Virus record (IMG/VR): IMGVR_UViG_3300020045_005628 | Span: 1 to 46,581 of that record | Length of the DNA: 46,581 nucleotides | From: a virus | Taxonomy: Duplodnaviria > Caudoviricetes | Direction: 5' to 3' (one strand) | Part shown: one piece after another, positions 1 through 46,581 of the stretch | How positions within the stretch are numbered: the stretch's first letter is position 1 | Layout: every line of letters starts with the position of its first letter | The notes under the pieces: generated by a model | The model's input: the letters and a program-made list of their open reading frames with translations, nothing else | The model's database searches: none | What the model was told of the DNA's origin: nothing | Position numbers and translations under genes: made by a program

Positions 1-121
1 ACAAAATCATTATTTGATAACATTTTAAGTCCATAAGGCAAATACCCTACAATGTATTTTAATTCTAATTTTTCCATTTTACGCAAAAGTTTTAAGTTCA
101 GCCGGAGCAATTGATTTTCCA
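1..121. repeat. Terminal direct repeat (copy 1), probably circular-assembly overlap
   Basis: Identical to 46461-46581; the reading frame 46166-46537 continues across the junction. Confidence 0.95.
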
Positions 122-459
122 CCGTTTATAAAATTACCTACACGGTCGTATAATCTTTCTAACAGGTTTAGTTTTACCTCAAAAAACGCCTCGTTGTTTA
201 TTTTGTTTAAAACATTTAATTCTTGTTTCGTGACTACTAATTTAGGCTTATTCGAAACCCTGGCTAAACTTTTTCTGATTTTTAATTCACCCGAAATAAT
301 ATCAAGTGTCAGGTCTTTTTCATTGTAGTAAACAACGTTGGGCTCAGTGCGGTATTTCACGCTTACTTTTCCTTTTTTTAAGAATGTTATTCTTTGTACT
401 TCTCCGGATTCGAAGATTTGCTGAATTGCTTTAAAAGCGTCTTGATTTTGTGTTTTCAT
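79..459 (-). CDS. Hypothetical phage protein; N-terminal half paralogous to 1559-1747
   Basis: 126-aa ORF with A-rich start; shared AF...G.(V/I)..I.F.K...V.(Y/F)...Y.EKD pattern. Confidence 0.7.
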   Translation of the reverse strand: MKTQNQDAFKAIQQIFESGEVQRITFLKKGKVSVKYRTEPNVVYYNEKDLTLDIISGELKIRKSLARVSNKPKLVVTKQELNVLNKINNEAFFEVKLNLLERLYDRVGNFINGGKSIAPAELKTFA

Positions 460-527
460 AATATTAATTTTTAGTAATAGTTTATAAATTGGTAAGGATT
501 AGTAAAGGGGGGAGGTTATTTGTTATA

Positions 528-716
528 TTATTTGTTAAAATGCTCTAATGCCATTTCCATAGACCATCCGTTATTAAAAATGTTTGGATTGTTGCTAATG
601 TGTTGCGCAAATGCAATAGCATGTTCATTAGCCAATTCAGCACAATTAGCAGCGTTATCTTCTCTGTTTCCATATTAGTGGTCGCAGTATGGTAAAAATT
701 TATTTTCTAATGTCAT
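528..716 (-). pseudogene. Small phage gene interrupted by in-frame TAA at 675-677
   Basis: MTLENKFLPYCDH*YGNREDNAANCAELANEHAIAFAQH...EHFNK; fills the intergenic gap and has a good start context. Confidence 0.6.
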
Positions 717-727
717 TTCGTTTAGTT

Positions 728-1237
728 TTAAATTAATCCTGATTCTTTTGCTCCTGTGGGAGTGAGTTCTAAATTGTATTTTGAAATAGATTCTATGTTT
801 TTAATTCCAATAGACGGGTACCATCCTAAATTACACCCTTTATTCCAAAAAACATTAAAATCAACATCTTTAAGCTTTATAGATTTATGAGTGTTATAGT
901 ATTTTATTTCAAACCCTTCAAAGTAACAGCGGTCTTTTGCTTTCCAATATTCAACATGTTCATCAAATACAATAGTGCCTCCTTCTGTTTCATGCATTTC
1001 TAACCATAATTCGAAATTTCCAGGCTCTTCCAATACAACCCAAACGCCATCAACAAACTTGCAGGGCACAAATTGCCAGATTTCGAGGTTTTTGAAAAGG
1101 AAGTTGGCGTATTTTTCAATATTTGTTTTAAGTGTTATATGATTTTCTAATTCAAATCTGTCTTCACAAACTATTAAATTAAAAATAGTAATCTGCTCTA
1201 AAACAAAAGCAATTATTGATATAAGATGTTTTTTCAT
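728..1237 (-). CDS. Hypothetical phage protein
   Basis: 169-aa ORF in the co-directional operon. Confidence 0.75.
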   Translation of the reverse strand: MKKHLISIIAFVLEQITIFNLIVCEDRFELENHITLKTNIEKYANFLFKNLEIWQFVPCKFVDGVWVVLEEPGNFELWLEMHETEGGTIVFDEHVEYWKAKDRCYFEGFEIKYYNTHKSIKLKDVDFNVFWNKGCNLGWYPSIGIKNIESISKYNLELTPTGAKESGLI

Positions 1238-1256
1238 TTCGGTTGGTTTTTAGTTG

Positions 1257-1436
1257 TTAATCAAGTAAGTTGTAAAATTCTGAATTACCACATTTTGGAC
1301 AAACATAAGTAGATTGGCATTCATCTACTTTTTTAAGTTCCTGTTGCTCCAAAGTTCCTTGCCACTTACACTTGCGTTTTGTGCATTCATAATTTTTAGA
1401 ATTAGGATCTGAATGCCTTGCGTATTTTCTTTTCAT
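1257..1436 (-). CDS. Small Zn-ribbon protein (59 aa)
   Basis: Manual translation MKRKYARHSD...CTKRKCKW...CPKCGNSEFY; two Cys pairs. Confidence 0.65.
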   Translation of the reverse strand: MKRKYARHSDPNSKNYECTKRKCKWQGTLEQQELKKVDECQSTYVCPKCGNSEFYNLLD

Positions 1437-1459
1437 AATAATTTATTTTTTTAGTTGTT

Positions 1460-1494
1460 AAAAAAAGGGTTGTTACTATACTTCGCAACCCTTT
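1460..1494 (-). terminator. Intrinsic terminator
   Basis: AAAGGGTTG-loop-CAACCCTTTTTTT on the minus strand. Confidence 0.75.
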
Positions 1495-1527
1495 CCGTTC
1501 ATAGAATCCTAATCGTTAAATTCGGAT

Positions 1528-1558
1528 AGCCTTTTTGAATCGTGCTTAGGATTGGTGG
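1528..1558 (-). other. Repeated 31-nt RNA motif (copy 1), possible pseudoknot
   Basis: 27/31 identical to 24891-24921. Confidence 0.6.
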
Positions 1559-1747
1559 TCAGTTTTTACTTTCTAATTTTTCAATATCTTCAAGTAACGT
1601 TATGATGTCTTTTTCTGAATACTCATAAGGAACAAATCTTTTGTCTCCTTTGAATCTAACTTTAAACTCATTCTTTCCAAATTTAATTTTTTTTATTTTT
1701 CCGTTTTGAAGTAAATTTCCAACGAATAAAAACGCTTCTGTGTACAT
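1559..1747 (-). CDS. Hypothetical protein, paralogue of 79-459
   Basis: 62-aa ORF directly after a promoter. Confidence 0.7.
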   Translation of the reverse strand: MYTEAFLFVGNLLQNGKIKKIKFGKNEFKVRFKGDKRFVPYEYSEKDIITLLEDIEKLESKN

Positions 1748-1784
1748 AGTTTTTAGTTTTTAGGGTTTCATTTATTTTGATATT

Positions 1785-1846
1785 CAAATGTACAAATTAT
1801 ACGGATTGGTTTTACAAAACACTAGTAATTTATAGCCATTCTAAAT
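1785..1846 (-). promoter_or_regulatory. Early promoter: -7 element TACATTTG (1785-1792), 13-bp operator (1790-1802), 19-bp palindrome (1828-1846)
   Basis: Matches the Bacteroidota TAnnTTTG/-33 TTTG consensus; architecture shared with other loci. Confidence 0.75.
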
Positions 1847-2292
1847 AATAAATTAATCAAAAAACGAATTAAAAAACATTTTTTACCTTGCGTTTTTTCC
1901 GCAAAATCTTTAAACGCTAATCCGATCAATTCAACATCTGTTGTCTCGATTCCTTCTACAAATATTTTTCCATCTTTTACCTCTAACATGGCGGTTCGTT
2001 TTTAATTAATGTTTCGTGTTTTTTCATCTGAGCTTTCCAAAATTCTTTTAGGCTCCTGGTTGTTTCTAATAAATGAATGAATTTTGCATTTTTAGAATAT
2101 TTATCGATTAGGTTATCGTAATAATCGATTCTCTCTTGTATTTCGGTTTTAGTGTGCATGGTTTTTCTTTGTTTTTAGGTTGATTCTGAGTACAGTTTTT
2201 TTATATCAGAGTATGTGATTACTTTTATGCTATTGGTTTTCATTATTTCTTTCTTTTCGGCTGTTGGTTTTGTTGTCCACCAAAGTAGGTAT

Positions 2293-2928
2293 TTACGCAT
2301 TAAAATCGTTATTTTTTATTTTAGCATCGTATTTCTGTTTTATCTCCTGCAATTCAATTTTCGTGTATTTGTAATTACGAAGTTCAATCGAAAGATTATC
2401 TAAATTATCTACAAACTCATTTCCGTAACGTTTAAGCAATCCTTTTCGATATTCTAACAGATTACCCGATAAATGTTTATTACAGTTTGTATTGCATTGT
2501 AAATGGCAGTTATCAGGATTAAACATTAAACCGCTGTAAGTGCCGGCGCTATAAAAATGTCCTCCTGCAGGATCGTTTGTTGGTTTGTCGCAAGAAATAC
2601 AATTTTTACCAGCATCACGCATCCTAACCCATTTTTGAAAACTTTTCTTTGCTTCGGCTTCATATTGTGAAAGAGTTTTTACATTCTCTTTCATTTTATC
2701 GCGAACAGCTTTTTCTTTTTTTACAATATCTTTTTTAACTATTCCGCTGCCTTTTAACATCGCCTTTTGCATAATTAATTTACCTGGTTCAGTTTTTAGC
2801 AGAAAATCAGAATAACATCCACACATTAAGCCTAATCCAAGCTTTCTATGATATGTTTCTATTCCACAACCTAAGCCGGATGTTACTCCGGTTCCTTTGC
2901 ATGGTTTTTGTTTTGGTGGTATTCCCAT
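2293..2928 (-). CDS. ninG: NinG/Rap-family recombination endonuclease
   Basis: FQKWVRMRD...CISC...AGGHF...NCHLQCNTNCN.HLSGNLLEYR..L..RYG signature. Confidence 0.88.
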   Translation of the reverse strand: MGIPPKQKPCKGTGVTSGLGCGIETYHRKLGLGLMCGCYSDFLLKTEPGKLIMQKAMLKGSGIVKKDIVKKEKAVRDKMKENVKTLSQYEAEAKKSFQKWVRMRDAGKNCISCDKPTNDPAGGHFYSAGTYSGLMFNPDNCHLQCNTNCNKHLSGNLLEYRKGLLKRYGNEFVDNLDNLSIELRNYKYTKIELQEIKQKYDAKIKNNDFNA

Positions 2929-2930
2929 AG

Positions 2931-3623
2931 TTAAAAAAGTTTTTGTTGGCCAATGTGGTTTGTTATTCTTTTTACAGCATCATTGTAATGCTCTGTGTCT
3001 AATTCGCATGCAGTTAATTCAAACCCGTAATCGTGACAAGCAATTGCAATGCTTCCTGAACCTAAATGAGTATCTAATATTTTAAATCCTTTTTCTGCAT
3101 ATTTATCTAAACAAAATTTATATAACGGAACTGGCTTTTGAGTTGGATGTATTCGTTTTTCATTCATTTTTTTATTACCCTGCATGTTTCCTTTTAAATC
3201 AGAGCCTTGCATAAATCCGTGCCACATAAATTTAACCAACCTAACTGCAGTTTTAAATGATGTGTAAGCTAATTCACAATCTGCAAAATCATTTTCTCCG
3301 TTAACTTTATCCCATACAATCCAACAGCTACTATTTGCGTTTGGAATATTTTCAATAAAATGATTTGCACCAAAAATTATCTGATTTTTAGAAACTCTTT
3401 TTAACTCTATAAAATATTCTGAAGGCGGTGGTTTATCGTCCCAATCTTTACTTCCGTAATCTTTACTTTTGGCTAATTTTGACCGTCCTTTATTGTTTTT
3501 TTTACTTTCTCCAATTCCATATGGTGGGTCAACAATAGCTAAATCAAAAAACTTATCAGGATAACCCTTCATTAGATTTAAATTACACTCGTTAGTTACA
3601 GTTATTTTATCTGTTATCTGCAT
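2931..3623 (-). CDS. DNA N6-adenine/N4-cytosine methyltransferase (beta class)
   Basis: DPPY catalytic motif, HPTQKP, then ILDTHLGSGS SAM-binding motif. Confidence 0.92.
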   Translation of the reverse strand: MQITDKITVTNECNLNLMKGYPDKFFDLAIVDPPYGIGESKKNNKGRSKLAKSKDYGSKDWDDKPPPSEYFIELKRVSKNQIIFGANHFIENIPNANSSCWIVWDKVNGENDFADCELAYTSFKTAVRLVKFMWHGFMQGSDLKGNMQGNKKMNEKRIHPTQKPVPLYKFCLDKYAEKGFKILDTHLGSGSIAIACHDYGFELTACELDTEHYNDAVKRITNHIGQQKLF

Positions 3624-3635
3624 TTTTGGTGGTTT

Positions 3636-4163
3636 TTAGTATAAATCAGCATTTGGTTTTTCAGGTGTCAGGTTTTCTTTGTCGCATATTTTACAATTCC
3701 AAACCTCTCCATTTGCTACGGTTCTACTATAATTAAATGTTTTTTTATCATCGTTTCCACATTCGCTACAATACAATGATTCTTCGTAACGCTCCATGTC
3801 TTTATCAAAGTCTTTTTCGATATCAGGTATTTCTGCAGTTCCTGCTGTTTTACAAACAACTTTTATCCCAACTTCAAGGCAAATATTTATTTCCGCACGC
3901 ATTCCGTTTGAAATTCTATCGCCATATAGCCAAATTTCATCTATAAAACCCTTTTTAAGCATGAATAAACCATTAGACAAACCTCTTTCACGTTCAACGG
4001 GTATTTCATCGTTTAAAGCGTATAAATCTGATAAATACGGAACGAATGGAATAATGTTTGGTTCGGTTAAATTAACCTCTCTACAGATTGCAACTACTTT
4101 TTTAATATTATTTTCTACATCTCCGCCTATTGGGTGAGCTATGTAAACTATTTTTTTGGTCAT
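3636..4163 (-). CDS. Nucleoside 2-deoxyribosyltransferase-like (DUF4406-like) protein with C-terminal Zn ribbon
   Basis: VYIAHPI...DEIWLYGDRISNGMRAEI motifs; CxxC...CxxC tail. Confidence 0.7.
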   Translation of the reverse strand: MTKKIVYIAHPIGGDVENNIKKVVAICREVNLTEPNIIPFVPYLSDLYALNDEIPVERERGLSNGLFMLKKGFIDEIWLYGDRISNGMRAEINICLEVGIKVVCKTAGTAEIPDIEKDFDKDMERYEESLYCSECGNDDKKTFNYSRTVANGEVWNCKICDKENLTPEKPNADLY

Positions 4164-4186
4164 AATTTTTGGTTTTAAATTATATG

Positions 4187-4247
4187 TAAATGTATAAATT
4201 ATACGAATACGATTAACGTTGTTTGGTAGTTTAGAATGATTTTAAAT
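4187..4247 (-). promoter_or_regulatory. Early promoter with perfect 13-bp operator GTATAAATTATAC (4192-4204) and 19-bp palindrome (4229-4247)
   Basis: -7 variant TACATTTA; same spacing as the other copies. Confidence 0.7.
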
Positions 4248-4436
4248 TAGTGGCTTTAGTATTTGCAATGGTACTTTTAAGGAGTGTTTCAATATTACTA
4301 AATCACGTGCTTTTACTGCTGGAATAATATCTACGAAAACACCGCATAGATGTTTTTTACCGTTTAGCATAACGTAACTTTTATAACTTTGTTCACGTCT
4401 TGACCATTCTACACCTGTATATTCTTTTTGTTTCAT
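4242..4436 (-). CDS. Stand-alone AP2-like DNA-binding domain protein
   Basis: YTGVEW...YKSYV..NGKKHLCGVF....AVKARD resembles the AP2/HNH-AP2 domain. Confidence 0.7.
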   Translation of the reverse strand: MKQKEYTGVEWSRREQSYKSYVMLNGKKHLCGVFVDIIPAVKARDLVILKHSLKVPLQILKPLI

Positions 4437-4575
4437 TTCAACAAAAATTTAGGCGGTTTTTGAAGGTGTGGCAATTCCTTGCAAGCCTCAACTACTTTTT
4501 TAGCTTCGGTGTTATCATTGGCTTTTAAATAGCTGATATTGTCTGTTAGCTTTGTTGTGGGTGTGCTTGATTTTT

Positions 4576-5355
4576 TCATAATAATTCTAATTTAGGTTGG
4601 TTAATATTTTCTATAGCATTCAAAACTTTTTTATTACTTATTAATGAATTAAACCCATTATTTAAACAATCAAATTTTACAATGTATTCGCTTTCAATTC
4701 TGAATATTTCACTATCCGGAAACTCGGCCGGTAATTCTTCCAATACTTCAAAACTCCAATCGCTTAATTTTGTTTTACTAAGATATAAGCCAAAAGGACT
4801 ATTACTATGTTTTAAATGATTCCACCAACGAAAAAAAGGAGCGTTACGGGTTTTTCCAATGTAACATTTTTCAGTTGATTTTTCAGTAATTTTATAAATG
4901 TAATTCGGAGAATCTTTTTTTATGTAACATTCATCATCCGGTAATTCAATATCTTTATAATATTCTTTTTTATGTTTATTTAAACATGTATCATCATCTG
5001 AACGGCAAAACATTTTATCCGGAAAAATACGGTCGTATGTTCGTGGCCTTGAATGATATTCGCTTTCGTGAATTTGTTTACATTCATCGCATTGCCATTG
5101 GCCGGCTATTGCTAAACTAACTTCATAACTATAAAGTGGGTAAATAAGCAAATAGAAAAATTGCGCTTCGTCTTTTGTTTCACGGCTATAAACTTTTCCG
5201 TTTTGGAAAAACTGAGGATATTTGTCTAAAATATATTGCTTAACCGTTTCTTTTGATTCCGATTCAATAAATCTTTCTTCTATAACATTTTCAGATCCAA
5301 ATTGATATTCTGAAATTGATTTAACTACTCGAATAAATGCTTTGAAATATGGCAT
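4576..5355 (-). CDS. GIY-YIG nuclease domain protein with Cys-rich N-terminal region
   Basis: YIYKIT......YIGKT......RWWNH...E...I.......N motif set. Confidence 0.8.
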   Translation of the reverse strand: MPYFKAFIRVVKSISEYQFGSENVIEERFIESESKETVKQYILDKYPQFFQNGKVYSRETKDEAQFFYLLIYPLYSYEVSLAIAGQWQCDECKQIHESEYHSRPRTYDRIFPDKMFCRSDDDTCLNKHKKEYYKDIELPDDECYIKKDSPNYIYKITEKSTEKCYIGKTRNAPFFRWWNHLKHSNSPFGLYLSKTKLSDWSFEVLEELPAEFPDSEIFRIESEYIVKFDCLNNGFNSLISNKKVLNAIENINQPKLELL

Positions 5356-5385
5356 AATTTTATTTTTTGGTTTATCGTCTAAAGC

Positions 5386-5613
5386 TTATTTTAATAATCT
5401 TGGTTTTGGTTTCGGAATGAAAATATACTGAATAGGCATAAATACTTCGTCCGGTTCGTATGTTTCTGTATCCACTGGTAACATCGTTAATATTTCGCTT
5501 TCGAAATTAATAGCTAATAAAATACACATTATCGGATTTTCCATACTTGAAGTTTTAAACTCTAATTTCATGTAAGGTTTCCAATTCGTTTTTATCATTT
5601 GTTCACGTGTCAT
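5386..5613 (-). CDS. Hypothetical protein
   Basis: 75-aa ORF, tightly packed in the operon. Confidence 0.65.
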   Translation of the reverse strand: MTREQMIKTNWKPYMKLEFKTSSMENPIMCILLAINFESEILTMLPVDTETYEPDEVFMPIQYIFIPKPKPRLLK

Positions 5614-5616
5614 AAC

Positions 5617-6396
5617 TTAAAATTTATAATCACCTTTAATATCTCGTCTTTTTGCTCTCAAAGCGTACAAAAATTCACTTTTACTTTCGTCTTTTTCCCA
5701 TTCTGAAATTAAATTTTCAAGTTGCTGCCTGGTAAATCCTTCGGTAATTTCATTTATTCTTTCAACTAAAGCATCGTGTTTTTTCTGAGGCGTGTTTTTA
5801 CGTGCTTCATAAGCCTTTAAAACGTCCTGAGTTGTTAACTGATCCTTTGCGTACAAAACCTTTTCTTTTTGGTATTGAATTTCTCTTGCTTCAGCTTTTA
5901 ATTCTAAATATTGCGGAAACCATTCCCCGTAAATTAAATTAGAATCTACACCACGCATTGTTGCTCCAAATTTACCCGTTCTTGCAAGTTTAAAGAACAA
6001 AATAATATCTTCTAACGAATCATTCTTAAAATTTTCTAAAGTATCAACGGTTAATGTTTCTAATTGAACATCATTCATTTTTGTTGCGAATCCGAAAGAA
6101 TCCATAAACCGGCCAACTAAAACTTTTACAACTCCAAAAGCGATAGTTGCTTTTTCTTCGCATTTGAAAACTGATTTAATATTTAGCGTGTTCAAAGTAT
6201 CTTTTATTTGCAAATTCATTTCAACAACTGAAACGTTAGTTTTTCCGTTTAAAATGTTACTCGCTAAAGTTACCGTTTTTTCAACAATGGTTAATTTATC
6301 CTTTTCCCCAGTTGAAAGATTTTCCTGTTTCTGAATTGATTGCATCGTTGTAGATTTCTGCGTTTGTTTTTCCTGATTGCTGTTGTTTGTTTGCAT
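5617..6396 (-). CDS. Putative replication accessory (helicase loader-like) protein; start may be ~6345
   Basis: Overlaps the initiator in a lambda O-P-like arrangement; function inferred from position only. Confidence 0.45.
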   Translation of the reverse strand: MQTNNSNQEKQTQKSTTMQSIQKQENLSTGEKDKLTIVEKTVTLASNILNGKTNVSVVEMNLQIKDTLNTLNIKSVFKCEEKATIAFGVVKVLVGRFMDSFGFATKMNDVQLETLTVDTLENFKNDSLEDIILFFKLARTGKFGATMRGVDSNLIYGEWFPQYLELKAEAREIQYQKEKVLYAKDQLTTQDVLKAYEARKNTPQKKHDALVERINEITEGFTRQQLENLISEWEKDESKSEFLYALRAKRRDIKGDYKF

Positions 6397-7171
6397 AATT
6401 ATCTTCTAAAATTTTAATAAAATTGGCTGGTGTAAAAATCCAGTCAAAACTTGCTGTCCAGTTTTTTGAGTTATCTCCTTGTAGAAATTTTGAATCTTTG
6501 GCTTTTTCAATAGCGTGTATTAAACATTCTTTTCCGTATTGCTTTTGCAAAATAGCGATTCTTTTTTTTCTTGCATCAGTCATTTTTTTAACTTCTGACA
6601 AATTGCCTTTATTATCATTAAAAAACTTTTGAAATTTAATATAATCAATTTTATCTGGCGGTGGATCAATTTTTAATTGATCAGAAATCACTACACCTTT
6701 ATTTACTTTTTTATCTTCAGAAAAATCTTTTACAATAACTGTGTCTATAACACTAACATTATCAATAGCTATTTCTATAGCACTAACAGCGATTTCTGCG
6801 ACTGTTTGCGATTGCAAATTATCGCACTGCGATGTTGTGCGATTTTTTCCGATATTTTCAGCTTGATCTAAAGTTAGTTTTTCAGATACAAATTCGTCAT
6901 ATAAATCCTTGTGCCATCGCTTTAAATTGCCGATTCTGCCACTTAAACTTTTATCGTGCTTGCCTAATATGTATTTTTCTAAATCAGCTTTTAAATGATT
7001 CTTTATTTGCTCAAAAACTACATTTACAAGTAATTCTTCAGTCATAGGGTTTTCATCATTCACATAAGAAAAAATATGCTTCATTAATCTTCCCGCTACA
7101 TCGTCAGGAAGTTGTTTTATAGTTCCTATGTAGTTAGCATAAAGAATAAACCCTTTCTTGTTTTCAGCCAT
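6296..7171 (-). CDS. Phage replication initiator (DUF6291-like N-terminus)
   Basis: KKGFILY...LPDD.AGRL...IF.Y N-terminus, low-complexity linker, C-terminal FLQG...W.ASFDWI....NF.KILE.NY typical of phage O-like proteins; start set at MAENKK. Confidence 0.8.
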   Translation of the reverse strand: MAENKKGFILYANYIGTIKQLPDDVAGRLMKHIFSYVNDENPMTEELLVNVVFEQIKNHLKADLEKYILGKHDKSLSGRIGNLKRWHKDLYDEFVSEKLTLDQAENIGKNRTTSQCDNLQSQTVAEIAVSAIEIAIDNVSVIDTVIVKDFSEDKKVNKGVVISDQLKIDPPPDKIDYIKFQKFFNDNKGNLSEVKKMTDARKKRIAILQKQYGKECLIHAIEKAKDSKFLQGDNSKNWTASFDWIFTPANFIKILEDNYANKQQQSGKTNAEIYNDAINSETGKSFNWGKG

Positions 7172-7445
7172 TTTCGCCTCCTTCCTTCCATTTCTCAAAA
7201 TAACTTAAATCTACGCTATTTTGAACGTTTTTGTCGTAACACGCGTAACAGTACTCTTTTTCTATTTCTGTAGCTTCACGCGCGTCAAAATAGCCGTTTT
7301 CGAGTATTGAAGTAAGTTCGTGTAAAGGAAATTCATTGTTTACCCAATAAACCGCCTCATAACCAATCAATGATTTTTCGGGGCATTTTTCGTTTATTTT
7401 TAATACTACGAAATCCCCGTGTTTTGGCGTGAAATTATTTTCCAT
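7164..7445 (-). CDS. Hypothetical protein
   Basis: 93-aa ORF overlapping both neighbours. Confidence 0.6.
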   Translation of the reverse strand: MENNFTPKHGDFVVLKINEKCPEKSLIGYEAVYWVNNEFPLHELTSILENGYFDAREATEIEKEYCYACYDKNVQNSVDLSYFEKWKEGGENG

Positions 7446-7926
7446 TACTTAAGTGTTTAGAATTGTTAATTTTTGACCACATTTGTTTTTTAGCTTCGGT
7501 ATCGCACCACTCGTTTACAAAACTTCTTTTATCATCAACTCCTGAATGTGCTTTAACGTGCCTAAATTCAATTTCTAAAGGCTTTTTATGCGAACGTCTT
7601 AGCTCTAAAAAAAGTGTATTAAATTGGATTCTTTTTGATGTTGAAAGATTGTATTTTGAAACGTGTTTTTTATCGCCTTTTAAGTAAGCAATAGCATTTA
7701 AAGAATCGGTGTTAATGATGATTTTAGTAATTCCTTTATGTGATTTTAAAACAATGCTTAAAGCGTTTATAATACATTTCGCTTCTGCATCATCTGAAGT
7801 AGTGCATTTTTTACGGAAAACTCCGCTTTTGGTTATTTTAAAATCGTTACATATGGCCCAAAAAGCATATCCCCCGATTTTAAGTGATGTGTGAAAACAA
7901 GCATCTGTGTTTATGGTTACTAGCAT
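7435..7926 (-). CDS. Ribonuclease HI-family protein
   Basis: INTDA...AEA...INTDS...HVKAHSG.....NEWCD..AK gives the D-E-D-D catalytic set; start set at MLVTINTD. Confidence 0.88.
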   Translation of the reverse strand: MLVTINTDACFHTSLKIGGYAFWAICNDFKITKSGVFRKKCTTSDDAEAKCIINALSIVLKSHKGITKIIINTDSLNAIAYLKGDKKHVSKYNLSTSKRIQFNTLFLELRRSHKKPLEIEFRHVKAHSGVDDKRSFVNEWCDTEAKKQMWSKINNSKHLSNGK

Positions 7927-7939
7927 AATGTAAGGTATT

Positions 7940-7993
7940 AAAAAATCCAATCAATTTGGCAGTATTGTGGAAAGTGCCTCGTCGATTGGATTT
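7940..7993 (-). terminator. Compound hairpin plus U-tract in the leader of the RNase H/replication operon
   Basis: AAATCCAATC...GATTGGATTTTT outer stem with inner GGCA/TGCC stem. Confidence 0.6.
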
Positions 7994-8051
7994 ATAATTA
8001 AAACCAGTATGTTAAGTATTCATTGTATCGCTTTCCACGTCAATACGAATA

Positions 8052-8112
8052 CAAAAATACACATTTATTTCAATGTACAAACAATTTTAAGTAATTTGTA
8101 TTGATTTTAAAT
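8052..8112 (-). promoter_or_regulatory. Promoter (-7 TATTTTTG, 8052-8059) with degenerate 19-bp palindrome (8094-8112)
   Basis: 42-bp spacing as in the other copies. Confidence 0.6.
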
Positions 8113-8115
8113 AAG

Positions 8116-8421
8116 TTAAAAAATTGGTTTTTGATGAACCGGAGGAACGCTTCTAACAGTTTTTTGTCTTTTAATCTTAAGTTCCTCAGGCAAAAAATCT
8201 CCAAATTCCCAAACCATATTTTTTTTTGCGAGAATATGGTGAGTTTTATTTACATCGAAATCTTTTGCTAAAATATTCCATGCCGTGCCTTTGGTTAAAC
8301 CTTTATTTACAGTAGCTGTTTTTGTCCAATCAGTAATTTTTGATTTGGCATTTTCGAACATTTGTTTAATCTGTTCGTTAGTTATTGTTTCAGCTATTTT
8401 TTTTGCGTCATTTCTGTTCAT
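8116..8421 (-). CDS. Hypothetical protein
   Basis: 101-aa ORF. Confidence 0.7.
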   Translation of the reverse strand: MNRNDAKKIAETITNEQIKQMFENAKSKITDWTKTATVNKGLTKGTAWNILAKDFDVNKTHHILAKKNMVWEFGDFLPEELKIKRQKTVRSVPPVHQKPIF

Positions 8422-8426
8422 ATCTA

Positions 8427-8708
8427 TTAATTGTTTAATTGTTGATAAAGTTTAATCGCTGCTTCTTTTTGGTTTTCCGGTAAGGTGTGTTTTGCGTAAC
8501 GAAAAATATTTCCAAACTTGTTTCTTCTTTTTAGAAAAATACGTTCTAAAAACAACCCGTGGTGCGTCTGTAATTGTGATATTCGGGTACGGAATCCGCT
8601 TAACCAACCGAAATCCATAATTGAAACACTGCCTTCTACTATCAAATGTAAAAGCACTTCTTGTTGACTTGTTTTAGGAACCGGATATTTTTTATACTCT
8701 GGATTCAT
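8427..8708 (-). CDS. Winged helix-turn-helix protein
   Basis: SQQ.VL.HL...GSVS......SGFRTRIS.L....G pattern of small phage wHTH proteins. Confidence 0.7.
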   Translation of the reverse strand: MNPEYKKYPVPKTSQQEVLLHLIVEGSVSIMDFGWLSGFRTRISQLQTHHGLFLERIFLKRRNKFGNIFRYAKHTLPENQKEAAIKLYQQLNN

Positions 8709-8725
8709 AACATTTGTTTTTGGTT

Positions 8726-8762
8726 AAAAAATAAGGCTGATAAATCGGGAAATATCAGCCTT
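8726..8762 (-). terminator. Intrinsic terminator
   Basis: AAGGCTGATA/TATCAGCCTT stem followed by a U-run. Confidence 0.7.
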
Positions 8763-8769
8763 TAAATAA

Positions 8770-9207
8770 TTATTCTGTTTCGGAAACATACGGGAACACA
8801 TCAACTATTGCGGTTTCTGAAACTGAAGTAACTGAAAAATCTCCTAAAGTGTTTTTCATAGCAAAAATTGTATTGTGAAACGCGCCATCTACAGTAGCAG
8901 CACCGACCAATAAGAATAAATTTTGCTTTCTTTCTTTTCCGGTTTCTTCATCATAAGCAATTAGCGTTACTTTTGATTTAAACCATCGGTCATGATTTTC
9001 GCATGGATGAATTTCTGCGTAATTTACTACACGAATATTCGTAACCTTAAATTCTTCCGAAATGTATTCACGCATTTTTTCATTGATTCGGCTTTCTGCT
9101 TCAGTAAATGAAATTGCATCTACCAAATAAGGTTCTGTAACGACCTTTTGCGTGCCGTTTTCCGTTGTTTTTCTATACTTAACTTTGCATTCGTAATATG
9201 TACTCAT
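8770..9207 (-). CDS. DUF4494-family protein
   Basis: ECKVKY.K..ENG.QK.VTE.YLVDA.SFTEAE.RI, a characteristic Bacteroidota family. Confidence 0.85.
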   Translation of the reverse strand: MSTYYECKVKYRKTTENGTQKVVTEPYLVDAISFTEAESRINEKMREYISEEFKVTNIRVVNYAEIHPCENHDRWFKSKVTLIAYDEETGKERKQNLFLLVGAATVDGAFHNTIFAMKNTLGDFSVTSVSETAIVDVFPYVSETE

Positions 9208-9474
9208 AATTTTTGTTTTTGTGCCTTATGGCGGTTAATTATTAATTTTAATTTTTTGTTCGTATTGGTTAAAGTTCAGAGATATTAAACTCTGCATTGT
9301 TTTTACGAAATGTTCGTTTTGAAGTCATTTTATCGTATTTAATGCTTATTGTACGAACCGTTATTTTTTTAATTATTCCAGTTCCCTTATATGGATGGAC
9401 AATTTTTGTGTTTTCTTTTAAGTCTGTTAATTTCATTTCGTTTAGGTTTTAATTATTTGTTGTTTTCTAATTCT

Positions 9475-9888
9475 TTAAAAGTACTGCAATATTTCGGATT
9501 CTATTTCTTCATTTGTTACTCCAATCCATTCAATTATGACTGATTTTATAGCATCGTACAATTGATTAAATTCTAATTCATCCATATTAGCAAATGATAT
9601 GCTTTTTGCGTGCTTAAAAACCTCGCCTGTTAGCATATTTGCGCTTTCAGTATAATACCCAGCTGTAATAATTAAATCACGTCTTAAATCGTTTAAATTA
9701 GAATAAGCCTCTTGATTTTCAAAGCAAAGTTTAAACAAAGCGAATGCTTTTTTGTGAAATTTAGGGTTTCTTGCCTTACGATATTCGATTTCAAATTCCT
9801 CCCCGATTTTAATTTTAGAGTAAATTTCGTAATCTGAATCATACATTGGTTTTAAGCCTCCGTTAGTTTTTTTTACCAAAAATTTCAT
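9475..9888 (-). CDS. DUF1367-like protein
   Basis: RNPKFHKK.FAL...AGYY...KSISFANMDE.EF..LY signature. Confidence 0.8.
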   Translation of the reverse strand: MKFLVKKTNGGLKPMYDSDYEIYSKIKIGEEFEIEYRKARNPKFHKKAFALFKLCFENQEAYSNLNDLRRDLIITAGYYTESANMLTGEVFKHAKSISFANMDELEFNQLYDAIKSVIIEWIGVTNEEIESEILQYF

Positions 9889-9900
9889 ATTATAATGTTT

Positions 9901-10125
9901 TTAATCAATAAATCCTTTTAATTTTAAAGTTCCTGGTTCGCAAAGTAATTTTCCGTTTTCAACATATACAGGTTGCTTGCCATTAACCAATGGATCAGAA
10001 TGAAGTGTTCTTCCAATTAATCCGTTTTTTGTTTCTACGATATAACCTTTGTTTGTTTCGTTTAATTGAGCAAATGTATTTAATTGTTCAAACTCAAAAT
10101 CTAATTCTTCGTTATTTAATTCCAT
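9901..10125 (-). CDS. Hypothetical protein
   Basis: ORF; likely start MELNNEE. Confidence 0.55.
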   Translation of the reverse strand: MELNNEELDFEFEQLNTFAQLNETNKGYIVETKNGLIGRTLHSDPLVNGKQPVYVENGKLLCEPGTLKLKGFID

Positions 10126-10260
10126 TTTGTTTAATTGTAAAGTTAATAACATCATCATTTGGTTCTAAAACAGAATTGCAGTAAATCGGCAACTCTTTTG
10201 AAGGAATCAACCGTAAAATCAAATTACGGTTGTAGTTTCGGAATATTTCGTTAGTTTTCA

Positions 10261-11049
10261 TTATTTTGGCAGGTATTTATCAGGGTTTTCTAATCTATCT
10301 AATCGCTTTTTTAACTCTTGAATTTCATTTCTTTTCCTTGTTATTTCGTTTTGTTTTTGATCCTCCAAGTAGGTTTTTTTAGTTTCAATTTGTTTTTCCG
10401 ATAGATATTTATCATCAACATGAGAAATTTGTCTATCATCGAATTTAATTTCTCTCAATCTTTTAGAAATTATTTCGTCTAATTCCTCCTGAGTTGGATT
10501 AATTAAGATTCCGTATTTCGGACAAAGGAAATCACTTGATGATTCATAATCTTCATATAATAGATAACCCCATGCGCGTTCTTTTCCGTCTGCAATAGAT
10601 ATTTCAAGGGTTATTTTTAATCCTCGCATGCTTTTGTTTTCTTTATCTCTTACAATAGGCATAACAGATCTTTCAGTAAATAAAGCAACCGTTTTTGCAT
10701 TTAACAAATCAGAACGGTTTATGATAAACTTTTCATTATCAATTTTTGTTCTTTGGATAGAATTAATTTCTAATGTTAATTTTAATCTATCGTTTTGAAG
10801 CGTTTTTATATCTTCCTGAACAGCTTTCTTTTTTGATTCTAATTCTAATATCTCAGAGTCAATTTTTTGCTTTGGTGGGTTATCAAATATTTCACTTACA
10901 ACTTCTTCATTACCTTCAACTTCACAAGGATATGAATTGCCCTCGTAGTCATAATTTTCGTAAGTCATTATTCTTTGAATAACAAATCTTTCTCCAATTT
11001 GTTCTATTAAATTTGCTTGTTGCCCATTTTTTAAATAAACTGTCTTCAT
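10261..11049 (-). CDS. Hypothetical coiled-coil early protein
   Basis: 262-aa ORF directly downstream of the promoter at 11077. Confidence 0.75.
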   Translation of the reverse strand: MKTVYLKNGQQANLIEQIGERFVIQRIMTYENYDYEGNSYPCEVEGNEEVVSEIFDNPPKQKIDSEILELESKKKAVQEDIKTLQNDRLKLTLEINSIQRTKIDNEKFIINRSDLLNAKTVALFTERSVMPIVRDKENKSMRGLKITLEISIADGKERAWGYLLYEDYESSSDFLCPKYGILINPTQEELDEIISKRLREIKFDDRQISHVDDKYLSEKQIETKKTYLEDQKQNEITRKRNEIQELKKRLDRLENPDKYLPK

Positions 11050-11076
11050 ATTTTTTTTAGGTTTTTAATTATAATT

Positions 11077-11140
11077 CAAATGTACAAATTATACTAATCA
11101 CTTGTACAAATTGTACTAAATTTAGAACCGTTATAAATAA
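11077..11140 (-). promoter_or_regulatory. Early promoter cassette (64-bp repeat, copy 1): -7 element, two 13-bp operators (11082-11094, 11104-11116), 19-bp palindrome (11120-11138)
   Basis: 61/64 identical to 15881-15944. Confidence 0.85.
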
Positions 11141-11170
11141 CAATAAGCCGAACTTTCGAACGGCTTATTG
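11141..11170. terminator. Hairpin terminator upstream of the promoter
   Basis: CAATAAGCCG/CGGCTTATTG perfect 10-bp inverted repeat after the stop at 11186. Confidence 0.6.
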
Positions 11171-11185
11171 CATTGTCGGTGGTAT

Positions 11186-11455
11186 TTATGTTTTGTTAAA
11201 GAAATAATAATCAGGGTGTTTTTTGTTGTCTTCCTTTGGCTGAATATCTACACTTTCAAAAAATACAGAATTAAATTTAACTTCAGGAATTTCTTTTACA
11301 ATAACGTCAGTATGATAAGAATCAATATAAGTTCTTGATACTGTATATTCTTTTCCAACTTCTAAGTGTTTTTCAGCAACTTCTTTATGATAGTCATAGC
11401 CAGCATTTAAAGTTACGCATTTTATTTTATGGTTTTCTATTGCGTAAATATTCAT
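11186..11455 (-). CDS. Hypothetical protein
   Basis: 89-aa ORF. Confidence 0.7.
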   Translation of the reverse strand: MNIYAIENHKIKCVTLNAGYDYHKEVAEKHLEVGKEYTVSRTYIDSYHTDVIVKEIPEVKFNSVFFESVDIQPKEDNKKHPDYYFFNKT

Positions 11456-11467
11456 AATTATTTTTGT

Positions 11468-11689
11468 TTATTTATTAATACTTGATTCGTAAATTATTTC
11501 TGTTGCTTTGCCCTCAAAATAAAGGTTCTGATAAATTAATTCTTGTTGATACGTTGTAAAGTACTTTCGATTGTTTTCAACGCGTAATTTGCCGATTATA
11601 TGCTCTTTTTTTACGACTTGATGAACATCATTATATCTTACATTGCAACTCTCAGCAATTTGCATCATTGTTTTTATTCCGTGTTCCAT
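11468..11689 (-). CDS. Small HTH (MerR/excisionase-like) DNA-binding protein
   Basis: TMMQIAESCNVRYNDVHQVV helix-turn-helix plus RKYFT wing. Confidence 0.5.
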   Translation of the reverse strand: MEHGIKTMMQIAESCNVRYNDVHQVVKKEHIIGKLRVENNRKYFTTYQQELIYQNLYFEGKATEIIYESSINK

Positions 11690-11693
11690 AAAG

Positions 11694-12338
11694 CTACTGT
11701 TTTGAACTTTCGTGCAATCTTAATACTTTCGAATTTTCGTTTGCGTTTTTGAATATAAATTCTCTGGCCTGTTCCTCAGAAAGATGTGAATTTTTACTTC
11801 CTATTTCATAAGCGAATTGCCCTCTTTTTTGCTTTTCTTCAATACGCAAATTTAAAGTTTCTTCTGAGTGATTAAATTCTATACAAAATAAATCGTAATC
11901 TTTTGCGGTCAATCCTTCAAGGTGTTTTGTATCTGTTGCGTGAAAGGTTTTGTGATTTCCTTTAAAAATCCTATAACCGTAAATTTCGCAATTGTGATAA
12001 AGTTTGAAAGGAGATATTGAAAATTGGCCGTAATCATAAACGCAACCTGATTCGTAAACATCAATGTTTTTTATTCCTTCCAAATATTTCACCATCCATG
12101 AACCACAACCGACACGAATTAAAGGACGCTCAGCACATAATTTCTTTAATGCAGATATGTTTAGATGGTCGCTTAAATGTTCGTGAGTTAAAAGAATTAA
12201 TTGAATTTCTTTTTTGTATGGTTCAATTGCTTTGTAAGAAACACCGATATCAATCAAAATTTGTCTATGATACAAAACTGCATTACCGGTACTGCCAGTA
12301 CCGATAATTTCGCAGATTTGTTTACTAACATCATTCAT
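11694..12338 (-). CDS. Metallo-beta-lactamase-fold hydrolase (phage recombination-associated)
   Basis: TGSTGN...ILIDIG...LLTHEHLSDH...ATDT...IEFN...HLS; adjacent to RecT. Confidence 0.88.
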   Translation of the reverse strand: MNDVSKQICEIIGTGSTGNAVLYHRQILIDIGVSYKAIEPYKKEIQLILLTHEHLSDHLNISALKKLCAERPLIRVGCGSWMVKYLEGIKNIDVYESGCVYDYGQFSISPFKLYHNCEIYGYRIFKGNHKTFHATDTKHLEGLTAKDYDLFCIEFNHSEETLNLRIEEKQKRGQFAYEIGSKNSHLSEEQAREFIFKNANENSKVLRLHESSKQ

Positions 12339-12340
12339 TT

Positions 12341-13117
12341 TTAAATCTGAATTTTAGCTGGCAAAACTTCCGGTTCTTTTTGATCTAAAATTTCTTTTTC
12401 GAATACTTCTCGATGTTCAACATCGATAGTTTCAGGCTCAGAATACAAATCTTCTTTATCTGTATCTGAGTGCATTTCAATAACTCTTTTTAACGTAGCA
12501 TTGATTAATGTTTTTTCATACATTTCCTTTTCCCATTGCCAAAAATTACCACTTTTTGCTTTTGATTTTTCCCTACGTTGGTCTAAATCTGCTCTTGTAA
12601 AGTATTTTGGTCTAATATCATTGTTGTTTTTTTCAACAACGCAGTAACCACCAGTAATTTCACCTTTAAACGTTGGAATATGTTTGTCAATTTTCAATAC
12701 TCCGTATTCGTAGTGCATTTCAAATTCATCTTCAGCATTTACCAAAACAGGAATAACATCTTTTACATCGCAAACATTTTTTGCAACAAAAACTAATCCT
12801 TGATACTGCCATCCGAAACGTAAAGATTTACCTGTTGGTGATTCTTTGTCATTTTGAACGAAGAAATAACAATGGTTTTTTTCGAAATCTAATCTGTTTC
12901 TGAACATTTTAAGGAATGCTCTTGTAACTGAAATACTCGGCACTTGGTCTATAAATTCTAAAGTTGAAAGTTTCTCCATTGCAAAGAACACGCTTTCCTT
13001 ATAGCTTTCGGGCAAAGAAACGAATTTCGATGCTGCCATTGATTCCATTTGCTTAATTACGTCCGCTCTTACTTTTGTTGGTTCGTAAACCTGAACTTGA
13101 TTTTCTGTTGTACTCAT
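12341..13117 (-). CDS. recT: RecT/Redbeta-like single-strand annealing protein
   Basis: HCYF...QYQG...V...DEF...GGY...W..W..EM..KT pattern; DUF1351-RecT-MBL synteny. Confidence 0.78.
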   Translation of the reverse strand: MSTTENQVQVYEPTKVRADVIKQMESMAASKFVSLPESYKESVFFAMEKLSTLEFIDQVPSISVTRAFLKMFRNRLDFEKNHCYFFVQNDKESPTGKSLRFGWQYQGLVFVAKNVCDVKDVIPVLVNAEDEFEMHYEYGVLKIDKHIPTFKGEITGGYCVVEKNNNDIRPKYFTRADLDQRREKSKAKSGNFWQWEKEMYEKTLINATLKRVIEMHSDTDKEDLYSEPETIDVEHREVFEKEILDQKEPEVLPAKIQI

Positions 13118-13136
13118 TTTAATTTTTGGTTTTTAA

Positions 13137-13343
13137 TTATTTATTTAAGTAATTTAATTCAATCATAATTTTTCTTGCTTCTTGCGCTAAAATACTTCCT
13201 GATTCTAAAATATTTTCTTGGTTTTCTCCAACTGAATTAAAAGCATTTATTAAAACTTGTCTTTGATGTTGCATTTCATTAATTTTTTGTTCTAAAAAAC
13301 GTGATGCTTTATCTAAATCAACTCTTTGTTCTTGTAAATTCAT
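13137..13343 (-). CDS. Hypothetical coiled-coil protein
   Basis: 68-aa ORF. Confidence 0.6.
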   Translation of the reverse strand: MNLQEQRVDLDKASRFLEQKINEMQHQRQVLINAFNSVGENQENILESGSILAQEARKIMIELNYLNK

Positions 13344-13348
13344 AATTA

Positions 13349-14383
13349 TTAAATGTTTCTGTACTCGATACCGTTTTCTTTCATGTAAACTCCCAATGCA
13401 CGCAATTTTGTCATAGTTGCTTTTACTTCAAATGATGCTGTTTTAATTTCTTCTTTTGGAGCTTCTACGGTTGGCGCTTTAATTGGCTGTGTAATGGCTG
13501 GCTTTTCAATTGGAGCAGTAACATTTTCAGTAACTGAACTTTCAACAACTTCGATTTGCTTAGCTTTTTCAGCATTTACCATCGTAACAATTTCAGCGTA
13601 TTTTTCAGTAAAAACTTCTTTTGAAAGGTTATTTACATCACTTAAAGATACGAAAATTTCTTCGTTAAATTCGTATGCGTTGGTGATTTCTACGTAATTT
13701 AAACCCAATTTAATTAAAGCGATTTTGCGATTTTGGATAAGCTCAGCTTTGATTCTAGCTTGCTCGGCAGCTTCGTTTTCTTTACGGGTTTTAACCGTTG
13801 TAATTGCATTTGAAACTTTGAGGTTCTTTTTGTATTCTGTTAAAATTTCGGCTTCGTAATCAGTTGTTTTTATTAAAGCTAAATCATCAACTACTTTCAT
13901 AACGAAATCATTAGTTTGTTCTTTGTATTTCTTTTCAGAAGTCGAAAGATCGATTTTTAAGCCTAAATTTTCAAACGTTAAGAAGTCTATTTTTTCAGAT
14001 AATACCAATTCATCAAAGTATTCTTTAATATTGGCTTCTTTCTGTTTTTTGATTTTAAATTCAACAGTATCTATTCCGTTTTTCAACAACTCACCCGCTT
14101 TTTTGTAGCGGTCTGTAATTTCTGATTTGTAAACCGTTTCAAATTCTAAGTAAGGTGCGTTTACACCATCCTTAACGAATTTTCTTTTGCTTTCAAAGTC
14201 TTCAAACTCTTTGTTTAGTTCAGCTCTTAAAACCTTGTATGATTTTACGGTTAACTCAGTAAAAACCTGTTTATCCAGTTCTAAGCCGTCAATTCTTTCT
14301 TGAACATATTTTCCGGCATCTTGCAATTGGTGAACAATAATCGGTAATTGCTTTAAAATAATTTCGTTGTTTTTCTTTTCCAT
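13349..14383 (-). CDS. DUF1351-family coiled-coil protein
   Basis: K..RAELNK....E.KRK.VK.....PY..FE motif; C-terminal L..YM..NGIEY. Confidence 0.8.
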   Translation of the reverse strand: MEKKNNEIILKQLPIIVHQLQDAGKYVQERIDGLELDKQVFTELTVKSYKVLRAELNKEFEDFESKRKFVKDGVNAPYLEFETVYKSEITDRYKKAGELLKNGIDTVEFKIKKQKEANIKEYFDELVLSEKIDFLTFENLGLKIDLSTSEKKYKEQTNDFVMKVVDDLALIKTTDYEAEILTEYKKNLKVSNAITTVKTRKENEAAEQARIKAELIQNRKIALIKLGLNYVEITNAYEFNEEIFVSLSDVNNLSKEVFTEKYAEIVTMVNAEKAKQIEVVESSVTENVTAPIEKPAITQPIKAPTVEAPKEEIKTASFEVKATMTKLRALGVYMKENGIEYRNI

Positions 14384-14394
14384 GTTTTTAGTTT

Positions 14395-14595
14395 TTAAAA
14401 TCGGTTTATATCTTTACTTGAAACTTTGAATACTTTTAATTGTAACTTCATTTCTGAACGATAAAATAAAATAGTTTCAATAGATGTTTTTAATGCGGTT
14501 TTTGCTGTTTTAAGCGATTGTTTTAGTTTTTTAAAGGTTAGTATTGATTTTTGCTTTAATCTTGATGAATAATGGTTAATTGTTTCTTTTTTCAT
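14395..14595 (-). CDS. Hypothetical basic protein
   Basis: 66-aa coupled ORF. Confidence 0.5.
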   Translation of the reverse strand: MKKETINHYSSRLKQKSILTFKKLKQSLKTAKTALKTSIETILFYRSEMKLQLKVFKVSSKDINRF

Positions 14596-14810
14596 TATAC
14601 TATTTTATCAAGGTTGTAGTGATTTTTAATATAGCTTACATTTTCAGGAACTCTGAAATGTCCTGACGTTTCGTGTAATGCTTCGGTTACTTTTTGTTTA
14701 GCGAATGCAATCATTAACTCCTGAGTAGAAATGCTTTCATTTTCGTGCAAAAGCTTTAAAAACATTTCATTTGCCGTAATCGGTGTTGGTTTTGCTTTTT
14801 TAGTTTTCAT
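14595..14810 (-). CDS. Hypothetical protein
   Basis: 71-aa ORF. Confidence 0.65.
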   Translation of the reverse strand: MKTKKAKPTPITANEMFLKLLHENESISTQELMIAFAKQKVTEALHETSGHFRVPENVSYIKNHYNLDKIV

Positions 14811-14813
14811 AAT

Positions 14814-15053
14814 TTATTGTTTTATTTCCGTTATAAATATATCATCCATTTTTTTAACCTTGCAGAACTTTTGAATTACAGAAACAATCTGATATTCTGT
14901 AAGCTTGCCTTTGCCGGTTTTCTTTGCGTTTCTTGCGAGTATCCTAACAGAATCCGACTTTATACCTGTTACTTTAGAGATTAATTCTTTTAGTTTTTCG
15001 TTGCGAATAACGGCTTCGATGTATTCGTCTTTTAAGATTTTAATTTCGTGCAT
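14814..15053 (-). CDS. Putative Cro-like HTH regulator
   Basis: LKELISKVTGIKSDSVRILARN helix-turn-helix-like segment; small, basic, early. Confidence 0.45.
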   Translation of the reverse strand: MHEIKILKDEYIEAVIRNEKLKELISKVTGIKSDSVRILARNAKKTGKGKLTEYQIVSVIQKFCKVKKMDDIFITEIKQ

Positions 15054-15080
15054 ATTTATTTGTTTTTAAGGGTTTTTAAT

Positions 15081-15278
15081 TTAATTTTTATTGTATCTCT
15101 CAATTAGATAGTTTTTTATTTTATGTAAGCGTCTAATATTTTTCTTAGTATTTTGTAAGGCAAACTCATTAGGTATTGATTGTAAAAATAGTCTTTGATT
15201 GTTTAATGCTAAATCACAATTTTCAATCATTTCAATAATTGCTAACTTTCTTTGGTAGTATCTTTTCTGTTCTTGCAT
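15081..15278 (-). CDS. Hypothetical protein
   Basis: 65-aa ORF. Confidence 0.6.
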   Translation of the reverse strand: MQEQKRYYQRKLAIIEMIENCDLALNNQRLFLQSIPNEFALQNTKKNIRRLHKIKNYLIERYNKN

Positions 15279-15290
15279 GGTTTTAGGGTT

Positions 15291-15554
15291 TTAAAATGGT
15301 AAATAAAAATCAATCATTGGGTTGTTTTCGCATGTAAATACTTGTTTTATTACTAATGGATTTACAGGTGATTCAATTAACGGAATAGTTAAATTGTTTT
15401 CCTTTAATTTATATTCAAGAACAGATATGTATAATTCTAAATACTCTATAGTTGTATCTTGATGATATTGGTTGTTTACGGATATTTGCATACAATCAGA
15501 TTCATTAAAACAATCCAATCCTAAAACGCCTCCGCATGCTCTACAGTTTGCCAT
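15291..15554 (-). CDS. Hypothetical Cys-containing protein
   Basis: 87-aa ORF with CxxC...C....C. Confidence 0.6.
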   Translation of the reverse strand: MANCRACGGVLGLDCFNESDCMQISVNNQYHQDTTIEYLELYISVLEYKLKENNLTIPLIESPVNPLVIKQVFTCENNPMIDFYLPF

Positions 15555-15556
15555 AA

Positions 15557-15844
15557 CTAATCTAAATTTAAAGTTTTACCATCATAATAATGTGATGCTC
15601 CTAAATTATTAGTTATGTTTCTTGGAGTTAAAGAAAACGTAACCTCAAAACTTTGAAACATTTTTTTTGCTTCTGCTTTCTTTTTTGCTAATGATGGTTT
15701 AGTTGGAATTGAATTATAAACAGCAACATAAAAAGATCTTTTAACATCATTCCATGATTTTATTAATGCCTGGCTAAAAGTTATGTTGTACTTTCTGTAA
15801 AGTTTCCAAGCTTTTGAAAAGATTTCTGATTTATTTGCTTTCAT
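15557..15844 (-). CDS. Hypothetical early protein
   Basis: NKSEIF..AW..Y......FS.AL..SW helical motif seen in small phage early proteins; first gene after the promoter. Confidence 0.7.
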   Translation of the reverse strand: MKANKSEIFSKAWKLYRKYNITFSQALIKSWNDVKRSFYVAVYNSIPTKPSLAKKKAEAKKMFQSFEVTFSLTPRNITNNLGASHYYDGKTLNLD

Positions 15845-15880
15845 AATATTTTAATTAAAGGTTATCGTTTTATTGTTTAG

Positions 15881-15944
15881 CAAATGTACAAATTATACTA
15901 ATCACTTGTACAATTTATACGAAATTTAGAACCGTTATAAATAA
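15881..15944 (-). promoter_or_regulatory. Early promoter cassette (64-bp repeat, copy 2) with 13-bp operators (15886-15898, 15908-15920) and 19-bp palindrome (15924-15942)
   Basis: 61/64 identical to 11077-11140. Confidence 0.85.
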
Positions 15945-15951
15945 GGAAAAC

Positions 15952-15981
15952 AAAAAATCCCTGCTCAAAAGAACAAGGATT
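15952..15981 (-). terminator. Terminator ending the late/lysis transcript
   Basis: AATCCTTGTTC-TTTT-GAGCAGGGATT followed by a U-run. Confidence 0.7.
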
Positions 15982-16060
15982 AAATGCTAAAAACCAAATA
16001 ATGAAAACGGGTAACCACTCCCGAAAAAACCTAAAAAAAATTGTAATTATGAAATTCGAT

Positions 16061-16163
16061 TAGTGAAGTAGATGGAATTGAACCAATCACGATGCGCTAC
16101 AATGTTTTAGCCTTTTAGTCTATCCTAATCAACCTAAAACCATCACACAACCCTTTTACTCCG
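16061..16163 (-). ncRNA. tRNA-like RNA (acceptor stem and T-arm, no anticodon arm)
   Basis: CGGAGTA...TACTTCA acceptor-like stem; GGTTCAATTCC T-loop; own -7-like element at 16167-16174. Confidence 0.45.
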
Positions 16164-16184
16164 TTGTAAATATAACAAATAATT

Positions 16185-16319
16185 CTACAACTTATCAAAA
16201 ACCTCGTCAACTTTTTGTGCGTTGGGCGTGTTCTTAATGCCTTTTTGATTTCGGATAATTAATTTACCAACGAATAAAAGTATTTTTCCTACTGTAGTTT
16301 TAAAGAATGGCTTTTTCAT
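16185..16319 (-). CDS. 44-aa cationic amphipathic peptide of the lysis cassette
   Basis: MKKPFFKTTVGKILLFVGKLIIRNQK...; ATGA-coupled to the upstream micro-ORF. Confidence 0.55.
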   Translation of the reverse strand: MKKPFFKTTVGKILLFVGKLIIRNQKGIKNTPNAQKVDEVFDKL

Positions 16320-16399
16320 AATAGAGAAAAAATAATTATTGAATACAATATTGATATTACTATCATTGCGTCTAAATTTTGTTTTATAAAGTCTTTCAT
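16316..16399 (-). CDS. 27-aa single-TM micro-protein
   Basis: MKDFIKQNLDAMIVISILYSIIIFSLL; ATGA overlaps at both ends. Confidence 0.45.
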   Translation of the reverse strand: MKDFIKQNLDAMIVISILYSIIIFSLL

Positions 16400-16464
16400 A
16401 CCCATGTTCCTTTTTCAATTTTGCTTCCGTGAACTACATCGCCAAATACTGTGTCGTTTTTCAT
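16396..16464 (-). CDS. 22-aa micro-ORF
   Basis: ATGA-coupled to the endolysin stop and to the next ORF. Confidence 0.35.
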   Translation of the reverse strand: MKNDTVFGDVVHGSKIEKGTWV

Positions 16465-17066
16465 GCTGTTATCTTTTTATAGTTTAAAATTGTTTTCCAT
16501 TTAGCTAAACATTGCACACGATGCGCATAACCATTAGAATCCCCCTCTTTAATAGTTTGCTTACCGATGTTTATCTGATCGCTTACAGCGTCCAAATCAT
16601 CCAAATCAGCGTATTTATTCAAACCGTTATCATTCCAAAAGATTAAAGCACATAAAATTGCGTTTGGTTCTTCTAAAATTAAATCCGGATTAGCAACAAA
16701 ATCAATTCCTGTTTTATCTTTTAGCCTTTGATATCCGTTTTTAAAAGTGTTCTGAATAAATCCACCACCACGATATTTAAACCCGTCACCGCTTGCTTGA
16801 TTACTGTTACCGCCTCGATTAGCATAAACGTAATTCGCACAATGTTCTGAGTTTTGCAAAAAAGATTTGACAAACGAATCTGTTTTGTTTAAAAAAGGAG
16901 TATAAAAAGTTTTTCTTAATCCATATATAGACTTAAAATACAAAGATTCACGTTTTGACACTAAACCGCTTTCATGGTCTAATTGCGCCATAAAATGAGC
17001 GATACGTAAAGGCGTGTTTACCTCATATTTTTCAAATAGTGATTTATATTTTTCGTTTAGGTTCAT
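16461..17066 (-). CDS. Endolysin, glycoside hydrolase family 19 (chitinase/lysozyme-like)
   Basis: TPLRIAHFMAQLDHESG...VYANRGGN....GDGFKYRGGGFIQ.T...NPDL...FW..NGLN..AD. Confidence 0.92.
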   Translation of the reverse strand: MNLNEKYKSLFEKYEVNTPLRIAHFMAQLDHESGLVSKRESLYFKSIYGLRKTFYTPFLNKTDSFVKSFLQNSEHCANYVYANRGGNSNQASGDGFKYRGGGFIQNTFKNGYQRLKDKTGIDFVANPDLILEEPNAILCALIFWNDNGLNKYADLDDLDAVSDQINIGKQTIKEGDSNGYAHRVQCLAKWKTILNYKKITA

Positions 17067-17184
17067 CTTGTTTTATGAGTTTATTTAGCAATTCGTTTCC
17101 TTTATCAATTGATTTATCAATAGCAATAAGCGTCTGTTTAAAACACTTTCTTTCGGGTGTATTGTATGTAATGGTTCCGCACAT
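17044..17184 (-). CDS. 46-aa protein between the holin-like gene and endolysin
   Basis: Manual translation MCGTITYNTPERKCFKQ...; overlaps both neighbours. Confidence 0.5.
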   Translation of the reverse strand: MCGTITYNTPERKCFKQTLIAIDKSIDKGNELLNKLIKQDEPKRKI

Positions 17185-17444
17185 TACCTATCTTTTTTTA
17201 AATCAACGTAATCGGTCATTTTAGACAAGCTCTGAACAAACAAATTATATGAGTTGTTTAGCTTTATAAGTGTTTCATTAGATGCTTTTAATTCGTCTCT
17301 AAACTCCTTTTGCAATGATTTATGTTCTTTATACAAAAAAACAACCACACCCGATAAAGTGATAATTCCTGTTATTAATGCAGTATTTAAATCAACATAA
17401 TTATGCGCTAATTCTGCGGTGGCTGAAGGTTGTAAAAACATCAT
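17184..17444 (-). CDS. Putative holin/antiholin (1 TM plus coiled coil)
   Basis: TALITGIITLSGVVVFLY TM; located upstream of the endolysin. Confidence 0.55.
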   Translation of the reverse strand: MMFLQPSATAELAHNYVDLNTALITGIITLSGVVVFLYKEHKSLQKEFRDELKASNETLIKLNNSYNLFVQSLSKMTDYVDLKKDR

Positions 17445-17815
17445 TTGTTTATCTTTTTTTCTATAGTGATAATAGCGAATATAAGCAAAGTTATAGAAAA
17501 AATAGTTACCTCGTATATTTGCCCATAAAGTTCGTAATGTTTAGGAAAAAGTTCGTTACACAATATGTTAAAAGAATTTACAAAAATCATACACGGAGGT
17601 AGCAAACGTGTTAAGTCACAATATCTTTTATTAAAGGAAAAACGCTCTATAAAAATAATATCACAAGCTATTGAAAAACCTCCAAAATTACCCCATGTAG
17701 TAAAATCAAACACAATTCCAAACCAAGGGAATACAACAGATAAAACACTTACTCCCATCATAAAATATAAGAGTAAGTGAACTGTTTGGCTTAAAAAGTG
17801 TTGTAAATATTTCAT
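17441..17815 (-). CDS. Multi-pass membrane protein of the lysis cassette
   Basis: 3-4 hydrophobic segments. Confidence 0.6.
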   Translation of the reverse strand: MKYLQHFLSQTVHLLLYFMMGVSVLSVVFPWFGIVFDFTTWGNFGGFSIACDIIFIERFSFNKRYCDLTRLLPPCMIFVNSFNILCNELFPKHYELYGQIYEVTIFSITLLIFAIITIEKKINK

Positions 17816-18060
17816 TATGGCTTTGGTGGGTTTTTAATTCCTCCGCCTCCGATATCTTCCGGAGCATCTGCAACGTTTTTTGTTCCGCTAACATTATGAT
17901 CCTTAGCTAAAACACCAAACACAATAAATCCAATACCCAACCATAATTGCCCGCCTGTTTTTTCAGTAAAATATCCAGCGTTATAAGCCTGTACAACTGC
18001 GTCTATAATAGGATAAGCAGACATAGCAACTCCTGCAATTGTTGTTTTCCAATTTTTCAT
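17815..18060 (-). CDS. Putative holin (2 TM)
   Basis: MKNWKTTIAG...LGIGFIVFGVLAKD motif of small phage holin-like proteins. Confidence 0.6.
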   Translation of the reverse strand: MKNWKTTIAGVAMSAYPIIDAVVQAYNAGYFTEKTGGQLWLGIGFIVFGVLAKDHNVSGTKNVADAPEDIGGGGIKNPPKP

Positions 18061-18074
18061 TTTTATATTTGTTT

Positions 18075-20381
18075 TTAATTATACACTCTTATTTCTAATG
18101 TCATTAAATTTATGATTCCGTCTGTTGGAGTTATTCCACTATTCGAAACCATATTAATTGTATTGCTGTCTAACCTAGACAGTATTACAGATATAGGTGT
18201 CACGCTATTAACAGCATTATTGCTCCAATGAAATGACACTTTATTTGCAGGGAACGCACCTGTTAATGTGCCTTGGTAACTTCCCACTCCTGCTCTACTC
18301 CATACAATCGCACCGCTTAATTGATTTTCAAAAGTAGTTATAACCCCCGGCATACTTGTGCCTGGTTGAGTTATTGATACTAGATAAGTTTTATACGGTC
18401 TAGAATTTAATAAAGCATCGTTACCGTTTAATTTCTGAATAGCCTGCAAAACTGTATCTGTGCTCGCTACTGTCCCGGCTCCTGAAACATAGCCTGTTAA
18501 AAGATTTAATGCCTTTGCATTTAATTGCGTTTGAATAGCACTAGTTACCCCTTTACCATACGATAACTCTGTTAAACTCGGATATGTAGCTAATGGCAAA
18601 GATTTTAAAACCTTACTTGCGTCAAAGCTCGCTATTGTGCTGGCTGTTTCTCCTGATACTACTATTGCCGGAGTTGTAACGGTTCCTGTAAACGTAGGAC
18701 TTGCCAAAGGTGCGTATTCGCCATGTGCTGTATAAGCAGACAAAGCAGGATAAACATAAGCCGGAACATCAGCAGATGTAAACGAATCGGCAAAAGTAAT
18801 TGTTTGCGGTGCTCCTGGTGTATTTGTAGACACTAACCCCCCGTAATGATTGCCAACGTTAACCATATATGCAGGAGTAGTTCCGCTAATTCTGAAAGAA
18901 TACACGCTACCGTAAGCCTGACAACCTCTGTTAAACATGTAAGATGTGGATCCTACTAATGGCTGAATGTTAAAATCAATATTAGCTGTATCGATAGATG
19001 GAACTGCACTATTAAAACTTTCACAACCTACATTGTAAGTTATCCCGCCGCCTTGGTCTGCTACGTTAGGCCCATAATTGTTGTAGTATTTACAATTTAA
19101 TCTTAACGGAAATGCGCCTTGATGCGCACTACTGCCATTAACTGAGTTAGATGTGCCACGAAGACCATTATTAAAAGCCTGGCAGTTTATTTCTACAATA
19201 TTCATAGGGTTGGCATAATCACCTACATAGTTAAACCCGTCTCTTGAATTTCCATAAGAAACGCAATTTTCGAACATTGTAAGTTTGTTATATCGAACCC
19301 TAGAGCCTTCACCACCGTTACCAATGTAATTACTGGATTGAGCGTATAAAAATTTACAATTATCACTCAATGCTACCATAGTAGAATTACTTCCGTCTTG
19401 GGAGTCTGAACCGTGCGATCCGCTTGTCAAACCACCGCCTATAAAAGTAATATCTTTGACATAGTTATACCCTGCATTTGCGCTATAATTGGCATTGGCA
19501 GTACTGGCAGGGATTAAAACATTACTATCAGGCACACGTCCATCTTTTAGATTTATCGTTATGGTACTCACATTTTTGTAAAAAGTACCTAATTCTGCGA
19601 TACAATCCGCCTGTGTGAAAACCTCTTTTAATTTTAAAGGGAATCCGTAAGAATCAGTATATTTTAAATCTACCGCAAGTGTATTACTTGTTACTACTGC
19701 GGAATAAGCAGTACCTGAGACTAAGGTAAAAGTAGGGAATACTGCTGGCGCATTTGTTACAATAGAAACACCATCCGAAGCACCTATTACAAAAAAATCA
19801 TCTGTATTTGTAAAGGATGTGTTAAGATCACCCCAACTGCTTAAATGTACGCCTTTTGAAAGATAAATTAATCTTGCGCCAATACCATAAGCATAAGATA
19901 TAGTTTTAAATGCTGTTGCAGGTGTTTTTCCATCATTGGCATTGTTACCACTTGCAAAATTTACATAGTACGGTAGCATTTTACTAATTTTGTCGCTCAC
20001 TAATGACGAGACTTTGAAATCAGTATAGTATCGACTGTTTTTTTCATAGATATTAAAAGGCCTAAATGTAAATAAATCAGGATATTCTACTTTAACACGG
20101 GTGTTGTAAATATTACCAAAAGCGGTATTAATACCTGATAAATGCCCACCAATTGTTGATGCAGTTGGAGTGTAATTATTAGGAGTTGTTGTAATTGGTA
20201 TGTTTATAGGCTGTATCCAATTTATCTGCTTATTATCTTCCTGAACACTTATTTTAGTAGCGGTTGTGCTTTCAATATTTGTGTTAAGGGTAATTTTTCC
20301 GAAAGGCGTAGGATTAACTGGAAATGTTTGCGCTTGCAAAAATCCAGTTGTAAGTAATAATAATAAAAGTATTTTTTTCAT
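18075..20381 (-). CDS. Tail fibre/tailspike-like protein with beta-helix domain and N-terminal signal peptide
   Basis: MKKILLLLLLTTGFLQA-Q leader; central N/C-rich beta-helix-like repeats; APLASPTFTGT and ELSY.KGVTSAIQTQLNAK fibre motifs. Confidence 0.7.
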   Translation of the reverse strand: MKKILLLLLLTTGFLQAQTFPVNPTPFGKITLNTNIESTTATKISVQEDNKQINWIQPINIPITTTPNNYTPTASTIGGHLSGINTAFGNIYNTRVKVEYPDLFTFRPFNIYEKNSRYYTDFKVSSLVSDKISKMLPYYVNFASGNNANDGKTPATAFKTISYAYGIGARLIYLSKGVHLSSWGDLNTSFTNTDDFFVIGASDGVSIVTNAPAVFPTFTLVSGTAYSAVVTSNTLAVDLKYTDSYGFPLKLKEVFTQADCIAELGTFYKNVSTITINLKDGRVPDSNVLIPASTANANYSANAGYNYVKDITFIGGGLTSGSHGSDSQDGSNSTMVALSDNCKFLYAQSSNYIGNGGEGSRVRYNKLTMFENCVSYGNSRDGFNYVGDYANPMNIVEINCQAFNNGLRGTSNSVNGSSAHQGAFPLRLNCKYYNNYGPNVADQGGGITYNVGCESFNSAVPSIDTANIDFNIQPLVGSTSYMFNRGCQAYGSVYSFRISGTTPAYMVNVGNHYGGLVSTNTPGAPQTITFADSFTSADVPAYVYPALSAYTAHGEYAPLASPTFTGTVTTPAIVVSGETASTIASFDASKVLKSLPLATYPSLTELSYGKGVTSAIQTQLNAKALNLLTGYVSGAGTVASTDTVLQAIQKLNGNDALLNSRPYKTYLVSITQPGTSMPGVITTFENQLSGAIVWSRAGVGSYQGTLTGAFPANKVSFHWSNNAVNSVTPISVILSRLDSNTINMVSNSGITPTDGIINLMTLEIRVYN

Positions 20382-20391
20382 ATAATTTGTT

Positions 20392-21108
20392 TTAAATGTT
20401 TCCAACGGCTACTATTTCGTCATTAGCAACTAAAGTTATAGTCGGCAAAATGGTCAATATATTTCCTGTTATTGTGTAATTTATATCTTTTTTAATAGGA
20501 TAGCTATTGTAAAAAACTAAATTTACTTTTGCTCCTGCTCCTAAAGTAAATGTTTGCGCTCCTGTTGTGTAAACAAATAATTGATTGTAGCTTCCGGCAC
20601 CTGCAGGTGCATCTACAAATTCATATGCGGTTGCTCCTGCATTTACTTTTAGCATTTTATTTGCAACTAAAGGACTTGGAAATTGATCTAATTTTGATAC
20701 ATCAGGAATATCAGTATAGTCTAATCTTAATTGAGCTTCATTAACTACTGGAATACGTCCATTTTGACCAAAAAACGGCTGCGTATCTGTTAATCCTTCA
20801 TAAGTTGTTGAGCCGCCACCGCCCGAAGCATCACGCCACGCATAAAAATCAATAGAATCTAATTTAGCAATTAAATCATCCATTGACGATGCAACTGGCA
20901 AAGGTGAGCCATCAATTAAAGTAACGTTCCCAAATGTTATATTTTGCTGTCTAATTATTGAAGCTCCTGAAAACGTTTTAAAATGGCATAAATCACCCAC
21001 TCCAGTCATGTCATTACGGTCATTTGTAACTATATTAACGGTATCGCCATTAACGACAAAATCGTAATATCCGAAAGATTTTTTTGTAATTGTGAGTAAG
21101 TTTGCCAT
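20392..21108 (-). CDS. Putative tail/fibre structural protein
   Basis: Position in the tail module; Gly hinge and beta-rich C-terminus. Confidence 0.55.
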   Translation of the reverse strand: MANLLTITKKSFGYYDFVVNGDTVNIVTNDRNDMTGVGDLCHFKTFSGASIIRQQNITFGNVTLIDGSPLPVASSMDDLIAKLDSIDFYAWRDASGGGGSTTYEGLTDTQPFFGQNGRIPVVNEAQLRLDYTDIPDVSKLDQFPSPLVANKMLKVNAGATAYEFVDAPAGAGSYNQLFVYTTGAQTFTLGAGAKVNLVFYNSYPIKKDINYTITGNILTILPTITLVANDEIVAVGNI

Positions 21109-21119
21109 TTACCTAAAAA

Positions 21120-21638
21120 TTAAAGTTTCATTATGTAAAGCGTAACTAAGTAAGGCTGCATGTTTTTATCAGTTCCCGAAACACCTGAAGAAGATACAGC
21201 TACATTTACATTAAGTCCTATACCTCCTGATTCTGCTTGTGCTCTCTGTCTAACGATGCCATCACCGCTACCGGTAGCTATATTAGTATCTCCTATAGTT
21301 GAATGCGAGTGCGCCACAACAACCGCATCTTTACTTCCTCCTGTTGCTCCCAAAGTAGGATAATTTGAAATATCATAGCCAACTCCTACCCGACCACTAC
21401 GATTTCGAGTTCCGTTGTTTCCGTTACAAATAGCCCATCCTAAACGCTCATTAGTTCCTAGTCCTGTTACATCAAAGTTGGCAGCGATATAAGCCGTAGA
21501 AACATCAATTTCTTTAACATCTCCTGTAACTCCGGTTCCTTCAGATAAAGCCTTTAAGGCATTTCTAACCTTTAACGCTGTGTTTGGTACTCCATCAGCA
21601 ATTAAATCTATAATATCGTTTATTTCATCTACTGTCAT
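21120..21638 (-). CDS. Tail collar/baseplate fibre protein
   Basis: GWAICNG.NGT....GRV.VG...TGG...HSH...NMQPY.....IMKL. Confidence 0.75.
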   Translation of the reverse strand: MTVDEINDIIDLIADGVPNTALKVRNALKALSEGTGVTGDVKEIDVSTAYIAANFDVTGLGTNERLGWAICNGNNGTRNRSGRVGVGYDISNYPTLGATGGSKDAVVVAHSHSTIGDTNIATGSGDGIVRQRAQAESGGIGLNVNVAVSSSGVSGTDKNMQPYLVTLYIMKL

Positions 21639-21644
21639 AATATT

Positions 21645-22472
21645 TTATGTATAAAGGTAAAAATCGTCTCCTAACCAATCAGCTGTATCGAAATCTCCAT
21701 TATCTTCGTCCGGTTCAACAAAAACATCATTCGGATGAAAGTTAACTGTAAAAGCCATATATCCGAAATTTTCCTGTGATACTTTTCTAGGTAATTCAGG
21801 TGTTTCTTTTAGGCTGGCACGAACTGAATTTATATAAACGTATGGTAATCCTAATATTCTTTTTAACTGAATTAAACCTGATTTTGGCATTTTCTCAGTA
21901 CGCCAATATTCAATTTCTCCATCTTCTAATGATGCCGTAACCCAGCTTTTTGTGGAAATCTCATAATAAGATTCTAATTCCTGTAATAAATCAGGTTCGT
22001 CAAACCAAGCCTGAAAACCGATCGATTGCAATTCATCGGTTCTATTGTACTTATAATTTATCTGACAGGTTTTTTCTGAACCTTCTGCCGTTATTTTAAA
22101 AGGTTGGCTGTAAAATGTATCCCCAACAGCTTGGGTAATCATTAAATAAATTAATTCACTACCAAAATCCAAAGGAATGTTTTTTAAAGACCAAATAAAT
22201 TGAGGCGAACCATCATCAGAATTTACCTGAATAGGTTCGACTAAAAATGAATCCGTAATATCTCCTAATTCATCACCACACATTGACATTACTTTAACTG
22301 TCCAATCCTCTAAATTAATACCTCCTGATACATTGGTAACTTGAATGTATTTGCTTGGATTATTTGGTAATAACTGAACACCATCAAAGCAATAGAATCT
22401 ATTTCTTTGAGAGTTTTTGAAATACATCGCTTTTTCAAGTGATTTTTCGATTGCTATTACTGGATTTACCAT
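21645..22472 (-). CDS. Putative tail/baseplate protein
   Basis: 275-aa acidic ORF heading the distal tail operon; synteny only. Confidence 0.5.
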   Translation of the reverse strand: MVNPVIAIEKSLEKAMYFKNSQRNRFYCFDGVQLLPNNPSKYIQVTNVSGGINLEDWTVKVMSMCGDELGDITDSFLVEPIQVNSDDGSPQFIWSLKNIPLDFGSELIYLMITQAVGDTFYSQPFKITAEGSEKTCQINYKYNRTDELQSIGFQAWFDEPDLLQELESYYEISTKSWVTASLEDGEIEYWRTEKMPKSGLIQLKRILGLPYVYINSVRASLKETPELPRKVSQENFGYMAFTVNFHPNDVFVEPDEDNGDFDTADWLGDDFYLYT

Positions 22473-22486
22473 ATTTAGTATAAAAT

Positions 22487-22542
22487 AAAAAACGGAAATA
22501 ACCCCTGTTGAGATTATTTCCGTGTTCTGTTAGGCAAATATA
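22487..22542 (-). promoter_or_regulatory. Promoter (TATATTTG 22535-22542) followed by a leader terminator hairpin
   Basis: AACACGGAAATAA...TTATTTCCGTTTTTT; related to 31270-31325. Confidence 0.65.
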
Positions 22543-22552
22543 GTAATTTTAT

Positions 22553-23446
22553 TTAACCTTTTAAAGACTTTTTTATTTGTCGTGCTTCAATACGTAATTT
22601 TTCAATTTCTTTACCTATTTCGATTTGTCTGTTTTTAAGTTTTTTATTGTCAGTATTACAAACAGGATCTTTAATTAAATAATTTCCATTTCCTTTATAC
22701 TCTAAGTTGTACTCTATTCCATTGACAAAAACAGTTTTTAAATCATTAATTGTTAGCTTAGGTAATATTCTTTCAAAACTACAATATTTAAAATCATCTT
22801 TAGGTATAGGACTGCAGTTATTCTCACAATCAATTTTAGGCTTACACACCCTTTGTAACTCCTTATCGGCTTTTAGCATTTGTTCGTTGAAGTCACTACT
22901 TAAATCAGGTTGTGTTTGTTTTTTGTTTTTTATTAAATCAGACATTATTTTTTCGTCTAAATACTTACTAAACAAAAATCTTCCACTAACTTCTTTACCA
23001 TCAACAGGAGCAAACCCGAACGGCTGAGAATCATTTAAACCTTTTTCTTTTAAGAATTTGTTTAGCTGTTTGCTCCATTCTTCGTAAAATTGTGTTTTTC
23101 CGGACCTAAAACCACCTTCATAAAAAACATTTTTAATTTCATTTAATACATTTTCATTTTGTTTATTATCAGGAAACTTTATATCCCCTTTTTTTAAAGC
23201 CATTTCAAAAGCATCCATTAAATGGCTTCTTGCATCTTCTTTTGCTTTAGGATTATCGAAAATGTGTTCTTGGTACTTTATACTATCCTGAATAATTTCA
23301 GGCTTGTTAATGCTTCCTTTTTTGTAATCCGGAATAGGTTTTGGTGTCATAGCTAATTTTTCAATTTGCCTTTTCTCTAACTCAATTGCTGATTTAAAAA
23401 GATCGTTAATGGAATTGATTAATTTGATGATTCCTTTTGTTTTCAT
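22553..23446 (-). CDS. Hypothetical mosaic protein with terminase-like and tape-measure-like motifs
   Basis: 297-aa ORF containing PIPDYKKG, SHLMDAFEMA and YEGGFRSGKT. Confidence 0.7.
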   Translation of the reverse strand: MKTKGIIKLINSINDLFKSAIELEKRQIEKLAMTPKPIPDYKKGSINKPEIIQDSIKYQEHIFDNPKAKEDARSHLMDAFEMALKKGDIKFPDNKQNENVLNEIKNVFYEGGFRSGKTQFYEEWSKQLNKFLKEKGLNDSQPFGFAPVDGKEVSGRFLFSKYLDEKIMSDLIKNKKQTQPDLSSDFNEQMLKADKELQRVCKPKIDCENNCSPIPKDDFKYCSFERILPKLTINDLKTVFVNGIEYNLEYKGNGNYLIKDPVCNTDNKKLKNRQIEIGKEIEKLRIEARQIKKSLKG

Positions 23447-23462
23447 GGTTTAGTTTTTTGAA

Positions 23463-23600
23463 TTAATTTGTAATAACAATCGTTGTAGGTATAATAATAG
23501 CAAAAACAGCAATAAAATGTAACGCCCATATAAAAACAGATGTTAACCATCCTAAATCCTTTGGGCATTCTATAAATAATTCGTGAAAATAATTTTTCAT
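23463..23600 (-). CDS. 45-aa membrane micro-protein
   Basis: MKNYFHELFIECPKDLGWLTSVFIWALHFIAVFAIIIPTTIVITN. Confidence 0.5.
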   Translation of the reverse strand: MKNYFHELFIECPKDLGWLTSVFIWALHFIAVFAIIIPTTIVITN

Positions 23601-23603
23601 AAT

Positions 23604-23711
23604 TTACTTTTTAGCTTGTTTTTTAATTAAACTATCAGCGTAAGTTTTGGCTTTCTGTTTAGTTTCTTTTGATGTTTCTGAAAGGATTTTTGATGCGGTT
23701 TTGCTTCTCAT
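23604..23711 (-). CDS. 35-aa basic micro-protein
   Basis: ATGA-coupled; MRSKTASKILSETSKETKQKAK... Confidence 0.5.
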   Translation of the reverse strand: MRSKTASKILSETSKETKQKAKTYADSLIKKQAKK

Positions 23712-23980
23712 AATAAATTTAATTGATTAGGAATTAAAACGCCTTTTACGGTTTGTGTTTTATTTGAGTTAATTTCAAACTCACCGTTTTTTATACGCTT
23801 TAAAAGATTAGAATTAACCATACGACTAAGAACATCGCCAACGTGTTTTTGTTCATTACAGTAATAGAAACTACCAATTAATTCAACAGCTTGCTTCTTA
23901 GTTATTTTGTTGTTATTCTTAAAAGCAAAATCTAATAGCATTTTTTGTTTATCTCCTATCATAATATTTCTTTTTTCCAA
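23708..23980 (-). CDS. Winged-helix DNA-binding protein
   Basis: KQKMLLDF....NKITKKQAVELI...VLSRMVNSNLLKRIKNGEF wHTH pattern. Confidence 0.65.
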   Translation of the reverse strand: MEKRNIMIGDKQKMLLDFAFKNNNKITKKQAVELIGSFYYCNEQKHVGDVLSRMVNSNLLKRIKNGEFEINSNKTQTVKGVLIPNQLNLL

Positions 23981-24153
23981 AATCCATCACGGAATTTATC
24001 GCTTTTTGGTTCAGTACTCGTTTCAGTTGTATAATCAACTTCTAAAAGTTCTTTATCGATTGCAATTACAGTTCCAAAAGCGCGTTTATCATCGTATTCA
24101 AAGTAAACTATATCGCCTGGATTTATCTGTTTAGGGTCTGAAAATAAGCTCAT
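23959..24153 (-). CDS. Small SH3/Tudor-like protein
   Basis: PGDIVYF......GTVIAI beta-barrel-like pattern. Confidence 0.55.
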   Translation of the reverse strand: MSLFSDPKQINPGDIVYFEYDDKRAFGTVIAIDKELLEVDYTTETSTEPKSDKFRDGFWKKEIL

Positions 24154-24408
24154 TTATTTTCTTTTTTTTACTTCATCACTCCATACATAACGCTCCTGAA
24201 TCTTAACTATTCCTATTTTAACCAAAAGACCAACGAACAAGTAAGCCGATGCGTTTGTAACTCCGTTTGATGCAGCGTGATTTAACAACTCTGTAATGCT
24301 AAATTCTTTCATCGATGCAACGCATTCTATTAAACTTGTGCGTTCTTTTGTCCTACGCATTTTATTTGCTGTTATGTAGGCTTCTATTTGGGTTTTTATT
24401 GATTGCAT
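24154..24408 (-). CDS. Truncated Fur-family protein (N-terminal winged-helix domain only)
   Basis: Y..AN..R.T.ER..LIE......FS..EL......V..AS.Y....LLV..GIV aligns by eye with the Fur DNA-binding domain; no C-terminal metal/dimerisation domain. Confidence 0.7.
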   Translation of the reverse strand: MQSIKTQIEAYITANKMRRTKERTSLIECVASMKEFSITELLNHAASNGVTNASAYLFVGLLVKIGIVKIQERYVWSDEVKKRK

Positions 24409-24411
24409 ATT

Positions 24412-24606
24412 TTAAATTTCTACATATATTTTTACATCTACTCTTTCAGGAATTTTGTTTCCAGAACCACCTTCAATAAAATACGTTTGGTTTACATTTA
24501 TTGAAATATCACAATCACCATTTCTATTTATGAAATCTAATACTAATCTTTGTACTGCGGCTTCTAACTGGTTGATTTCTTTTTTAATTTCTTCTGTTTT
24601 TGTCAT
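24412..24606 (-). CDS. Hypothetical protein
   Basis: 64-aa ORF. Confidence 0.65.
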   Translation of the reverse strand: MTKTEEIKKEINQLEAAVQRLVLDFINRNGDCDISINVNQTYFIEGGSGNKIPERVDVKIYVEI

Positions 24607-24623
24607 TTTTAGGTTTTTAATAA

Positions 24624-24716
24624 TTAATATTTACATACCCAAATTAGCAAGGCTAATCCAGCAAAGAAAGCGAATATTACATATGCACATCCTTTCATTT
24701 CTTCTTTTTCTTCCAT
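24624..24716 (-). CDS. 30-aa single-TM micro-protein
   Basis: MEEKEEMKGCAYVIFAFFAGLALLIWVCKY. Confidence 0.45.
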   Translation of the reverse strand: MEEKEEMKGCAYVIFAFFAGLALLIWVCKY

Positions 24717-24720
24717 TGTG

Positions 24721-24852
24721 TTAATATTTACAGATATTCCCTTTGTTCCCGAAAAGAAACTTTGATACTCCGTTGTAAACTCTTTCTAAATCTGAATTAA
24801 TAGTGATTAATAAAGATAAAGCAATTACTGATAAAAATAATGTTGTTGTCAT
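24721..24852 (-). CDS. 43-aa micro-protein with N-terminal hydrophobic segment
   Basis: MTTTLFLSVIALSLLITINSDLERVYNGVSKFLFGNKGNICKY. Confidence 0.5.
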   Translation of the reverse strand: MTTTLFLSVIALSLLITINSDLERVYNGVSKFLFGNKGNICKY

Positions 24853-24890
24853 AATGGTTTGTTTTTAATTGTTATTTGTTTAAAAAAAAA

Positions 24891-24921
24891 AGCCTTTTTA
24901 CATCATGCTCAGGATTGGTGG
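24891..24921 (-). other. Repeated 31-nt RNA motif (copy 2)
   Basis: 27/31 identical to 1528-1558; followed by a long U-run. Confidence 0.6.
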
Positions 24922-24925
24922 TGTT

Positions 24926-25180
24926 TTACTTAGATTCTATTTCATCGTTAAAAACAGAGCTTTTTAAATCTTCTAAATTAGCAAAAACTTCTTGTTCTTT
25001 TAAAATATTGTATCCAACAGCGTAAACTATTTGCTTTTCTCCTTCGGGTACTTTGTACGTTGTATAATCAATTTTCACCTCTCCTTCTATAGAGATAATA
25101 GACTTTACTTCTCCTGATTGAGGTTTGTTTGATTGCATAAAAAATACAGTTGTTCCGATTTTAAAGTTTTCTTTTTTCAT
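24926..25180 (-). CDS. Hypothetical protein
   Basis: 84-aa ORF, first gene of the accessory operon. Confidence 0.7.
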   Translation of the reverse strand: MKKENFKIGTTVFFMQSNKPQSGEVKSIISIEGEVKIDYTTYKVPEGEKQIVYAVGYNILKEQEVFANLEDLKSSVFNDEIESK

Positions 25181-25217
25181 AATTTTAATTGTTTTTAGAT
25201 TAGTTATTTTGATACTG

Positions 25218-25299
25218 TAAAAATAGTAAATTATACTTTACCGCCAAACTTATTTATACTTTTTTTAGTTAAGTAGTGTTATTTAAAACGGTTCTTAAT
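25218..25299 (-). promoter_or_regulatory. Promoter of the mini-Fur operon with partial 13-bp operator and 19-bp palindrome (25281-25299)
   Basis: -7 candidates at 25218-25225 or 25245-25252; ATTTAAAACGGTTCTTAAT. Confidence 0.55.
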
Positions 25300-25321
25300 A
25301 GTTGGAAGCTAAAAAATCAGG

Positions 25322-25579
25322 TTAGTGAAATGTGAAAGATTTTTTAATACTTTCTATTGTTTCTTTATTAAAACCTTGAACAAACAAAGCTATAATTATT
25401 AATGGAAAAGCAATTAAATATGACAATGGGTTGCGTTTATTTAATTCCCTTATTTTGTAATTCCTGAACACGCTTTCTGGATTTATTACAATTACGCTAG
25501 ATACGCGTATATTGATTAAAAATTTAAAGAAAACGCCTTGCTTATTTATTATTTCGTTTAAATACTCTTGTTTTGTCAT
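25322..25579 (-). CDS. Hypothetical membrane protein
   Basis: 85-aa ORF with one TM segment. Confidence 0.6.
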   Translation of the reverse strand: MTKQEYLNEIINKQGVFFKFLINIRVSSVIVINPESVFRNYKIRELNKRNPLSYLIAFPLIIIALFVQGFNKETIESIKKSFTFH

Positions 25580-25599
25580 AATTTATATTTGTTTTTAAG

Positions 25600-26030
25600 T
25601 TAATTACTGTTTAGGAGTTAATGTGTTGATGTTACTCATTCAATTACTCTTTAGATTTTAAGGTTAAGTGGTTGTTAAACGTAGTTACTAAAAGTAGACA
25701 AAAGTAACCACGTTTAAACTAAATCACTCTTCGAGTTTCTCGGAATCGTTTAGCCAAACTTTACACACAGCTATGAAAGCATTAGTTTAAAACTACTTTG
25801 TTGTATTTGCTGTGTTTAATTGCTCGATCCAATATTATTATCTAATAAAGTTTGTGAAGTTTTTTATTGTGAACCTGACTAAACACACAATAAGTTTTAA
25901 AAGTGGCGTATAAAACAAAACCCTTAAGACAAGGGCTGAAGTTGTTTTAAGGGTTGTATATGTTTCAAATACGAGATAAAAAACAGATTGGTTACAATCC
26001 GTTTTCAGCCCGTATTGCATTGCAAATATA
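25600..26030 (-). other. Structured non-coding region behind a promoter (TATATTTG 26023-26030)
   Basis: At least four hairpins and no convincing ORF. Confidence 0.45.
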
Positions 26031-26045
26031 ATCCTTATTTTGATA

Positions 26046-28580
26046 TTACAACAAATCCAATAAAGATTTTAATTCAGTAAGCGTTTCAGCAACATAGTTA
26101 TTTACAGATACCTTATTCCAAGGAATACTATTATAAAGTTTAAAATTCTCTAAATCATATAAAGCAATGTTGTAATCGTTTTCAATCCTGTAATTTAATT
26201 TACGCAATTTAGTTTCATCATTTACGGTAATTATACCCGATTCCTTAACAATAGTCAAATAAGCTTTTTGGAACTTTTCCTGCCCGCTAATCGTTAATTG
26301 TCTGCTTTTGTTCTCATAGCTCATTTTCATAGGATAAAGCTTTAAAACACGCTTATTATGGTCAATTGTACGTATGAAACCTCTTCTCATTCTTACATTA
26401 TCGTAAAGTGTTTTTACATCACTCATATCAACATTTGCAAAAACAACTCCCTCATACATAAATCGGGTTAAAATTGGGTCTAACGGGATAAAGTTTTCTT
26501 TTTCAATTACTCTTAATCCTGCGTATTCTGTTTCGCATTTCCCATTGTTTTTATAATAAGTGTTGGTCAATTCTTCATCGGCATGCGATAAGTTACAGGT
26601 TGCTAAAAACCTATCCCAATATTTACGAATCAACCTTTGAACTGAATAACGCAAATTACTGTATTTGTCAGGATTGATTAGGTTTGCAACCGCTGTAAAT
26701 CCTTCATTTGTACGATTGGTTAACGGAATAGTTTCCTGTTTAATTTCGTATGTGTAACGAGTTAAACGAATACCATCGTTAGCACTTGAAATAGAACCGC
26801 CACTTGTTCGTTGTAATTGCAATTCGGTATTTGCAACTAACGTAACGTTGTAAGTTCCGGCATTTGAATCTGGATATTCAATAGTAAATTCAGTATCTAC
26901 TTTGATACCTAAAACATTAAAATTAACCTCACCATTGCTACGTAACGACAATAAAAAACCTAAGTAAGTATGTTGCAAAGTAGTACTTTCAGTAAATTGT
27001 TGGTCGTTTTCTGTCGCTATCGTATCAATTGCAAACAACGTTTCATCATCCTGAGTGGCTGTATCTTTGCTTACTGCAGTCGATAATCTTTGCTGAACAT
27101 CTAATAAAATAGCGTCACGATTCCATTGTATTTTATTTTCAAAATGCCCTTCTGAATTAGTATCGTTAGTTGTAAGCGTGCTTTCTCCGTGAATCGTGCT
27201 TTCGGAATTAGGCTCAGTCGCTTCTTTTAATGATTGGTATTTCGAGAAGTTTAATTTAAAATCTACCAGGTGATACTTTGGATTTTTAACACGTTCTAAA
27301 GTTGAAAACTGCGTATAATCAAAGAAACCGCATTCCTTACCCGTGTAAAAATCTTCGTATATTCCAACAAAAACACGTCCGTCTAACTGAATTTCTGAAC
27401 TTGCATTGTGTTCCGGGCGAATACTTTTTTCAATATCATCCCAGCTTACATAAAATGGATCCGTTATGTTGCCACCTAATAGCTTACCGCTTGTGATAAC
27501 TGTATCATAAAATTCGCCTCCAAAGTCGTAACGTGGTGCGTAAACTTCTAATCCAGCGATTGACTTTGCAATCTGTTTCATTACGTCGATTAAACGGAAT
27601 GTTGGTGTAATTGTATTGTAAGCTGTTGATTGAGCAACTAATGAAACATCCGATTTGTTTAGTCTTATCGGAACCACTCCTGTACTAGATACCCTTAAAA
27701 ATAAATAAAGTTTTTCGCCTCTTTGGAAATCTCCTAAATTAACTGTAAAATCATCGTTAATATAAACATTTCCACTTGAACTGCTTTGTGTATATATGGT
27801 TGTATATGGTGTTGAATCATCTACTTCAGCAGTTGTTTTAATATATGCTATAGTTGCGTTTATGTCAGATTCATCAGATTCTATAAATACATCTAATTCT
27901 TTAATATTTAAAACTACATTTTTTAAATTAGATTGTGCAAGCAATATTTGCATTGCGCTTCTATTGTTAAAAGAATTATTCTCAAAAGGTACGAAACTAT
28001 CGGCAATTTCTGCGTCTACTAAAGATTGGGTTAAATTTACGTATGCCGTTAATACTCCGGATGCGAAAGTAATTAAAGGTGAGGCTAATTGCCAACTACT
28101 TGTTTGTTGACTTGGTTTAGCTTTCAAAAGCATATTTAAAGGCTGTAACGGCTCTATAAATTCTTTGTTTATACCAATAGCCGAAAACATATCTACTTTT
28201 GTTTCTGATCGTCTTTTAAATACTTGCAATTGGCTTTCTAAAATAACGGAACATTCGAAATAATCGTAATCATTCGTTTTGGCACCGTAAAAATCAAGTT
28301 GACCTTGATGTATTTGTCCGGTTTCTAATTGAACAAAAAACATGATGTTCGATTCTGAGCCTTTGAGCTGGTCGAAATATAATAGTTTCTCTAAGTAGTG
28401 GGTGCGTGTTTTTACGAACCTTAACGGAACTTTGCCCCCGCTTAAAGTTGAATCTCTGCCATCGCCATTTTCTTGCTGGTCTAAATTCCAATCTACAGAA
28501 CTGTAGCCAATGGCTTCATCGATATAGTATTTCTTTGTTGGTTCGTCAGGAAAAACCAACCAGAAGGTTTCTTTTGCCAT
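26046..28580 (-). CDS. Large tail/baseplate protein
   Basis: 844-aa beta-rich ORF immediately after the tape measure gene. Confidence 0.65.
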   Translation of the reverse strand: MAKETFWLVFPDEPTKKYYIDEAIGYSSVDWNLDQQENGDGRDSTLSGGKVPLRFVKTRTHYLEKLLYFDQLKGSESNIMFFVQLETGQIHQGQLDFYGAKTNDYDYFECSVILESQLQVFKRRSETKVDMFSAIGINKEFIEPLQPLNMLLKAKPSQQTSSWQLASPLITFASGVLTAYVNLTQSLVDAEIADSFVPFENNSFNNRSAMQILLAQSNLKNVVLNIKELDVFIESDESDINATIAYIKTTAEVDDSTPYTTIYTQSSSSGNVYINDDFTVNLGDFQRGEKLYLFLRVSSTGVVPIRLNKSDVSLVAQSTAYNTITPTFRLIDVMKQIAKSIAGLEVYAPRYDFGGEFYDTVITSGKLLGGNITDPFYVSWDDIEKSIRPEHNASSEIQLDGRVFVGIYEDFYTGKECGFFDYTQFSTLERVKNPKYHLVDFKLNFSKYQSLKEATEPNSESTIHGESTLTTNDTNSEGHFENKIQWNRDAILLDVQQRLSTAVSKDTATQDDETLFAIDTIATENDQQFTESTTLQHTYLGFLLSLRSNGEVNFNVLGIKVDTEFTIEYPDSNAGTYNVTLVANTELQLQRTSGGSISSANDGIRLTRYTYEIKQETIPLTNRTNEGFTAVANLINPDKYSNLRYSVQRLIRKYWDRFLATCNLSHADEELTNTYYKNNGKCETEYAGLRVIEKENFIPLDPILTRFMYEGVVFANVDMSDVKTLYDNVRMRRGFIRTIDHNKRVLKLYPMKMSYENKSRQLTISGQEKFQKAYLTIVKESGIITVNDETKLRKLNYRIENDYNIALYDLENFKLYNSIPWNKVSVNNYVAETLTELKSLLDLL

Positions 28581-28582
28581 AA

Positions 28583-31255
28583 TTATCTAAATCTTTGACC
28601 TTTTCCGTTAGATCTGTTTCTATTTAAAATTGTTTTGTTGCCTCCTTTTAAAATGTAAGCAGTTGCTCCCTGAGCATCAAAATTAGAATAATGTTGTGGT
28701 TGGCTGCCTAAAGTGTCCATTAAAACGTCATACATATCATCTTTGCTTAAGCCTGAATTATTGTTTATTACTGGTGCCATATCAATTCCTTTGCCTTGTA
28801 ACATTTCGGCTAATTTATCCTGCCACATTGAATGCGTATAAATTTCAGTTCCAGCCGGAGCATTCATAACTACATTTTTTCCTTGTGGCTTCATAATTTT
28901 ACCATCAGGAGTAACAACTGTTTCTTTGTAGTTTGGGCCTGAACCATCATTTACCATCATTAAACCCCCATCGTGAGTTCCTCCCATCCAATAACGAGGA
29001 ATGTCCTGACTTGCCACAAGTGCTGCCTGAGTTGCTCCCAAAGCCAATGCAAAAGCCGACCACGGCAAACCAAAAGTTAAAGGACTTTCCGCAACTGCCG
29101 AAATAACAGCCTGAGCCGTATCTATTGCAATATTAAATAAAGCCTGTTTTTGTTTTGCTTTTGCCTCACGGTAATCAATATCTTTTTTCTTTTTCTCTAA
29201 ATCTTCAGCAAGTTTTTCCTGAGCCGCTTTGTTATCACCAGCATATTTTAAAGCGACATCATACTGTTCTTGTAATCGGCTTTTTTCTCCTTCAAAGTTT
29301 TTGCTTGATGTTTCAGATATAAAATTAAAAACTTCCTGAGCACTTTCCATTATTGCATTAGTCGTAACTGCCCAATTTTTACCGAAACCTTCTATTTCTT
29401 TATTTATTAATTTAAATGTTTCTGTAAACCCACTATTTGACGCAAATTCTTCTGAAAAACTATGTAAATAATTTTTCATTGATTCGGTTAATTCGTCTAT
29501 TTGTTTTTTAGCAACTTCAGGAGCATCGCCTAATATTTTAACATCGGCTGTAGGTTTTTTATTTAATTGGTCTCTTAGCTTTATTAATTGTTCTAATTGA
29601 GCATTTACAATTGGAATGGTTGTAGCATTTCCTGTTATTTGTTCCGTTGTTAATCTATTAATTTCGGCATCTATTTCGTCTTTTAAGGTTCCTACTGTTT
29701 TTAAATAACTTTCAAGACCTTCAATATCTTCTCTTCTTTCTTTTTTTACTTTAGCAGCTTTTTTGTCTGCTTCGTCTTTTCCGTCAGGACCAAGTTTTCC
29801 AGATAATTCTACCTGTCTTTTATATCCTCTTATTAATATTTCGTTTTCCGCTTCCTGTTGCTCTGTTAATGCTTTTAAAGCAGCTAATTTTCTTTCACGT
29901 GTAGTTTGAAATTGAACTTTTGCATTTAACAAATATGCTTCTTTTTGTTCTTTATTTGTCACGTCATTAAAAGATTGTAATGCTTTTTGATAACCTAACA
30001 AATCATTATTTAACTCTCCTATAAGCTTTTTACGTTCTTTAAAATCAGACTGAGCTTTTTTACTTATTTCTTCCTCAATACCACGAGCAACAGCAGCAGC
30101 CATTATATTTTTAGCAAGTTCCTTCATTTGATCAGAAGTTTCACCGGCCAATATAGCTTCCTCGGATAAATTACCTAAATAATGTGGATAAAGTTCCTGC
30201 ATTTCTTTAACAGCTCGTTTCCTTGCCTCCATTGGCAGTGCTAAATCTTCGGCTGTAGATGCTAATAATTGTAAGTGAGTTATTTCATCAGAAGTGTTTT
30301 TGTCTGCGTCGGCTTGTGCTTTATTTAATGATAATTGAGCCTTAGCAACTGCGCTCAATGAATTATCCGCTTTATTTAACGATCCAATCCACTTAACTAC
30401 AGTTCCTCCATAAACGGTAAGTAAAGTGATTCCAATACTTAACAATGTTTGCAAACTAAATACCGCCCCCGCTAATTTGCCTAAAACAGATACGGGCTTT
30501 TCTCCCTCAGCTATTAGCTGTTTATTTTGCATCCGTATCTTATTTATTTCGTCAGATATTGGAGCTATATTATTTGATATACCTAAAAAGAAAGTGTTTA
30601 ACGATACGGCTGCTGCCGGCAACTCTCTAGTTAATTGATTTACTGAATTACCAAAACTATTAAATCCACTTGCATAATTACCTACATTTCGTGTATTTTT
30701 TCCAATTTGAGCATCAGTTAATTTTAATGCGTTTTGATACGTGTTTATCCTGGTAGTTAAAGATTGTAACTGTTTTTCTTCTTTTGAAGATAATGTACCG
30801 CCTAATTCTTTTTTTATAGCTAAATCATTGTAAGTTTTAGTAAGAGCTTTAACATGTTGCTCAGTTACAGCATATAAACCGTTTGTTTTTTGCATTTGCG
30901 CCTGTTCTTTTTTGGCGTTTTTATCAAAAGTATCAAATGCTTTTTCCCTTTGTTGTTGTAAACGTATTTCCGCTAAACGTGTTTGCTCTATTTTTTTTTG
31001 AACAGTATCATTAAGCGAAACGTATTTAGCTTTTAAAGCATCTAATTCTGCGCTTATTTTAGCCGAATCAGTTCCTTTGTTATTTACAGCAGTAGGAGTT
31101 AAATTATTTGTTGCTGCTGCAATTTTTTTACCGCTATCTATAACGTTTTGCGCCACATCAGCCAATTTTTTATCCAATAAATCAACTCTTGCAATAATAG
31201 CATCTACACCTTTTAAAGCGTCCTGAGTTACAATAATATCAATAGGATTTGCCAT
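28583..31255 (-). CDS. Tape measure protein
   Basis: ~890 aa helical, Ala/Lys/Gln-rich; RNVGNY, Q..RELPA....NTFF..ISNN and FNIAIDTAQA...IPRY..G motifs; start set at MANPID. Confidence 0.85.
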   Translation of the reverse strand: MANPIDIIVTQDALKGVDAIIARVDLLDKKLADVAQNVIDSGKKIAAATNNLTPTAVNNKGTDSAKISAELDALKAKYVSLNDTVQKKIEQTRLAEIRLQQQREKAFDTFDKNAKKEQAQMQKTNGLYAVTEQHVKALTKTYNDLAIKKELGGTLSSKEEKQLQSLTTRINTYQNALKLTDAQIGKNTRNVGNYASGFNSFGNSVNQLTRELPAAAVSLNTFFLGISNNIAPISDEINKIRMQNKQLIAEGEKPVSVLGKLAGAVFSLQTLLSIGITLLTVYGGTVVKWIGSLNKADNSLSAVAKAQLSLNKAQADADKNTSDEITHLQLLASTAEDLALPMEARKRAVKEMQELYPHYLGNLSEEAILAGETSDQMKELAKNIMAAAVARGIEEEISKKAQSDFKERKKLIGELNNDLLGYQKALQSFNDVTNKEQKEAYLLNAKVQFQTTRERKLAALKALTEQQEAENEILIRGYKRQVELSGKLGPDGKDEADKKAAKVKKERREDIEGLESYLKTVGTLKDEIDAEINRLTTEQITGNATTIPIVNAQLEQLIKLRDQLNKKPTADVKILGDAPEVAKKQIDELTESMKNYLHSFSEEFASNSGFTETFKLINKEIEGFGKNWAVTTNAIMESAQEVFNFISETSSKNFEGEKSRLQEQYDVALKYAGDNKAAQEKLAEDLEKKKKDIDYREAKAKQKQALFNIAIDTAQAVISAVAESPLTFGLPWSAFALALGATQAALVASQDIPRYWMGGTHDGGLMMVNDGSGPNYKETVVTPDGKIMKPQGKNVVMNAPAGTEIYTHSMWQDKLAEMLQGKGIDMAPVINNNSGLSKDDMYDVLMDTLGSQPQHYSNFDAQGATAYILKGGNKTILNRNRSNGKGQRFR

Positions 31256-31269
31256 AAGTAATAATAAAT

Positions 31270-31325
31270 AAAAAACGGACAAAATACATTTCTGTACCTT
31301 GTCCGTGTTGTTGTGTGTAAATTTA
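31270..31325 (-). promoter_or_regulatory. Promoter plus leader terminator hairpin upstream of the tape measure gene
   Basis: -7-like TAAATTTA 31318-31325; AACACGGACAA...TTGTCCGTTTTTT. Confidence 0.6.
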
Positions 31326-31331
31326 CGTAAT

Positions 31332-32024
31332 TTATTCTTTAGTTTGGTTTCTTTTATTACTTTCGTTTGTTTCATGCGCAGTCTTCTGCATTTCAATCCA
31401 ATATGCTTGCGAAATAACTTTCGGGTCGTGATAATCTCGATTTAATATTTGGCAAACAATAATAATATCTTTGTTTAAACTACGGGTTATTTTTTTGCCA
31501 TCTGCCTTAATTTCGTCTATTAATAATAATATTTTTGTTTTAATTCCTTCGACTTGCTGAAAATAGCGTTCTAAATCGGCTTTATCCTGCATTACATTGT
31601 TTAATTCAGGTATTTTAAAGCCTAATTTAGATAGTTTTTGAATGAATATTAAACGGGATTCCATTTGATCATTACTAAAACCCATCCACATTCGCTGCAA
31701 TATTGTTTTTACAACATCGTAACGTTCGGCATAGTCGTAAATCAGCATTCTTTTTTGCAGAATATCATTAAATTTATCATCAGCCATTAACGCAAATGCT
31801 TCATCTTCTAACTTTTTTCGTATTTCATCAAGTCGAACATCTTTGATTCTTTTTTGTCTGCCATCGAAACCATCACGAAGCCAATTAACATCGTTTTCCT
31901 CTTGCAATTTGTTCCAATTCCATGCACTTACTAAATCCAGTGAGTTTAAATATTCTGTTGGTTCTTTTGGCTTTGATAACAGGAATTTTATTTTGCTTAA
32001 TAATGATTTAAAATATAGTTTCAT
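31332..32024 (-). CDS. Putative tail assembly chaperone
   Basis: Helical 230-aa ORF directly before the tape measure gene. Confidence 0.45.
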   Translation of the reverse strand: MKLYFKSLLSKIKFLLSKPKEPTEYLNSLDLVSAWNWNKLQEENDVNWLRDGFDGRQKRIKDVRLDEIRKKLEDEAFALMADDKFNDILQKRMLIYDYAERYDVVKTILQRMWMGFSNDQMESRLIFIQKLSKLGFKIPELNNVMQDKADLERYFQQVEGIKTKILLLIDEIKADGKKITRSLNKDIIIVCQILNRDYHDPKVISQAYWIEMQKTAHETNESNKRNQTKE

Positions 32025-32477
32025 TTATATGTAAGTGTTGATGTATTTCATTAATGGGTTGTAAATAATATCATAATTCAATCTATACTGATTCTCTTTT
32101 GTTAATCCGATAAACTCGGCTCCTGTCATTTCTAATAAATCATCAATCTTTCCGGATGAATCAGTATTGTAAATAATTAGCTTTGTTCCTTCAACGCGCA
32201 ATTCGAAATCATTGTATAATCGGCCAGTATCTAAAAAATTGTATCGTTTACCGATTGATTTAGGGTAGCCACGTAATAATGAACCGTTTTTAGGCTTGTG
32301 GTTTGATGAATAAACACCTAAAACACCGCCAAATATATTAATTCCTTTATCGTGTAACTGATCTTCTGTATTGAGTGCAATTATTTCTACTTCATTTGCA
32401 TAAATAATCTTGCTCGTTTCTGAAACAAGATTATTTTTTAGTGTTTTAAGATTGTTTAAATATTGCGTTGTAGTCAT
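32025..32477 (-). CDS. Putative neck/tail-completion protein (HK97 gp10-like)
   Basis: N.LDTG.LY....and GLT.EN motifs typical of virion morphogenesis proteins. Confidence 0.5.
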   Translation of the reverse strand: MTTTQYLNNLKTLKNNLVSETSKIIYANEVEIIALNTEDQLHDKGINIFGGVLGVYSSNHKPKNGSLLRGYPKSIGKRYNFLDTGRLYNDFELRVEGTKLIIYNTDSSGKIDDLLEMTGAEFIGLTKENQYRLNYDIIYNPLMKYINTYI

Positions 32478-32773
32478 TACGAAAACAGTTTTTCAAAGTT
32501 CTTAATGTAAACCGGCATGTTGTGAATTAAAACGTCTTGGTTGTCGCTATGCTTTATTACTGAATCAAAACATTCATCGAGTGAAGCAGGATCTGTTTTA
32601 GTGGTCATTTCAAACGGCCTGCCAACCAATAAGCCATTAAATGCCTCCATTATAATGGTGCATTCCTCAAAGCGTTCTTTTCGCTCCAACTTAGCCAACG
32701 TATGCAATGCCGGATACCATCCATAAGAATAGATTCCTTTGACTACTTTTTCTAATGTTACGGATGGTTGCAT
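32477..32773 (-). CDS. Hypothetical protein
   Basis: 98-aa coupled ORF. Confidence 0.65.
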   Translation of the reverse strand: MQPSVTLEKVVKGIYSYGWYPALHTLAKLERKERFEECTIIMEAFNGLLVGRPFEMTTKTDPASLDECFDSVIKHSDNQDVLIHNMPVYIKNFEKLFS

Positions 32774-32776
32774 AGG

Positions 32777-33118
32777 CTATGTATTTATGTTTCCAAATTC
32801 ATCTTCAAATAATTCGCTATCTACCCTATCGCACCAACAAACAGAACAGTACCAATCTTTTGAATAAGTATCTGAATCGCATTCAGGGCAATATTCTATC
32901 TTGTTGCCTTTAAATTTTGATTCGTTTAGTTTATAATTACCGCACGTATCACTTCTTAAAACCTCTTTTTTATTTATTCCGCAAATAAATACGGTATATT
33001 TTCCGTAATTAGGGTTTAGGTTTTCGCCTGTTACGTTGCTTTTTTTATCGAAGGTGTAGAAACGGCTTTTTAATGTAGCTTTTACACACGAAGAACAGCT
33101 CGTTTTTATTTCGCACAT
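32777..33118 (-). CDS. Cys-rich Zn-finger protein
   Basis: CSSC, CPEC, CSVCWC; promoter at 33141-33148. Confidence 0.65.
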   Translation of the reverse strand: MCEIKTSCSSCVKATLKSRFYTFDKKSNVTGENLNPNYGKYTVFICGINKKEVLRSDTCGNYKLNESKFKGNKIEYCPECDSDTYSKDWYCSVCWCDRVDSELFEDEFGNINT

Positions 33119-33150
33119 TGGATTTATGTTTTTGGTATTACAAATATAGC

Positions 33151-33183
33151 AAAAAAACCGCTTACGTTTAAATAAGCGGTTTT
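33151..33183. terminator. Bidirectional-type intrinsic terminator
   Basis: AAAAAAACCGCTTA...TAAGCGGTTTT. Confidence 0.8.
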
Positions 33184-33213
33184 AATAGATAGTTTCCTCC
33201 GTTCTGTTAAAGG

Positions 33214-33480
33214 TTAAAAAGAAATATTTGCAAATGTTTTGCCGTTTTCATTCATGATGTAGTTTACATCACCTAAATAAATTGCGTGTCGACTATTTTT
33301 ATAGTAAACAAACGCAAAACATTTAGATTTTTCTTTGTCGTATTCTTCATCAAAAACCTCTTTGTGCCATAATTTAAAAACGTCCTCCGCTTTTTCAATA
33401 TGCACAACTTCGTACCAATCGCCTAAACTTGTATTAATCTCACGACCATTGTCTTTAATCTGTCTTAATGTGTAATCCAT
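33214..33480 (-). CDS. Moron-like hypothetical protein with its own promoter and terminator
   Basis: 88 aa ending YIMNENGKTF; -7-like element 33513-33520; flanked by terminators. Confidence 0.7.
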   Translation of the reverse strand: MDYTLRQIKDNGREINTSLGDWYEVVHIEKAEDVFKLWHKEVFDEEYDKEKSKCFAFVYYKNSRHAIYLGDVNYIMNENGKTFANISF

Positions 33481-33522
33481 AGTTAAATATTTTTATGTGT
33501 TTATGTATGACGTAAATATAAT

Positions 33523-33553
33523 AAAAAAACCGTTACCAAGCGATAACGGTTTT
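33523..33553. terminator. Intrinsic terminator after the major tail gene
   Basis: AAAAAAACCGTTA...TAACGGTTTT. Confidence 0.8.
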
Positions 33554-33589
33554 CCTCCAAAAACATCAAAAACTATGAAAAAACCAAAA

Positions 33590-34513
33590 TTAAGCAGCGA
33601 CTACCGTACCCGTAATACCTTTGTATAAAATACCTGCTGCCGGAATCAATACAACTTTTTTACCGAAAGTATTTTTAGTATCTATCGTATAAGTTGCTGC
33701 CGTTGCTGCCGGTATTGTAAACGTATAAGTTTTTGCGTTGGCATCTGCCACAACCGCAGAAGCTACAACCGGAACACCACCTTTTGCAATTGCGAAATCA
33801 GCTAAAACCATTCCATCCGCAAAGTGTGATTTATCTACCAAAAGAGCTTTTACGACTAATGAGGTTGCAGATACCGCCAATGGCGAAGGCGTTAACGAAA
33901 CATCGTTGTAACCGTCTAAATCGCTAATGCTGTAGTCAACTGAATCACCCGTTACCCATGTAGCACGCTCCATTTGCGTAACATCATCGCCAAATTGAAT
34001 AGTCATTTTAAATTCAGCAGAATTGTTTCCTTCAGTACCTTTGTATTGGCCCGTGAATATCATGTTTGTAGTGAATCCTTTGATAAGACCACCTTTGCTT
34101 TGTGTCATTACTTTGTTCCCTTTAATATCATAAAGAGCAACATTGTATGCACCGCTTGAATTAAATCGTCTTAATGCTTTCCAAAAGTTCATTCCTTTTT
34201 TCTTAAACATGATATCATATTTATAAGGAAGTTCACCATCAACACTTTCTAATCCGGAACCTTCAGCAGTTGAAATAGTAGGTTCTACAGGAACCAAATT
34301 AAAACTATCAGCACCTTTGATTATAAAGATATCTTCATTTTGCTGCATATCGTAAATGTTATCCAAAGTCAATTCTTCGGTATAAACAAAACTTGTTGCG
34401 CTAAGTTCAATTGCTACAACTCGATCCCAGTCGAATTTACACGCTTTTTGTCCGGTTCCAAGCAATTCACTTGCCCCGCACTCGATTACATTAATTTGGT
34501 CTGCTAATGCCAT
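33590..34513 (-). CDS. Putative major tail (tube) protein with C-terminal Ig-like extension
   Basis: 307 aa, Ala/Val/Thr-rich C-terminus; followed by a terminator; synteny. Confidence 0.65.
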   Translation of the reverse strand: MALADQINVIECGASELLGTGQKACKFDWDRVVAIELSATSFVYTEELTLDNIYDMQQNEDIFIIKGADSFNLVPVEPTISTAEGSGLESVDGELPYKYDIMFKKKGMNFWKALRRFNSSGAYNVALYDIKGNKVMTQSKGGLIKGFTTNMIFTGQYKGTEGNNSAEFKMTIQFGDDVTQMERATWVTGDSVDYSISDLDGYNDVSLTPSPLAVSATSLVVKALLVDKSHFADGMVLADFAIAKGGVPVVASAVVADANAKTYTFTIPAATAATYTIDTKNTFGKKVVLIPAAGILYKGITGTVVAA

Positions 34514-34724
34514 GTTTATTCACGATTTTATTAGTTAATAAATAATTTTCTAAGTCGCTGCCAACCTCAACATTAACCACCGCACCAGGCGAATGAATCT
34601 CTTTTAAAGTAACTTCTTTGATAACCGTGTAATCCTTAGTTTCAACTTTAGATTTTTTAGTTTCTTTCGCTACTTCAGGCGTGTTTTTAGGCTCTTTTTC
34701 AGCCTGTTTATTTTCTTCTAACAT
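34491..34724 (-). CDS. Small structural-module protein
   Basis: 77-aa coupled ORF. Confidence 0.6.
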   Translation of the reverse strand: MLEENKQAEKEPKNTPEVAKETKKSKVETKDYTVIKEVTLKEIHSPGAVVNVEVGSDLENYLLTNKIVNKHGISRPN

Positions 34725-35248
34725 AATGTGTCGTTTAAAGTGAAATCTGTTATGTTTAATGTTAATTTGAATACATGATAAGGTTGTTGGTCATTTCTAA
34801 AAGTGAAATCATAACCCTGAAAAACTTTATCTACATCGGTTACAACTTGAATATTTAAACCGATTTCTCCAAAAGTCTGTAAAACATTCAATACATCAAC
34901 TCTTACTTCATTATCGCCTCTATTTTTTAATGTTGGCTTACATTGATCTAAATTCAATATGAAATACAAATCAATATCCGTAGTAAACGAATCGAGCGTT
35001 GTTTGTGTTTGGTTATTGTCAGCAGTAAAAAAGAACTTATTGCCTTCTAAATGAATCAAACTTTTATATTCGTTTTTCCCTTTGTAAAATTCAATACTCT
35101 TTTTGTTTTCACGTTGAATATTATAGCATCTTGGATAACCGTCTAAATTTACGTCCCATTTAGGCTGTAGTACATCATATAATTTCTTTTGGATATTATA
35201 AATCGTTGTGTCTAATCCTATTGGATTTGTGATTAAATTGTTGGCCAT
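34718..35248 (-). CDS. Putative tail terminator/head-tail connector
   Basis: 176 aa, located upstream of the tail tube gene. Confidence 0.45.
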   Translation of the reverse strand: MANNLITNPIGLDTTIYNIQKKLYDVLQPKWDVNLDGYPRCYNIQRENKKSIEFYKGKNEYKSLIHLEGNKFFFTADNNQTQTTLDSFTTDIDLYFILNLDQCKPTLKNRGDNEVRVDVLNVLQTFGEIGLNIQVVTDVDKVFQGYDFTFRNDQQPYHVFKLTLNITDFTLNDTLC

Positions 35249-36390
35249 TATACTGAGCTTAATTCAATGTTAAATTCATCATCATCACTTGACAACTGAG
35301 TATCGAAAGTTTTATCAATCAATCGCTTTGCTTCTTTCTTTTCGTCAGTATATCGTTTTGCAACGGTATTCGCGTCTAAGACTTTTGTTTCAGCAACTAA
35401 TAATTCTCTTTCGGCTTGAATGGTTTCGCTTCTATTGCTTCTATTTCCTGAGTTATGCAGAAACATCTGCAAAGACATTAATTCAAATGTAGAACGAACA
35501 AAATTTGCCAGGTTATCAATATTGTTTTCAATATACAATTGGCTATCTAAAACAACCGATATGTTAAATCCAATTCCGTTTCCTGTTGTTTGATCTGACC
35601 ATTCGGTTGTTTCCGGTGCCGCTCCGATTCCGGTCGCTGTGTAGCAAACAAAACCATCATATAACAACGGATCAACTACGCCTTGATTTGATTTTATTGA
35701 TTGGCTTTCGATTGCGAAAATCCATCGGCCCTTACCGCTAAATTTATACTTCAAATCTTTAAGTTCGAAAAGTCCATTATTCGGCTTAAGAATTAATGTA
35801 TCAACCAAAACGCAAACATCTGACAATTCATTCAACACATACAAATTAACATCACTTGTAGTATTGGCCTGTAAAGATATTTGATTGATGGTAAAGCTTA
35901 AATAATCGCTACCTTTTGGCTCGAAAACCCATGCAGCGTAATCATTTGGCAAAGTAAAATCATATTTACCGACTTCGTAAATGAATTGATTATTTACCAA
36001 TCTTTTAGTTAAATTCAAATCAGCATAAACTTTGTCTTGTACTCTTGAAATAAAAGCTTTTAATGTTAAACTTTCAATGTTCGTTTGCATCCAAAAAGCT
36101 GTTTCAGTTACCGGATTATCAATATTACCAGCCTGTAAAGATTGGTAAATAACATCATCAACTTTTACTAAATCCGTTCTCTTTTTACTATCTGAATACT
36201 TTGAATAAATCTTGTCAACATCCCATTCAGCAATCGTAATATCGTAAAATGGAAGGAATGCCAGAAGATTGTTAACTGTTATTGATGGATGTGTTCCGCT
36301 ATTCAGGTTTAAACCTGAACTTGAAGCCTCATTTAATTCTGCATCCAAAACAACATCTGTTGAAAAATCTTCTGAAATCCCTAATATCAT
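35248..36390 (-). CDS. Putative head-completion/adaptor protein
   Basis: 380 aa after the capsid genes; contains a W....Y......V......YQSL.......P.....W small module. Confidence 0.45.
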   Translation of the reverse strand: MILGISEDFSTDVVLDAELNEASSSGLNLNSGTHPSITVNNLLAFLPFYDITIAEWDVDKIYSKYSDSKKRTDLVKVDDVIYQSLQAGNIDNPVTETAFWMQTNIESLTLKAFISRVQDKVYADLNLTKRLVNNQFIYEVGKYDFTLPNDYAAWVFEPKGSDYLSFTINQISLQANTTSDVNLYVLNELSDVCVLVDTLILKPNNGLFELKDLKYKFSGKGRWIFAIESQSIKSNQGVVDPLLYDGFVCYTATGIGAAPETTEWSDQTTGNGIGFNISVVLDSQLYIENNIDNLANFVRSTFELMSLQMFLHNSGNRSNRSETIQAERELLVAETKVLDANTVAKRYTDEKKEAKRLIDKTFDTQLSSDDDEFNIELSSV

Positions 36391-36408
36391 CTTACTTTAT
36401 TTTATTGA

Positions 36409-36828
36409 TTAAGCCCAAATACCGCTATTGCTTGAAATCAACCAAGCACTTGTTCCAGTTGCTCCGGTTCCTTCAATTTCAATAGTATCACCCTTTACAG
36501 ATGTTGCTTTTGTGTTTACAACCGCAGTATTAACCGTTCCAACTCTTACAACAACAGTTGCTGCCAAAGTAATAGTTCCCGCAATACCATCAGCAGCAAC
36601 CGGTGCAACTGTAATAATGTTGTTTCCTGCTGCACCTGAGTTTACAAATTTAAATTTGCATCCTTTTACCGTTGCCGGCAAAGTTATGGTTAAAGCATCT
36701 GTACCGATTAAAAACGTTTTACCGCTATCTGCAATCGTTAAGGCTCTGCTTGCTGTAATCGTTTCGATTACTCCTTTTCCTGCCTCTGCTACATTTCCCT
36801 GTGCATCGGCTACGTTATAATTGCTCAT
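36409..36828 (-). CDS. Putative capsid decoration/cement protein
   Basis: 139 aa Ala/Thr/Gly-rich (LT.ADSGK......ITLPA...G..F.F), directly after the capsid gene. Confidence 0.55.
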   Translation of the reverse strand: MSNYNVADAQGNVAEAGKGVIETITASRALTIADSGKTFLIGTDALTITLPATVKGCKFKFVNSGAAGNNIITVAPVAADGIAGTITLAATVVVRVGTVNTAVVNTKATSVKGDTIEIEGTGATGTSAWLISSNSGIWA

Positions 36829-36838
36829 ATCTTTTAGA

Positions 36839-37915
36839 TTAAGAAGTTAAACCTGAAATTTTCACGATATCATTTGCTCTTGTAGTCAAATCGCTGTTGT
36901 AACGATAAACTACATAAAAACGTTGCCAAATCGCCATTTCTTCAAAGTGGGTCATTTTCAAGTTAGAATCAACACCAACCGCAGTTAATGCAGTAGCTTC
37001 AGTTGCCTCAACATTTGTGTAAATGTTTGCTCTCATTCTTGTGAAAGGAATTTCAACATCTGAAACACTCCATTCTTTACCGGCAAATGAAGTTCCGGCA
37101 CGGAAATCATAAGGATAGTTTTCAAAAACTCCAATTGCACCATCGCGTACAAAGTATCCATTGAATACATTTGAACCAGGTGTAATATTTCCGCTTTCAT
37201 GGATTCTATCTAATGATAAGAAACCTAAAGCAGCTAAATTTTTAGAGTTTTCAGGGCCGTATTTAAGCATTTCTGCTTTTTGTACTGCTGTACCTCCGCG
37301 AGAAGTTACTAAAGCATATTGACCACCCAATTCATTAGAACGCATTAAAGATTCAAGATTGTAGAACATTGTTTCTTTTTGAGCTGCTTTGCTAACCTCT
37401 AAAGTGTCAGTTCCTGCATTAAAAGTAAACGTTCCGTCTCCTTGTGAAACTTGAACTGTGTAATCTAACACCTGTGTTTTTCTTGCTTCTAAAACAGTTG
37501 CAAGGATACCTTCAATTGTAATACCCATTTGGTATGCAATATTTTTCATCTTCTCAGAACGCGCCCAATCAGATTGAATTGTATTGTTTCCGTAGCTTGC
37601 TGGATAATGTCTGAAACCTGAAAACACGTCATAAGCGATAAACGCATATTCAGCAGTTTGTTCAAGATTTGCAGGAATAAACGCAAAACCAGGAGTAGTT
37701 AAAACAATTGGAGTTTGGTTAATCATAACCGGAATTTGTACATCTCTTAAAGAAGATGATTCCTCAAGCTTTTCTTTTGCTTCAGGTGAGATGTAGTCCG
37801 CGAATGGTGTTGAGTTCTTTACAAGGTCAACAATACCTAATTCCGCGAATCTTTTTTCGTTGGACGCGTTAACGTCCTGAAAATCAAGCCATTGTGTAGC
37901 ATCGATATACGCCAT
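36839..37915 (-). CDS. Major capsid protein (putative)
   Basis: 358 aa, follows the scaffold gene, own promoter at 37999-38006. Confidence 0.7.
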   Translation of the reverse strand: MAYIDATQWLDFQDVNASNEKRFAELGIVDLVKNSTPFADYISPEAKEKLEESSSLRDVQIPVMINQTPIVLTTPGFAFIPANLEQTAEYAFIAYDVFSGFRHYPASYGNNTIQSDWARSEKMKNIAYQMGITIEGILATVLEARKTQVLDYTVQVSQGDGTFTFNAGTDTLEVSKAAQKETMFYNLESLMRSNELGGQYALVTSRGGTAVQKAEMLKYGPENSKNLAALGFLSLDRIHESGNITPGSNVFNGYFVRDGAIGVFENYPYDFRAGTSFAGKEWSVSDVEIPFTRMRANIYTNVEATEATALTAVGVDSNLKMTHFEEMAIWQRFYVVYRYNSDLTTRANDIVKISGLTS

Positions 37916-38036
37916 TTGTGCTAAGTGTTTAATTAATAATTAGTTAATTACCAGAACAAAACGGTCTTTCGATTGCCAGTATGTGTATGTTTAAAGTACA
38001 AATATAATACTTTTTCGTTACAAAATACACACACAT

Positions 38037-38068
38037 AAAAAAAGCGATACCGTTTAAGTATCGCTTTT
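38037..38068. terminator. Intrinsic terminator after the scaffold gene
   Basis: AAAAGCGATAC...GTATCGCTTTT. Confidence 0.8.
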
Positions 38069-38089
38069 GAAACATTTTAATAGATTAAA

Positions 38090-38986
38090 TTACTTTGAAT
38101 CCATTATTTTTTTATTGTATTCTGCAAATTTAGCAGCGTAATCCGCATGTGTTGCAGGAATGTTTTCTTTTGCTAATTGTTCTCTAATTGCTTTTGCGCG
38201 CTCTTTAGTGTCTGTTTTAGCATTCTCAGGCACATCAAATGGCAATCCGTCAATCTTAACATCTTTACCCGCGCTATGCGCCCCTGTTCCGGTTTGCTGT
38301 CTTCCTTTTGACAATTCTTCAAGTTCTTTATCGGCTGCAACCAAATCGCTTAATTTAGTTTGCTTATGAACATTGTCTTTATCAATCGCCATTGCTACAC
38401 CGTCAACTAATTCGATAGTATGCTTTTCCAAAACCCTTTTTTCAAACGCATTCCATTTCGCATCTACTTCGAATTTATTTGCGGTATCCGGGAAATTAGG
38501 CTTAACCTTGTTGAATGCAACATTTAATTTTAATCCCTTAAGGCTTTCGGCTGCTTCGTCATACTTATCTGCTTTACCTTTGATTTCATCAAAATTGGCT
38601 AATGTTTTTTTAGCTTCATCTAAATCTGCTTTTGCTTTTTCAAGTTCTGCTTTCGTTGCATCATCGCCTTTGAAGTCTTTTAGCTTTTGAGCGTATTCCG
38701 TTTTTAAACGTTCAACTTCTCCGGCTTTTGATTCAATGCTTTTGTCCGCAATACGATTCATATAATCGCCCCATTTTTCACCGGCTTGACGTTCATCAGT
38801 AACGCCAAGTTTTGTTTGAGCGTATTTAGCAGCTCCGGAAAGAATGTTTTCAGCATTTGTATTGGCTATCCCGTCCCAATCTTTTTTCTTTGTGGCAATA
38901 TCGTTATCGTATAACGGTTTCAATACCGCTATTTGCTCCGGTGTAAAATTGTGCTCTTTTTGTAAATCTTCTGTTAGAAAGTCCAT
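38090..38986 (-). CDS. Capsid scaffolding protein (putative)
   Basis: Charged coiled coil with late GTG linker, located before the capsid gene. Confidence 0.7.
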   Translation of the reverse strand: MDFLTEDLQKEHNFTPEQIAVLKPLYDNDIATKKKDWDGIANTNAENILSGAAKYAQTKLGVTDERQAGEKWGDYMNRIADKSIESKAGEVERLKTEYAQKLKDFKGDDATKAELEKAKADLDEAKKTLANFDEIKGKADKYDEAAESLKGLKLNVAFNKVKPNFPDTANKFEVDAKWNAFEKRVLEKHTIELVDGVAMAIDKDNVHKQTKLSDLVAADKELEELSKGRQQTGTGAHSAGKDVKIDGLPFDVPENAKTDTKERAKAIREQLAKENIPATHADYAAKFAEYNKKIMDSK

Positions 38987-39006
38987 AATACTAGTCTTTT
39001 AGTTTG

Positions 39007-39378
39007 TTAAATTAAATCTTCTATTGATACTGAATTGCAAGCTGCTTCACATTTTTTTTTAGTGAATCTATTTTTCAATGCTTCCCAAACTTCATCTGAA
39101 TAAATCAAATTGAAATTATCGCCATGATACTTGATACTTATTTCGCCTGTTGAATTAACAAAGGCTAAACTTACGTATTCAATATCAATTAATAAATCAG
39201 ACGGTTTGTAAATAGCGTCTGGAACTATTGGAAGATTCAAAACCTCCATACTGTCACCATCATCACTTACTCTATTGTGCTCCCATGCTTTTTCGTTCTT
39301 TTGAGCGATTTCTTGATACTCTTTTTGCTTAATTTCTATTTCTTTGGCGTTTGCCAACGTTTTGATTTGTGCAATCAT
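39007..39378 (-). CDS. Hypothetical protein
   Basis: 123-aa ORF. Confidence 0.7.
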   Translation of the reverse strand: MIAQIKTLANAKEIEIKQKEYQEIAQKNEKAWEHNRVSDDGDSMEVLNLPIVPDAIYKPSDLLIDIEYVSLAFVNSTGEISIKYHGDNFNLIYSDEVWEALKNRFTKKKCEAACNSVSIEDLI

Positions 39379-39399
39379 AATTTAGATGTTTTGGATTAA

Positions 39400-39996
39400 T
39401 TATTTTGTTTCAGGTTTAAATTCTGCAATTCTTTTGTTTATTTCGGCTAAATCCCATCCGTTGTGGCCTTTTTTACCGTACAACTCAGTGTATTTTGCTC
39501 TTGCGTCATTAAGGGCTGCTTTATCATCATCAGATAATTCAACCTTTTCTGTTTTTGCTCCTGCATCAACATTTTTTACATCATTAACCTTGATGTTTTT
39601 TGTTCCTTCTTTATTGCCTGTCAAAGCATCTAATCTCGCTGTTAATTCAGCAATTTGTTTTTGCTCTGGCGTTTGTGGTTTTTCAATTCCATCAGGATTT
39701 AAAGCGGAATCAATTTCTTTTTGAATATCTGAGAAGTCAGCAACTTCTTCATAATATCCTGGTTCATCTTTCGCTTTTCCTTCAACTTTTGTAGATAAGT
39801 CTAAAACTTTTTCAACTGTTGCCTGAATGAATCCGTTTGCGCGAAGCATGCTTAAGAATCGTTTGTATTCTGCAGTATTGTATTCTAACTTTACAATGTG
39901 ATTTTCATTTGTACTTTCGCCTTGCGCATTGTACGTCATTGTTTTACCTCTGTACACTCTTAGGTGTACTGACAATCTTTCTTTTGATTTTGACAT
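39400..39996 (-). CDS. Head-module protein with C-terminal LEM/HeH-like motif
   Basis: ARAKYTELYGKKGHNGWDLAEINKRIAE helix-extension-helix pattern. Confidence 0.6.
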   Translation of the reverse strand: MSKSKERLSVHLRVYRGKTMTYNAQGESTNENHIVKLEYNTAEYKRFLSMLRANGFIQATVEKVLDLSTKVEGKAKDEPGYYEEVADFSDIQKEIDSALNPDGIEKPQTPEQKQIAELTARLDALTGNKEGTKNIKVNDVKNVDAGAKTEKVELSDDDKAALNDARAKYTELYGKKGHNGWDLAEINKRIAEFKPETK

Positions 39997-40007
39997 GATA
40001 TTTAATT

Positions 40008-40262
40008 TTAAATGTTTGATTCTACTTTGTTAATTAAATCTGATTTTAATACTGAACAAAAAATAGGTTGCAAAGGTTTATTAAATGTTGCAACGGCAAT
40101 CCAAAGTTTTTTCGTTTCAACAATTTCTTTTATTTATTCGTCTGACAATTCCCAACACGTAATTAAATCCCCTAATTCGTTTTTTAATCCAGGAAGCGGA
40201 AGGTATTCCGGTTGATCTTTTGCGTAAACTACATTTTGTTCTTGGAATTCAATTGGTTTCAT
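40008..40262 (-). pseudogene. Small phage gene interrupted by in-frame TAA at 40134-40136
   Basis: MKPIEFQEQNVVYAKDQPEYLPLP...CWELSDE*IKEIVETKKLWIAVATFNKPLQP; the frame continues protein-like after the stop. Confidence 0.7.
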
Positions 40263-40280
40263 ATTTGCTTAATTTTGATG

Positions 40281-42005
40281 TTACGTTGTTTTTGGTTCTG
40301 TTGGCGCTGGTTCAATAGGCTTCGGAACCTCAGCAACAATGATTTGTTTAATTAGGTTATTAATTAATAAAAGTTTTTCGCTTTCTTTAATATCCATCAT
40401 TTCATTCCAGAACGTTGTAATTTCTCCGTAATTCGCTTCAAACATTGTTATCCAATACATGAAACGTGTTTGATATTCGAATGTAACGTAATCAATTGTA
40501 TTTCGAGCAATGGCAACATCGAAATCTTTATCAGTAGCATAAGGCATCAATTTATAAAGAATAGAATCTTTTTGCGCTTTTTGCTTATTGAATTTATTTC
40601 TTGATTGGGCCAACCTTGCCAAAATCGTTCTTCTTTCTATTGCGTTTGGAGCAATAGCGCATTGATCGTATAAATCTTTGTCGGTTTCTAAAAAGAAATC
40701 AGACCCAAAAAACAAATCAACATGCACATTTTCTTTACCGTATTTCAATGCAAGCGTTTTGAATGCTGATAACGTAGAAATACGGGTTAATTCATAAGAA
40801 ACCCATCTTAGTTTATCTTGTTTGTTATCGTAGCTTTTACCTACTTGTAATTCGTTTACAGCCTGCGTTTGTTGCTCCTGATAATCTCCAACAATTGAGT
40901 TGATAATGTTTTGAGGAATTTCTTTTAGCCTTGTATTTAAATACTCCAACGCTTCAATTGGAATATAATGAAATTTGAAATAGTTTTGCACTATATCTGA
41001 ATCAATCTTTCCGTTTGCATCTTTATTAAAAGGAACTGATATTGTTGTTCCGGCTTGCAATTGGTTTTCTGAGCCATTAACAACACTCGTTACCGTTGCT
41101 TGTTGCTGAGAAATAGCATTTGAGGACATTGGTTCTTTCTCGCTCGTGCCTTTAATGTCTTGACCTGATTTATTTACAACATTACCTTTTAACTTTACAA
41201 CAACCGGAATAGCTCCGTTTGGCTCAGTCATTTTTTGCAACGTTTTAAGGAAAACATATTCCTCTAAATCAGGCTTTACATAGCTAAAAATAGATTTCTT
41301 TACAATATCATTGTCTTTTGAAAAGTTTTCGCTTGAAAGCCAATCGGCTGGACATTCGCCTAAATCGTGAGGTACTTCATTTATGATGTTATAGTCACGG
41401 TCTAAAAAAGCGTATTTTTCAGAATCCATGTAAACGAATCCATGAATAATCTTTTTGTCTTCTGTTTCTAATTCACCCAAATAAGCAATTCTTTTAATCA
41501 CCCCGCAATGGCTTTCAATAGCAACTACATAATCGATTGAAATGATTTCACGGTATGGCTTGTTTATGTCTTCCAAATCATGAACAACAACCGCATTGTG
41601 GTCAAATAGTATCGCATCAAAAAAAGCATTCTTAAAATATCCATCTTTTAATTCTTCAGGACATTCAACTTCTTTGTTTTTAATAGTGTATTTAAAAAAA
41701 CTATCCTCAGCATGAAAAACCCTTTTTAATTGTGGTTTTATTTCGTCATTGATGATTTTTGCAGAAGCAACCGGATATCTTAAGTATTTATAAAAAGACA
41801 TGAAATTATCTTGCCTAAATATCATTTTAACCCAATTTAAAAATCTATCGTTTCCAATATATTTTCTTTCGGCCCATTGTTTAAGATACTCGTAAGTAAG
41901 TTCTTGCTGTAGGCTTGATTCAGTAAAATAGCATATATCTTTTTGCTGGCGTTTCGCTGCATGAAGATGTTTCGAGTTCTTTTTTTCTTTAATAAAGTCT
42001 ATCAC
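40281..42005 (-). CDS. Portal protein (putative); likely GTG start at 42005
   Basis: ~574 aa directly after terL; promoter element at 42022-42029 favours the shorter start. Confidence 0.7.
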   Translation of the reverse strand: MIDFIKEKKNSKHLHAAKRQQKDICYFTESSLQQELTYEYLKQWAERKYIGNDRFLNWVKMIFRQDNFMSFYKYLRYPVASAKIINDEIKPQLKRVFHAEDSFFKYTIKNKEVECPEELKDGYFKNAFFDAILFDHNAVVVHDLEDINKPYREIISIDYVVAIESHCGVIKRIAYLGELETEDKKIIHGFVYMDSEKYAFLDRDYNIINEVPHDLGECPADWLSSENFSKDNDIVKKSIFSYVKPDLEEYVFLKTLQKMTEPNGAIPVVVKLKGNVVNKSGQDIKGTSEKEPMSSNAISQQQATVTSVVNGSENQLQAGTTISVPFNKDANGKIDSDIVQNYFKFHYIPIEALEYLNTRLKEIPQNIINSIVGDYQEQQTQAVNELQVGKSYDNKQDKLRWVSYELTRISTLSAFKTLALKYGKENVHVDLFFGSDFFLETDKDLYDQCAIAPNAIERRTILARLAQSRNKFNKQKAQKDSILYKLMPYATDKDFDVAIARNTIDYVTFEYQTRFMYWITMFEANYGEITTFWNEMMDIKESEKLLLINNLIKQIIVAEVPKPIEPAPTEPKTT

Positions 42006-42060
42006 GGCAAAATTGTTTGTACAAATATAATTATTTTTTCTTAATGTGTTGATTAAATGT

Positions 42061-43494
42061 TTACTCCCATTCTTCTTCTTCATCAAATTCATCTTCAATA
42101 AAGTTCAACATGTACATCATAGTTGCATCCCATTTATCCGGAGAACGGCCAATTCTTTCTTTTAAATCACTTTTCTTTTCCAAAGCAATCTTTCCTTCAT
42201 CATCTTCAGGTAGCTTATTTATAACCTCAAAATCAGCAATCATACTATCTCTGTAAGTTTGGTCTTCGCAATAAACTAATCCTTGCTTAACAAATTCAGC
42301 AAGCTTTAAACCGCATTGAGCTTTTAAGTTTTTATAACGAAACTTATCCTTACCTCTTGCGTTTGAATTATTGATAAACGGAACTGCGTATTGAAGCAAT
42401 CCTGATTTAGCTGATTGAGCCGTAAACTTTCTTAATCCATCGGCATCATAAATAACATTGCTGGCCGGAACTCGATATTGAACCCTTATTTCTTCAATCT
42501 TAGTTCCAATTAAAGTATCATCAATCTTTTCGATAACAATTACTTTTTCAATTACTAAACCGTCCCAAATATTAATAACAAATAAATCTGATCCGTTATA
42601 AGCAATATCCGCACTTAATCCACGTATTCCGGTTTTCTGTACATATCGATTAGTAAATAAATTCAATATGTCATCGTATTCGTGTAATATATTCGGATTA
42701 TCATCATACTCGAAATTACCGTAAATCTGTCTTTGCTTTGTTGATTCCGATATTTTATCATCGGCTAACATATCCCTTATCCATTCGGCAACAGCCGGAT
42801 TTGGATTGTCTTTTGGAAGTGCTAAAACAAACTTTCTATAAGCTGTTTCGCATAAGTTAACGAATGGTTTATAGAATCTTGAATAAACGTGATTTTTAGC
42901 AGGGTTAAAGCACTCAAATAACTTTCTTTTTAATCCGTGTTTTTCATTGTTTCTCCATCCGGTACGCTCGAATAATTTATCAATAACATCTTGCTGTGTT
43001 TCATTACTTTCATCAACAGCGCATTTAGTCAACTCAAAACCTCCGAACCTGGTATTTAATGGATCACTTGGTTTATAAGCCGTATCGATTAAAAATATAT
43101 CGCTTTTATTATTGAAAGTGATTTTGTTTAATTGCTGATTGTAGTTATAATCAATACTTTCTTTGATGCCGTAAAACGATAATTGTTTAAACAAGGTTAA
43201 TAAAGCAGTTCTTTTAAGCGTGGTTAACTCCTTTCTAGCCAACCCCCACGCAATGTCATCATAACAAAAACAATCGAATATAATTGCGGTTGCTTCTATT
43301 ACTGTTTTTCCGGACCTTGCAGAACCGCCGTAACCTACCGACGTTGTGGTATCATCGGAAAGCAATTGCAAAGTTCGTATTTGCTTATCGGTACAATAAA
43401 AATAATCCCCATTGGCATAGGCGCCTATAGGGATATGAGCGTACTCTTTTTTTTTGTAGAGTTCTAAATAAATTTCAAACTCATGTCTATTCAT
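42061..43494 (-). CDS. terL: Terminase large subunit
   Basis: YGGSARSGKT Walker A, AVDE Walker B, CFNP, SADIA..GSD nuclease motif, IGRSPD..DA. Confidence 0.93.
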   Translation of the reverse strand: MNRHEFEIYLELYKKKEYAHIPIGAYANGDYFYCTDKQIRTLQLLSDDTTTSVGYGGSARSGKTVIEATAIIFDCFCYDDIAWGLARKELTTLKRTALLTLFKQLSFYGIKESIDYNYNQQLNKITFNNKSDIFLIDTAYKPSDPLNTRFGGFELTKCAVDESNETQQDVIDKLFERTGWRNNEKHGLKRKLFECFNPAKNHVYSRFYKPFVNLCETAYRKFVLALPKDNPNPAVAEWIRDMLADDKISESTKQRQIYGNFEYDDNPNILHEYDDILNLFTNRYVQKTGIRGLSADIAYNGSDLFVINIWDGLVIEKVIVIEKIDDTLIGTKIEEIRVQYRVPASNVIYDADGLRKFTAQSAKSGLLQYAVPFINNSNARGKDKFRYKNLKAQCGLKLAEFVKQGLVYCEDQTYRDSMIADFEVINKLPEDDEGKIALEKKSDLKERIGRSPDKWDATMMYMLNFIEDEFDEEEEWE

Positions 43495-44089
43495 TTAGTT
43501 TTTTTATTGCTTTGGCTCGGTCGATTAATTCCTCTGTAGTTAATTCACTCAGATTTATAGTGACTTCTGATTTCTTTTGTTGATTATCTTTCTCATAGGC
43601 TCCGAAATGCTTCATGAACTTTTCAATAACATCAAGCTTGTTTAAAATCCTAACCTCCTTTGTTTCTCCAATAAGTTCTTTTTGACCGTCGATATTTAAA
43701 AAGTCTTGGTAAACTTTAACAGATGAAATCATTTCCCTGTGAGGCTTTGGAATATCGTGTATTGACTTCATTTTGCCGTTTTCATCGTACACCTCTGCAA
43801 TATCAAATTTAATCATATCAGCAAGGTATCCTAAAACATCATCAATCTTTACTTTGTTGCGTTCTCTTAGTTCTTTTTGTAACTCGGCTATTCGTAGGGA
43901 TACGTTAGGGACATTAAACACCTCATTTGCAGCAACTCTAACGCTGTTTGTATTCATTGCGTCAGCGTCATATGCTTGCCTGTAAGCTTCTGATTTGTTC
44001 CCAAACTCAATATAGGCTTGGCAGAACTTTTCTTGCTTCTCTGTTAGTGTATTTTCTTCAATTGCTTTTATTTTTTTTGGTCTTCCCAT
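43487..44089 (-). CDS. terS: Terminase small subunit
   Basis: LTEKQEKFCQAY....N.SEAYRQAY HTH; overlaps terL. Confidence 0.9.
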   Translation of the reverse strand: MGRPKKIKAIEENTLTEKQEKFCQAYIEFGNKSEAYRQAYDADAMNTNSVRVAANEVFNVPNVSLRIAELQKELRERNKVKIDDVLGYLADMIKFDIAEVYDENGKMKSIHDIPKPHREMISSVKVYQDFLNIDGQKELIGETKEVRILNKLDVIEKFMKHFGAYEKDNQQKKSEVTINLSELTTEELIDRAKAIKKLNE

Positions 44090-44136
44090 CTGTCTTTAGA
44101 TTTGAACCAAAGTTACGTATAATCCGTATAAAAAGC

Positions 44137-44165
44137 AAAAACCCGTAAAATTTGCGTTTACGGGT
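44137..44165 (-). terminator. Intrinsic terminator upstream of the terS promoter (TAACTTTG 44108-44115)
   Basis: ACCCGTAAA...TTTACGGGTTTTT. Confidence 0.75.
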
Positions 44166-44394
44166 CTTCTTCTGGTCTTGCGGTATTTCATTGCTACTAT
44201 GTTTTTAAAGGTTGTTTTATAGGTTGTAGTATTCTGAAACAACAAAAAATAAATACTACCCGACTTATATCTTCAATAAAAACACATTACTTTACCTTCT
44301 CTGTGTGTTCGTTAAAAAATGCTTAACTCTAAAAATGACTTCTCTCTATTGAAAACTTGTTAAGCGTAGTTTTTAGATTTCTGTGGTTGTTGCT

Positions 44395-44880
44395 TTATTT
44401 AGCTAAGCTTTTATTTATTATAAAACTTAACGTTCCTTTGGATGAAATAGAATATTTATCCATTATTTTTTTATAACTCATTCCTGCTTTATGGTCTGAT
44501 ATTATTGAATCATGATTATGCTTTGGATTGCTTGCTCTTAATATTCTTTTGCTTTTAGGGATATCCATTGCGTTGTCCGCATGTGTACCTATTAGGATAT
44601 TTTCAAATGAATTATCGGTATGTATTCCATTTTTATGCCTTACAACTATACCGTCAGCGAACATTGCTTTTTTATATTTTTGATAAGCTTGTAATCTGTG
44701 AATAAATACTTTTTTGGATTGTCCATTTACTAATCTTACCGAAAAATGGCCGTATTCTTTTTTTATTCCCTGAGTTTTTAATAGTACGCCTTTATGGCTT
44801 ATAGCATTCCCTTTTTCATCTATTCGATATCCTTTTTCAAAAGCAACTAATAATGCCTCTGTCAGTTTTGATTCTTTCAT
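44395..44880 (-). CDS. HNH endonuclease with C-terminal HTH
   Basis: HRL.A...VVRHKNG..TDN..ENI..GT..DN..D. Confidence 0.88.
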   Translation of the reverse strand: MKESKLTEALLVAFEKGYRIDEKGNAISHKGVLLKTQGIKKEYGHFSVRLVNGQSKKVFIHRLQAYQKYKKAMFADGIVVRHKNGIHTDNSFENILIGTHADNAMDIPKSKRILRASNPKHNHDSIISDHKAGMSYKKIMDKYSISSKGTLSFIINKSLAK

Positions 44881-44940
44881 TTTGGCTTTGGTTTTTGATT
44901 ATGTAAATATACGGAATTAAGCTTGTTTTACCAAGTAATG

Positions 44941-45042
44941 TTATGTAAAAAACAAAATAATCAATACTGTTTCAGCCATAAAACAAAGCGTTACAATAGT
45001 CCAAATAAATTTCAACGATAACTCTTTTGATTTCTTTTTCAT
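44941..45042 (-). CDS. 33-aa single-TM micro-protein
   Basis: MKKKSKELSLKFIWTIVTLCFMAETVLIILFFT; ATGA-coupled. Confidence 0.45.
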   Translation of the reverse strand: MKKKSKELSLKFIWTIVTLCFMAETVLIILFFT

Positions 45043-45113
45043 AATAATTGAATTGTGATTATAATTACTGCTAAAATGAATGATGCTAATAAAGCTTTAG
45101 TTGATACTGGCAT
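45039..45113 (-). CDS. 24-aa single-TM micro-protein
   Basis: MPVSTKALLASFILAVIIITIQLL. Confidence 0.4.
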   Translation of the reverse strand: MPVSTKALLASFILAVIIITIQLL

Positions 45114-45126
45114 ACTATAAATTTAT

Positions 45127-45294
45127 TTATTTTATAATTTTAAATCCTCCATAAATCAGAATTAAAGCGACTATGGTGATTGACAAATAATTGTTGTCAA
45201 TTGGAACGGCATCAGCGCAATGCGTATTGTTTGGTCGAGATTCACACCAACAAGCAGTAAATGGCTCTTGACATGGATTAGGAGGTTTTTTCAT
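45127..45294 (-). CDS. 55-aa Pro/Cys-rich protein with PID-CTERM-like anchor
   Basis: ...HCADAVPIDNNYLSITIVALILIYGGFKIIK. Confidence 0.6.
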   Translation of the reverse strand: MKKPPNPCQEPFTACWCESRPNNTHCADAVPIDNNYLSITIVALILIYGGFKIIK

Positions 45295-45319
45295 AATCTA
45301 CTTTATTTGTAATTCGTAT

Positions 45320-45532
45320 TTAGGTTAAATCCTGTCCTGCTTTTATAGCTTCCGGAATAGATGTAAATGTATTTACATGTATTTCTTGACCACCTCCGTA
45401 TGGTATTTCTTTTAATGAAATAACTTCATCTTCGATATGAACAAACCATCCGTGTTCTAAATATTTTGCTTTCTGAATTACTATCACATTATTTTGCATG
45501 TGCATGTAAAAAGTTTCCGTTTCAGATTCCAT
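45320..45532 (-). CDS. Hypothetical protein
   Basis: 70-aa ORF. Confidence 0.6.
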   Translation of the reverse strand: MESETETFYMHMQNNVIVIQKAKYLEHGWFVHIEDEVISLKEIPYGGGQEIHVNTFTSIPEAIKAGQDLT

Positions 45533-45582
45533 TTCATTTTTATTTAAGGGTTAGTTATTGCGTGATGTGTTTTCCATATTAC

Positions 45583-45741
45583 CTATCCTTTTAATTCGTT
45601 AATGATTATCCGCAATTCATTATACATTGGTTCTAATATTTTTTCTGATTCGGAAAATTTTATAGTTCCCCTTTCAACTAATATATTTAAAACATGTTCT
45701 GCTCCTTCTATTTTTAAAGACAATTTGTTTGCTAAATCCAT
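45583..45741 (-). CDS. 52-aa hypothetical protein
   Basis: Manual translation MDLANKLSLKIEGAEHVLN...; fills the gap. Confidence 0.45.
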   Translation of the reverse strand: MDLANKLSLKIEGAEHVLNILVERGTIKFSESEKILEPMYNELRIIINELKG

Positions 45742-45760
45742 AACGTTATTTTTTACTTGG

Positions 45761-46012
45761 TTAAATTGTTGTTGCTTTTACTCGTATTTCTTCTAATTTT
45801 TCGAATATTTCTTTAAGTGATTCAAAAATATCATCACGATAATCATTTTCAGGATGCCAAGGATTTTCTGAAATATGATACAACGCTCTGTTTATTAATT
45901 GTAAAGAATCATAATAAATCCTAAAAACAGTATCAAAAGTCGGTTTTTTATTGGTTATTTCTTTTGAATAAAACTCAATTTTTTTATAGCATTCTTTTTT
46001 AGTAAATTCCAT
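45761..46012 (-). CDS. Hypothetical protein
   Basis: 83-aa ORF. Confidence 0.6.
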   Translation of the reverse strand: MEFTKKECYKKIEFYSKEITNKKPTFDTVFRIYYDSLQLINRALYHISENPWHPENDYRDDIFESLKEIFEKLEEIRVKATTI

Positions 46013-46014
46013 AG

Positions 46015-46176
46015 CTAAATTTTTATTTGTTTTTTAAATATCCACCAAACATAAGCGAAAATACCTGTAACCAACAAGCAAACCATTAAATCACTTTGTA
46101 TCGATACATCAGTTTCGTCTTGGCAATGTGGGTTTCTTGGCGGGCACGGTGCGTTTGGGTGTCGGCTAGTTGTCAT
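46015..46176 (-). CDS. 53-aa Pro/Cys-rich membrane-anchored protein, paralogue-like to 45127-45294
   Basis: MTTSRHPNAPCPPRNPHCQDETDVSIQSDLMVCLLVTGIFAYVWWIFKKQIKI. Confidence 0.55.
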   Translation of the reverse strand: MTTSRHPNAPCPPRNPHCQDETDVSIQSDLMVCLLVTGIFAYVWWIFKKQIKI

Positions 46177-46537
46177 TTTGTAGGGTGTTAATATCGATTG
46201 CTAATCCTTTTTTGATTAATCCGTGAATATCGAAATGCCATTCGTATAGTTTTTGAATATCTGAATATGAAATAGTTTCATGATAAACTACATTAGGAAC
46301 TTTACCTCCCGATACCCAATGGAGTATCTTTATCGGCACAAACTTTTCTCCATTAACCTCAATTTCTTTTGTAAGGTCGGATAGTGGACGTAGGATTGGT
46401 TTTCGTGTATTAATCATAAACTGAAATCCATCTACCCTTAATTCTCTTGTTAATGGTGAAACAAAATCATTATTTGATAACATTTTAAGTCCATAAGGCA
46501 AATACCCTACAATGTATTTTAATTCTAATTTTTCCAT
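46166..46537 (-). CDS. Conserved Bacteroidota-phage hypothetical protein
   Basis: YLPYGLK...KPILRPLSDL...HFDI.GLI..GLAID motif; start MEKLELK. Confidence 0.75.
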   Translation of the reverse strand: MEKLELKYIVGYLPYGLKMLSNNDFVSPLTRELRVDGFQFMINTRKPILRPLSDLTKEIEVNGEKFVPIKILHWVSGGKVPNVVYHETISYSDIQKLYEWHFDIHGLIKKGLAIDINTLQNDN

Positions 46538-46581
46538 TTTACGCAAAAGTTTTAAGTTCAGCCGGAGCAATTGATTTTCCA
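46461..46581. repeat. Terminal direct repeat (copy 2)
   Basis: Identical to 1-121. Confidence 0.95.

Follow-up and report, generated by a model that had tools for sequence, protein, structure and literature searches.

We found that a phage genome assigned to the Caudoviricetes encodes a small protein consisting of the Fur DNA-binding domain only, and that six promoter regions of the same genome carry Fur-type boxes that are likely candidate sites for the Fur of the host. The protein, which we call mini-Fur, resembles a working Fur DNA-binding head yet is not a Fur, and it is one member of a phage mini-Fur clade rather than a one-off. Our best reading, held tentatively and at slightly less than an even chance, is that mini-Fur is an iron-blind accessory occupant of Fur-type operators; judged from its sequence, it likely lets the phage override the host iron switch.

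The whole stretch of DNA analyzed, hereafter the window (46,581 nucleotides; IMG/VR record IMGVR_UViG_3300020045_005628), is a complete 46.6-kb phage genome with direct terminal repeats. Nearly all of its genes lie on the minus strand, and they include terminase, portal, tape measure, endolysin, RecT, and replication genes. Among those window proteins that were scanned, we detected neither an integrase nor a repressor, and no helix-turn-helix regulator besides mini-Fur. We took the host group to be Flavobacterium because the bacterial loci bearing a 33-aa module (see below) were Flavobacterium in 7/7 cases. The mini-Fur gene (24154 to 24408, minus strand) lies in an operon of small genes (22553 to 25180, minus strand) that is inserted among the tail genes and closed by a terminator-like hairpin at 22492 to 22523; no terminator-like site was found on the minus strand between the operon promoter and the gene. 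The same gene order was seen in one diverged metagenome contig.

The open reading frame encodes an 84-aa protein that contains the sequence given in the original prediction. By itself, the window mini-Fur gave no Pfam FUR match at an E of ≤1; in its close family, 8 of 10 members matched PF01475 within positions 1 to 61 of 121 (best E, 1.4e-4, under the cut-off), and a Pfam scan of 93 relatives returned any match for 80, with FUR ranked first in 80/80. When a profile of 36 full-length Furs was compared with the six frames of the window, the sole match was at 24202 to 24411 (profile positions 6 to 78 of 153; iE, 1.4e-15), although 30 of the 36 Furs had been gathered with the mini-Fur family's own profile and the test is thus partly circular. 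The structural model (pLDDT, 89.5) has four helices and a shortened wing, with no wing strands and no hairpin in the monomer. Fur-family structures took ranks 1 to 12 in a Foldseek search with this model (E, 0.035 to 0.31; none below 0.001) and ranks 1 to 7 in VIA (best Z, 8.3; rmsd, 2.2; 73 residues aligned), with Fur, PerR, Zur, and Mur placed first; a BFVD fold search returned generic helix-turn-helix matches only. The Pfam ranks of the relatives, the host-Fur profile matches, Foldseek, and VIA together bear out a Fur-type N-terminal winged helix. The original prediction would have been undone by generic winged-helix hits showing no preference for Fur, but both profile and fold searches favored Fur, and the winged helix is homologous to Fur over other winged helix-turn-helix proteins.

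The metal-binding and dimerization domain, which had been proposed to be missing, is indeed absent: a host-derived profile of the Fur C-terminal domain found nothing in all six frames of the complete genome (best iE, 3.4), and the site-1 His is gone. Nine relatives with 47 to 70% identity, at 81 to 88 aa, all end equally short, so the shortness is not a frameshift artifact. A search for longer forms (155 to 2000 aa) found none among 7998 candidates, which is weak evidence.

We compared the residues of mini-Fur with those that bind DNA or metal in MgFur, for which PMC4506495 lists K15, T17, R20, T54, and Y56 as contacting DNA. MgFur itself is not in our alignment, and its residues were mapped by motif and via Mur; the counts refer to 32 mini-Furs, a set that excludes P0007 and several odd forms. 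The window protein keeps the contacts to the backbone, the minor groove, and thymine (R18, T20, R23, S54, and Y56). The equivalents of MgFur T17, R20, and Y56 (T20, R23, and Y56) were conserved in 32/32 mini-Furs, and that of K15 was Arg or Lys in 28/32. Compared with MgFur (PMC4506495) and the Furs of Riemerella anatipestifer (PMC5609570 and PMC7976709) and Flavobacterium, mini-Fur has the same N-terminal winged helix, R-x-T-x-E-R motif, Ser/Thr pair, and Tyr56, but it is phage-encoded, falls in a separate clade, lacks the C-terminal domain and the site-1 His, and has a shortened wing and a Leu at the base-reading position. The site-1 metal His (MgFur His33) was present in 0/32 mini-Furs, compared with 4/4 host Furs and 17/30 other full-length Furs, and the regulatory metal ligands (His33 and the His/Glu of the C-terminal domain) are missing from the window protein. 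The wing is about 6 to 8 residues shorter throughout; its strand may pair between two mini-Fur copies.

The position after Tyr56, which reads bases, is Leu in the window protein and Phe in 8 of the 9 close members (Leu or Phe in 9/9). It is Asn in 4/4 host Furs and in 14/17 members fused to the 33-aa module, and Asn or Arg at this position is described as a PerR/Fur marker in PMC8638967. Since Leu/Phe replaces Asn here, and since R57A abolished binding in MgFur (PMC4506495), faithful box reading by the close subfamily is doubtful. Mini-Fur is not a Fur, given that it lacks two defining features as well as the usual base-reading residue. Of the proposal that a metal-blind mimic binds Fur boxes constitutively, the metal-blind half therefore stands, the metal ligands being gone, but the box-binding half is weakened by the Leu/Phe change.

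A family profile retrieved 85 proteins among 1.84 billion representatives. The wider family profile matched 391/401 Flavobacterium genomes, almost always once among the matches listed (150 of 395), and 30 distinct proteins translated from the Flavobacterium fur loci were full-length host Fur. In a tree of 89 columns, in which 7 long or odd rows were left out and the bootstrap had not settled, a starred clade held 33/34 core mini-Furs (98/87), separate from host Fur. Three truncated forms, including the Freya_1 protein, grouped nearer host-type Fur (AU p, 0.013, for a group named after the first tree had been seen). Close-family scans yielded 0 loci in viral contigs, 0 in genome contigs, and 1 in metagenomes (1257 bp); a viral-contig scan with P0011 as the query likewise gave 0 close-family loci. 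The protein of the Polaribacter phages Freya and Danklef is annotated in GenBank as a "ferric uptake regulator family protein." Like mini-Fur, it has a Fur DNA-binding domain but no Fur C-terminal domain, and its phage carries boxes (three Fur-type boxes in Freya_1); it differs in being closer to host-type Fur in the tree and in having the module at its C terminus. The words "ferric" and "iron" are absent from the main text of PMC8776804, whose supplements may bear on the Freya protein, and a literature search, mostly outside subscription journals, found no description of a phage-encoded truncated Fur or of Fur boxes in flavobacterial phages.

It could be argued that the gene is a nonfunctional remnant of a captured fur gene, given that the window copy has diverged further around the recognition helix than any other member of its group and that the gene is patchily distributed. 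We consider this very improbable, as the ten intact copies, at 47 to 70% identity, share 32 invariant columns, the DNA contacts are invariant across the 33 proteins of the starred clade, and the gene order is kept in a diverged relative.

The 19-bp palindrome that had been pointed out at 25281 to 25299, by the mini-Fur operon promoter, is present, though it is the weakest of six. It lies 28 and 55 nt from two candidate Bacteroidota -7 elements of that promoter (25245 to 25252 and 25218 to 25225, minus strand; consensus TAnnTTTG [PMC9723704]). The others are found before the recombination (RecT) operon (15924 to 15942), before the Orf/NinB early operon (11120 to 11138), before the RNase H and replication initiator genes (8094 to 8112, a weak box), at 4229 to 4247, and inside the 3' end of the module gene (1828 to 1846). 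The distance to the -7 element is 35 nt for the RecT, Orf/NinB, and module-gene boxes and 34 nt for the remaining two, so that five of the six stand 34 to 35 nt upstream of a -7 element (background, 0.0045 per position) and about 10 nt upstream of the -33 element. Their fit to the Riemerella Fur box, predicted as ATTTAGAATTATTCTAAAT with EMSA on promoters in PMC5609570 (whose abstract prints the E. coli consensus rather than the Riemerella box), was 1 to 2 mismatches over 16 arm positions at five sites and 3 or more at the sixth. At up to 2 mismatches from the consensus, the window count is 5, compared with 0.2 expected (15 simulations). The box center is often CCG. With a host-trained matrix, which is partly circular because the 26 host sites behind it were themselves found by consensus, six window sites scored at least 12.1 bits (12.1 for the mini-Fur operon box and 12.2 to 19.1 for the other five), a number reached in 0/1000 simulations.

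Further support for the Fur box comes from EMSA, box deletion, and Mn dependence (PMC10986502, PMC11967795, and PMC7976709, respectively). In 20 hand-chosen host regions, 16/23 sites were intergenic; 7 of these 16 stand before clear iron, heme, or Fe-S genes, 4 before plausible ones, and 5 before others, and the motif sits before Flavobacterium TonB receptor, hemA, SufS-type, and flavohemoglobin genes. The Riemerella consensus, the host-trained matrix, and these sites before iron genes agree with the earlier description of the palindromes as Fur-box-like. At 2 mismatches, the consensus showed no genome-wide excess in four host genomes (20/27/30/23 against 18/23/29/39 in controls). An overlapped form of the box was in excess in host genomes (16 against 2 in the control), with three of the 16 in prophages, and the genes downstream of it resemble TonB receptors by their N termini.

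Unlike the documented Flavobacteriales Fur box, the window boxes lie upstream of -33 at early promoters, whereas at the late scaffold and portal promoters of relatives the box lies over -33, 13 to 16 nt from -7. No box was found at the late promoters of the window, and no overlapped box was found in the window. The upstream placement suggests activation by host Fur, box geometry being the ground for this proposal. Elsewhere, one box appears to face two directions (L067, L071, and L085 at 1501), being 14 nt from a late -7 and 34 nt from another -7. In two Flavobacterium prophages (L072:1501 and L074:1501), a Fur-type box precedes the start of a gene for a CI-like repressor by 8 to 11 nt. Two loci without mini-Fur, L005 (G004) and L006 (G005), have 4 and 7 Fur-type boxes, several of them at 35-nt or 55-nt spacing.

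We then asked how boxes and mini-Fur are distributed across 12 viral records at least 90% complete, chosen by box or module and not at random. Of these 12, 4 have the domain and 8 lack it. All five other near-complete mini-Fur phages (the 4 records G009, G010, G012, and G037, plus Freya_1) had Fur-type boxes, and so did 8/8 near-complete records without mini-Fur; these co-occurrence records lie outside the close mini-Fur subfamily, which has no long contigs. One relative in which we found no mini-Fur shows the same early-promoter layout. The original prediction envisaged that the gene and the boxes could form a phage circuit, but such interdependence is not borne out by the 8/8 gene-less records and by this relative. 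Since the boxes occur in 8/8 records without mini-Fur, host Fur is likely the reader of the phage boxes and mini-Fur an accessory. An impression that mini-Fur phages are without boxes proved wrong, since mostly the overlapped form is present. At the orthologous scaffold promoter, that form was found in 14/15 phages with mini-Fur and in 4/20 without (Fisher p, 2e-5; typed by eye), but with only 3 independent pairs, coevolution of box type with mini-Fur was unsupported after tree correction. At the promoter of the scaffold-like gene in L011 to L065, the single 19-bp box and the overlapped 25-bp box switch at least 7 times on the tree.

On the occupant reading, the phage has captured the DNA-binding domain of a Fur, minus the metal site and the dimerization domain. 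Iron-loaded host Fur would bind upstream of -33 and turn on the early operons, including the mini-Fur operon, and mini-Fur would then occupy these AT-rich sites, recognizing their shape and thymines, either as a dimer with itself or beside a host dimer. Fur-linked transcription of the phage, and perhaps of the host, could thereby become iron independent, and mini-Fur would be an accessory tuner of the host-Fur switch, not its core. The Fur-specific homology, the retained contacts, the Asn in 14/17 fused members, the boxes in all 5 other mini-Fur phages, and the six window boxes, with five of them 34 to 35 nt from -7, argue for this reading. The Leu/Phe in 9/9 close members, the lack of a dimerization domain, the shortened wing, the occurrence of boxes without the gene, the derivation of activation from geometry, the lack of a host-genome excess at 2 mismatches, and the unsupported link to the overlapped box argue against it. 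A bolder version is possible but in our view less probable. In it, the promoters of flavobacterial phages would be tied to the iron sensor of the host, and the Fur head would have been captured at least twice, together with a partner module, as an iron-blind anti-Fur override; during infection, this would lock transcription of the phage and rewire the iron regulon of its host.

A second, 13-bp palindrome bears on another explanation, namely that the phage has repurposed the domain as a regulator with a separate target, leaving the boxes to be read by host Fur alone. This palindrome, GTAYAAWTTRTAC, occurs in six perfect copies at the four promoters with the strongest boxes (0.69 expected at one mismatch): two copies over -7 and -33 at 11082 to 11116, two in the same arrangement at 15886 to 15920, and single copies overlapping -7 at 1790 to 1802 and 4192 to 4204. 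The precedent is GIL01 gp6, a truncated LexA that, according to PMC6182141, recognizes a palindrome of its own over -35 and switches on the late promoter, with host LexA binding its boxes. Both phages carry boxes of a host regulator and encode only its DNA-binding domain (in gp6-like fashion, the window has the Fur DNA-binding domain alone alongside host-type boxes), and, as with gp7, there is a further small protein that might serve as a partner. Here, Fur replaces LexA, the sequences are unrelated, and our system is known from its sequence alone. Such repurposing would also account for the fixed change of Asn to Phe or Leu with every other contact kept, and for six copies of a second operator in a genome whose scanned proteins include no other helix-turn-helix regulator. 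The second palindrome is absent from the mini-Fur promoter, however (best, 3 mismatches), and from every mini-Fur locus of L001 to L074. One relative (G453, 92% complete) has a copy 24 nt after a 3-mismatch Fur-type box, which is the window's spacing, yet no mini-Fur candidate was found in it in a loose first look at this one genome. Among 20 viral stretches matched by the second palindrome, 1/20 was a relative and 0/20 had a mini-Fur, so that it is doubtful as the mini-Fur site. Overall, we regard repurposing as possible but less probable than the occupant reading.

The window also encodes a stand-alone 55-aa protein (1822 to 1989, minus strand) made of a 33-aa module (E, 3.2e-14) that in related phages is joined to mini-Fur. 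The module precedes the Fur domain in many phages, follows it in Freya_1, and is separate from mini-Fur in the window, L041, L042, and L055; two lineages of truncated Fur bear it (AU p, 0.013; the group was named after the first tree). It matched no PHROG family, and the window copy matched no Pfam family either. In L024 to L066, it occurs alone or fused to mini-Fur or to other tails, and it is common near Flavobacterium-phage terminase genes. These arrangements are consistent with a role in protein contact, in which mini-Fur would dock on host Fur via the cross-dimer surface of the DNA-binding domain, or pair with the module, altering or blocking Fur; on DNA, Fur dimers touch each other via helix 3 (PMC4506495). 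We consider this unlikely, however, because the module shows no homology to the Fur dimerization domain, occurs without the Fur domain in many phages, and is encoded 22 kb away from mini-Fur in the window. That the module is a permuted Fur dimerization domain was hinted at by one alignment but was dropped, the hhalign probability being only 0.1 to 0.5%. The model of the 55-aa protein has three short predicted strands plus helices, and fold searches with it gave nothing clear (best Foldseek E, 4.3; best VIA Z, 4.2), which leaves a permuted domain possible.

Iron limits flavobacteria in water and in hosts. If the occupant reading is true, a phage that heeds host Fur and adds an iron-blind head would link the outcome of infection to iron and could reprogram iron uptake. 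Freya and Danklef are cultured phages with a related gene, and among family members the base-reading position naturally varies between Asn, Phe, and Leu.

Two minor features of the window were also seen. A 32-nt repeat (88% identical) lies at 1528 to 1559 and 24891 to 24922, just past the first gene of two boxed operons; it folds weakly, and an Rfam search gave no match. The stretch from 25580 to 26045 is mostly gene poor, with about 330 to 420 nt conserved in two other metagenomes.
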